Assembly: GCA_964016885.1 (NCBI GenBank)
Contig: OZ024750.1
Location: 14,880,001 to 14,944,000, forward strand
DNA from: Eledone cirrhosa
Taxonomy: Eukaryota
DNA length: 64,000 nt
Direction of reading: 5' to 3'
Part shown: positions 1 to 64,000 of the stretch, one piece after another
How positions within the stretch are numbered: the first letter of the stretch is position 1
How the letters are laid out: the number at the start of each line of letters is the position of its first letter
The notes under the pieces: model-generated
What the model was told of the DNA's origin: nothing
The model's input: the letters and a program-made list of their open reading frames with translations, nothing else
The model's database searches: none
Made by a program: the position numbers and the translations under genes

Positions 1-69
1 TCATTCAATCTACTCTCTTACAACCACCATCTCTTTCTCTCTATCTTTCTCTCTCCCTCTCTCTCTGTT

Positions 70-258
70 TACCCGGCAAAACCTCATATCTCGGGAACCC
101 GTCCTCCGATTTACGCGAAACTTGTTTTTTTCCATTTGTATTCCCATTCCAGGCTCAACTTCCTTTCAAAGTATTTTCCCATTATGCGCCCTTTTGGCTG
201 TATTACATTACAGACAAGCAAGCACGCAGGCAATCACAGAGTTTTAGTAGTATATAGA
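70..258 (-). mobile_element. Non-autonomous Helitron-like element (partial copy)
   Basis: Closely matches 48610-48780; the minus strand starts A|TCTATATACTACTAAAACTC, a Helitron-type 5' TC end. Confidence 0.55.
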
Positions 259-704
259 TAATCTGTTACAAGTACCCAAGCTGGCTAAGTAAATAATAGT
301 GCTGATTACCGACCGACGGGGGAGGTGGGGGTAAGTTCATATCCCATTGTTGCCTTTTTAAAGTATTTATTGTACAATGACGACTCATTCGAGAGAGGAA
401 GAACCTTTCGACTTCACTATGCTATATAAAATTACAATCTGGACGTCTTTACAACCTGGAAACCATTCACCCATCACTGCATTGCGTATAGATGACCAAT
501 TAAGATTTCCTGTCGATTGTTAATAGCACATATACAAGATTAATGGAATACTCCAGCTTGTTACTCTATCAAGATAGTTCCACAATTGTGCTTTTGTCGA
601 TGAAATCAACGAATTTCTGGACGAATTATTTTTTATTTTCAAATTACACACAACATTCACATAACAAATCTCTTCTTATTATTTTCTCTCATTTTTTTTT
701 TCAG

Positions 705-832
705 GTCCCAATAAATATTTCGTAATTGGGAAAACCGTTTCCATTGATGGTCTTAGTCACAGAGCAGATGTAATTTCAAAAGGTAATATTGATAGAGAGA
801 CATCTGGTGCACGTTACAGAATAAATATTACA
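705..832 (+). CDS. Cadherin exon 1 in window (PNKYFVIG...IDRETSGARYRINIT)
   Basis: tttttcag acceptor, gtaagt donor, IDRE motif; phase 1 in, phase 0 out. Confidence 0.88.
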
Positions 833-942
833 GTAAGTATTAGGCTTTATTTGTGCTATGGTCATAGTCGTAGAGTAATGGTGGATAAATGTATTGTTTT
901 TAAGTATTGGTGTAGTGAATGTCATAAAGAGTATTATACGCT

Positions 943-1838
943 GAATATAGTGGCTTCTGATGTCTGACAGGAAATAGAGGCTTCTGATGTCTGACAGGAA
1001 ATAGAGGCTTCTGGTGTCTGACAGGAAATAGAGGCTTCTGGTGTCTGACAGGAAATAGAGCCTTCTGGTGTCTGACAGGAAATAGAGGCTTCTGGAGTCT
1101 GATTGGAAATAGAGGCTTCTGGTGTCTGACAGGAAATAGAGGCTTCTGGTGTCTGACAGGAAATAGAGGCTTCTGGTGTCTGACAGGAAATAGAGGCTTC
1201 TGGTGTCTGACAGGAAATAGTGGCTTCTGATGTCTGACAGGAAATAGAGCCTTCTGGTGTCTGACAGGAAATAGAGGCTTCTGGAGTCTGATTGGAAATA
1301 GAGCCTTCTGATGTCTGACAGGAAATAGAGGCTTTTGGTGTCTGACAGGAAATAGAGAATTCTGGTGTCTGACAGGAAATAGTGGCTTCTGATGTCTGAC
1401 TAGAGCCTTCTGGTGTCTGACAGGAAATAGAGGCTTCTGGAGTCTGATTGGAAATAGTGGCTTCTGCTGGTGTCTGACAAGAAATAGAGCCTTCTGGTGT
1501 CTAACAGGAAATAGAGGCTTCTGGAGTCTGATTGGAAATAAAGCCTTCTGATGTCTGACAGGAAATAGAGCCTTCTGGTGTCTGATAGGAAATAGAGCAT
1601 TCTGGTGTCTGACAGGAAATAGTGGCTTCTGATGTCTGACTAGAGCCTTCTGGTGTCTGGCAGGAAATAGAGGCTTCTGGAGTCTGATTGGAAATAGTGG
1701 CTTCTGCTGGTGTCTGACAAGAAATAGAGCCTTCTGGTGTCTAACAAAAAATAGAGCATTCTGGTGTCTGACAGGAAATAGTGGCTTCTGGTGTCTGACA
1801 GGAAATAGAGGCTTCTGGTGTCTGACTAGAAATAGAGA
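943..1838. repeat. 27-bp minisatellite (GGAAATAGAGGCTTCTGGTGTCTGACA), about 33 units
   Basis: Direct tandem units; produces the spurious LFPVRHQKP ORF on the minus strand. Confidence 0.95.
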
Positions 1839-2019
1839 GTTAGATTTCCCTCTTTTTAACATCTTTGATTACAGTACACTTGATGTTGAAAATGGACTTT
1901 AGGCACAATTGACGGAAGCATCCCAAATGTTTGATTTAATATTTGAAGACCAGTATTTCAAGTAATAAAATTTCAATTAATAAAATCATTGAATTTCGTT
2001 TCTTATATCTTCTTCGCAG

Positions 2020-2217
2020 GCGATGGAGATTTCTAATAACGTTTTGGACAAATCGGCTGTGGCATTTTCCTATGTCAACTTTGAAATCGAAGACATTAAC
2101 GATTCCCCGCCAGTCTTTCAACATGCTAAATACACTATGGCGTTTCCAGAAATCACCAAATTCAACGAGAAGTCCACCATTATAGGAACACCAATACTTG
2201 TTTCTGATAGCGATACA
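2020..2217 (+). CDS. Cadherin exon 2 (AMEISNN...EDINDSPPVF...VSDSDT)
   Basis: cgcag acceptor, gtcagt donor, DINDSPP linker; 66 codons. Confidence 0.92.
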
Positions 2218-2420
2218 GTCAGTACTAGTTTTATTGCTACTTTACTCTCTTTTGACCCCGCCCCTGCTCATCATCCCCCCTTTCTCCCCTCCCTCTCCTT
2301 TCCATCAATATAAGCTGATAAGACATTCGTCAGTTATGGTAAGGGAGTTCGACTTACGATCATAATATCGTAGTTAATGTGATGTTAATACGACATTCTA
2401 TTAATATTAAGGGCGAAGGC

Positions 2421-2638
2421 GGCGGCGGCTTGGCAGTATCGGTAGAGGGTCGGACGCCATGCTTTGCAACATAGAGTTATGGCCCTTTTCGTTCTGAGTT
2501 CAAATCCCCCCGAAGTCAACTTTGCCTTTCATCCTTACGGGGTCGATAAAATAAAGTACCAGTCACCCACTGGGATCGATTTAATCGACTTTCTCCTCTT
2601 CCAAAATTGCTGGCCTTGTACCTAAATCAGAAACCATT
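2421..2638 (+). mobile_element. tRNA-derived SINE family A (tail type 2)
   Basis: A box TGGCAGTATCGG, B box GAGTTCAAATCCC, conserved core TTTGCCTTTCATCCTTACGGGGTCGATAAAATAAAGTACCAG shared by about 30 copies. Confidence 0.85.
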
Positions 2639-2814
2639 AATATTTAGGTTCAGTCGAACATACGGATTAACTTAGTTACATCCTCTAAAATAAAAACAAT
2701 CTCTTATTGACTTGATTAAGATTTCCGTCGAACTGTGTATGAAATAAAAGTTACTGCTTTCTAATTTTCTTTTATTTTTCTTGAATTTATAAATGTTTAT
2801 GAAATATTTTTCAG

Positions 2815-2979
2815 AATATGAACGCCATATTTTCTTTAAGTATTACTAAACAAACTTCGCCTGGAGCATTTGGTTTGTCTACAAAAACCGGGGTCAAAGT
2901 TGCAGCCGTTAATCTTGTAGTATTGAACCCGCTAAAGTTGGATTATGACGTCCTAGATTACCGGTATCAAACAGTTGAG
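2815..2979 (+). CDS. Cadherin exon 3 (NMNAIFSLSI...KLDYDVLDYRYQTVE)
   Basis: tttcag/gtaagt, 55 codons, LDYD motif; not in the ORF track. Confidence 0.9.
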
Positions 2980-3085
2980 GTAAGTTGAGATAATTTAATG
3001 TAAAAAAAAAAAAGAAAAAAAAAGATTAAAATCTGTTTTCATAGTTCTTGACGTTAGCGATAAGTTATTTCACTGCTTGTAAAAT

Positions 3086-3415
3086 GGCGGCGAATTGGCA
3101 TAGTCGTTAGAACGTCGGAGGAGAATGCTTTACAGTATTCGTTTCGGCTCTCTGAGTTCAAATCCCGCCGAGGTCAACTTTGCCTTTCATCCTTTCGAGG
3201 TCGATAAAAAAAAGTACCAGTCTAGTACTGGTGTCGATTCTTCCTCTATATCTCTCATTTCCTCTTTCTATCTTTCTCTGGAAGAAATCTGCTGTACTCA
3301 GGCCTGGAGAGGAATGAGTTCCGCGAGGTTTAAAAAATGCCCAAGAATCATCGCATGTCAATACCGCGCCTCTACGACTCTATCAGGAGTTACGTGACCA
3401 TACATACATACATAC
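3086..3415 (+). mobile_element. SINE family A, long tail type 3 ending in (CATA)n
   Basis: Same head and core; the tail recurs at 27805-27990 (-), 52070-52240 (-) and 38600-38740. Confidence 0.75.
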
Positions 3416-4184
3416 AAAAAGGAAGAAATAATTCATAATTTATAATTACTGTTTCCTACATAGACACAAAGCCAGTAATTTGAGTTCGTATCTTCCATAA
3501 AGAGTTTCAACAATTCTCAGTCTTTAAGGGAATCTTTGCCTTTCATCCTTACGGGGTAGATAAAATAAAGTACCAGTAATGTACTGGGTAATTGGTGGCC
3601 TTGTGTCAAAAGTAGAAACAATTATTGAAAGTGCTCCATGTACAGTAGTTTTTTTTTAATTTGTATGTTTATTTAAAGAAGAACTGACTAAATTTCAACA
3701 AAATATTCTTATCCTTGAGTAAGTGAATTTTACATTAACTCAGATTAACTAGCTATAAGATAACAAAGCATTTTGCAGTTCTGTAAGTTACCCTGGGAGG
3801 GAGGAGAATTGGCAGAGACGTTAGAATGTCGGATAGAATGCTTTGCAGCATTCCTTCTTCCGTCTCTCTACTTTCTGAATCCAAACCAAATTTGATTTTT
3901 ATTCTTTCGAGGTCGATAAAAAAGTACCAGTGACACCCGCCATCTTCTTTTCTAGAAGAATTCGACTGTTTGTATCTGATCTGGAGAAGGATGGATTCCA
4001 CCAGGTTTAAAATACCAAGACATGCTGTACATTACTAAGGCTCTATTAAGAGTTTTGAGTGCAGGTTACATTGAAATTACTGTTCATAAACTGAGCAAGT
4101 TCTCTGCTACGAAATATAGAAGTAACCGCAGGTCTTTTGTGGATTCTTATGATTAATGAAAATATTAACTTTGTTTTGTTTCAG

Positions 4185-4349
4185 ATCACAGCACGCCAAA
4201 CAAATACCACAATACCTTTGTCTTCTAAAACAACAGTTGACATTCATTTATTGGATGTAAATGACAATGCACCTGTGTTCACAAAATTAATATATAAAGC
4301 ATCTGTACCGGAAAATTTACCCGTCAAAAGTTCTGTACTAACGTTGTCT
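4185..4349 (+). CDS. Cadherin exon 4 (ITARQT...LDVNDNAPVF...VPENLP...LTLS)
   Basis: tttcag/gtaagt; DVNDNAP and PEN motifs. Confidence 0.95.
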
Positions 4350-4548
4350 GTAAGTATTTTGGATAAATGTCAATTTTACGGTAGATATGCACAAGAACGA
4401 CGACAGCAATGATGTTGATGGCACAAATGATGATGATGATAATGAGGCTGACAACGATGCCGATGACAACAGGGATAACATTGTTGTTATCACCTACCAT
4501 CTAATCATTAACATAGCTGATACTATTATAATCATTATTTGTTTATCA

Positions 4549-4736
4549 GGGCGGTGGATTGGCAGTATCGGTAGAGGGTCGGACGCCATGCTTTCCAGCA
4601 TAGTTACGTCCCTTTACGATCTGAGTTCAAATCCCGCCGAGGTTGACTTTGCCTTTCATCCTTACGGGGTCGATAAAATAAAGTACCAATAATGCACTGG
4701 GTAATTGCTGGCCTTGTGCCTAAAGTAGAAACAATT
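4549..4736 (+). mobile_element. SINE family A (tail type 1) with target-site duplication
   Basis: Full head, core and tail; flanked by the direct repeat ATTATTTGTTTATCA. Confidence 0.9.
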
Positions 4737-5046
4737 ATTTGTTTATCACATTTCCTACTCGCCCTCTTCATTATTATCAGCTTTTTATTAACGAGTTAGT
4801 AATTTCATGAGTCTTAACTGTTATTCTATACGTTAACAATTTAACTAGTATTACAATGTTTAAACTATTTAGCGTTTGTGAAATAATTCACACGTATAGT
4901 TACAAGAATATAGAAATATTTTGGTAGATTCAGGCACAAATATACAAGCACATGACAACATACATATATACAAATATGAAGATACAGAAACATAGACAGA
5001 CATAATCAGAGATACAGAGACATAATTATGTAGTCACAGGCACCAT

Positions 5047-5197
5047 AAAAGAACTAGACGCAAATGTATTTACATATAGGTACTCTAATAAACATATAGG
5101 TACTCTAATAAACATATAGGTACTCTAATAAATATATAGGCACTCTAATAAATATATAGGCGCTCTAATAAATATATAGGTACTCTAATAAATGTAT
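5047..5197. repeat. 20-bp minisatellite (ATATAGGTACTCTAATAAAC), short array with leader
   Basis: About 6 units preceded by AAAAGAACTAGACGCAAATGTATTTAC. Confidence 0.9.
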
Positions 5198-5277
5198 AAA
5201 GACGTGCAAGCACATACAGAGGCAGACAAAGCACACATACAATATTATGACAAGTATACACAAATATATACAGAATA

Positions 5278-5450
5278 CAGGTAAAATTCCGTTATAATGA
5301 ATACCATTATAACAAATTTTTCAGTATAACGAAATTGTTTTCAATCCCCGGTCACACGCTCGATGTGTTAGGTCGACATCGTTATAAAGAATTTTTCGTT
5401 ACAACGAATTTTTTATGCCCGCTGAATTTCGTTATAACGGAATTTCACTG
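5278..5450. mobile_element. Tc1/pogo-type MITE
   Basis: Imperfect TIR CAG(GT/TG)AAATTCCGTTATAAYGAA with TA on both sides; internal GTTATAAC repeats. Confidence 0.8.
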
Positions 5451-5492
5451 TATTTAAAAAAAATAAAGCTGAGAATATTTTTTTAATTATAG

Positions 5493-5560
5493 GCTACAGA
5501 TCGAGATTCTGGAGAAAATGCGAAAATAGTCTACAAACTTAATGGCCCAGGAAGTGACGT
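5493..5560 (+). CDS. Cadherin exon 5 ([22 protein letters not shown])
   Basis: ttatag/gtaagt; ATDxDxGxN motif; phase 2 out. Confidence 0.93.
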
Positions 5561-5819
5561 GTAAGTTTTTAAAGTCCTTTTTGGTAATGTTGAAATTTCT
5601 ATGAATTACAGGCTCAGGGAAAATAAACAAACACACACACACACACACGCACACACACGCACGCACACACTCACGCACACACACACGCACACGCACACGT
5701 ATATAGACACACGCATGCACGCACACGCATATACACTCACACACACGCGGACTAATGTTGAAATTTCTATGAACTACAGGCTGAAGGAAAATAAACAAAC
5801 ACACGCATACGCACACACT

Positions 5820-5856
<37 letters not shown>

Positions 5857-6051
5857 ACGCATGCACGCAAACGCATGCACGCGCGCACACACACACACGC
5901 ATACACACACACGCATGCACGCGCACGCACATACATGCACACACACACACGCGTACACACACATACACACCCCAAAGCAAAAGAAAACCTTATGACAATA
6001 TAAATTTAATATATATCTTCTAGCAACTGGATAGCTGGAGCAGGTGAATAG

Positions 6052-6770
6052 AAAAGAACTAGACGCAAATGTATTTACATATAGGCGCTCTAATAAGCAT
6101 ATAGGTACTCTAATAAGCATATAGGTACTCTAATAAGCATATAGGTACTCTAATAAACATATAGGCGGTCTAATAAACATATAGGTACTCTAATAAGCAT
6201 ATAGGTACTCTAATAAGCATATAGGTACTCTAATAAACATATAGGCGGTCTAATAAGCATATAGGTACTCTAATAAATATATAGGCGCTCTAATAAACAT
6301 ATAGATACTCTAATAAACATATAGGTACTCTAATAAACATATAGGCGCTCTAATAAACATATAGATACTCTAATAAATATATAGGTACTCTAATAAATAT
6401 ATAGGTACTCTAATAAACATATAGGCGCTCTAATAAACATATAGGTACTCTAATAAACATATAGGTACTCTAATAAATATACAGGCGCTCTAATAAACAT
6501 ATAGGCGCTCTAATAAATACATAGGCGCTCTAATAAATATATAGGCGCTCTAATATATAGGTACTCTAATAAATATATAGGTACTCTAATAAACATATAG
6601 GCGCTCTAATAAGCATATAGATACTCTAATAAACATATAGGTACTCTAATAAATACATAGGCGGTCTAATAAATATATAGGCACTCTAATAAATATATAG
6701 GTACTCTAATAAATATATAGGCACTCTAATAAATATATAGGTACTCTAATAAACATAGGTGCTCTAATAA
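6052..6770. repeat. 20-bp minisatellite, long array (about 34 units) with the same leader as 5047
   Basis: Tandem ATATAGG(T/C)(A/G)CTCTAATAA(A/G)(C/T) units. Confidence 0.95.
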
Positions 6771-6930
6771 ATTCCTTTATGGCTAGCTTTTCTGTGCTTT
6801 TTGCAACCCCATTTAGAGTGTAGGTGTCTATTTACGTTCTGGAGAGTTTTAATTTTGTTAATACCTCTTATCCTTTCTAAGATCGTAAACTGCAACATTC
6901 CCTCAGCGCCGAATAGCTAATTCTGAATGT

Positions 6931-6967
<37 letters not shown>

Positions 6968-6976
6968 CGAGAGAGA

Positions 6977-7146
6977 GAGGGTCGGACACCATGTTTTACA
7001 GCATAGAGTTACGGCCCTTTACGGTCTGAGTTCAAATCCCCCCCGCGGTTAACTTTGTCTTTCATCCTTACGAGGTCGATAAAATAAAGTACCAGTAATG
7101 AACTGGGATAATTGCTGGCCTTGTGGTAAAAGTAGAAACAATTATT
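6977..7146 (+). mobile_element. SINE family A (5' truncated)
   Basis: B box, core and type 1 tail. Confidence 0.8.
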
Positions 7147-7303
7147 TAGTTCTACTGTACGTATTTCGAAGATATCAGTGTGGTTGCACAATATATATAT
7201 ATGTATATATATATGTATGTAAAAGGTAAACAGAAATAACAACACAATCGGTACAGTAGATGGAAGGGATATATTAGGTTAACGCTTGATATAGCAGGAA
7301 GAG

Positions 7304-7343
7304 GGTCTTAACGTTTCGGACGCTAGTCCTTCATCAGAAAGGT
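7304..7343 (-). ncRNA. Minimal hammerhead-like motif in a PLE-like terminal fragment
   Basis: Minus strand ccttt-CTGATGA-A-GGAC-tagc-GTCC-GAAA-CGTTA-aga; stem III is reduced to a short palindrome and stem I is weak. Confidence 0.55.
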
Positions 7344-7534
7344 AACACACGAGTTGATATATATAAAAAGAAACAGTAGAAAGCAAACAGATTTTTTCAG
7401 TAGAAAATGCTGAAGAGATTTTTTTTTAGTGAAATTTCATAAAATTAATGTTTTGAAATTTCACTAAAAAATCTCTTCAACATTTTCTACTGAAAAATCT
7501 TTTTCCTTTCTACTATTTAATTTTCTTCTTTCAC

Positions 7535-7649
<115 letters not shown>

Positions 7650-7652
7650 GTA

Positions 7653-7683
<31 letters not shown>

Positions 7684-7755
7684 TATGTGAAAGAAGAAAA
7701 TTAAATTTCAGAGAAACATGTGCATATTTTATGTTAAATTTAAACATTTTTGTAG

Positions 7756-7996
7756 TTTTTCAGTTGACAGTACTGGGGTAGTTTTTCTGGAGAAAAAACT
7801 TGATTATGAGAAACTACGTACTTATAATCTTCTGGCATTTGCTGAAAATTTGGGCAGCAGAAGACAAGAAACCTCTGTGGAGGTGGAAATTCAAGTAACT
7901 GATATAAATGATAATGGTCCTGTTTTCAAACAGATACCCTACTCAACAGATGTAACTGAGAAGACAATGATACTGCGACCAGCGATAAATGTCTTT
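7756..7996 (+). CDS. Cadherin exon 6 (FSVDSTG...KLDYEK...TDINDNGPVF...INVF)
   Basis: ttgtag/gtaagt; phase 2 in matches exon 5. Confidence 0.95.
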
Positions 7997-8706
7997 GTAA
8001 GTTTATTTAAAATTTGTAATATCATATGGATTTTATGAGCTGTGATGATGTCACTGTTATTCTAAGCAACACAGAGAAAGCACCCTCACAGTACTGCTGT
8101 ACTCCACTGATGGCTGGTAATACTTATAGTATACATTATATCCAACAAGACTCTCTCAATAAGTTTTAAACAAATCTGAAATGTATTTTAGAATTATAAA
8201 AGTTGAAACTTAAAAGAATAGAGAAACATGTGAAGTTTGAAGGCCACGACAATGCAAAATGGACGAACAAGATAATAAGACGAAGCAAGATGTTATGTGT
8301 TACCTTATTTATTTATCTGTCCTGATATTTTGAGATAAAATCTCTTCTTCAGAGAAATAAAACACGTTTACCGGAATCGGTAAACGTGCTAATATATATA
8401 TATAAGCAACTTTTTATTTTAATATTTTTCTATAAATAATATTCTTCATATGTATAATTTCTAATTATATATTTGTTTGAAAGTATGAAAGTATGACATC
8501 GATTTCATAGTTATTGTTTAAGAATTTGAATTTCTAATCCTATATCTGTACCAATGAAATCTTGCTGTGCTTGTAATTGCAAACCGCTGGAAAACCTGGG
8601 CCCCAACAAAGGGGACCTGTTTATACAAATGAAACATTTGTCAGTGTTATCTTTACAGTACCACTTGTAATGGAAAATACATTTTGTCCCTCCAGTACCA
8701 TTTAGC

Positions 8707-8948
8707 GGAGGCGTGTGGCCTAGTGGTAAGGGTGTTGGATTTACGATCATAATATCGATTCCTGGGCTGGGTTGCGTGTTATGTTCTTGAGCAAAACACT
8801 TCAATTCCCGTTGCTCCAGTATACTCAGCTGAAAACGAGTACCAGCAATAGTTGGGGGTTTAACCCTGGATGAACTGAGTCACTTCACGCCACGAAACCG
8901 GGATAAGCACCGGCCTAACGAGCCTTCTGGCTTGAGCAGACTTAAACT
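8707..8948 (+). mobile_element. tRNA-derived CORE-type SINE (family B)
   Basis: A box TGGCCTAGTGG; CORE-like TTGAGCAAAACACTT...GCTCCAGT..ACTCAGCTG; related copies near 28195-28330, 55885-55980, 58283-58380 (-) and 59640-59730 (+). Confidence 0.7.
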
Positions 8949-9127
8949 AGGTAGCACTTACAATGAACCAGAGGAGGAAAGCGAGAGAAAAAAAAAAAAA
9001 AAGAGAGAGAGAGAGATCAATTTTGGTATTCAGAATTATCTTACCAATGAATATGATACAACATGATATGATATATGATAATATAAGATATTTCATGAGA
9101 TTTCTTGTTCTGAAACATTATTTTCAG

Positions 9128-9276
9128 GCTACAGATGACGATTCCAACTCTGTGATTAGTTATAGGATTGCTGGTGGAAATACAAAAGATAACGCTTTGA
9201 TGATTAATAATAAAACAGGTAATATAACAGTTAGACGACCTCTTATGATGGAAGATGCACCACAAAATTCAAGCAC
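9128..9276 (+). CDS. Cadherin exon 7 (ATDDDSNSVISYRIAGGN...PLMMEDAPQNSS)
   Basis: tttcag/gtaagt; ATDxD, YxIxxGN and INxxTG motifs. Confidence 0.93.
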
Positions 9277-9685
9277 GTAAGTGATTACTAGCAGTATTTA
9301 AAACCCTTTCGTTACTATATTTCTATTGACATAACTCTATTTCAATTGATTAACGTATAATTTTCAGGGATATACTAAAATTACGAATTATTTAGGAAAA
9401 ATGAAACAATTTCTTGCCAGTTCCTCACCATTTGTCGTAACATACAACTCATTTAACTATAACCAGCAGAATTACTTTTACCCCCCCCCCCTCCTCCAAA
9501 ACATTCTTTAAAACTCTTAGTGATTTAAAGAGCCAATATCTAACCGCAGTTTCAAAGTTGTAAGCGGATAAGACATAAATCTCCGTTTATCGCATCTAAC
9601 AGCAAGATTTTGTACTTCTTAGCTAGAAATTCTTTTGTTCCTAGAATTAATATTGCTAGCCAAACATCCAATGCAATCGTTTACA

Positions 9686-11213
9686 ATCATCATTATCATG
9701 TTCCCCCAACGAGTGCAGCCAGTCGTTAGGGTGTCACTCTAGATGTGCCACTGGTGCAGCCAGTCATTAGGGTGCCACTCTAGATGTGCCACTGGTGCAG
9801 CCAGTCATTAGGGTGCCACTCTAGATGTGCCACTGGTGCAGCCAGTCGTTAGGGTGTCACTCTAGATGTGCCACTGGTGCAGCCAGTCATTAGGGTGCCA
9901 CTCTAGATGTGCCACTGGTGCAGCCAGTCATTAGGGTGCCACTCTAGATGTGCCACTGGTGTAGCCAGTCGTTAGGGTGCCACTCTAGATGTGCCACTAG
10001 TGCAGCCAGTCATTAGGGTGCCACTCTAGATGTGCCACTAGTGCAGCCAGTCGTTAGGGTTCCACTCTAGATGTGCCACTAGTGCAGCCAGTCATTAGGG
10101 TGCCACTCTAGATGTGCCACTGGTGCAGCCAGTCACTGGGGTGCCACTCTAGATGTGCCACTAGTGCAGCCAGTCGTTAGGGTGTCACTCTAGATGTGTC
10201 ACTGGTGCAGCCAGTCATTAGGGTGCCACTCTAGATGTGCCACTAGTGCAGCCAGTCGTTAGGGTGTCACTCTAGATGTGCCACTGGTGCAGCCAGTCAT
10301 TAGGGTGCCACTCTAGATGTGCCACTGGTGCAGCCAGTCATTAGGGTGCCACTCTAGATGTGCCACTGGTGTAGCCAGTCGTTAGGGTGTCACTCTAGAT
10401 GTGCCACTGGTGCAGCCAGTCGTTAGGGTGTCACTCTAGATGTGCCACTGGTGCAGCCAGTCATTAGGGTGCCACTCTAGATGTGCCACTGGTGCAGCCA
10501 GTCACTGGGGTGCCACTCTAGATGTGCCACTAGTGCAGCCAGTCGTTAGGGTGTCACTCTAGATGTGCCACTGGTGCAGCCAGTCGTTAGGGTGTCACTC
10601 TAGATGTGCCACTGGTGCAGCCAGTCATTAGGGTGCCACTCTAGATGTGCCACTGGTGCAGCCAGTCGTTAGGGTGTCACTCTAGATGTGCCACTAGTGC
10701 AGCCAGTCATTAGGGTGCCACTCTAGATGTGCCACTGGTGCAGCCAGTCGTTAGGGTGCCACTCTAGATGTGCCACTGGTGCAGCCAGTCATTAGGGTGT
10801 CACTCTAGATGTGCCACTGGTGCAGCCAGTCACTGAGGTGCCACTCTAGATGTACCACTGGTGCAACCAGTCGTTAGGGTGCCACTATAGATGTGCCACT
10901 GGTGCAGCCAGTCACTGGGGTGCCACTCTACGCTTTCGTAGTCGGCTGTCACCATTGGTCTTTATTATCCGTCATGCGTAGAAGAATCTCGATGTTGCCG
11001 GACCAGACTTTTTTTGTCTACCCATTCTGCACCCTCCCTCGAAGTGCCATGAAGTTGTGTTGGGTTACATGACGACCATACCAGGCAAGCTTCCTTCTTT
11101 TCACCAATGCAAGGAGTGGTTCCTGTCTGCAAGGATATTTGTCAACTTGCTACCTGACAAACCTATTTGTTTTGTGCTCAGTGTACGGAATGTGTAACAA
11201 CCCTCCGAAGCAC
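9686..11213 (-). mobile_element. RTE-clade LINE 3' fragment interrupted by a minisatellite
   Basis: Minus-strand translation LLHIPYTEHKTN...QEPLLALVKRRKLAWYG is typical of the RTE ORF2 C-terminus; (TGA)n-like tail near 9690. Confidence 0.75.
9713..10930. repeat. 41-bp minisatellite (GTGCAGCCAGTCATTAGGGTGCCACTCTAGATGTGCCACTG), about 30 units
   Basis: Head-to-tail near-identical units with no spacers. Confidence 0.97.
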
Positions 11214-11828
11214 TACAATTTAATTAAAGACCTCAGAGCTGGTGGTTGCGTCCTTACAGAAGTGCAACACCGCAACTCGAGTTGAAAGAACCGAATGCTT
11301 CCTTCTTCAACCAAAATAGACTTGAGATTGGAAATTTCTGGGTAAAAATAGGCCTGGCTGTGCCTCGAGTAAGTTTGAAAGTGTAATTTACATTCCATTC
11401 GGATTGTGTCTCTACGTTCAAATGTTATTTCATTAGAAACTTGACCTGAAGACCCAATAGTCTGCCATTTAAAAAAAATTCTCAACACATCGTTAACATT
11501 TTCCTTTTGTTTACTAAAAAAATAATATAATTAAAATGATATTGCATTAATCTCTTGCATTAAATTTATCTCCCAAGCGGTGGATTGGCAGTATTGGTAG
11601 AGGGGTGGACGCCATCCTTTGCAGCATAGAGTTACGGCCCATTACGGACTGAGTTCAAATACCGAGTTCAAGTACTCGACGTCATATTACTTCTTTAAAA
11701 CAAGGATGACGGAGTATATTTAAAAATGTGAAGTTATTAATCGAGCCGTTATACATATCTCCATCACGATAGATATCGTGATTTCTTCAGACAGCAAAAT
11801 TGTCTGAAGAATTCATGATATCTATTGT

Positions 11829-12039
11829 AATGGTTTTTTACAAGGCCAGCAATTTTTGGGGAGGGGAAAGTCGATTAAATCGCCACCAGTGAGTGATTGG
11901 TACATTATTTTATCTACCCCGTAAGGATGAAAGGCAAAGTTAACCTCGGCGGGATTTGAACTCAGATCATAAAGGGCCGTAACTCTATGCTGCAAAGCAT
12001 GGCGTCCAACCCTCTACCGATACTGCCAATCCACGGCCC
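11829..12039 (-). mobile_element. SINE family A (tail type 2)
   Basis: Reverse complement of head, core and tail; a head-only + copy lies at 11577-11665. Confidence 0.85.
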
Positions 12040-12090
12040 TATAACGGTTCAATTAATAAAAGACTCTAACATATACACCGTCGCATTTTC

Positions 12091-12093
<3 letters not shown>

Positions 12094-12136
<43 letters not shown>

Positions 12137-12793
12137 ATATGTATATATATATATGTATGTATATATGTATATATATATATGTATGTATATATGTATATAT
12201 ATGTGTCTATATATATGTATGTATGTATATATGTATATATATGTGTCTATATATATGTATGTATGTATATATATATGTATGTATATATGTATATATATGT
12301 GTCTATATATATGTATGTATGTATATATGTATATATATGTGTCTATATATATGTATGTATGTATATATGTATATATATGTGTCTATATATATGTATGTAT
12401 GTATATATGTATATATATGTGTCTATATATATGTATGTATGTATATATATATGTATGTATATATGTATATATATGTGTCTATATATATGTATGTATGTAT
12501 ATATGTATATATATGTGTCTATATATATGTATGTATGTATATATGTATATATATGTGTCTATATATATGTATGTATGTATATATGTATATATATGTGTCT
12601 ATATATATGTATGTATGTATATATGTATATATATGTGTCTATATATATGTATGTATGTATATATGTATATATATGTGTCTATATATATGTATGTATGTAT
12701 ATATGTATATATATGTGTCTATATATATGTATGTATGTATGTATATATGTATATATATGTGTCTATATATATATGTATATATATATATATGTA

Positions 12794-12864
<71 letters not shown>

Positions 12865-12912
12865 ACATGTATATATATGTGTCTATATGTATATATATAT
12901 ATATATATATAT
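12094..12912. repeat. Compound (TA)n/(TATG)n microsatellite with a 40-bp higher-order unit
   Basis: Repeating GTCTATATATATGTATGTATGTATATATGTATATATATGT. Confidence 0.95.
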
Positions 12913-13032
12913 AGGAACGGCTTGAGCTTAGCCGTCGGGGTCCTACTCGTTCCTATTACCCACTCTACTACCCTAAGTATTGAGTACTTTGGTGCATTAT
13001 GGTCCATCTGGTTCCTTACCATATTTCCATCG

Positions 13033-13035
<3 letters not shown>
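12911..13035 (+). mobile_element. (TA)n-anchored PLE-like 3' terminal fragment (family P2)
   Basis: Homologous to 20953-21060 (-); shares GTATTGAGTAC with the family P1 tail; starts with an ACGGCT/AGCCGT hairpin followed by C. Confidence 0.55.
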
Positions 13036-13074
<39 letters not shown>

Positions 13075-13218
13075 ACAAACACATACAAAACAATAAGTGT
13101 TATTAGGTTCACGCTTTAGATGAGAGAGAGAGAAAAGAAGTTCACCGTAATTGTGGAAGAAAAATATCATTGATGTAAACCAGTAGCGAGAAAGGCGCAG
13201 AGATATGTGAATAACATT

Positions 13219-13490
13219 AATTGTTTCTACTTTAGGCACAAGGCCAGCAATTACCCAGTTCATTACTGGTACTTTATTTTATCGACCCCGTAAGGATGAA
13301 AGGCAAAGTCAACCTCGGCGGGATTTGAACTCAGATCGTAAAGGGCCGTAACTCTATGCTGCAAAGCATGACGTCCGACCCTCTACCGATACTGCCAATC
13401 CACTGCAATAATAATAATAATAATAATTGTTTCTATTTTAGGCACAAGGCCAGCAATTACCCAGTTCATTACTGGTACTTTATTTTATCG
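13219..13490 (-). mobile_element. SINE family A full copy plus a partial tandem copy
   Basis: Two tails in tandem; flanked by the direct repeat ATATGTGAATAACATTAAT. Confidence 0.85.
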
Positions 13491-13596
13491 AGTTGTTATA
13501 TGTGAATAACATTAATAACAACTAACAAGTATGATTCCATCCAAACGTAAAAATAATGTAATTTCTGTAAATGACTTTATTTTTCTGTTTTTATAG

Positions 13597-13675
13597 AATA
13601 TTTCTGAAGGTAGAGGCTAAGGATAATGGTGCTAACCCGCAAACATCTTCTGTTGTTGTTAACATTAATATCATT
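13597..13675 (+). CDS. Cadherin exon 8 (IFLKVEAKDNGANPQTSSVVVNINII)
   Basis: ttatag/gtaagt; AxDxGxxP motif; phase 2 in. Confidence 0.93.
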
Positions 13676-13698
13676 GTAAGTAGACATGTCGTCTTATA

Positions 13699-15015
13699 AT
13701 TTCACTTTACGTCAACTCTAAGCTCAATATATTTCATTTTACGTCAACTCTAAACTCCACAATATATTTCACTTTACGTCAACTCTAAGCTAAATATATT
13801 TCACTTTACGTCAACTCTAAGCTCAATATATTTCACTTTACGTCAACTCTAAGCTAAATATATTTCACTTTACGTCAACTCTAAGCTAAATATATTTCAC
13901 TTTACGTCAACTCTAAGCTAAATATATTTCACTTTACGTCAACTCTAAGCTAAATATATTTCACTTTACGTCAACTCTAAGCTCAATATATTTCACTTTA
14001 CGTCAACTCTAAGCTAAATATCTTTCACTTTATGTCAACTCTAAGCTCAATATATTTCACTTTACGTCAACTCTAAGCTAAATATATTTCACTTTATGTC
14101 AACTCTAAGCTAAATATATTTCACTTTACGTCAACTCTAAGCTCAACATATTTCACTTTACGTCAACTCTAAGCTCAATATATTTCACTTTACGTCAACT
14201 CTAAACTCCACAATATATTTCACTTTACGTCAATTCTAAGCTCAATATATTTCACTTTACGTCAACTCTAAGCTCAATATATTTCACTTTACGTCAACTC
14301 TAAGCTAAATATATTTCACTTTACGTCAACTCTAAGCTAAATATATTTCACTTTACGTCAACTCTAAGCTAAATATATTTCACTTTACGTCAACTCTAAA
14401 CTCCACAATATATTTCACTTTACGTCAATTCTAAGCTCAATATATTTCACTTTACGTCAACTCTAAGCTCAACATATTTCACTTTACGTCAACTCTAAAC
14501 TCCACAATATATTTCACTTTACGTCAATTCTAAGCTCAATATATTTCACTTTACGTCAACTCTAAGCTCAATATATTTCACTTTACGTCAACTCTAAACT
14601 CCACAATATATTTCACTTTACGTCAATTCTAAGCTAAATATATTTCACTTTACGTCAACTCTAAGCTCAATATATTTCACTTTACGTCAACTCTAAGCTA
14701 AATATATTTCACTTTACGTCAACTCTAAGCTAAATATATTTCACTTTACGTCAACTCTAAGCTCAACATATTTCACTTTACGTCAACTCTAAGCTCAATA
14801 TATTTCACTTTACGTCAACTCTAAACTCCACAATATATTTCACTTTACGTCAATTCTAAGCTCAATATATTCCACTTTACGTCAACTCTAAGCTAAATAT
14901 ATTTCACTTTACGTCAACTCTAAGCTAAATATATTTCACTTTACGTCAACTCTAAGCTCAACATATTTCACTTTACGCCAACTTTAAACTCCACAATATA
15001 TTTCACTTTACGACA
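13699..15015. repeat. 32-bp minisatellite (TTTCACTTTACGTCAACTCTAAGCTCAATATA, with a 34-bp variant), about 40 units
   Basis: Tandem array starting about 24 bp after the exon 8 donor. Confidence 0.97.
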
Positions 15016-15090
15016 ATTGTACACCCCCGCCTTCAACAAAGCGGTGTCTACACCAATAGTTAGGATCTTCTCGAAACTATTAAATAAACA

Positions 15091-15156
<66 letters not shown>

Positions 15157-15199
15157 TTACTTAAACTTTAATCTGTTCTTATAATATATATATACTTAT

Positions 15200-15518
15200 G
15201 CTCCTTATTCTAGATCTTCCATATCTAGAATAAGGAGCAGATATTGCAATAGCCCGGGGTTCAAGGGCCCTCAACTCTTCAACAAGCTGCCGAGGGATCT
15301 GAGAGATCTGCATGGTGCGGAGGTGGATGTCATCTCGACACCTTGCTATCCAGGATCCAGGATGGGCCCACAGCAAGGCACGAGGGAGAACTAAGGGCAG
15401 CAGCAACAAACTCCCTCTTACACCAGTGGCCAACCTATACAGGCTGGAGATAAAATGTGTAGCAACAAGGGCGGTGCCCCAGCATGGCCTCAGCCGGATG
15501 GCTGGAACAGGTAAAAGA

Positions 15519-15520
<2 letters not shown>
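15200..15520 (+). mobile_element. CR1-group LINE 3' fragment
   Basis: Translates GFKGPQLFNKLPRDLRDLHG...RAAATNSLL; bounded by TA-rich tracts. Confidence 0.65.
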
Positions 15521-15596
<76 letters not shown>

Positions 15597-15630
15597 AAAT
15601 GAAAATCCGAAGGCAAGGTAAAATTCCAAT

Positions 15631-15716
15631 CATTTATTCACGACACATGTTTCAATAAGAGATAGATCGATTGTGAAGCCATGATCGATTATCACTGATC
15701 TCATCAGGTGAAAATG
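15631..15716 (-). ncRNA. Type I hammerhead ribozyme motif with a long stem II
   Basis: Minus strand ttcac-CTGATGA-[long imperfect hairpin]-GAAA-CATGTG-TC-gtgaa; stem I TTCAC/GTGAA, GUC triplet, AATAAA directly after. Confidence 0.72.
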
Positions 15717-15822
15717 AATTGTCTTCAAATTCTTGATATGAAGGAGAAAAATTAAATTCCCTCATATAACATAAAGTTATTGGACCATTTTACACAACCA
15801 ATAATGCACCTTACTATATAAC

Positions 15823-15864
<42 letters not shown>

Positions 15865-16008
15865 ATTTAGAGTTTACACTCAATGGGGTCATTTACAATT
15901 ATTTTAGCTCTAAGAACCATTTCTGAGCAGTGTTTGAATTAAGATATTTCATTCTAGCTATTTTATTGTCAATTACAACAAAAACACGTAAGTGTTTATC
16001 ATATATTA

Positions 16009-16050
<42 letters not shown>

Positions 16051-16145
16051 GTTTATTTAATAGTTTCGAGAAGATCCTAGCTATTAGTGTAGACAGTAGA
16101 CACTGCCTTGTTGAAGGAGAGGGTGCACAATTGACATAAAGTGAA

Positions 16146-16185
<40 letters not shown>

Positions 16186-16247
16186 CTTTGTGTGTGTGTG
16201 TGTGTGTGTGTATGTGAAGACTAAAATCCGAAGAGGGTTCGATAAGG

Positions 16248-16302
<55 letters not shown>

Positions 16303-16386
16303 AAGGATTATATATATTCATATATATATATAATATATATATACATATATATAATCCTTATCGAACCCTCTTCGGATTTTAGTCTT

Positions 16387-16418
<32 letters not shown>

Positions 16419-16421
16419 AAG

Positions 16422-16471
<50 letters not shown>

Positions 16472-16576
16472 GCGCACGCATATATGTGTACGTATGTATA
16501 TATGGTTCACGTACTTTCATATATATGTGGATGTGGGGACATATTTTTGTTAATACATAGCTTCTTTATTCTTCAG

Positions 16577-16649
16577 GATGTCAACAACTATAATCCCACT
16601 TTCCTGCATTCTACATATAGCGCAAGCGTGAAAGAATTAACACCTGGTG
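16577..16649 (+). CDS. Cadherin exon 9 (DVNNYNPTFLHSTYSASVKELTPG)
   Basis: cttcag/gtaagt; DVNN linker; phase 1 out. Confidence 0.93.
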
Positions 16650-16665
16650 GTAAGTATAATAATAT

Positions 16666-17164
16666 AATTGTTTCTACTTTTGGCACAAGGCCAGCAATTA
16701 TCCCAGTACATTACTGGTACTTTATTTTATCGACCCCCGTAAGGATGAAAGGCAAAGTTAACCTCGGTGGGATTTGAACTCAGAATGGCAAGGGCCGTAA
16801 CTCTATGCATCAAAGCATGGTGTCCGACCGATACTGCCAATCCATCACCATTAATAATAATTGTTTCTACTTTAGGCACAAGGCCAGCAATTACCCAGTG
16901 CATTACTGGTACTTTATTTTATCGACCCCCGTAAGGATGAAAGGCAAAGTTAACCTCGGTGGGATTTGAACTCAGAATGGCAAGGGCCGTAACTCTATGC
17001 ATCAAAGCATGGTGTCCGACCGATACTGCCAATCCATCACCATTAATAATAATTGTTTCTACTTTAGGCACAAGGCCAGCAATTACCCAGTGCATTACTG
17101 GTACTTTATTTTATCGACCCCGTAAAGATGAAAGGCAAAGTTAACCTCGGCGGGTTTTGAACTC
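16666..17164 (-). mobile_element. Tandem trimer of SINE family A
   Basis: Three head-to-tail units of about 190 bp; the first two share a private deletion in the head and the third is cut at the B box. Confidence 0.88.
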
Positions 17165-17166
17165 AT

Positions 17167-17303
17167 TGGATTGACAGTATCGGTAGAGGGTCGGACACCA
17201 TGCTTTGACGCGTAGAGTTACGGCCCTTGCAATTCTGAGTTCAAATCCCGCGGAGGTTAACTTTACCTTTCATCCTTACGGGGTCGATAAAATAAAGTAC
17301 CAG
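17167..17303 (+). mobile_element. SINE family A, inverted copy abutting the trimer
   Basis: Head and core on the + strand, tail absent. Confidence 0.85.
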
Positions 17304-17797
17304 TACCTGTTTGGGGGAAAGGAATCGGAAATAGCTTATATACATGAGGAAGATAAATATAGGATCTTCGTGATATCATCAGTCGTCACATAGAACTTCA
17401 TCGGAAAGTGAAATTAAAGGGTTTTTAAACTTTTCTAGAGTGCATGACTACTTTTAGGATTTGCTGCTTATCTGTAGTGAAATCTAGACATGTGGTTGCA
17501 GTTGGCTGCGATATGCGGCGATAAGCTATGGCCTGAAAGTTAAGAACAGTGCAGTTGATTATAGTAACAGCTGAAATAGCAAAGAAAATGACTTAGAGAT
17601 TGAAGATTTTCAATTATCGATCAAGCAGATGGTTTTCTTGAAGCAATAAAAACTCAATAATATGTAGTTAATATACTTTATAACTGAGAATTTTACCAGA
17701 CGAGTAGTAATGAAAAGCTGTTTCCAAAATACACAAATCACGCCCCTTCTTCCCGTCATTTTCTGTCTGTCCGCTTGTCTATCTTTCTTTCCCCTAT

Positions 17798-18016
17798 AAT
17801 GGTTTCTTATATAGACACAAGGCCAGCAATTTTAGGAGAGGGGTAAGTCAATTAAATCGACCCCAGTGCGTGACTGGTACTTTATTTTATCGACCCTATA
17901 AGAATGAAAGGCAAAGTTAATCTCGGCGGGATTTGAACTCAGATCATAAAGGGCCGTAACTCTATGCTGCAAAGCATAGTGTCCGACCTTCTACCGATAC
18001 TGCCAAGCCACCGCCC
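17798..18016 (-). mobile_element. SINE family A (tail type 2)
   Basis: Reverse complement of the consensus. Confidence 0.85.
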
Positions 18017-18204
18017 TTCTCCCCTCTATAGTAGTAATGAAAAGCTGTTTCCAAAATACACAAATCACGCCCCTTCTCCTCATTCTCTGTCTGTCCGTAT
18101 GTCCCCCCCCACTCTCTCTCCGCACATACATATAATCTACACACACACATCATTTACATAATATTTATATAAAATGTGATACACATGTAAAAAACAATGT
18201 GGGG

Positions 18205-18810
18205 ATTTATGTACATACATATATATTCATACATACATACATATATTCATACATACACATATTCATACATATATATATTCATACATACATACATATATTC
18301 ATACATACATACACATATTCATGTATATATAAATACATACATACATATATTCATACATACACATATTCATACATATATATATTCATACATACATACATAT
18401 ATTCATACATACATACACATATTCATGTATATATAAATACATACATACATATATTCATACATACACATATCCATACATACATATATCCATACATACATAC
18501 ATATATTCATACATACACATATCCATACATACATAAATACATACATACATACATATATTCATACATCATACATATATTCATACATACACATATTCATACA
18601 TACATAAATACATACATACATACACATATTCATACATACACATATCCATACATACATATATTCATACATACACACATATATTCATACACATATTCATACA
18701 TACATAAATACATACATATACATATTCATACATACACATATTCATTCATACACATATTCATACATACATACACACATTCATACATACACATATGCATACA
18801 TACATACATA
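18205..18810. repeat. Compound (CATA)n microsatellite
   Basis: ATTCATACATACAC-type units. Confidence 0.9.
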
Positions 18811-18978
18811 CCGTATTTCCCGGTGCCGAAGACGCTGCGTCCTCGAGGGCGCACCCTAATTTTGACAACCAAAAATTTGAAAAAAAATAATAAATAACCT
18901 TCGGCCTCCAGGACGCATGGTAGATTTTTGAGACTTATTTTAGGAAAAAAGTAGCGTCTTCGACGCCGGGAAGTACGG
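18811..18978. mobile_element. pogo/Tc2-type MITE
   Basis: 26-bp TIR CCGTAYTTCCCGGYGYCGAAGACGCT with TA on both sides. Confidence 0.88.
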
Positions 18979-19024
18979 TACATACATACATACATACATA
19001 CACGCAAACATGCGCATATACATA

Positions 19025-19890
19025 CGAGGTGTGTCAGAAAAGTTCCAGGACTGATGTCACAAAAGATTTATTTCAAACCCAAACTTCACACTAAGAGTTT
19101 TTTCCTTCAAAGTAATCCCCCTGGAGTCTAATGTACTTTTCCATCCTTTTCTGCCACGCTTGCATGCACTCCTGGAAGGATTCTTCCGGGATCCTCCGCA
19201 GTTCCGTCGTCACGGCCTTTTTGATGTCGTCCACGTCTTCAAAACGGGTCTCCTCCGGGTCGTACTCGAAGATCCATGACTCATCACCGGTGATGACTGT
19301 CCCTAGCAAGACTGGTTCGGTTTCAAGACGCTCGAGGATGTCCTGGCACACTTGCATGCGTCGACCCTTCTGGTCATCGTTCAGCAGTTTTGGCACCATC
19401 TTCGCCGCAGACTTTCCGCATGTCCAAATCTTCAGTGGGAATCTTCCAGACGCTGTCCCGATTCATGCCCAGCTCATTTGCCATCAGTCGAACAGTCAGC
19501 CGACGATCGCTACGCATCATCTGCCTGACGCGCTCAACGTTGACCTCAGTCCTGGTTGTTGAGGGCCTTCCGCTTCTGGGGTCATCTTGCACCACTCAAA
19601 AACACGTGAGCGTGACATCGTCTCATCTCCATACACTTGCTGCAGCAATCCCAGTGCTTCTGACGGAGTTTTCAAGTTTGTTCGTTGCTCTGTGCTCATT
19701 GCTTGACGACCTGAAACAGAGGACATGTATATAAAATTATGAAGAAAAAAGTTTGATCGCTGCAGAGAGCTAAGATTACAGTTACATACTCCAGGGGGAT
19801 TACTTTGAAGGAGAAAACTCTTAGTCTGAGGTTTGGGTTTGAAATAAATCTTTTGTGACATCAGTCCTGGAACTTTTCTGACACACCTCG
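19025..19890 (-). mobile_element. Internally deleted mariner transposon with 103-bp terminal inverted repeats
   Basis: TA TSD; fragments DDPRSGRPST, VPKLL, ITGDESWIFEYDPE and GDYFEG; frameshifted, middle of the DD34D domain deleted. Confidence 0.95.
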
Positions 19891-20512
19891 TACATATATA
19901 CAAATTCCATCAGATCATACATAGACATCTCGTGAATGAAATAGATCTGTAGTCAATGTTTTAGAAATAACACAGGATATTTGAAAGGAACACAATTGGC
20001 TTTATGTCTAAGTGGAATTGATTTGACTAAAAATATCTTAAACTATATTGTGATATTACCTAATGAAATAAAAAAATATACGGTATGATGACTAGGCATA
20101 TCGTCACACATTAGCAAAAAAAAGAAAGAATATAGTCGTAAATTAATTGCCTCCCTACCCACACCAAAGATATTGCCGATCTTGAACCTATATTAGAAAA
20201 TATTTTGCTGGTTTCAGAGCTGATGAGGGTGAAGGTGTGTGTGTGTGTGTGAACTAGTCTTGTACATCACCTTTTTTTATTTTCTTCTCCCGGTCTCTTC
20301 TGTGCGCAAGCGCACTTCCCCTTGTCTTCCTCCTCTTTTAATCATTTCTATATTTCATCTGCCAGTCATCCACCTTGTGGATTGCCTCTCCGTTGACCGC
20401 TGGTCGTTGGTCGCTAGTCTCTGTCCCATGAGGCATTTTTGCCCGTTGCTGTCTTTGACAGCACATAGCTGTTTTAATGGTTATTCTAGCGATGAGTTAT
20501 ATATGTATTTAT

Positions 20513-20550
<38 letters not shown>

Positions 20551-20887
20551 TTATCATCATCATCGTTTAACGTCCATCTTCCATGCTTGCATGGGTTTGG
20601 ACGGGAATTTTCCCACTTGAGGCAAGATTGGTTGTCTTGCTCGTATAGGACTGTCTGGCGGGTTTTCTACGGTTGGATGCCCTTCCTAACACCAACCACG
20701 TTTACAGTGTGGACTGGGAGGTTTTTACCGTGTTACCTACACAGCCACATTACAGCGTGGACTGTGTGTTTATATATACATATTTATATATATATATTTA
20801 TGTATATATATATATATATTTATGTATATATAATGATATATATATATTTATATATATATATATTATATATAAATATATATATATATT

Positions 20888-21196
<309 letters not shown>

Positions 21197-21238
21197 TTGT
21201 TTAACATCTAATTCCTTAACTGTATCATTTTCTATTCA

Positions 21239-21424
21239 TGTGAATTGGCAGTGTCGGTAGAGGGTTGGACGCCATGTTTTCTAGCATAGTTACGTACCTT
21301 TACAGTCTGAGTTCAAATCCCGCCGAGGTTAACTTTGCCTTTCATCCTTACGGGGTCGATAAAATAAAGTACCAGTAATGTACTGGGTAATTGCTGGCCT
21401 TGTGCCTAAAGTAGAAACAATTAT
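21239..21424 (+). mobile_element. SINE family A (tail type 1)
   Basis: Head, core and tail. Confidence 0.85.
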
Positions 21425-21689
21425 TTTGTGTATTAAAAGTAAATATATTTTATTATATTTTTTTAATCTTATTTCCCCTCAAAATTGGAGATCTGTTTAG
21501 CTATTATAAGATTTTCATTTTTATTATTAAAAAATATATATTTATATATTTACATATCAGATAAATAACCTAACAAGTTTTGGAAATTTTCTTGAAAAGA
21601 TCATCTGCTGAAAGAAATAGCAGAAAACTCATAAACATCTACAATACAAACAACACAGAACACATATACTTATATCTGAAACAGATACA

Positions 21690-22425
<736 letters not shown>

Positions 22426-22657
22426 CAAGCTGTGAATCTATTTAAATTTATTAACCTAAAGATCACTTGATTTCAGTATTGCTTGAGGCTCAGACATGAA
22501 TGAAAAAAAAATATTTATGCTAAATTCTTCTTTGTGTAGTTTACTACAGACAAAAACCATATTCTATTGCACACACATTGATCTTATCTCGTCAACTAAA
22601 ATATTCGGCACTGTGACAGTTTACATGACAATCACCACTAACAACACAACCCGGCTA

Positions 22658-22860
22658 ATATTGGTTTCTTATATAGGCACAAGGCCAGCACTTTAGGGGG
22701 AGGGGAAAGTCGATTAAATCGATACCAGTGCGTTTTATCGACCCCCGCCCCCCCCCGTAACGATGGAAGGCAAAGTTAACCTCAGCGGGATTTGGACTCA
22801 GATCATAAAGGGCCGTAACTCTATGCTGCAAAGCATGGCGTCCGATCCTCTATCGATTCT
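22658..22860 (-). mobile_element. SINE family A (tail type 2)
   Basis: Reverse complement of the consensus. Confidence 0.8.
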
Positions 22861-23665
22861 GGAAATTTCCTTCGTCTACGAGTACTTTATAAAGAGGTTG
22901 TCTTTCTGTTTTTATACACAATTCAGTAAATTTATTGTAAAAAGTTCAAGTGTCTTTTGTGGTTATGAAAACGGAAAAGGAAGGTAAATGCAAGTGCTCT
23001 AGGGTCAGAGAAGAGTGGGAGGGAGGAATGAGGAGGGTGATGGGCTCTAGGCCTAGGGAGCGGCGGTATTGGTGCTGAGCAAGACCGCAAAAGCATTCCC
23101 GCGGACAGCGGTCAGCGACACCCGCTGCAACGGCCACCCGAACTCGCGGCAGGGCTCCTTCCCCAGACAGGTTGCTGATATTCCGATCTTGCAGAGGAGC
23201 TCGGCGGCAGTACGGGGTCCAAGTATGCCTGAGGTCTCGAAGGCGATCTGGGTTATATGCAGCAATTGTTTTCATTACTATTTTGGTCTTGTTTTCGCTT
23301 GTTTCATTTTGTTTCACCTGTTTCAACCGCTGGAAGAAATCGTTTATCGAACAGCACTAAATACAATTTTAAATTTATCACTTAAATATTATGACAGTTA
23401 TTAAATGGATTATTGACGTTACCAGTCAACTAGTGTTAAAAAATATCTGTTTATAAGTCATGCCACAACGGTTTGTTCTGTCAATTGTAGTAGAATGAAA
23501 AGGCATTAAAAAATAAAAGTTAATGATAAATCCGATCCTCATTTTTCAAAATCGAACGTACCGTTATCAAATCCCTCTCTTAAAGTATTAAAATAAGTTT
23601 TTTTAAAAATCAATTTACTTTTCTTTTAAAGAAGCAGTAGGTAACAACATATCAGATTTTGAAAT

Positions 23666-24097
23666 ATTGGTTTCTGATTTATGCACAAGTCCAGTGATTT
23701 TAGGAGAGGGGAAAATCGATTAAATCGAACCCAGTGCGTGACTAGTACTTTATTTATCGACCCCGTAAGGATGAAAGGCAAAGCTAACCTTGGCGGGTTT
23801 TGAAATAATTGTTTCTACTTTTGGTACAAGGCCAGCAATTATCCCAGTGTATTACTGGTACTTTATTTTATCGACCCCGTAAGGACGAAAGGCAAAGTTA
23901 AACTCTTTGAAGGGCGGTGGTTTGGCAGTATCGGTAGAGCGTCAGACACCATGCTTTGCAGCATAGAGTTATGTCCCTTTGTGTTCCGAGTTAAAATCTG
24001 CCGAGGTTAACTTTGCCTTTCATCCTTACAGGGTCGATAAAATAAAGTACCAGTGATGTACTGGGGTAATCGCTGGCCTTGTGCCAAAAGTAGAAAC
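23666..24097. mobile_element. Cluster of three SINE family A pieces (two -, one +)
   Basis: Cores near 23740-23800 (-), 23850-23900 (-) and 24000-24055 (+). Confidence 0.8.
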
Positions 24098-24182
24098 TCT
24101 CTTTGAAATAATTGCTTTCTTTTATCCATCTCTCTTTCTGTTTCTCTCTCTCTCTGACATTGAAAGGGATGGTCTGATAATT

Positions 24183-24470
24183 TCTTCTTCTTCTTCTTCT
24201 TCTTCTTCTTCTTGAATGCCGAGTCCTCAAACCCTCCTTCCAGCGGGTCCTGTCAGAAGCAACCGTCTCCAATTGATCCGGCTAGATCTCCAAGCGAGAC
24301 CAGCCGAGCTCACGGATGCTATCCAACTATCTTACTCGGGGGTCTACCCCTGGGTCCCTTACCGACTGGTTTTCCCCGTAAAATCTGTAGATATTCAGCT
24401 GATAAAAAAAGATGGAATGTATGGTTACCATTCGAAGAAATGTCATTGATGCGTATTTCGTCCTTCTTCA
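24183..24470 (-). mobile_element. RTE-like LINE 3' end with (AAG)n tail
   Basis: GKPVGKGPRGRP...ASDRTRWK translation followed by a trinucleotide tail. Confidence 0.65.
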
Positions 24471-25025
24471 CACACAAAAGCTTCCATTTATATATAAATA
24501 TATAAATGCGTAGGTGTAGACTGTAGCCACGTGACCGTACATACGCAATATTTAAGTGCACATATGTGCTGGCATTATGCAACATAATTCTTTTGCCAGG
24601 ACTGCTTGCTTGTAGCTTTATGCACCACTGTGTAGCGTTTGATTTATTTCAATGTAATAATAGAGTCATGAAGCTTAGAACTTTCATTGTTTTGTGGTTA
24701 CACAAAACAGATTTAGTCAGCGAAACACAAACGTTCTGCTTGGAAAAACAGATCTTCCTTAAATTAAAAAAAGATAGATGAAGTCCCAGATAATGGGGTC
24801 TTGGATACACTGTGTCTGAAAAATTAGAAGATTAGTCATGGATGCTATATTAATAGCAAAATATAAGGTCAAACTGAAAATACGATCGTAATAAACTAGT
24901 AAGGAAACTAACATCAGACACAAAAGCCAAGCTGTTTACTGGTTTTTTTGAGAGACCTGACGTCAATAGTCATAGGATTTAAAAATAGATAACTTAAGTA
25001 AACTAACATACAATTATGCGAAACT

Positions 25026-25058
<33 letters not shown>

Positions 25059-25106
25059 CATACATATATATATATATATATATTTTCATACATACATACA
25101 TATATG

Positions 25107-25188
<82 letters not shown>

Positions 25189-25388
25189 CAAGGCCAGCAA
25201 TTTTGGGGGAGGGGAAAGTCGATTAAATCGACCCCAGTACGTGACTGGTACTTTATTTTATCGACCCCGTAACGATGAAAGGCAAAGTTAACCTCGGCGG
25301 GATTTGAACTCAGATCATAAAGGGCCGTAACTCTATGCTGCAAACCATTGCGTCCGACCCTCTACCGATACTGCCAATCCACCGCCCT
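25189..25388 (-). mobile_element. SINE family A (tail type 2)
   Basis: Reverse complement of the consensus. Confidence 0.85.
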
Positions 25389-25549
25389 CACACAAATATA
25401 TATATGAACTAACTCTCTAACTATATATATATATATATATGGGGTTTTTATTTATTTATTTTAATTTATTTTTTTATTTATTTTATTTATTTATTCTTTT
25501 ATCTATTTATTTATTCATTTATTTATTTATTTACTTATTTATTTATTTC

Positions 25550-25846
25550 AAAAAAGCACTCTGGCTAATTGACCACTCCCCAAAGAAAAAACGGCCTGTG
25601 CCATGAAGTGGTCCTGTGTATCTGAATACCACCCCCCTTCCACCACCCCTCCCTTACCACTACCTAAATGTATAAATACCAGAACTTAATATGACACCCA
25701 GCTTCCTGAAGATTTCATCTGAATGAAACAGTACTAGTCCTGTAGAAGCTCCTTCTATAAAATAAAAAAAAAAATAAAAAATTTACTCTGCCATGTATTG
25801 AGTACCTTACTTACTGTGGTTATCCCCGACTCAACCCGGGACCTAC

Positions 25847-25848
<2 letters not shown>
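25550..25848 (+). mobile_element. PLE-like terminal repeat (family P1): TATA-like box, hammerhead, 100-nt tail, then (TA)n
   Basis: TATAAATA at about 25671; the tail GTATTGAGTACCTTACTTACTGTGGTT...TCAACCCGG is shared with 44221-44300 (-) and 44546-44628 (+). Confidence 0.65.
25700..25750 (+). ncRNA. Type I hammerhead ribozyme motif, sense to the cadherin pre-mRNA
   Basis: AGCTTC-CTGAAGA-TTTCATCTGAAT-GAAA-CAG-tactagtc-CTG-TA-GAAGCT: 6-bp stem I, 4-bp stem III, GUA triplet. Confidence 0.75.
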
Positions 25849-25897
<49 letters not shown>

Positions 25898-26097
25898 ATA
25901 TTTATGCTAAATTCTTCTTTGTGTAGTTTACTACCTTGTGCCTATATAAGAAACCAATATTAGCCGGGTTGTCTTGTTAGTGGTGATTGTCATGTAAACT
26001 GTCACAGTGCCGAATATTTTAGTTGACGAGATAAGATCAATGTGTGTGTAATAGAATATGGTTTTTGTCTGTAGTAAACTACACAAAGAAGAATTTA

Positions 26098-26162
<65 letters not shown>

Positions 26163-26402
26163 TAAAAAAATAATGAATAAAACAATGAAACAGTTCCTTA
26201 TATTAAACAAAAAAAGTTCATTATTTAACGATCGTTTCTAGGATATATATGTGTTAGAATTGGCATGCATATTCAACAGATCTATGTACAAAATTATACA
26301 AAATTATACAAACTATCAAGATTAAATATACATACCAAACACACATATATGCCGTCTTCAGAAATAATAATGACACTACCGTAAACTCTTGGTAGATTTA
26401 TC

Positions 26403-26474
<72 letters not shown>

Positions 26475-26653
26475 TACATAAAGATTCAGCGAGAATCGCA
26501 TTTCGGCGGGCAGGAAAAGCGAAGCGAAACGCAAACATCAGAAATGATATATATATATTTACGTATTCTTTTTTGTTGGACATCCGTAAGTTTTAATATG
26601 TAGAAGAGAGTAAGAGAACATCTTATCTATTTTTATGTTTTTCTTTATTTCAG

Positions 26654-26832
26654 GAACATCTGTGTTGACTGTACAGGCCCGGGACAAAGATTTAGGAAAC
26701 AATGCTCTGATCACTTACTCTATTACTAGTGGTAGCTTCGATCAATTTCAAATTAATCCTAATACTGGAAATGTTTATGTAGCATCTCGAGCCATATTGG
26801 ATTATGATGTACATCCTACATATGCCATTCAG
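26654..26832 (+). CDS. Cadherin exon 10 (TSVLTVQARDKDLGNNA...ILDYDVHPTYAIQ)
   Basis: tttcag/gtaaga; phase 1 in matches exon 9. Confidence 0.95.
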
Positions 26833-27804
26833 GTAAGAGTACATAAAAACCTGTAATACAAATGCCTTTTTCAGCATCATTAACTACACAACCGGGTTTG
26901 TAAATCGTTTAGATAACTTGGTGAGGAGTGAGGTGGGGAGATAATTTTGATTAAATATGTATAAAGCTTGGGAGTTTATGGGTTAATACACAACTATTAT
27001 CACATGATTCTCGTGACAGGTGAAATGTATCCGAACACGGAAGAGCCGAACTCCCACTGTCATCACCCCCATCTCTCTCGCCCTCCCATCTCTCTGTATT
27101 GTGAGCAAATGGGGTCCCAGGTGCTGGCCGCCCCACAGGATCGGCGGACAGAATGGAGAAGGCGTTTTCCTGGAGGAGGATGGTAAGGTAAATATGCTGG
27201 AAGAGCCATTCCATCTAGCGAGACTCACACCTACGGATGGGCAGCTCAGCGCCTATGGTGGGGAGTAGGCTGCCGATTAAGTTAATCAGATGTGTCTTTT
27301 CTCAAAATAGTATTTGTTGACAGAACATATCTCTCGATACACGCTTAACTACTAACTACTATTAAATTCATCCATTTATTTGTGGTGACATGATGAAACC
27401 TTTTATTCTTACACTGCCCCAGTCCTTTGTCAGATAGTTCTGCATCTTCCTCAATGACTCTTTTTAATGTCTTAAGGGGTTTTAAGACATTTGCATTTCA
27501 CATTAGTGGGCTCCCATAGTAAAAGTTTTGAAGCAGGTTCATTGTCTCTCATGACATGACCTGTAAGCTGGAAACACCTGATACAGATGGTATGGTGTCT
27601 ATGACGGTTAACTCTTTTCAGATGTATTCATTGGTATAATGTATATAAAGGGTCTAAGTGTTGCTAACTCAAGGCTGCAATCTTTCCAAGCAATTCACTT
27701 TTCAGTCGCTGTTAATACATTTGAGAAATGCATGAAGTTTGCATTTTCTGTTTCTCCACCATCTGACCCACTATTAATTCATAAATACTTTTGATTGGTA
27801 TGGT

Positions 27805-28080
27805 ATGGTCCGGTAACTCCAGATAGAGTCATAGGCGCGCTGTATTGACATACAGCGTTTCTTGGGCATTTTAAGCCTGGCGGAGTCCATTCCTCTCCAG
27901 GCCAGAGTACAGCAGAGAAGCCCATCCCTCTCCAGGCCTGAGTACAGCAGATTTCTTCCAGAGAGAGGAAGAATCGACCCCAGTACTAGACTGGTACTTT
28001 TTGTATCGACCTCAAACGGATGAAAGGCAAATTTGACCTCGGCGGGATCTAAACTCAGAGAGCAGAGAGCCAGAACGAAT
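27805..28080 (-). mobile_element. SINE family A, long tail type 3
   Basis: Reverse homologue of 3150-3410. Confidence 0.7.
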
Positions 28081-28628
28081 GTTGTTGTTACAGCTCACAC
28101 CTATGCAGGTTTAGCTGGCCTCCTCCAAGGTATATCTCGTTGGTGGTGTCTTGGATGATTTAATGATAGGAACCCCAGTCCTATCATCTCATTTCTACAG
28201 CTGAGTAAACTGGAGCAACGTGAAATAAAGTGTTTTGTTCAAGGCAACAACACATCACCCGGTCCGAGAATTGAACTCACAACCTTTCGATTGCAAGCTC
28301 AATGCTCTAACCACTAAGCCATGCTGCCTTCTGCCAATTTGGCTGCCTTCTGATTACCATTGAACCAATCATTAACTCGTGCGCACTAATGTCTGGAAAA
28401 GGTAACTTCTCTGATCCTGCCAACTATCAATCAACCCATTACTATGACAACCAGTACAACTTCCATAGAGCCAGATCTATTAAAGATCTGCTCTTTTAAG
28501 TTGCTCACCAGCACTTTTTGGATTTTGAGAAATTCTTTGAAAGCAATAATATTGCTCTTGAAACTAGCAATTTTTAAAAGGAAAAAAAAAAATCGTGATT
28601 AGTTTCAGTTATGATGTCATTATTACAG

Positions 28629-28755
28629 GTGGTCGCTGAAGACCAAGGAATTCCAAGACTGAGTGGGACGGCAATTCTGAATATTAAACTTATTGATATA
28701 AATAACAAGAAACCCATGTTCACTAGCTCCGAATATATCAAATCAGTTGATGAGA
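28629..28755 (+). CDS. Cadherin exon 11 (VVAEDQGIPRLSGTA...IDINNKKPMF...VDE)
   Basis: ttacag/gtgagt; AxDxGxPxLS motif. Confidence 0.95.
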
Positions 28756-29210
28756 GTGAGTAAAACTTTGATTGATTAGTTTTTATCGGTAATGATGAGA
28801 ATAATAAACTAACACTTTACTTCAAGTTACGCGTAACCCTGCAATGGGGGGGGGGGGGATAAGGGGGTTCTATCGCTTTCCCAAGGCGAACCATCAGACT
28901 AGCGGAACGGCGGAGACATCTTACTGTTCCTTCTCGGATAATATCCGACCGCTCGCCGGGTTAATATGAAATTTCTGCTTTCATTTAAAAAAAAATAATA
29001 AAAAAGGAAGGAAGGAAAAGAGTTTCTAGGCACTTCCGCGTCTATAGGAAAAAAAAAAAAAAAAAAATACGAGCCGGCTCTAATCCAAAGGGCATGCTCC
29101 GGCTCCTTGTCAGCCCCTCGGGTGGGGTGGGGTGGTGGTTAACAAATACCACAGCGGACCATTACGGCAGCGGAATTGCCATCACGGCACGCTGCGGTAG
29201 ATAGTTGTAG

Positions 29211-29517
29211 TAATGATGATGGTGATGATGATGATGATGGTGATGGTGATGGTGATGGTGATGGTGATGATGATGATGATGATGATCACGATGATCACGA
29301 CGATAGTAACGATGCTTTTAAAGGTGGTAATGGTGACAATGATGATATTCCTTCACCTCATCATCATCGCCACCATCATCATCACCGTCACCATTATCAC
29401 CATCATCATCAGCATCACCATCATCACCATCATCACCATCATCATCACCATCACCATCATCACCATCATCACCACCGTCGTCATCATCGTCAACATCATT
29501 AACATCATCATCATTAA

Positions 29518-29548
<31 letters not shown>

Positions 29549-29552
29549 GTCA
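29211..29552. repeat. (GAT/GGT)n followed by (CAT/CAC)n trinucleotide repeats
   Basis: Direct inspection; gives the spurious poly-D/H/M ORFs. Confidence 0.9.
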
Positions 29553-29769
29553 TTTTACCTTTATCCACCATTCACACATGAATACGATATACAACCGAAG
29601 TAACTATACTTTTATTCTTTTAGTGGTTTCAGTTATCAGACTGCGGCCATGCTACAGCACATGAGATAAGGATTTAACTTGTTTTTATCGACATCAGAAC
29701 TTATTTAACCGATCTCTAAATGACCCCCCCCCCCACAACACTGCTTTGATGGTGATAAATATAATAAAC

Positions 29770-30123
29770 ACAAATACAGACGGTCACACACACACACACA
29801 CACAAATACACACAAATACACACACATACACACACATGTATAAAAAAGGTGAGAAAAACACAGACGCTTACGCACACACACCACACACATACACACACAT
29901 GTATAAAAAAAAAGGTGGCGCAAACACAGTCGCTTACGCACACACACACCACACACACACACACATGTATAAAAAAAGGTGGCACAAACACATTCACTTA
30001 TGAACACACACACACACATATACACACATGTATACAAAAATGTGACACAAACACAGACTCATGCACACACACGCGCACACACTTACATACACATGTATAA
30101 AAATGATAGCACAAACACAAACT

Positions 30124-30181
<58 letters not shown>

Positions 30182-30430
30182 TAAAAAAGGTGGCAGAAAC
30201 ACAAACGCTCACACACACACACACACACACACATACACACACATGCACACACATGTATAAAAAAGGTGGCACAAACACAGACGCCCACGCACACACACAC
30301 ACTCACACTCACACACACACTCACACACACACCACACACACACTCACACACACACCACACACACACTCACATACACACATACTCTCTCTCTCTCACACAC
30401 ACACACTTATATTAAATAAAGGTGGCAGTG
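29770..30430. repeat. (CA)n-based minisatellite with recurring ATGTATAAAAAAGGTGGCACAAACAC
   Basis: About 8 degenerate units separated by (CA)n. Confidence 0.8.
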
Positions 30431-31036
30431 ACATGGAAGTTTCGGCAAATCTTTCTTCTGATTGGAATTAGAAAGTTACATAAATTATCGACTACTGCAA
30501 TATAAAACATTCACCAAAGTCAGTTTCCTCTCCGTTAAAAAAAATTAAATTATCTTTCTTTTTATTGATATGTTTCTAAATGGAAAATTGTAAATTAGTT
30601 GTTTAGGAAAACTTTGGGCCCCAATTTCAAGTCCACAACTAATTATTCGCAAAATAAGACCCCCCCCCCCAAAAAAAAAACCCAAACAAAAAAAATCAAA
30701 ACAAAAAAAACAAGACAAAAAAACGCACCCCCAAAGCAAAATAAAAAAAAACAAAAAAAAAACACCCCAAAACAACAAAAACACCCATACATACATAAAA
30801 AAAACGACAACCAGAAACGTTTATGAAATCTCGACGAGATTTAAAAATATAAAATTAAGCAAAAAAAAAAAAAAAAAAAAATCAACATAAAAAAAGGTAA
30901 TTATTAATGAAGCTGACTGATTAAATTTTAATGAAAGGCATTTGGTAAAATTCATTAATCGCTATCTGTCGTATTGTAGTTTATTTCATTGTAGTATTGA
31001 GTGAAGCAATATGGAGTTAATTTCCTCTTTTTCACA

Positions 31037-31071
<35 letters not shown>

Positions 31072-31755
31072 TTCACAACATCTCTCTCTCTCTCTGTCAT
31101 CCCATCTCTCTCTCAATTTCTCTCTTTTTCACAATCTCTCTCTTTCCTTCTCTTTTTTTTTCTCTCTCTCTCTCTTTCTCTCTCTTTTTCACAGCATCTC
31201 TCTCTCTCCAAATCTTTATTTTTTCATCTCATACAGCTATCTACTTAGAGAAGTAGATAGCTATCTTTGAGAAAACAAAAATTATCCGAACAATTCATAG
31301 AAAACATTTACTAATTGTAGACAAAATAAACTCAATTGACATTCGTTTAAAATGTATCTTTATTTTGTTTAACTCAACATATTTTGCACCCCATTTATTG
31401 TTTGAACGAATAGACCCTAGTGGCAAAATAAGAAACGATTATTATTGAATTGGTAGAGTTGTTAGAGCATCGTATAAAATCCTTAGTAGTATTTTCCCGG
31501 CTCTTTACGTTTTGAGTTCAAATCCCACCATGGCTAATTATGCCTTTCATTTTCTTGAGTTGATAAAATAAAGTACTAGCGTAAATTTAATCAACTTTCT
31601 CCTTCCCCAAATTGCTGAAACCCCGTAACAATGTTACAAAAATCTTCTTCTTCTTCTTCTTCTTCTTCTTCTTCTAAGCCAAAATACACAGTTGAAACCA
31701 TTTGATTTAATGTATGTTACAGATACATTAAATAAAAGAACATTATTATATTTTT

Positions 31756-31941
31756 GGTGGATTGGCAGTATCGGTAGAGGGTCAGACGCCATGCTTTGCA
31801 GCACAGTTACGTCCCTTTACGAACTGAGTTCAAATCCCGCCGAGGTTAACTTTGCCTTTCATCCTTACGGGGTCGATAAAATAAAGTACCAGTAATGTAC
31901 TGGGTAATTGCTGGCCTTGTACCAAAAGTAGAAACAATTAT
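31756..31941 (+). mobile_element. SINE family A (tail type 1)
   Basis: Head, core and tail; ATTATTATATTT direct repeat on both sides. Confidence 0.88.
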
Positions 31942-32324
31942 TATATTTCTGTTATAAAACATTGCTCTAAACCAGAAAATATCGTGATAGTATGGCAAAC
32001 GCCATAAAATAGAAGTAATACTCTGGTAGAACTGAGCCTGTGTGTCTATTTCGACTCCTATCACATATTCTCTAGAGATAAGTATTAAGACACACAATAT
32101 AATCCCACGTTTTGTGTAATCCATAGATTTAGCCTAAGTTAGAAAGAAATAATATGATAATGAGCATCTTAGATTAGAAGTAAGTTTTTGGTAAACCAAA
32201 TCATAATTTCAATTGTTGCTTGAAGTAATTGTACAATTTTGCTACACCAATTCAGAAATTCTGAAGCTTTATTTCTTAAAAAAAAAAAACGTTTGTCTGA
32301 AAGAAATGAATCAAAGAAATGAAT

Positions 32325-32580
32325 GTCTAAGATGATTGGGACACGCCACATGACTTAAAGAGAACATGCTAATCAGATCCTGCATTGGAAATAGGCGAAG
32401 AGGACATCCCAAGATCAACTGGTGACATACAATTGACGGAGACCTGAAACCCGCTAACAAGAGTTGGAACGATGTATTGATAGATGCAGCTGACCATGGT
32501 CATTTGGAGCACTTTGGCAGCCTCATGTGTCTCAAGATGCAGGAGCTTCCAAGACTAAGTCGAAATCTAACGTCTAAGAT
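32325..32580 (+). mobile_element. Decayed RTE-like LINE 3' end
   Basis: IGH...RRRGHPRST-like translation and a (GTCTAA)-like tail. Confidence 0.5.
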
Positions 32581-33164
32581 GAATTTGTCCCTGAAGCTGC
32601 TAATTAGTCTGTTGTCATACCGAAAGCAGACAGAAGTACGATATTCTATTGTGTAATTGTAAGGTGACGCAGTATATGTCTTCATCTGGTTCTAATTTGT
32701 CCATTATTCAAATGGATGCTAGTTTATACCTCAGCAATTCTTGCAGCATAAAATATTTTTTTGAAATTATTTTAATTGATTTTCTTACGAGTGAGTTTAG
32801 TTTTTCTACATGATATCTCGTAATGGTAAGAATTTTGCCAAACTGGAACTGTTGCTATTGTTGTTACTACTGAAAAATTACTATTTGTAGCATACAAAAA
32901 TCTACAGACTATTTATTTATACAGCTTTTATTTTGTCGTCTGCAGCAATGTACTACAATTTCTAAAGTTGTCTAATCTAACAGAAAAGAAGAAAATATTG
33001 GTATCTCAAATGTTTTGTAACCTATATTTGTACCAATGCTGGTAGCAAAAACCAAAAGAAAATAAACGCATGGAAAGAGTAGAAAAAAATTGAAAAAAAA
33101 CAAACAAACAAAAAAAACATTAAAAGAAATAGCTGGCACATTACTCTAGTATAGAGGTTGTATT

Positions 33165-33527
33165 AATAATGGCTTCTACTTTTGGCACAAGGCCAGCAAT
33201 TACCCAGTACATTACTGGTACTTTATTTTATCGACCCCGTAAGGATGAAAGGCAAAGTTAACTTCGGCGGGATTTGAACTCAGAATGTAAAGGGCCATAA
33301 CTCTATGCTGCAAAGCATGGTGTCTGACACTCTACCGATACTGCCAATCCAGGTTGTATTAATAATGGTTTCTACTTTTGGCACAAGGCCAGCAATTACC
33401 CAATGCATTACTGGAACTTTATTTTATCGACCTCGTAAGGATGAAAGGCAAAGTTAACCTCGGCGAGATTTGAACTCAGAATGGCAAGGGCCGTAACTCT
33501 ATACGTCAAAGCATGGTGTCCGACCCT
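33165..33527 (-). mobile_element. Tandem dimer of SINE family A
   Basis: Two units, each preceded by AGGTTGTATTAATAAT. Confidence 0.85.
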
Positions 33528-33931
33528 TACTTTAAAATGACAGTAATTCCACTAGGGTGTCAAATTTGCTATACAGGTTCAATTAACGGTGGCGACAGTT
33601 TTATTTCGTCTCTACTCACACTTATTTCTCATTATATATATATATATGTGTATATATGTATGTATGGCCCCGTAACTCCTAATAGAGTCATAGGGGCACC
33701 ATATTGACATACGGTGTTTCTTGATTTAAAGTCTAGCGGAGCCTGTCACTGCCTCTCCTTGTATATAATAAGCTGTCAAAATTATCAAAATATAATTTAC
33801 TGATTAGGTTTGGATGTATGGGATGGAGTGGAAATCCCTGGTAGTATTCCAATGACTGACTGAAAGTTATAATAATTTAATTTCAGTAATAAATGTTATA
33901 ATAATAAATGGATTTTGCTTTTTACTTGCAG

Positions 33932-34077
33932 AGACACCTTTGGATACAATCATTTTAGTAGTCCATGCTACTGATAAAGACAAAAACAGTAAAATAGAAT
34001 ATACCATCAATAGATTCAGTTTAGTGGCCCAAGATGCACAAGGGCTGATATTACCTACTATTCCTAATGATTACAGG
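33932..34077 (+). CDS. Cadherin exon 12 (TPLDTIILVVHATDKDKNSKIEY...AQDAQG...NDYR)
   Basis: ttgcag/gtaagt; phase 1 in; not in the ORF track. Confidence 0.93.
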
Positions 34078-34556
34078 GTAAGTTGATGATTTGCTTTTGC
34101 TTTTAAAGGTTCATTAATAAAATATCTGAAGGAAATAAATAGTTAGAATAGAATTATATTACAAAATTATGAGACATCGTGAGATGGCGCTTGTAAAGAA
34201 AGAAAGATCTGTCATGTCAAAGGTGATAGAAAATATCATAGGACCACAATGAGTAAAGATGTAATGTATTTCTTTGATTTTTAAGTTGAAATCAAAATTT
34301 TTAATATATAATCAGTGGAGTTGAAAAACATGTGAGAAGTGGGAGATGGGTCTAGTATGTGGGTGATAGATACTAACTCACTGGTTTATTTGTTTTCCTA
34401 CCATACTCAAAATCATAATCCAAATCTACCATCTATAATAAATAAGGACAAATTATACAAAATACTTCCTGGAGTGCAAGGAATAGAGAACAACAATACA
34501 ACCAATATATACTCACTTCATTACAAGAAATGTTAGGAAATATGAAGATTTTCAAC

Positions 34557-34626
<70 letters not shown>

Positions 34627-34643
34627 GTATGTATATATATATA

Positions 34644-34750
<107 letters not shown>

Positions 34751-34902
34751 ACATATATATATATATATTAGAAAGTGAGGTTTTTTTTACAAAATGAAAA
34801 ATAATCGAGGTGTCCTACACGAGTGAAAGTATAAAGAAAAAGAGATGAAATCGAAAATGCAAATGGAGTCTTATTTAAAAAAAAAAATATATTTATTTGG
34901 TT

Positions 34903-34940
34903 CCTTTACCGGTTTCGCAGTTCTTCTGCTTTTCAAAAGG
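34903..34940 (-). ncRNA. Minimal hammerhead ribozyme motif with a U3-A8 core variant
   Basis: Minus strand CCTT-TTGAAAA-GCAG-aagaa-CTGC-GAAA-CCGG-TA-AAGG, then AATAAA. Confidence 0.75.
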
Positions 34941-34982
34941 TGAGTTGAGCTGGAGGGTCTGTGGTTTTTCTCTCTGTTTACC

Positions 34983-35088
<106 letters not shown>

Positions 35089-35185
35089 CAAAAGAATGAA
35101 GAATGACATGGTCGGCTGCACAATATGGTATAATCTATTGTACTATCTATTTCAATGATGTCATGACAATAACTATGTCTCTCTC

Positions 35186-35371
35186 GGTGGATTGGCAGAA
35201 TCGGTAGAGGGTCGGACGCCATGCTTTCCAACACAGTTACGTCCCTTTACGATCTGAGTTCAAATCCCGCCGAGGTTGACTTTGCCTTTCATCCTTACGG
35301 GGTCGATAAAATAAAGTACCAGTAATGCACTGGGTAATTGCTGGCCTTGTGCCTAAAGTAGAAACAATTAT
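35186..35371 (+). mobile_element. SINE family A (tail type 1)
   Basis: Head, core and tail. Confidence 0.88.
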
Positions 35372-35418
35372 ATATATATATATATTATATATATATATAT
35401 TATATATATATATATATA

Positions 35419-35466
<48 letters not shown>

Positions 35467-35515
35467 GGTAAACAGAAATAACAACCCAATCGGTACAGTA
35501 TATGGAAGGTATATA

Positions 35516-35595
35516 TTAGGTTGTAACATAAATTCCTGTTGTTGTTATAATTTATTTGTTTTCACAAATCGGCGGGAATGTATGTTACAACCTAA
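35516..35595. mobile_element. 80-bp mariner-type MITE
   Basis: TIR TTAGGTTGTAACATA(A/C)ATTCC(T/C)G with TA on both sides. Confidence 0.65.
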
Positions 35596-35599
35596 TATA

Positions 35600-35665
<66 letters not shown>

Positions 35666-36890
35666 GCATATAGCAAAGTTAAAAATAATATTTTGCCATT
35701 TAAATTTGATGTGGCATCATTGCTAGTATGAAAATATATGGTCAAACTCTACTAAAAATTAAAAATTAATATATTTAATCATGCATATAGACAAAATTAT
35801 GATTTCATCACAAGTAAACCATTTCTCCATAATCTTGCACAAATATGTGTCTAATTTAAACTAAAATTTCAAAAGTAAATGACCAGGAAATATATTTTTC
35901 TTTATAAAAGTAAGTTTAAAATTAACATATAAGATATAATCAGATATTTTATAAAATATTTATATAACAAATACATTCAAGCAAATGAAAATTTATAGAG
36001 TAGCATAGAATCAATATAAGGTTATACGAGATAAATATTTTTAGTAAGCTTGGGATTAAAAGTAAAATTTCTAAAATACTACCTGCACACAAAATTAATT
36101 TGATGTGGGTTAGAACGTTGGACTCGACGTGCTGTGACTCGTTCTCCGCCTCCAGCTTTGTCATTTCGGCTTCACTACCTGCAATGTGGAGGAGAGGAAG
36201 ATAGTCAAATACTGGGGCCTAATCGACTGCTTCCTCTTTGTATTGGTCTTCGTCGAGATTGCTGGCGTCCTTGGTCCCCTCACTGCAGATTTCCTGAGTA
36301 TAATCGGAGAGACGGCGGCCCGCTTGAGGAGGAAGCCTCATGAAGCGGGATGGCTGTTGTAATGGGTGTCTCTAGCCATTCTCCACGGTAACGCTTTTAC
36401 TGTTTTGTCCATGCGGCGCGGCTGAGGTACCGCTCAGACTGGGGTATAATGTCTGTCCCAGCCCCTCACCCTTTCTTTCCTTGCTAAATTCATTTTCTTT
36501 TTTTCATTCCCTTTATAAATTTCTTTTGTTCCCTTTAATAGTGTGTTTTGTTTTTGTTATAATCCTAAATATAGGGACAATTAAATCTCTCCCAAGTTAA
36601 CTCTATCTCGTGTTATTATTTTTATTTTTACGCTCTTTCCTACGTTCCTCTACACACTATACATCTCATTCTACATTCCCTTACATCTCTCTCTTCACCA
36701 CCGGATTCTGTTACCCGGAGATTTATCCATCTGCATTGTTGAGGCTTCCAAAACGACAAAAAAAAAAAATCTTTTTATTATTCCACAATGCTTCAAGCAA
36801 ACTTCAATACTCTCTCTTATATATATTTATATATATATAGTATTAATAATAAATTTGAAGGGTGAAACTTGCTTAAACTTTAATCTGTTA

Positions 36891-36988
<98 letters not shown>

Positions 36989-37149
36989 TATACATATATA
37001 TAGTCTATCAAAGTTCTTTCATCACACACCTGTGACATCATCAGTGATACTATTATGTTTCCTCTCGTTGTATTGTAATGTCTATTCTATTTTATTTATA
37101 TATATAAACTATTCTCCTAAAAACTTCATCAGTTTCCATCTCTTGTATA

Positions 37150-37400
37150 GACGTCTTTCTGTTAAGTTACACGATAATGACATATTTAACGGAGTTCCGT
37201 TTCCCCCACATCCAATTCTATCAATTCACACGTATTCTAATGCTTCGTTCTCCTCTATTGTATTAATGATCTACGAGCTATCATCCCAAAAGGACGCCCA
37301 CTCCTACGCTGATGATGCCATAGTTAATTCCCACTTAACATTCCATGCCGAAGGGTCACTCACGCGAACCCCCGATTTCTCATGTCAAACCTGAATGGGT
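37150..37400 (+). mobile_element. Decayed LINE reverse-transcriptase fragment
   Basis: NGVP...HSYADD remnant. Confidence 0.55.
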
Positions 37401-37610
37401 AAAATAACAAAGGCGTCAAAGAGGTCCATGAATGGCACCATGTCAATATTGCCTCATTCAAAAGAACAATGATACAATCTCTACACATATCGATAGCCCT
37501 TAATCATGAACATTAAATAAAATCCCTCAGAATTTCCCACTCTCGTACATTGACCCCGTACACAAACCCATAAATACACACGCCAGGAAATTGCATTTTG
37601 CCTAATATTA

Positions 37611-37798
37611 GGTGGATTGGCAGAATCAGTAGAGGGTAGGACACCATGCTTTGCAGCATAGAATTACGCCCCTTTACGGTCTGAGTTCAAATCCCGCCAA
37701 GGTTAACTTTGCCTTTCATCCTTACGGAGTCGATAAAATAAAGTACCAGTAATGTACTGGGATAATTGCTGGCCTTGTGACAAAAGTAGAAAGAATTA
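37611..37798 (+). mobile_element. SINE family A (tail type 1)
   Basis: Head, core and tail. Confidence 0.85.
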
Positions 37799-39185
37799 TG
37801 TTTAAATTATAATTTTAATGATTGATTCTGAAGATTATTATTGTTTCGATATTTTTATTTTATAAACTCTTCATTATTTGGTTTTATGTTTTTTTTTAAA
37901 AATTCAAATGACTCCATTTATGAATTCAACATTTAACTGAACATAAGAAAAAGAAATTACAAAAACTAAACAATAAATTCCTAATGATATTTTATGTTCT
38001 TTAACAGAAGAATACAAAATGAGAAGCAAAAACAAAATGTATATTAAAAGATAAAGTAAATTCATATTCAGAGAATGTTAAATAATATCGAATGAAGAAC
38101 AGATGTAATTTTGTTTGGTAAAATACATTGGAATTGGAAATATAAAGATCAGTGCACCACTCATTGAAAAAAAATATTTTATTGAAAAATAACTGATGTG
38201 TTGTTTAAATATTATTTCATTTTTATATTTATTTGTTTATTTTTATTCGATCGTATTTATTTAATTGAATATTTCATTTTTTTCCCTCAAATCACTAGTC
38301 AATTTATATGTACAATGGGCTGTACAACTATCATCACAACGAACATTACCAGGAATGCCATCAGACTTTCCATAAACACTTCACTACTTAATAGTCGCTA
38401 ATACTGCCATTTTCATCACAATACCAGAATCGACCACTGCCACATACAAATGAAAAAGCATTTATGTTGTTACTCGATTTGCTGGAAATAGAAAGCTAAA
38501 ACCACATCAGACTACAGCCTACTGTCATAAATAAAGGACACACTATTATGTACCAGTGAAGAACTGGGGGCGATTTTACCTCTATATCTCTTTCTCACTT
38601 CCATTCTTTCATTCTCTATCCTTCTCTGGAAGAAATCTGCTGTATTCACAGCTGGAGTGGAAATGGGTTCTGCCATGTTTAAAAGAAATGCTGTATGTCA
38701 ATGTGGCGTCCCTAAAAACTCCCTCAGGAGTTCCGGGTCTTTATCACTATTATGTAGTTCTCAAAAAATATGCAAAGAAATCCTATATACATTTAAAAGC
38801 TCAAGATGGTCATAGCTAGTAAGTCTTTAATTCTAGGCATGTTTTACCGACAACGACCACCGTCTGTTTTGCCAATATCTCACTGTTATGTCATGGAATA
38901 TCTCATTGTTATGTCATGAGTCAACCAGGGAACATCTACTATGTGATTGTTCGATCTGCTAGAAATAGCTGCTAAATCTTCCTCAAATCACACCTTTGAA
39001 AAGTGTTACATAACGCAGTTCTGTGTTTCATGTACATAAGAAAACAACAAGATAGTCTGAACAACAACAACAACAATGCTACCAATTTGTGTATCATTAA
39101 GACAACTACTTCTAATCCCACATCACTACTGAAGCCACTATACCATCGTTTTCCACAACACTAATGTCGAACTGATAATATTAAT

Positions 39186-39535
39186 GGTGGATTGGCAGTA
39201 TAGGTAGAAGGTTGGACGTCATGCTTTGCAGCAAAGAGTTACGGCCCTTTATGGCCTGAGTTCAAATCCCGCCGAGGTTAACTTTGCCTTTCATCCTTAC
39301 GGGGTCGATAAAATAAAGTACCAGTAATACCTGGGATAATTTCTGGCCTTGTGCCAGCGTCGGCTAAAATGTCATTTCACCATTTGTTCTGGCTCTTTAT
39401 ACTGAATTAAAATGGCACCGACGTTAACTTTGCTTTTCATAGTTTCGCAGTCTATAAAATAAAGTACCAGTCAAGTACTGGGGTTGATTTAACCAACCTT
39501 GCCCCAAATTTACTGGCCTAATTTAGAAATCAATA
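39186..39535 (+). mobile_element. SINE family A copy followed by an older degenerate copy
   Basis: Cores near 39275-39325 and 39420-39480. Confidence 0.75.
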
Positions 39536-39736
39536 TTAAGAATCAGCCTAATCTTCATATCATCAGCATCATTGTCATCATGATCATAAATTCTCCACCT
39601 CTCATATTTTATATAACAAGCAAGTTGGGGAGAAGGCGAACTAGCTTAGTTTTGAAACCACGATTCTATGACAGTTTTTAAAACTTTCTCTCATATCCTT
39701 TTGCCATAGAAATGTATACATACTCTGACTATAGAA

Positions 39737-41400
39737 CAGTGGTTCTCAATCTTTTCGACTACGTGGCGTACAGGAGTTCAAATAAAAATATAATTGGCAC
39801 ACCTCGTTTGGAAAGTTAAAAAATGATGTTTTGAAGTTAAAAAATTTAGAAATGATGCAGAAAACTATCGCTTACCATGTTGTATCAATGATGCTTATGT
39901 GACACATAAGATTGATGTTCTTCGATGAAGTTTTCAATGTTCGATAAAATGTGTGATAAACAGAACCATTTTTTCTTCTATGCGTTTATTTTCATTTTAT
40001 TTGCTCTGTGAAGAAAATCTTAATTCACATAAATATGGTGCTGAAAACTGAATCAAAGTAGACAAAAACCTTTTGATTGAAAACCGAAGCATTTTAAGAG
40101 ACAGCTTTTTTATATTCGATTTTTAGTCACAACTACTGGTTATAGAAGCTAATTTTGTTTCAGATTATTACAAACAACAGTTAGAATTTCTAAGAAATAG
40201 TTTCAAATCCAATCATATTCTTTCCTGCTTAGTAGTGGAAAATAAGAGCTACTCTCCTCTTCCAGAGCTGTCAGATGCTCAACAACGATACAAGTAATTT
40301 CTTTTAATAAAATACCATCTCTAGCTTTTCTTTACCAAATTATTTTTACGCTAATGTGCCTGTACACTTGAGGATATTTTCATTTTTACATTGCATATTT
40401 CTGTTCAGGCACTAAAATACGCTTATACAATATTCCAGGTTAGAAATCCAAAATTTACATTGAAGATATTTACAAAAATATTTTTGATCTACTTCTTCAC
40501 AAAAATGCAAACTCCTTTTGGAGTTCATTTACACGACAGAGCAACATTCTATTCAGCATGTAAACATAGGAATCCATGTTGTGAGTCCATGTCAATATGA
40601 ATCTTTTCAAACAGATGAGTCTTTAATAGTTCACTTTTAGATCATGTCTACGTAGTTAATTATAACATTAACCATTTCAATATTTAGATCTAAAATATAG
40701 TTCAACTCATCCGCTTATGCTTTTGTTATCAAATTTTCTCTATGTATTTTCTCTTTTACACGTGCTGTAATTTTTTTATAGAGGCTAACATATAATCAAC
40801 TCCATCGGTAGAAATACCAATATATGACTTCCATGATAATTCCCATTTTCAAGGTAGTCATTTAAAATATGAAAAATGTCTTTATCTTTTATTGTGCTTG
40901 GCATTTCTTTGCTATAGAAACTGATTTACAAAGAAATGAATGAATACTAATAATAACTGCACTTTGTTGGTAAAGTTTCTTGACATTTGCAAGTTGATGA
41001 AGCTTGCAAATCGAAGTGGAAATATGGAAGCTTATCACGGCATATCCTCTATCTCAGCAGACATGCATTTTCGTTGATGTCAGTAGACATTGCAAAATAT
41101 GCCCACGCATGTGAGAGAAAAAATATACTTATTTCTTGTTCTGCTTCATCTCTTAGTATTGCTTAAACAATCTTCCTATCTGCAGACAAAATGAATGACT
41201 TAGTCAAAGTATGACTTCATTTTTGTACTTCAATTTCTGATATTTCCTAAGAAACAATTGGAGCCATTTCAGAAGTTTTTATACGTTTTAGGATATTTGC
41301 CTGTTGTGTTAGTTTTAACAATTCTCTAAAATAATATGAATTTTTTCATAAAAGCATTTAGATTTGAAACATCTATTTGATTTTCTAGTAGACTGTGATT
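39737..41400 (-). mobile_element. Decayed hAT (Charlie/Buster-type) DNA transposon
   Basis: Terminus CAGTGGTTCTCAA; minus-strand remnants STDGVDYM (TDGAxxM) and FSAPYLCELRFS (hAT dimerisation motif); far end not located. Confidence 0.7.
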
Positions 41401-41623
41401 CATTTGACATTTTATATCATATCCACATATATAACACAGTGTTGAAGGATGATTTGATTCCAGGTTAAGAACATACAAAACTTAAATAACTTTCGCCGTA
41501 TTTGCGATCAGATAGAGTATTAACACTACAGATATAAAAGTATGTTGTATTTCAAGTATGCTTACGATTCGGTTTATACTTATTTCAACATAAACGTGAA
41601 TTTGTTCTTTATTTTCTTTCCAG

Positions 41624-41762
41624 AATGCTTTTGCCATCAACAGAGAAACTGGGGAAATTAGCTTAAAGATGAAGCTGTACCATAGTCAGGTCGCTACAAT
41701 TTTATTTGAAGTCCAAGCTAGGGATTTGAATGCTGAGGGGAACAGCAATCAACTTAAAACAG
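41624..41762 (+). CDS. Cadherin exon 13 (NAFAINRETGEI...VQARDLNAEGNSNQLKT)
   Basis: ttccag/gtaaag; FxINxxTGEI motif. Confidence 0.93.
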
Positions 41763-41811
41763 GTAAAGACAAGGAATTTTGTTTTCTTAACCACGACGAC
41801 GATTACCGCTG

Positions 41812-41883
<72 letters not shown>

Positions 41884-41993
41884 GCTATTATCATCATCGT
41901 CATCATCATCATCTTTATATATAAGCAGTTTAGAAAAATATATATGAAGCTTTTAATAAAACACTTGTTAAAATAATTTTTGTTTATTTACAG

Positions 41994-42224
41994 CTCGTGT
42001 CGTGATAATTACAAAGTCTTCTCAACGAACAAGACCTTTCTTTTTACCGGAGATACCTGGTCAAACGAAAAAGATATTTAAATTAGAACTTCCAGAAGAT
42101 AAACAAGTAGGATTTTCTGTAACAGCTGTCCGAGCAAAAGATCCTACCAACGGTCAATTTGTACTTCAATATATTTTAGCACCCAGTAGTCAAAATCAAA
42201 ATTTTTTTAATATAACGAAAAATG
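41994..42224 (+). CDS. Cadherin exon 14 (RVVIITKSSQRTRPFF...LPED...AKDPTNG...FNITKN)
   Basis: ttacag/gtaggt; phases 1/1. Confidence 0.92.
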
Positions 42225-43002
42225 GTAGGTTGAATATGTTCTTATCAGTCTAGCTCATTTTCTTCTCTCTCTATTAGACTATTAGATAAAGAAACATTTT
42301 TCATGGTACTCCCCGTTTGGGTTTTTAGAGGTTGGTAGGTCTGATTTAATGTGTGCGTCTTTACTGAACACCGCTGATGATTTTACATAAGTCACATTTG
42401 AATAGAAATACAATTAGCCCACACAGTTTCTATTTAGGGCTAAATATCTGATAAACTAGTTGTACATTCTGTGTTCTCTATAAAAATATAAGTTGTATTA
42501 CAATTCGTATTTGTATACGTATGCTTTCTCATATCGTGTTAAACATTCACTATTTTTTTTACTGATATATCCAAGGAAAGAAAATGAGCAATCGAAGAAA
42601 ATAGTGAAATGCTTTTAAAATAATAATATGTAATTAAAAGGTTTTGAAATTGGAAAATTTACGACAACTTATTTCATGATGCATTATCAAAATAAAAAAA
42701 AAGTTAATAAAATATCAACTTTACAAAAGGTATTAATTATTAAAAAAGAAAGAATTAAAAAAATGTTGAAACATTCATGAAACATTAATTTAACTGAAGA
42801 GATTTTATCCTGAACACTATTAATTAATTAACGTTAAATGATATTGAATAAATAAATTTTCTAAACGTGTATTTTATATTGGATACAATTTTATAGCTCT
42901 GTAATCTCTGAAGTATATCTCATTGAACAAGTGCGATAGGTAAAGAAAATTTTGTAAAGATATTAACCTTCCTTTGTATTTATATACAACAAAAATCTAT
43001 TG

Positions 43003-43151
43003 GATTGCAAGTATAACTATCCATTGCAAGTATAACTAACCATTGCAAGTATAACTATCCATTGCAAGTATAACTAACCATTGCAAGTATAACTAACCAT
43101 TGCAAGTATAACTATCCATTGCAAGTATAACTATCCATTGCAAGTATAACT
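43003..43151. repeat. 19-bp minisatellite (CCATTGCAAGTATAACTA(A/T))
   Basis: About 8 tandem units. Confidence 0.92.
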
Positions 43152-43374
43152 GCTTCAGTCATGTAATATGATATATCCATTTCGCCTAGGGCAAGATTTG
43201 AAAACAAATCTTTGACACCTTAATTATTTATTTGTATCAATACCCGTTTTACATTGTAATAATAGATAAAATTTAAAAAATCCTCACTATAAATTAGTTT
43301 TGAGTTCAAATCGAGATGCTGATATACAGTATTCTATTTAATTTGGCAAATATATAGAAGTTGGTTTTGCCTCT

Positions 43375-43620
43375 TAAATCTGTCCAGTGATTCTTTCCTG
43401 AGATATTCTAACTCCGAGTGCATAATATCGGTGCTGTGATCTCTCAATCTGGAGAAGTAACGATTCAACTTGGAGCAACCTTCTGATCTCCGGGATATGC
43501 ACTCTAGGACCCTTCAGAGAAACTCCATTTTGGCTGTTTGTATTCGCGATTGTATTCTTTCGGTCATTATCCAAAATTCAGGTAAGGGTTGGTATGAATA
43601 CAGAATTGAAGATAGCAAGT
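43375..43620 (-). mobile_element. RTE-clade (Expander/Rex3-like) LINE fragment
   Basis: IRRLLQVESLLLQIERSQHRYY resembles the RTE C-terminus. Confidence 0.6.
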
Positions 43621-43715
43621 TTGGTTAGTCACAATATTTAGCGGAAAATCTTAATTGAAACAAATGAAATAATATATTACTAATACTATGAACCAATCCT
43701 TCTTTATAATTGTAG

Positions 43716-43879
43716 GTGAAGTTATTCTTATAAAAAAACTTGACTATGAAAATAAGAACAATTCAAACCCATTGAAGTTTGATATAATGGCTATTGCTGA
43801 CCCTCAACGTAATGCAACAGCAGGGGTGGAGATTACTATAAAAGACATTAACGACAACGTACCCGTGTTCCAACAAGAT
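43716..43879 (+). CDS. Cadherin exon 15 (EVILIKKLDYEN...KDINDNVPVFQQD)
   Basis: ttgtag/gttagt; LDYE and DINDNxP motifs. Confidence 0.95.
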
Positions 43880-44003
43880 GTTAGTATTTCAGTCTGTCTG
43901 CCTCTCTTCCCCCTCCCTCTCCCCATATGTATATATTATCACATGTTTATATCTATAGTCTTCTAAATATATGTAAGTACACAAACCGTTATGTATAGGT
44001 CTC

Positions 44004-44095
<92 letters not shown>

Positions 44096-44220
44096 CAAGA
44101 CATGATCACCTGACCTGACATTGCCCACAACAGGACAACCCGCCTAACCCATGCCAGCGTGGAAGAATGGATGTAAAACGGTAATGATGATGATGATGAT
44201 ATATATATATATATATATAT

Positions 44221-44405
44221 AAGTTTATCCCGGGTTCAATCAGGGTTAACCACAGTAAGGTACTCAATACAAAGCAGAGTATAAATATTTAATTTCGAAA
44301 AGCTTCTACAGGACTAGAACTGTTTCATTCGTGAGAAATCATCAGGGCTTCCTGATAATTTCTCACGAATGAAACAGTTCTAGTCCTGTAGAAGCTTTTC
44401 TAAAT

Positions 44406-44450
<45 letters not shown>

Positions 44451-44627
44451 GAGATTCTACAGGACTAGAACTGTTTCATTCATTAGAAATCATCAGGAAT
44501 CTGATGATTTCTAATGAATGAAACAGTTCTAGTCCTGTAGAATCTCTTCTATATTAAAACTGTTATACTCTGCTATGTATTGAGTACCTTACTTACTGTG
44601 GTTACCTCCGATTCAACCCGGAATAAC

Positions 44628-44628
<1 letters not shown>
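44221..44628. mobile_element. Two fold-back PLE-like (family P1) units in (TA)n carrying four hammerhead cores
   Basis: Palindromes 44284-44412 and 44445-44553; each arm reads CTGATRA-TTTC..GAAT-GAAA-CAG..CTG-TA. Confidence 0.75.
44452..44502 (-). ncRNA. Type I hammerhead ribozyme motif (intact copy)
   Basis: Minus strand GATTC-CTGATGA-TTTCTAATGAAT-GAAA-CAG-ttctagtc-CTG-TA-GAATC; stem I covaries with the 25700 copy. Confidence 0.75.
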
Positions 44629-44672
<44 letters not shown>

Positions 44673-44682
44673 TGTTTGTGTG

Positions 44683-44718
<36 letters not shown>

Positions 44719-44731
44719 TGTTTGTGTGTGA

Positions 44732-44769
<38 letters not shown>

Positions 44770-45374
44770 TTATGTATGTTAGATATATACCTTAGGGTTT
44801 GAAATGTATATATTTTCTATATATATATATGTAATACCTAGTATATCTTGCCCCCCCCCCCCTTCCCGTTATTTTTCTTCTTTCTTTCTCTCTCTTTTTT
44901 AAATATTTCTTTCTTTTCTTTTGTTTACCCTTTTAACAAATTTTTCTTACCAAATTTTATTTTAAAAATAAACACCTATTTACTGAATGAAATTGTTATT
45001 GGCATTTGATTTCTAAGCACCTCATGCACAAACAACCGTATTTTCCATCCCACCATGACATAGCAACTTAATCCTCCTTGCATATTTTTTTGTAATAAAT
45101 TCACACTTGTTGACACCGACCACTATTAATTTCTTAAAATATATTATTAAGGTGTGATAGTTTGCTTGAAGAATTGTGGAATATGAAACTGAAAAGTAGT
45201 GTGTTTGTTTAGAAAGCCGTGAAATGCAAGAGGGTTAGATTACCAAGGTAACAAATCACAAGAATTGAGAAACAAGGCAAAAGTGAGAGAAGGAAAATAA
45301 AAGAAAGGGAAAATAGCTAAAATTTCTTCTTCTTCTCCCCCTTATTCTCGAGAGGGGTGTGGGGGGAAGAGTCC

Positions 45375-45670
45375 TCAAACACTCTTTCCAGCGGTTCCTG
45401 TCAGATAAACCCCAGCGGCCTTGCAACATTTAAGTTCTTTAACTGCTCTTGTGACCTCAGCCTCCAAGAGATTAGTCCCCGCTCCTAGATACACCTCGTG
45501 TACATCCAAAGATGCTGTTGTGATTGGGTTTAGGAGATCAGCAAAGTATTCTCTCCATCTCACGAGGATGCACCTCTCCGAAGAGAGGAGAACCCCAGAT
45601 GCATTCCTGATACCAGGTGTGGTGGAGTCCTTCTTATTATGAAGTCGGCGGATGGTCTGCCAGAACACGT
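45375..45670 (-). mobile_element. RTE-clade LINE ORF2 fragment
   Basis: FWQTIRRL...RWREYFADLLNP...EVTRAVKELKCCKAAG, the region just upstream of RT. Confidence 0.85.
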
Positions 45671-45871
45671 TATTTGCTGATCTGGAGTTGGTTTCCAGCT
45701 TAACAACAAAGTCCTTTGTAATTCAATATTCCAAAAATAGTTCGGATTAACCATCCATACATTGTCAAGGGAGGGGGACTTCGAAGAAGATTGGGAATTC
45801 TTTCCTGGTGGCTGTTATTTTTTTCTTTTTGAACGAAAAGAAAATGTCTAAATAAACTGATAGGAATTTTT

Positions 45872-46702
45872 AATCAACCAGGTATATCCTTGCCTTCCAT
45901 TGTTTCTCGTACTTAACTGCTTTTTTTTTAATCAACCAGGTATATCCTTGCCTTCCATTGTTTCTCGTACTTAACTGCTTTTTTTAAAATCAACCAGGTA
46001 TACATCCTTGCTTTCCATTGTTTCTCGTACTTAACTGGTTTTTTAAAAATCAACCAGGTATACATCCTTGCCTTCCATTGTTTCTCGTACTTAACTGCTT
46101 TTTTAAAAATCAACCAGGTATACATCCTTGCCTTCGATTGTTTCTCGTACTTAACTGCTTTTTTAAAAATCAACCAGGTATACATCCTTGCCTTCCATTG
46201 TTTCTCGTACTTAACTGGTTTTTTTAAAAATCAACCAGGTATACATCCTTGCCTTCCATTATTTCTCGTACTTAACTGCTTTTTTAAAAATCAACCAGGT
46301 ATATCCTTGCCTTCCATTGTTTCTCGTACTTAACTGCTTTTTTAAAAATCAACCAGGTATACATCCTTGCTTTCCATTGTTTCTCGTACTTAACTGGTTT
46401 TTTTAAAAATCAACCAGGTATACATCCTTGCTTTCCATTGTTTCTCGTACTTAACTGGTTTTTTAAAAATCAACCAGGTATACATCCTTGCTTTCCATTG
46501 TTTCTCGTACTTAACTGTTTTTTTAAAAATCAACCAGGTATACATCCTTGCTTTCCATTGTTTCTCGTACTTAACTGGTTTTTTAAAAATCAACCAGGTA
46601 TACATCCTTGCTTTCCATTGTTTCTCGTACTTAACTGGTTTTTTAAAAATCAACCAGGTATACATCCTTGCCTTCCATTGTTTCTTGTACTTAACTGCTT
46701 TT
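45872..46702. repeat. 60-bp minisatellite (AAAAATCAACCAGGTATACATCCTTGCCTTCCATTGTTTCTCGTACTTAACTGCTTTTTT), about 14 units
   Basis: Tandem array ending about 40 bp before the exon 16 acceptor. Confidence 0.96.
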
Positions 46703-46743
46703 ATATTCAATAAATTATTAATATTCTATGATATTTTATGCAG

Positions 46744-46890
46744 TCATATTCCTTCTCTGTGAAAGAAAGCACTCGATATCCAAACAACGTTGGCCAAGTA
46801 TTAGCAACTGATAATGACCAAGGAGAATTTAGTCAGATTATATACTCCCTCGAAGGTCTAAACCATGAAGATTTCAAAATTAAAGAATTC
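46744..46890 (+). CDS. Cadherin exon 16 (SYSFSVKES...LATDNDQGEFSQIIYSL...FKIKEF)
   Basis: atgcag/gtaagt; 49 codons. Confidence 0.95.
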
Positions 46891-46942
46891 GTAAGTAAAA
46901 TAAGTTTATTATTGTTTGAACCTATATTATTATCAGTATTGG

Positions 46943-47100
46943 AGTGGATTGGCAGTATCGGTAGAGGTTCGGACGCCATGCTTTGCAGCATAGAGTTACG
47001 GCCCTTTACAATCTGAGTTCAAATCCCGCCGAGGTTCACTTTGCCTTTCATCCTTACGGGGTCGATAAAATAAAGTACCAGTAATGCACTGCGATAATTG
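46943..47100 (+). mobile_element. SINE family A
   Basis: Head and core, tail truncated. Confidence 0.85.
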
Positions 47101-47239
47101 TTATTTCACTTTCTACAACCTCTTTCAATCTATTATTTTAAAAAGTACAAGCCACAAAATTCACATCACGTATCTTTCTCGCTTACCTGGAAAGCGAATT
47201 ACAAGTTACAATACCTTTTAGCTTTCCTCTATCAGTTTT

Positions 47240-47535
47240 ATAATAATAATAAAAATAATAATGAAATGATTGTGTACAGTGCTCAGGTGCACTACAATTC
47301 ATCAAAGGTGCATGTATAGTACATAGAATAATGTACAAATGTCATGAAAATGAACAGTGTATGAGTCATGAAATACATGTGTGCGTGTGCATGGAGGGGG
47401 GGGGGGCATCATGTGTAGTGTTGGCGAATCTCAGGAAGCATGGAAGTTTTAAAGGATGCAGTGTCCCAGCATTTAACAACTGATTCATGTAGTTTGTTCC
47501 ATGCTTCAGCAACTCTGAGCGTGAAAAAAGTTTTA
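47240..47535 (-). mobile_element. CR1-type LINE 3' end with (ATT)n tail
   Basis: FFTLRVAEAWNKL...ASFK; second copy at 56390-56605. Confidence 0.8.
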
Positions 47536-47635
47536 CAGTAAATGTTTATTGTTCAAGAAAATAATGCTTTCTTTATAATAATAATGCTTTCTTTAATTGT
47601 TCAAGAAAATAATACAAATTTTATTATTTTTACAG

Positions 47636-47755
47636 GGAGAAATAATTGTAAGCAGTACCGCAATTCTAAATTATGAAACCACAAAGAAATACGCACTTCT
47701 AGTAAGTGCAACGGACAATCCTTTAGGTCAGGTGAAAAAGAAATCAGTCGTTAAG
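47636..47755 (+). CDS. Cadherin exon 17 (GEIIVSSTAILNYETTKKY...ATDNPLG...VVK)
   Basis: ttacag/gtaaat; 40 codons. Confidence 0.92.
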
Positions 47756-47951
47756 GTAAATCATTCTTATATTTGATAGCACACAGACACCATTCTTTGC
47801 GGCGCTACGGCCCGTTACGTTCAAATTCCGCGTGTCAGAAAAATACAATTTCAAAAGAATAAACATATTTCATGGTTCTCTATAAACTTCCAGCAATCTT
47901 ATATTTTTCCGAATAATCGCAGAAATACCATGGACATTGCTAGAACATATA

Positions 47952-48144
47952 TAATTGTTTCTACTATTGGCACAGTACCAGCAATTAAAACAGTGTATTA
48001 CTGGTGCTTTATTTTATCGACCCCGTAAGGATGAAAGACAAAGTTAACCTCGGCGGGATTTGAACTCAGACCATAAAGGGACGTAACTCTATGCTGCAAA
48101 GCATGGCGTCTGACCATCTACCGATACTGTCAATTTCCCGCCCT
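47952..48144 (-). mobile_element. SINE family A (tail type 1)
   Basis: Reverse complement of the consensus. Confidence 0.85.
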
Positions 48145-48211
48145 TATAATACGTACACACAATACAACGACTTGTTCTTATATGGAAACACTTAAGCATA
48201 TACATGTAAAT

Positions 48212-48886
48212 CAGAGGTTCACAAAGTGGGCGCTACTGTCCCTTTGGGGGCATTGAAAAGATTCAGGGGACGCTGGGACCTAAGGAGGCGGTTGGGGGAG
48301 GCAATAGAGAGAGATGATATAATAGTATATTAAATATAAAATGATACATATATATAAATATTGTAAAGTAAAAAATATATAATATTTATTTATACATAGT
48401 ATATATTATATTATTTGTTATATATAAATTAACGATTTTATTTATTACCAGAATACTCGTGACCCGAAAAACCGTGTATCTCAGGAACCCATGGTCCGAT
48501 TTACGCGAAACTTGTTTTATTCCTTTGTATTCCCATTTCAGGGTTATGTTACTTTCGGAGTATTTTCCCAATATGCACCGTTTTGGCTATTTATGAAGGT
48601 ACTCAGAAAGCCCCATATCTCGGGAACCCGCGCTCTGATTTACGCGAAACTTGTTTTATTCGATTTGTATTCCCATTTCAGGGTCAACTTCCTTTCAAAG
48701 TGTTTTCCCATTATGCGCCCCTTTTGGCTGTATTACATTACAGACAAGCAAGCAATCACAGAGTTTTAGTAGTATATAGATATAGTATTTACAATTTGTA
48801 TGTCTCTCTGGAAATAGAAATGGGGTCACTGAGGGTATAAAATGGCCATAAGGCGGGTAGTGGCCGAAAATGTTTAAGAACTTCTA
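48212..48886. mobile_element. hAT-type MITE with 8-bp TSD
   Basis: Ends CAGAGGTTCACAAA and TTTAAGAACTTCTA; ATGTAAAT at 48204-48211 and 48887-48894. Confidence 0.8.
48448..48780 (-). mobile_element. Non-autonomous Helitron-like element nested in the hAT MITE
   Basis: Minus strand A|TC...CTGG|T termini, no TSD, internal tandem duplication of about 135 bp, homologue at 70-258. Confidence 0.65.
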
Positions 48887-49211
48887 ATGTAAATGAATAT
48901 GTAAATAAATACAATAATATATTAAGGTATATAAATACGAAGATATATGTTAATTTGTTACAGATAATAATTGTGGCAAAAGGCCAGCACAAGGCCATCA
49001 CAAGGCCATCACAAGGCCAGTACAAGGCCAGCAATTATCCCAGTGCATTACTTGTACTTTATTTTATCGACCCCGTAAGGATAAAAGGCACAGTAAACCT
49101 TTTGGCGGGGTTTGAACTCAGACTCTTTGCTGCAAAGCATGGCGTCTGAGATAATAATATACCACTAAACGTCACACATTTTACTCTTCAATATTTGTTG
49201 TTGCTTTTTAG

Positions 49212-49395
49212 CTGACGATTAATGTAATAGACGTAAATGATAATAAACCCGTGTTCAAACTACCACCGGAATACAACTTTACAGTTCTTGAAGACATCCT
49301 TGCTAATACATTTATTGGCAAAGTTACCGCTACAGATAAAGATTCTGGAAATAACGGAAAACTATCCTATTCTTTCAAATATTTTCAACCTGACG
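49212..49395 (+). CDS. Cadherin exon 18 (LTINVIDVNDNKPVF...VLED...ATDKDSGNNGKLSY...QPD)
   Basis: ttttag acceptor; weak gtattt donor, but phase 1 matches exon 19. Confidence 0.92.
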
Positions 49396-49504
49396 GTATT
49401 TATCATTTTCAAATAATACATTAATATACTAATACATTTGGCAACCTCTAGCGTTATTATATCTTTCTAAAACGGTCTAACCGGTAAAATGTAAGCATGT
49501 ATAT

Positions 49505-49935
49505 ATGTATGTATGTTCTTCTGGTTTTATAATTTCACAAACTTTTGCCAATAGAGAGAGAGAGAGAGTCGGTTTCTAACATAGACACAAGACTCTCATT
49601 GGAATTTACACAACATCAACTAGGTAGATATGTATGTATGCATGCATGTGTAGATATGGATGTTATTGAATGTGTGGATGTGTATGTTTTGAGTTGTATG
49701 TGTGCATGTGTATACGCTTTGTATCTGTACATGTGTATATGCAGTTATTAGATGCAAAAGTTTTGGAATGTTTTACATATTTTTTACTGTTCCATTAATG
49801 GATTGTACTTGTAATTTTCTAACAAGTTGTGTTCTTTCTGTTCCTGTGAAGTCCAGCTTCTCAAGATTTGTATTGAGGCAATTACTAACATATCCCAGTG
49901 CCCCAATAATCACAGGCATAAATCTGAAGGTATAA
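49505..49935 (-). mobile_element. R4/Dong-like non-LTR element 3' end
   Basis: PVIIGALGYVS..L..NLEKL....LQVQSINGTVK matches the REL-endonuclease clade C-terminus; ends in CATA repeats. Confidence 0.7.
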
Positions 49936-50499
49936 TTAGATGGAGTATGTATGTATGTATGTATGTATGTATGTATGTATGTATGTATGTATGTATGTAT
50001 GTATGTATGTATGTATGTATGTATGTATGTATGTATGTATGTATGTATGTGCAAATATACATATATATATATGTATATGCGCGGAGACATAGAAATAATC
50101 GGGCTGGATACCTGATCACGCGGTAAAACCACTGGGAGTGAAGGACCCCTAGCCTTTGTCAGGGCATTCTTCTAGGAAACTGGGATAACTCCGACATAAA
50201 ACCTGCGGCTCAGTAGTTACCGATGATGTTGATCTTTTCTTCTTTTCGGGTTATAGCTACTGTCGCTCAGAGAGTGGGATTGTATCAGTGCACAGTTTTT
50301 CCTCACTTTAAAAAATATCTTCACGCACAGGCATTGCACGATAGAAATGGCATATCGTGCAATGGCCATACTTGATAACGAGAGGACAGCCATCATGTAT
50401 GTATGTATGTATGTATGTATGTATGTATGTATGTATGTATGTATGTATGTTTGTGTGTATGTATGTATGTATGTATGTATGTATGTATGTATGTATGTA

Positions 50500-51630
<1,131 letters not shown>

Positions 51631-51649
51631 TATGCATACATACATACAT

Positions 51650-51729
<80 letters not shown>

Positions 51730-51776
51730 AAATTATTCTTATTTACGGGTTTATTTTCATATTTTCATATTTTCAG

Positions 51777-52006
51777 TAACACAGTATTTTAATATTAAAA
51801 AGGATACTGGGCAGATCGAAACAGCTATTGATTTCGCCGGTGTAAACAATTTACGCGACAGTTTCTCTTTCACTGTATGGGCATCAGATCAAGGAATCCC
51901 TGCTTTGTCGGCTTCGGCAACGGTTACAGTCACCATTAACTATTTAATCACAAAAGAGCCAAGGATTTCTAGACCATACCTCGGACAAAATGTAACAATT
52001 TATGAG
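51777..52006 (+). CDS. Cadherin exon 19 (TQYFNIKKDTGQI...ASDQGIPALSA...YLITKEPRI...TIYE)
   Basis: tttcag/gtatgt; AxDxGxPxLS motif. Confidence 0.94.
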
Positions 52007-52449
52007 GTATGTCTTTATTTATATCTTCTTCTTTTAGTCTCATAACTGTTGATAGAGCGGGAGGAGCATCGTAGTGGCATACAACGTTTCTTAGGCATTT
52101 TAAACCTGGCAGAGTCCACCCCTCTCCAGGTCGGAACACAGCAGATTTCTTCCAGAGAAGGATAGAAAGTGAGAATGAGGAAGTGAGAAAGAGATATAGA
52201 GGAAGAATCGACCCCAGTACTAGACTAGTGCTTTTTTTTTTATCAACCTTTAGATTAGATATTCTGTGGCTAATGGTAAATACTAGGTTTTTATACACTA
52301 CCTAATTGGCAGGGACTTGTTTTAGTTTCCCATTTGGCTTATGAAAGGTGCTGGTAAGAACCTCTGGTTCAATCTACAATTGTGAGGCACGGCCAGGCCG
52401 TCGTTTTAGTATATACCAGTGGCGTATTTGGGAAATCTATTCGTTATTA

Positions 52450-53040
52450 TTTTAACTATATATCTTCCAACCAGCGCTTATGTATGACCCTTTCAAGGTA
52501 TCAAATAGATCTTCTGATTCAGATTTCTTTACCCATATAGACCCATTGTTAAAAAAATTAACCCTATGGGCATGCTCTAAAACGTTAATTAATGATGATC
52601 TAGAAATAAAGGGGTAAAAGTCCGCTATGTCAAACAGAGAATCTGGTCCTACTTTTTGAGGGAATATTTCTGAATCACGAAATGATAGAACTGGTAGCAT
52701 ACCCTTGTAAAAGGTTCATACATTTATGTTTTCATATTTTCTTACCGACTAGTCCTAACATTTCTGACAGAATTCAGTAATCTACAGTTGGTGAAGACAG
52801 CTGGGGAAGACAGCTTTTTGGTCCTTCAGAGTGATAACGACTTAATGTTTGGTTAGACATTCAACCTTCATGTCAATTTTTAACTTTCTAGCAATAGATT
52901 TAGCTTTTTCATTTATATAATTATAGGAAACTATTGTAGAATTCTGATACTTATTTGTAATGTTATTTAGGATTAGTCGATAGTATCTATCTTCATTAAT
53001 TATTATCGAAGGAAACAACTGTGTTTCTAAAAGTATCTTG
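52450..53040 (-). mobile_element. Decayed Penelope-like reverse transcriptase
   Basis: Remnants LILNNITNKY, VITLKDQK, CRLLN, FDIADFYPFIS and FNNGSIWVKK...LFDTLKGSY occur in the order expected for PLE RT. Confidence 0.75.
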
Positions 53041-53360
53041 GTATTCTAGTTATACATACACACATGAATATATACAATGGAGTAAATAGAATAAGATCCA
53101 AACAAAGAAGAGTAAGTAAAGTCACTGAGAAGGTCACAAAATGTGTGACGAAAGAGCTTTCACAATTAAATATGACAATTATATAACCACCCGGTTAATA
53201 AACTAATCAAGGATTGCATTAGTTACCTAGTTACCTAAATAATAAATAATCATAAATGCTGAAGACATTTAAGTAATCTTTGCCCATTCGTAAAACACAT
53301 CTGATTGTTTTACGCAAAGTATAATTCCTGATATATATGTATATATAGTCCGCATTGGGC

Positions 53361-53470
<110 letters not shown>

Positions 53471-53853
53471 TCACATATATGCATACAAACACACACATAC
53501 ATGTGTACATATATACATATACCTACACTTGTAAAAGTTACAATATCAATAATAAATATTCTTATAACAGGTGCATTGATCACAACTACTGACATTTTTT
53601 ACATTTCCTATCAGTCGTCTGTTTTCTTATAATATATATTGAAACAGGAAAAAAGTCAAGTAATAAAAGAAATAAATACACAACATAAAATAAAGATTTG
53701 AATACAAAAGATTCTTATAGAAGAGAACTATATAGACAATTAATCTAGGGGCTATGTTTATTATGATGTGAGAAATATATTTTACTTTTTGCATTTCATT
53801 ATTAAAATACAAATATACAGCTAAAGAATTCAATTCAAATAATTCTATTTTAG

Positions 53854-54033
53854 AATCAGCCAGGGGGAACTTTTGTTTTTAAAGCGTCTGCCAAAGCCCG
53901 ACAAAGTTCCAGTGTTATATATTCATTTAATGATTTTAATGGAAACACTTCTAAAGTGTTTGCAATTGATCCAAAAAATGGCATTATAACAACCAATATA
54001 CCATTGGACAGAGAGAGTCACAATATTTACAAA
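53854..54033 (+). CDS. Cadherin exon 20 (NQPGGTFVF...FAIDPKNGII...PLDRESHNIYK)
   Basis: ttttag/gtaagt; LDRE motif; 60 codons. Confidence 0.94.
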
Positions 54034-55515
54034 GTAAGTATATTTTCATGAATTATTTAAGTATTCTCTAATTAACCCTTTAGCATTTACATTATTCTAT
54101 ATATACTATTGTATTTTTGTGGTAAAGGCTTTATCTTACATAATTATCTCACATAATATCGAATCTACGAGATTTTGATGTTATCTATTTTAAGAACAAT
54201 ACCTTAATGTCAGTATGAGCAGCCAGTTATGGCCAATTTGAATAGAAAGAGGTGAGAGAATTCTGACCGGATACGGCCGGTTTAAATGTTAAAGGTTTTA
54301 AATATAAACAAATTTCAAGATTTAACATTTCTGCCAACTCAGCATGTAATGGAACTTTTTCGGTTTCGATTATGAGTGTTGCAGCTGTTCAATCTACAGA
54401 ACAGTTTACTCGTAAATTAACGTTTAAGTATCTGAGCATTTCACAAATACGTGTCCTCCTATCATAATTCTTAGGGAGATTCGTCATTACACAGTGGGTG
54501 ACAAGGTAGGTCTTTTCAATTATATATACAGTTTATATGATGGACTACTAAACATTTACCGTCATTCCAAGTTCATTCAGAAGGTTTGGCTCGATCGGAA
54601 GCTATCATGAATAACACTTGCCCAATATGCTACGTAGTAAAATTTAACCCGGGACCTGGTGATTACAAAGCTTCTTAACCAATAGTCCATACGCCTACAA
54701 CTCATCATAAGGACCAAGAAGAATAATGTCTTAGTTAAGAAGATAAGAGCTTGAAATTGTTTTAAATTAAATCAATTGATGGCGAAAATAAATAAATTTC
54801 TTTTTGAGTCTATTTTATTATATTGATCTGTTTTTGATTCCTTACTTTAGCAAAACACCAATATTTTTGCATTGAACAGCCTTATAGTCGATTAAAATGT
54901 CTAATTGGTATACATTTCACCAGCCTCAGAGAAATTAACATAAAATTGATTCTGTAAGGATCTTCCCTTGAAAACTTGGTGAACAAAAATGCTATACTGT
55001 GCTGTATTTAGGTTGACGTTCTACTGTCTAGATCCACGACTTATTCCTGAGATAATTATGTGAGATAAAGTGTTTACTGTGAAAATACAATAGTAAATAT
55101 AGAGTAATATAAATGCTAAAGGTTTAAGTGAAAAGAGTAGAATCTATGGAAACTGGTGATCGGCTTGTTTCGGAAAATGATTGTACAATATATTAAGGAA
55201 GTGGAATAATCTAGTATGATGTGAGGAACAAAAGAAATCTGATGTTTCGGAGAGGGCTCTTTATCCGAGAAATATGCAATGATACTAAGAGTTGTGTAGT
55301 GCTGAAGGAAGAATGAATTGGTTACTGTTGTTGTATGAAGTGTAGTGTTGTGGTTATTAAGCTAAGAATAGATAAAATAGAGATGTTAGAAGTGAGTGAA
55401 AAATGGAGTTTGGAGGCTTTCTGTATCTCAGTTCAAATCCAATCAGTGACAAGGCTGTATATTACCATTCTGGAATTAATGATATGAGTTCATTACTAGC
55501 TAATATACTGAAATT

Positions 55516-55617
55516 AATTGTTTCTACTTTTGGCACCAGGCCAGCAATTATATCAGTACATTACTGGTACTTTATTTATCGACCCCATAAGGATGAAAGG
55601 CAAAGTGAACCTCGGCA
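55516..55617 (-). mobile_element. 5'-truncated SINE family A with TSD
   Basis: Flanked by ATATACTGAAATTAAT on both sides. Confidence 0.8.
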
Positions 55618-56245
55618 GGATATACTGAAATTAATGTGAATTGATTTGCATTTTAAGGTAGACAGTCAACCATGTGATTACATTAAAAAGGATGCAAGAC
55701 GTTATTTCCTCTTAATAGTATTCAATCCAGGGCCTTTTCACTCCTACCGGAGGAATCCCTGCTTGATTGACCTCCATCGTTTTCTGTTTTTGGTTTTAGT
55801 CATGTCAGAGTTGTAGTCGCACTCACCACGCTTGGCCAATTGCGGGTTGGTGAGGCTATTTAACCCATAGCTGGGTAAAATCATTTCTACAGCTGAGTGA
55901 ACTGGAGCAACGTGAAATAAAATGTTTTGTTCAAGAACACAACGCAAAGCCTGGTCCGAGGATCAAACTCACAACCTCAGGCTTTCCAGCGCATCTCCCT
56001 AACCACCCTCCAGGGAAACGCCTTCTCCATTCTGTCGGCCGGGGCTGTGGGGAGGCCATCAATATGATTACTTAACCCTTTTGTTAACTTACTCTGGCTG
56101 TTTCTCTCATCTCACAGTTCTTTCATTGTTTGGCAATATACATATATAGTATATAACCTCAGGATTCTAAGCCCGATGCTCTAATCATTAAGCCATGTGC
56201 CTTATCATATATCAACTTGTAATTATTATTTTTATTTTTGATCAG

Positions 56246-56359
56246 GTTGTTATTAAAGCTATTGATCGATTAAACACTAGTTACACAAGCATGAGACAAC
56301 TGAATGTTTTTGTGGGTGATATTGATGATAACAGACCAAGTTTTACATCATGTTCTTCG
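56246..56359 (+). CDS. Cadherin exon 21 (VVIKAIDR...VGDIDDNRPSFTSCSS)
   Basis: gatcag/gtaagt; DIDDNRP linker. Confidence 0.93.
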
Positions 56360-56389
56360 GTAAGTTAAAACAAAAAATTAAATTTTGTA

Positions 56390-56605
56390 TAATAATAATA
56401 ATGAAATTATTGTGTACAGTGCTCAGGTGCACTACAACTCACTCATCAAAGGTGCATGTATAATACATAGAATAATGTACAAATGTCATGAAAATGAACA
56501 GTGTACGAGTCATGAAATACATGTGTGCATGTGCATGGAAGGGGGACATCAGGTGTAGTGTTGGCGAATCTCAGGAAGCATGGAGGTTTTAAAGGCTGCA
56601 GTGTC
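56390..56605 (-). mobile_element. CR1-type LINE 3' end
   Basis: Homologous to 47240-47465. Confidence 0.8.
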
Positions 56606-57695
56606 TCGATGGTATAGATGGTAAGTAGTCAGAAATGGAAGATCTTTGAGCTATACACATAGCAGAATTTAGTCAAGTCCTTCTCAGATAAAATCCTAAT
56701 AGGCTCCAATTTATCTTTTACTCTCAACAGGGTTGATAAAGAAATACTAGTCAAACAGTTGGGTATTTCCCCCAACTACGATCCCTCATAAACCTGTATT
56801 TTGAATCAATTTTTAAAATCAATTTTTCAGAATCAATATTTTAAATTAGAAAGTGACTAATTTCTAAGCATACCGTGTCGATTCCTAGCATTAAACTATT
56901 TTTATTTCCTTTGACGCTACTGAAATCACACGAAAAAAGCATGAATGTCTAAATATCCAATATTCTTGTTCTAAAAAATGTAGGTCTTTAAACCTTGTCA
57001 AACAACTATAATCATCTTTGCTGTATTATATTTTCTAGTTATTTCCTTTAAACAGTATCTCCTAAAAGTATTAGACACATTACATAAACTTTATCTAATG
57101 CACTGGTCAAAAATGCATATTGAGCTGATTTTAAAGTCTGCATAAAATTCTTCAAGGCTAGGCAAATTAGCGTCATGGATTATAATCGTTGATAAAATTG
57201 AATTCTGCAAATTATAGTACATGGAGAATAATGACATATGTATTGTTATTGAAATTATGCCAAGAGACTAAAAATAGCAAAAGCAAAATAAAGTCAATTT
57301 AGGATAAAAAGCAAGTAAAAAAGAAGTACAAAAAACACAAAAAACAAAAACAAAAAACAAGCCCCTCAGAAACCTCCACAAAAAAAACAAAAACCAACAA
57401 CAAATAAATGGCTAAAAATGTAAAAAGAATTGACACGACACACTTGTTAACTACAATTTCACGGGAATTAATGGCTACATTGCTAGTTATTAATTAAACT
57501 ATTGCTAAAGTATTAATGAGAAAGTCAGCAGTTTTGTACTTTTATGTTAAGCCACTATTTTTGAATTAAATGCAGTTGTGAGCAATAAAATCATTAGGTG
57601 CTGGGTTTTCACACAGAAATCTAATAATAGGTTGGAAACATCTATTGAATACATGTTCATATAACCAAATAATCTGTGTCATTATTGTACTATAA

Positions 57696-57881
57696 GGGCG
57701 GTGAATTGGCAGTATCGGTAGAGGCTCGGACATGCTTTCCAGCATAGTTACGTCCCTTTATGATCTGAGTTCAAATCCCGCCGAGGTCAACTTTGCCTTT
57801 CATCCTTACGGGGTCGATAAAATAAAGTACCAGTAATGTACTGGGTAATTGCTGGCCTTGTGCCAAAAGTAGAAACAATTA
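57696..57881 (+). mobile_element. SINE family A with TSD
   Basis: ATTATTGTACTATA direct repeat on both sides. Confidence 0.88.
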
Positions 57882-58469
57882 TTGTACTATATAGCTTTTT
57901 AAAATTACTCACACACATATAGAGGTGCAGCCCTACATAAAGTTTATGTAGGTTAGAGCTTAGTACCAAAATAGCTGAAACATTGGGACACATCTTTCCA
58001 AGTAAAAGGTCAAAGATTATGTAAATATTTTTGAAATTTTAAAATAGGAAAATCCAGAAATTTATATATACCCAAGTACTGCAACGAACATTAGAATGAT
58101 TTACTGGTTAAAAGAATAATTTGTTCAGAGAAATTAATTAAATTATTTTAAATGGAAAGCGTGCATCCCAAAAAAGTTCGAGTAAAATTTCACTTTAGGT
58201 TCCCTGTATATTTGTAAATTTTTTACCCATTTTAATGAAGCTCAACGGCCATCACCTGAATTACCTAGATTCAATAATTAAGGACTGGAGCAACGTTAAA
58301 TAAAGTGTTCTATTCAAGGACACAATGTGACCTTACGATCGTGAGTTTACTACCCTAACCGCAAAGCCACGCATCTTCACACAAGAACGGTATATACGAT
58401 ATATATGCATTGAAATATCACCTGATATAAAAAAATAATTGTTTAAAATAAAGATATATGAGAAATATA

Positions 58470-58659
58470 TAATTGTTTATACTTTAGGCACAAGGCCAGC
58501 AATTACCCAGTGCATTACTGGTACTTTATTTTATCGACCCTGTAAGGATGAAAGGCAAAGTCAACCTCGGCGGGATTTGAACTTAGATCGTAAAGGGACG
58601 TAACTATGCTGGAAAGCATGGCGTCCGACCCTCTACCGATACTGCCAATCCACCGCCCT
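58470..58659 (-). mobile_element. SINE family A with TSD
   Basis: GATATATGAGAAATATATAAT direct repeat on both sides. Confidence 0.9.
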
Positions 58660-58911
58660 GGATATATGAGAAATATATAATAAATTCTTAATAGAAAGAT
58701 TAAAACTAGAGAATGTATTTTTAATGAGTAACATCCTCCCCCTCCCAACATATACTCACATGCATTCACATTCATACATACATAGAAATATACATACATA
58801 GAAATATAGATACATACATACATAGATATGTATGCCAATATAATATTAAAGATTAGCTAAAGGAGAATATTTATGTATAGCTAGTCAGAAATCAGCAGAT
58901 ACTCCACCCTG

Positions 58912-59352
58912 ACTATACCTTCAGATTAATACCCGTGGTTATTGGAGCACTGGGATATATTAGTAATTGCCTCAATACAAATCTTGAGAAGCTGGGCTTC
59001 ACAGGAACAGAAAGAACACGACTAGTTAGAAAATTACAAGTACAATCCATTAATGGAACAGTAAAGATATTTAAAACATTCCATATACACATATACAGAT
59101 ACAAAGAATATACACATGTACACATAAAACTCAAAACATACACCTCCATACATACAATAACTCAAAACATACACCTCCACACATACAATAACACAAATGC
59201 ATGCAGACATGCAGACATGCATACATGAATACATATCTACCTAGTTGATGTTGTGTAAATTCCAATGAGAGAGTCTTGTATCTATATTAGAAACCGACTC
59301 TCTCTCTCTTGGTAAATATTTGTGAAATTATAAAACCAGAGGAACATACATA
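58912..59352 (+). mobile_element. R4/Dong-like non-LTR element 3' end
   Basis: VIGALGYISNCLNTNLEKLG...LQVQSINGTVKIFKTF; inverted homologue of 49505-49935. Confidence 0.7.
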
Positions 59353-59800
59353 TGTACATATGTATATAAACATTTACACACACTAACATATACATATATT
59401 CTCAGACACAAAAATACACAGGAAACTGACAATTCTTGGGAAGCTCCACATTTTATGATGTTTTCTTAGTCTGCATTCGCTGATAATTGAATACTGCGTT
59501 CTCTATAACTATCAGACAATGTTAATTACAGAGTTATAATGTCATTAAAAAGATAATTAAACACTTCTATCAATTATTATAGAAACCACTAAAAAGGAAT
59601 CCTCTTGTTATATATTTAGCCAAGGAGTTATACAAATGTGGAGGCACGTGGCATAGTGGTAAGTGTGTTGGGTTGCGATCATAATATCGTGGGTTAGATT
59701 CCTGGACTGGGTTGTGTGTTGTGTTCTTAATTTCCCGTATTTATTTGTCATTTGTACTCGCTAAGAATGTAGCTTCTAATTTGAATGGAAAGAGATGGGT

Positions 59801-59872
59801 GATGTGTTGGTGTAAATGGTAGCACAGTGGTCTGGATAACCAAAGATGTGGGTTCGACTCCCATGTACGTCA
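59801..59872 (+). tRNA. tRNA-like cloverleaf (apparent anticodon GGA, Gln-like D arm); probably a pseudogene or SINE head
   Basis: 72 nt; acceptor GATGTGT/GTACGTC, D stem GTGT/GCAC, anticodon stem TGGT/ACCA with loop CTGGATA, T arm GTGGG-TTCGACT-CCCAT; T5 run about 10 nt downstream. Confidence 0.5.
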
Positions 59873-60095
59873 AAACTCATCTTTTTCCATTTATCTGAGG
59901 GTTCTAAACCCCATTATCAGACTAAAATTTCTTTAGTAAAAAAATACGGTGAAAGCTATTCTATTTTCTAATTTCAAACCTGCTCACTGTTTCAAAACAT
60001 ATTTACTTGTCATATATATATATATACATATATATATGTATATATATGTATATACATATATATATGTATATATATATAAACATTGAATTTTGTAG

Positions 60096-60225
60096 GTTTC
60101 TGACATAAAGCAGGTGAATATCGTGGAAAACTCAGCAGTTAATTATTATGTGACGCAAGTAACTGGCTGTGACAAAGATTTTAATACTAATAAAATGGCT
60201 TATGTTTGGGCTGACTATAAAACTT
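60096..60225 (+). CDS. Cadherin exon 22 (VSDIKQVNIVENS...VTGCDKDFN...YVWADYKT)
   Basis: ttgtag/gtaaga; xEN and DxD motifs; the gene continues beyond the window. Confidence 0.88.
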
Positions 60226-60696
60226 GTAAGATATAGATTTTGAATTTATTCTTCAATTTGTTCAACTTTCATAATTTCTCTTGTCACCAATGTCCTCTGC
60301 ATTCTCAGTGCGATTAGACCTATCATCATAATTGCCATAATCATCATAATCATAATAATAATGTTTAATCGGTTCGTTATAACTTATTCTATTCTATTTT
60401 TTCCTCGGTTACTCACTTGCATGTTCCATTGTCCTGTGTCCCCCTTCCATTCAGTTTGTTTACCCCATTTTTTTCTCTTTCTTCCTCTCTCCTCACTACT
60501 TTCCCTCCTGGCCTTTTGATCGATAAACGGCCTTGGACGCGCCGCTGATCGCTTTTGATGTCCTGTTTCAAGCGCCGAAGCATCTATGATCTACGGTTAA
60601 CAGCTGATGAAGGATTTCTTCTCTTGTTTCGTCCATATTACCATCTTAAACTTTGTTTACTGTAACCACACAGCTCGCTTCGTTCTTGTAATTTTA

Positions 60697-60770
<74 letters not shown>

Positions 60771-60778
<8 letters not shown>

Positions 60779-61175
60779 TAAACGGAATAGAAAATGCTGA
60801 CAAATTGTTCACAGTTGAAAAATGGTTTAATTAGGAATAAAAGAATATTAGTGATTGTATGGGTTAGTATTCAGTTGTGGTTTTAAGTTTTTAAGTTTTT
60901 ACCGGTTGCGCATTTCTAAATGCTTTTCAAAAATAATTTTGAGATAGAGCGTCCGTGCTCCGTGCTGTTTGCTCTGATCAGAGCAAACAGCACGGACACT
61001 CTCAAAATTATTTTTGAAAAGCATTTAGAAATGCGCAACCGGTAAAAACTTAAAAACTTAAAACCACAACTGAATACTAACCCATACAATCACTAATACT
61101 CTTTTATTCCTAATTAAACCATTTTTCAACTGTGAACAATTTGTCAGCATTTTCTATTCCGTTTACCAATATATA
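60771..61175. mobile_element. About 400-bp near-perfect palindrome (fold-back PLE-like terminus) with a minimal hammerhead-like motif in each arm
   Basis: Centre GCTCTGA|TCAGAGC at 60977/60978; arm motif TTGAAAA-GCATTT-ag-AAATGC-GCAA-CCGG-TA at 61014-61044; bounded by TA repeats. Confidence 0.75.
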
Positions 61176-61204
61176 ATAACTTGTGTGTTACACCTCTAAT
61201 CTTT

Positions 61205-61241
<37 letters not shown>

Positions 61242-61406
61242 ATACTTGGGGAGGGTCATATTGTTATGACATTGCCAGAAATAATAACAGAATACACTCA
61301 CTGTTTAGTTTGGGTTGGTGTTCGCTTCTGTATCTTTGATATCTCCATAGTTAATTTATTTGGCAATCAATGTTTATCATTGATTGACCAACGGTTAAAA
61401 ATACAG

Positions 61407-61445
<39 letters not shown>

Positions 61446-61580
61446 ATCAAGGTTCTTTCGTCACACATCCTCGACACCATCGATGGTACTATTATGTTTC
61501 CTTCCATTGTATTGTAATGTCTACGCCATTTTTATTTATTTACTTTATTTATTTATTATTGTCTCTGTCTCTGCGCATGC

Positions 61581-61637
<57 letters not shown>

Positions 61638-62647
61638 GATAAATCTACCAAGAGTTTACGGTAGTGTCCAATCCGTATTGAAATATAGAAATATATATAT
61701 AGAAATATATATATATATATATGTGTGTGTGTTTGTAACCAGTGCCCTCTGCACTTTCATTGCGACGTCACCTATCATCGTAATCACCATAATCATCATA
61801 ACCATCCTAAAAGTCAGCATAATGATCATTATAAAAAACAAAAATCATCGTAAAAGTCGCAATGATGAAAATCACTATCAACAAATATTTATTATAAAAT
61901 TCACAACAAAACAATGATTATAATGACACCAGAACAAGATACAAAACTGTGAGTGTGTATGTGTGTGTGTGTGTGTGTATGGCTGTGTGTGTGCGTGTAT
62001 GTGTGTGTATTATAGCTTGCTTATTTTTTTCTGGAATCTAAACTATAGTAAAGTAAGGAGTGCGGGACTGCGTACAGAATATATTTTTTCATCCCGTTTG
62101 TAAAATAAGTTGGATTACTTTGAATAAATAATGAATGAATATTACATAATTTATCTACTAAATTTCGTTATTCTTGATTAAATATAAATAATACTGTTGC
62201 TTATTTTAAGATTTACTTCTTTAAAATTTTTAAATGTCAACACTTCCGGTTAGCGATCGCTTAAATAAACATTCATATATTTACGTCACTAATTTTCTCC
62301 TAATGCAGTTTATATATATAATATCGTATTTTTTTTAATGTATCATGGATTACGTTACTGATTACATAAGACAGTGTAACGCAGTCTTCGTTCAATTTCT
62401 ATGTATTATATATTGTCAATTACGATTTTATTTGATGTATCATATCTACATGCATATATATTGCGTATAATATCAATATATACACTACTTGTGCTAGCAG
62501 GAAACCACCCGAAGGGTGGTTTTTCTGCTAGTATTCCTAAGGATATGAGAGTTGTCACAAATAGCTATTTTCTGCAGTTAGGCAGATCGAAAGTTGTTCT
62601 ACTTGGGTGGGCACTTGTTTTAGGGTAGATTTTGTTGGATTGGTAAG

Positions 62648-62868
62648 AGCGGTGGATTGGCAATATCGGTGGAGCATCAGATACTATGCTTTGCAGCATA
62701 GAGTTATAGCCCTTTACGTTCTGAATTTAAATCCCACCGAGGTTGGCTTTGCCTTTCATCCTTACGGGGTCGATAAAATAAAGCACCAGTAATGCACTGG
62801 GGTAGATTTAATCGACTTTCCCCTCCCCTTCAAATTGCTGACCTTGTGCCTAAAATAGAAACAATTAT
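62648..62868 (+). mobile_element. SINE family A (tail type 2)
   Basis: Head, core and tail. Confidence 0.82.
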
Positions 62869-64000
62869 TTCAAAAGAACTTCTAAAACTGAAAAATACTA
62901 TCACATCTATACAAAGTATTATAACATTGTCGCTTTTACTGTCTTTTTAGTCTCCTTCATTAATCTGCTTATATTCATGGAAGTATGTCTTATAAATCAT
63001 GCTGCTTGTTTTAATTTGATCGTCTCTTTTACTATAATATCAGTTGGATTATCCAAGATCAAGTGCATACAACCTGATAAGGTATTATGTACAATAAACA
63101 GTATTAAGTCGAATAAAATAAATTGACAATGAATAACTTTGCAACGTCAGTAGTATCTGTTTGAGGAGTGAAATGTTTTGGAATGTCTAAGTATTTATAG
63201 AATCCTCAAACCAAATGTAGATGATTGTCTATTTTATTTAAAACAAGAATCAAAGCGGGAGATGCTTAATACAAGCAGGTTTCAATTATAAATAATTTTC
63301 CAGATTTTTCACCTATTAATATTTTAATCTCTTATTATTAGGGTGGTGGAATTTTCAGACTTCATAGCTTGAAGTCTGAAAAACATTCTATTTATTTATT
63401 GCTGTTCTTTATTTTTCTTCTCCTTTGTGAGTTATTCTCTGGGTTTTGAAGCATTATCTTCATACTTTCTACATATTTCTTTCATTGTTCTTATTCTTTC
63501 GTCTATTAGAATTGGTAACACATCTATTGTTGGTGACTTGTTTTCTGTGTCTACGTTGGTTTACTTTAACTTTACTTTGTGTGTTTCGTTATTTTGTGAT
63601 AGTATCACCATATTTGTCTGTATTTGATTCTTTTATTGTGTTGTTGCGATCTTTAATTATATAATCCATATTACTCCATATTACTTCATATTACTTCGTA
63701 CTAACACAGGTTTAGATTTCTTGTTTTAAACTAGTAGTTCTCCCCCTGAGACTCTGTTCTTTTAGACAATGTCCCTTCTTGCAAATATTTCATCATTTTT
63801 ATTAGAAAGCAAAATATTAGCGCCTGGTGAAACTAATAGTCGATTGTATCGGTAAAAATCTGTTCAGTAAAGGATACAAAATAACATAACTTCGAATGCG
63901 ATACGCAAAAGTAAATTTCATCGAAATGAAAATAGATCTCTATATATTCCTAATTTTGGATTATTGTTTCTTCAAAGCTTGAGGGTATGATTTGTTTTAG

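Follow-up and report, generated by a model that had tools for sequence, protein, structure and literature searches.

Organization of the fold-back locus

The window, by which we mean the whole 64-kb stretch of DNA analysed here, presumably of animal origin, is AT-rich and full of microsatellites, and its plus strand carries cadherin-like exons, with a Pfam Cadherin match at 7769-7987 only (one of the seven pieces scanned). The locus under study likely lies in the intron next after the exon that heads Table 1. A 42-letter hammerhead pattern has five matches in the window, at 25706 (+), 44345 (-), 44352 (+, with one mismatch), 44496 (-) and 44501 (+); this pattern was built from the same copies, and the lack of any match in 100 shuffles therefore shows repetition, not function. 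At the locus the matches sit in two units of inverted arms, 44280-44346/44351-44417 in unit 1 (67 nt, 96% identity) and 44443-44496/44501-44554 in unit 2 (54 nt, 100% identity), each with a spacer of 4 nt. Pattern matches and inverted arms thus agree with the earlier note, which had described four hammerhead cores in two head-to-head fold-backs, and with its further observation of a full tail on the minus strand in unit 1 and on the plus strand in unit 2, each accompanied by a short inverted copy, since the long-arm tails run to 44221 (-) and 44628 (+), respectively.

Table 1. Positions of the fold-back units, the sister copy and a cadherin-like exon in the window.
Feature	Position	Strand	Basis
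Cadherin-like exon (…DINDNVPVF…), then GT	43778..43879	+	translation
(TA)11 of the target microsatellite, left flank	44199..44220	.	sequence
Unit 1 long arm: core from C3 (44345), AT-rich linker, 3' tail ending at 44221; without 5' arm of stem I	44221..44346	-	
Unit 1 long arm, predicted cleavage	after 44307	-	
Unit 1 short arm: complete stem I, core 44352 with G8A, end in AT-rich linker with (TA)n microhomology	44346..44412	+	
(TA)19 separating units 1 and 2	44409..44446	.	
Unit 2 short arm: core 44496, stem I GATTC/GAATC, GUA site after 44458; end at TATAT common with (TA)n	44443..44502	-	
Unit 2 long arm: core from C3 (44501), linker, tail to 44628; without 5' arm of stem I	44501..44628	+	
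(TA)21, right flank	44629..44670	.	
Sister copy, not inverted, between (TA)9 and (TA)22: about 260 nt of upstream sequence, hammerhead, linker, tail	25440..25847	+	
Sister copy, complete hammerhead: core 25706, stem I GCTTC/GAAGC	25700-25750	+	
Putative TATA box TATAAATA and initiator-like CCAGCTT; candidate transcription start A25700 (first stem I base)	25671..25704	+	

The short and long arms differ at 2 of 61 positions in unit 1 and at none of 54 in unit 2. Over 49 positions, arms of the same unit differ at 0-1 and arms of different units at 4-5, which indicates two events from two templates, and unit 1 is probably the older. In both units the 4-nt spacer corresponds to the 5' strand of stem I in the short arm, not in the long arm, and the short arm ends in the linker at 4-5 nt of TA microhomology.

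Several other repeats were noted in the window. Another hammerhead, of classical minimal type and unrelated to those above, lies on the minus strand at 7222-7345 (core 7337) and has a bulged base after A9, a G10.1-C11.1 pair and a palindromic ACGT; this copy begins some 20 nt past a short TA run and its tail, which ends at a TA repeat, has a homolog with 95% identity at 35467-35522. There, at 35467-35600, the tail of the 7337 family forms a head-to-head pair with a minus-strand long arm, a 58-nt spacer and no hammerhead core, and its 20-nt short arm ends at an ATATAT microhomology with (TA)n, a pattern as in the short arms of units 1 and 2. A near-perfect palindrome of 395 bp (60775-61169, 94%, centre TGATCA, with a 7-nt duplication in one arm) directly follows (TA)n and possibly represents another Penelope-like family; an older palindrome of 160 bp (7365-7524, 78%) adjoins the 5' side of the minimal hammerhead copy and has a short motif in common with the palindrome at 60775. 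At 50862-51176, arms of 98 nt with 93% identity are inverted around a long (TA)n, with their ends toward the repeat, and an abundant SINE-like repeat occurs in tandem and inverted clusters (16660-17305, 23730-24097, 33155-33524 and 37620-37790).

Hammerhead motifs and their predicted activity

The type I core (C3 U4 G5 A6 N7 G8 A9, G12 A13 A14 A15, U16 H17; nucleotide list as given in PMC3088659, papers being cited throughout by identifier) is found in three of the four locus cores and at 25706, while the core at 44352 reads CUGAUAA (G8A). Only one of the four, 44496 (-), is complete: both long arms begin at C3 or one base before it and keep 1 bp of stem I, so that stem I is present only in the two short arms, and three helices can be drawn for 44352 (+), 44496 (-) and 25706 (+) but for neither long arm. 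All five motifs have a 3-bp helix II over U10.1-U11.1, a 4-bp helix III, a CTAG-centred loop and a GUA site. Positions 10.1-11.1, usually a G-C pair, are thus U-U in five of five cores; such a U-U has been reported in natural hammerheads (PMC3088659) and in the weakly cleaving axolotl HHR_Amex2, with U-U at the base of helix II, of which 22% was cleaved in 1 h (PMC7229834).

Even for the isolated motif, the hammerhead fold accounts for no more than about 0.1% of the modelled ensemble (z-scores 0.37 to -0.87), and for 44496 (-) a penalty of 72 kcal/mol is predicted for folding inside its 54-bp fold-back. Rfam hammerhead models gave no match at the gathering score and none at E<=10 in the window; at the gathering score Rfam returned a tRNA alone, at 59801, and the miRNA matches were hairpin-driven and below cut-offs. 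The tRNA-like sequence occupies 59801-59872 (47 bits). The four locus cores are predicted to be inert passengers, not a working ribozyme cluster, and would form long double-stranded RNA in the host intron. The sister-copy hammerhead (25700-25750) is in sense orientation to the cadherin-like gene, is not part of any fold-back and lies 5.4 kcal/mol above the best fold in a 150-nt context; of all copies it alone could nick the host pre-mRNA.

The loop II variants that had been reported from the sequence (ATCT, TCAC and TAAT) were all recovered. Covariation in stem I stood only in part: the letters are right (GCTTC/GAAGC against GATTC/GAATC), but at the locus stem I exists in the short arms only, and the signal concerns one pair in three sequences and is by itself not significant, with 178 of 500 shuffles scoring as high.

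The family in sequencing reads

Four of the 18 listed sequencing runs, X1, X4 and X16 from organism A and X5 from organism B, were aligned to the sister copy (25545-25849) at 80% likeness; the best share of 33 sampled words in any run was 0.52, and the small-share runs X6-X15 were left out. Matching records numbered 5045 in X1, 202 in X4, 3790 in X16 and 7301 in X5, and the hammerhead family is high-copy and present in two organisms. The upstream part of the sister copy is itself multi-copy where tested (25545 onward) in X1, X16 and X5, and longer copies therefore exist. Depth over the ribozyme exceeds that at 25677-25687, 20 nt upstream, by 52x in X1, 273x in X4, 80x in X16 and 8.7x in X5, figures in which summed contig depth is not equivalent to copy number and the shares of X16, a RAD-seq run, are biased. 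The increase is spread across 25699-25720, and 90 X16 molecules ending at 25703 were excluded because of a possible restriction site.

Among the 24 loose-end rows listed, out of 409, agreement among the loose ends was 0.43-0.51 before 25703/25711 against 0.51-0.79 at the linker; the poor agreement before 25703/25711 is as expected of mixed flanks. Behind 25839-25846 the loose ends consist of TA/CA repeats in four of four runs. The overwhelming majority of the family's copies begin at the hammerhead's 5' edge and stop at (TA)n or (CA)n-like runs, and subfamilies with a divergent upstream region could partly account for the upstream drop in depth.

Among 40 of the 73 variant rows, variation touches no core position (0 of 12), four paired ones (of 24) and six free ones (of 13) (free versus core, Fisher p=0.015 in these rows). 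The variants at paired positions comprise C25702A and G25748T, which belong to one stem I pair, C25705T, which keeps a wobble, and T25703G, which breaks its pair (19 reads, 3 starts); the linkage of the two compensating stem I letters is visible in unit 2 only. Because variation spares the catalytic core and hits both halves of one stem I pair, the suggestion in the earlier note that the structure is under selection in the source elements finds support in the rows covered.

Inversion joints

Strand switches account for 12 of the 15 joint rows; to these rows X1 contributes 3 contigs, X5 9 contigs, X16 48 reads and X4 nothing. Each of the 12 has an end within 25701-25721, and in 11 the opposite end falls at 25782-25808, just past the AT-rich linker; joint direction is inferred, and clipping of the alignments at N7, loop II and the linker blurs the ends by up to about 20 nt. 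The geometry of the family joints is non-overlapping in 11 of 12, and the symmetric junction of units 1 and 2 is absent from the joint rows in reads, where the nearest is 25711 to 25722. No joint falls at the cleavage site (25744|25745) in the 15 listed rows.

Mapped across copies in reads, the breakpoints of the 12 strand-switch rows cluster at 25701-25721. The proposal that inversions form preferentially at the ribozyme holds as a description and fails as a cause: whether inverted or not, copies nearly always start at the ribozyme's 5' edge, and inversions therefore cluster at the copy start, not at the cut site. Moreover, three other head-to-head pairs beside TA runs (60775-61169, 35467-35600 and 7365-7524) contain no full hammerhead by a relaxed descriptor, which also misses the motif at 7337, and inversion appears not to need the ribozyme.

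Proposed origin of the fold-backs

We consider it probable that at this locus the 3'-terminal 125-140 nt of a Penelope-like retroelement (PLE) inserted twice, in separate events, into (TA)n, with reverse transcription primed on both cut target strands. For PLEs, targeting of (TA)n, a tail on one side only and a 5'-truncated partner in inverted orientation have been described (PMC8557442), and dispersed and opposite-strand hammerheads have been ascribed to truncated PLEs (PMC4209133). At AT-rich DNA, the protein of an anole PLE cuts both strands of the target and extends them; it primes within the RNA without homology and uses uncleaved RNA as its dominant template (PMC11167929). Twin and dual priming have been described for L1, where non-overlapping joints are the classical form of twin priming (PMC2837659). 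The family likely belongs to the PLEs; no PLE reverse transcriptase/GIY-YIG frame was recognised by eye among the open reading frames of the window, and family-specific patterns had no match in metagenome and genome contigs.

One target strand would prime at the end of the RNA tail without homology, as published for the anole element, and the other inside the AU-rich linker through the 4-5 nt of TA microhomology, in a twin or dual priming reaction. The internally primed cDNA would reach the RNA 5' end and so retain the 5' arm of stem I; the assignment of the spacer to stem I of the short arm in two of two units fits such internal priming. The tail-primed cDNA might halt at the linker, giving the non-overlapping inversion that forms the majority of joints in reads, or continue to C3, giving an inverted duplication as in both units, and the two cDNA ends would then join through 1-3 nt of microhomology. 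The duplicated form of units 1 and 2 might come about by strand displacement or from a second RNA. The template is presumed to be uncleaved RNA, of which the ribozyme would mark the end, neither cutting it nor causing the inversion. Snap-back self-priming of a long first-strand cDNA, for which unit 2 offers a possible CAG/CTG mini-hairpin, was rejected, as it would put the spacer on the long arm, opposite to what is found in both units.

As to what sets the RNA 5' end, TATAAATA, which we take to be a TATA box by general promoter consensus rules, as we take CCAGCTT to be initiator-like, begins 29 nt upstream of A25700. The RNA 5' end could correspond to a transcription start at A25700 set by this element, a placement that we favour, tentatively and at somewhat below even chances. 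The match was found post hoc and has a chance of about 1.2% in a 5-position window, and against the start-site reading the TATA element in organism B reads CATAAATA, with C at 25671 in 99.8% of the depth. In Drosophila virilis, the internal promoter of Penelope is described as lacking a TATA box (PMC2377424). A more doubtful extension is that, with the RNA starting at the first stem I base, tail-internal priming would run off the capped end and yield a strong-stop-like cDNA of about 140 nt, which would integrate alone 50-80x more often than longer copies in organism A.

The sharp 5' boundary might alternatively be a splice acceptor, the CAG at 25699-25701 closing an intron so that most copies would derive from spliced RNA with a very short exon 1. 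The CAG lies exactly at the boundary, the loose-end consensuses of X4 and X5 both finish AGGC(C)T, and the D. virilis Penelope intron has a 3' end that coincides with helix I's 5' end (PMC4209133). However, a pyrimidine tract directly before the AG is absent, the loose ends agree poorly further upstream (0.43-0.50) and PLEs are known to retain introns (PMC8557442), which together render this account improbable. Similarly low is the probability that we assign to the family being a non-LTR retrozyme, with tandem repeats and a circular RNA, of which the present copies would be fragments. Its type I hammerhead, high copy number and lack of open reading frames would suit such an element, as would the U-U at the base of helix II of the axolotl retrozyme (PMC7229834) and the reported derivation of retrozymes from PLEs (10.64898/2026.07.22.740005); but head-to-tail repeats occur in none of three window insertions, none of the 15 joint rows leads from the tail to the ribozyme or upstream sequence on one strand, and the ends are fixed, not permuted.

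That the ribozyme itself makes the breakpoints, through self-cleavage or through stalling of the reverse transcriptase on its structure, is suggested by their position, as both local junctions and the 12 strand-switch rows are found no more than about 20 nt from the core on its 5' side. Were cleavage the cause, however, 5' ends should fall at 25745, and a structural stall should first occur at about 25750, and none of the 15 listed joints is there; ribozyme and tail have about equal depth (~1900 each in X16 raw reads), the other head-to-head pairs lack a full hammerhead by the relaxed descriptor, and insertion in vitro was unchanged by ribozyme mutants (PMC11167929), so that we regard this as very unlikely. 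Still less credible is a single DNA-level fold-back or MITE-like element of 408 bp, or a later homogenisation of its arms by hairpin-driven conversion. The whole stretch is indeed self-complementary (83% over 409 nt, -268.7 kcal/mol), and two insertions in one of the 51 TA tracts of the window are a coincidence that requires local targeting; yet the inner arms match within units and not across the centre, the centre consists of (TA)n alone, position 25700 has the same sequence in unpaired form, and the tail ends adjoin (TA)n as in the monomer. Library or assembly chimeras, which the identical arms of unit 2 and the share of only 0.52 of 33 sampled words in the best runs might bring to mind, are highly unlikely, given that the arms of unit 1 differ, that stem I letters only on the short arm and a tail only on the long arm cannot both result from a single snap-back, and that three runs, each of a separate study, contain strand-switch joints of the family.

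The locus is real and mostly explained, and it works like a truncated PLE end. By itself it is ordinary mobile-element debris in an intron, but the origin of the inverted ends of PLEs and the role of their hammerheads are stated open questions (PMC8557442, PMC11167929). A family that is both short and very abundant, whose 5' boundary is sharp and whose arm polarity is defined, makes the origin of PLE inversions countable in one assembly, and the stem I spacer serves as a sequence marker that tells which arm reached the RNA end. If true, the start-site and strong-stop reading would account for the great numbers of solo hammerheads that animal genomes contain, and priming on both target strands would be shown as the source of the inverted PLE ends, legible to the base throughout a whole family.

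Comparison with known systems

Searches on twin priming with Penelope brought up, by titles and abstract openings, no paper on PLE inversion, and those on octopus hammerhead ribozymes no such family among the matches listed, while Repbase/Dfam, supplements and subscription papers may contain it. Among the matches listed, none placed a transcription start at a PLE hammerhead. The word 'ribozyme' does not occur in an O. vulgaris repeat paper (PMC13282606), and the passages considered of PMC6431247 hold nothing specific either. A pattern scan with the short stem II gave 7 viral and 12 prokaryotic matches, none with the stem III or tail of the family. Two of the seven viral matches, the phage contigs L004 and L007 (2001-2026), are identical in sequence and show a U-U-based short helix II within what is by eye a full type I hammerhead, with a 6-bp stem I, a 7-bp stem III and GUA.

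With the endonuclease-bearing PLEs (Penelope/Poseidon, Neptune, Nematis and Hydra; PMC8557442, PMC2377424) the family has in common a hammerhead near the 3' end, the core lying 125-142 nt from it in three of three long copies. As in PLEs, an inverted 5'-truncated copy is joined head-to-head, in two of three window insertions and in 12 joint rows, and (TA)n flanks all three window insertions, with no readable target duplication (PMC8557442). Unlike in PLEs, the one-sided extension measures 64 and 74 nt, against a published tail of 30-40 nt (PMC8557442), and the insertion measures just 125-140 nt, its 5' boundary at stem I being sharp, with no linked open reading frame. The partial head-to-tail tandem (pseudo-LTR) is found in none of three window insertions, no full-length copies being seen, and the reads contain three re-entries from the tail to the tail start.

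The motif also resembles the hammerheads of PLE terminal repeats (PMC4209133) in being of type I with a short helix I and a palindromic loop III (CTAG), and in occurring as dispersed high-copy single motifs and opposite-strand pairs. The metazoan minimal hammerhead, as described in that paper, has a helix II of 7-8 bp in Schistosoma, G10.1-C11.1, one bulged base and little or no helix III (PMC4209133). With its 3-bp helix II over U-U the present motif departs from this minimal consensus, and its helix III of 4 bp with an 8-nt loop is nearer to fungal and protist PLE variants (PMC4209133); a hammerhead with a 4-bp helix III and a U-U-based helix II thus differs from the metazoan minimal type.

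Like non-LTR retrozymes (PMC7229834; 10.64898/2026.07.22.740005), the family is non-coding, carries a type I hammerhead and was likely moved by PLE proteins; retrozymes are head-to-tail repeats of 150-450 bp with a hammerhead in each, whereas the copies here are head-to-head with fixed ends, both in the window and in short records. As in twin or dual priming of L1 (PMC2837659), there is an inverted segment with target microhomology at the outer end and little at the inner junction. Unlike in L1, an AT-rich linker and (TA)n take the place of poly(A) and a T-tract, and, in contrast to L1 twin priming, both units are inverted duplications that reach almost the same 5' end.
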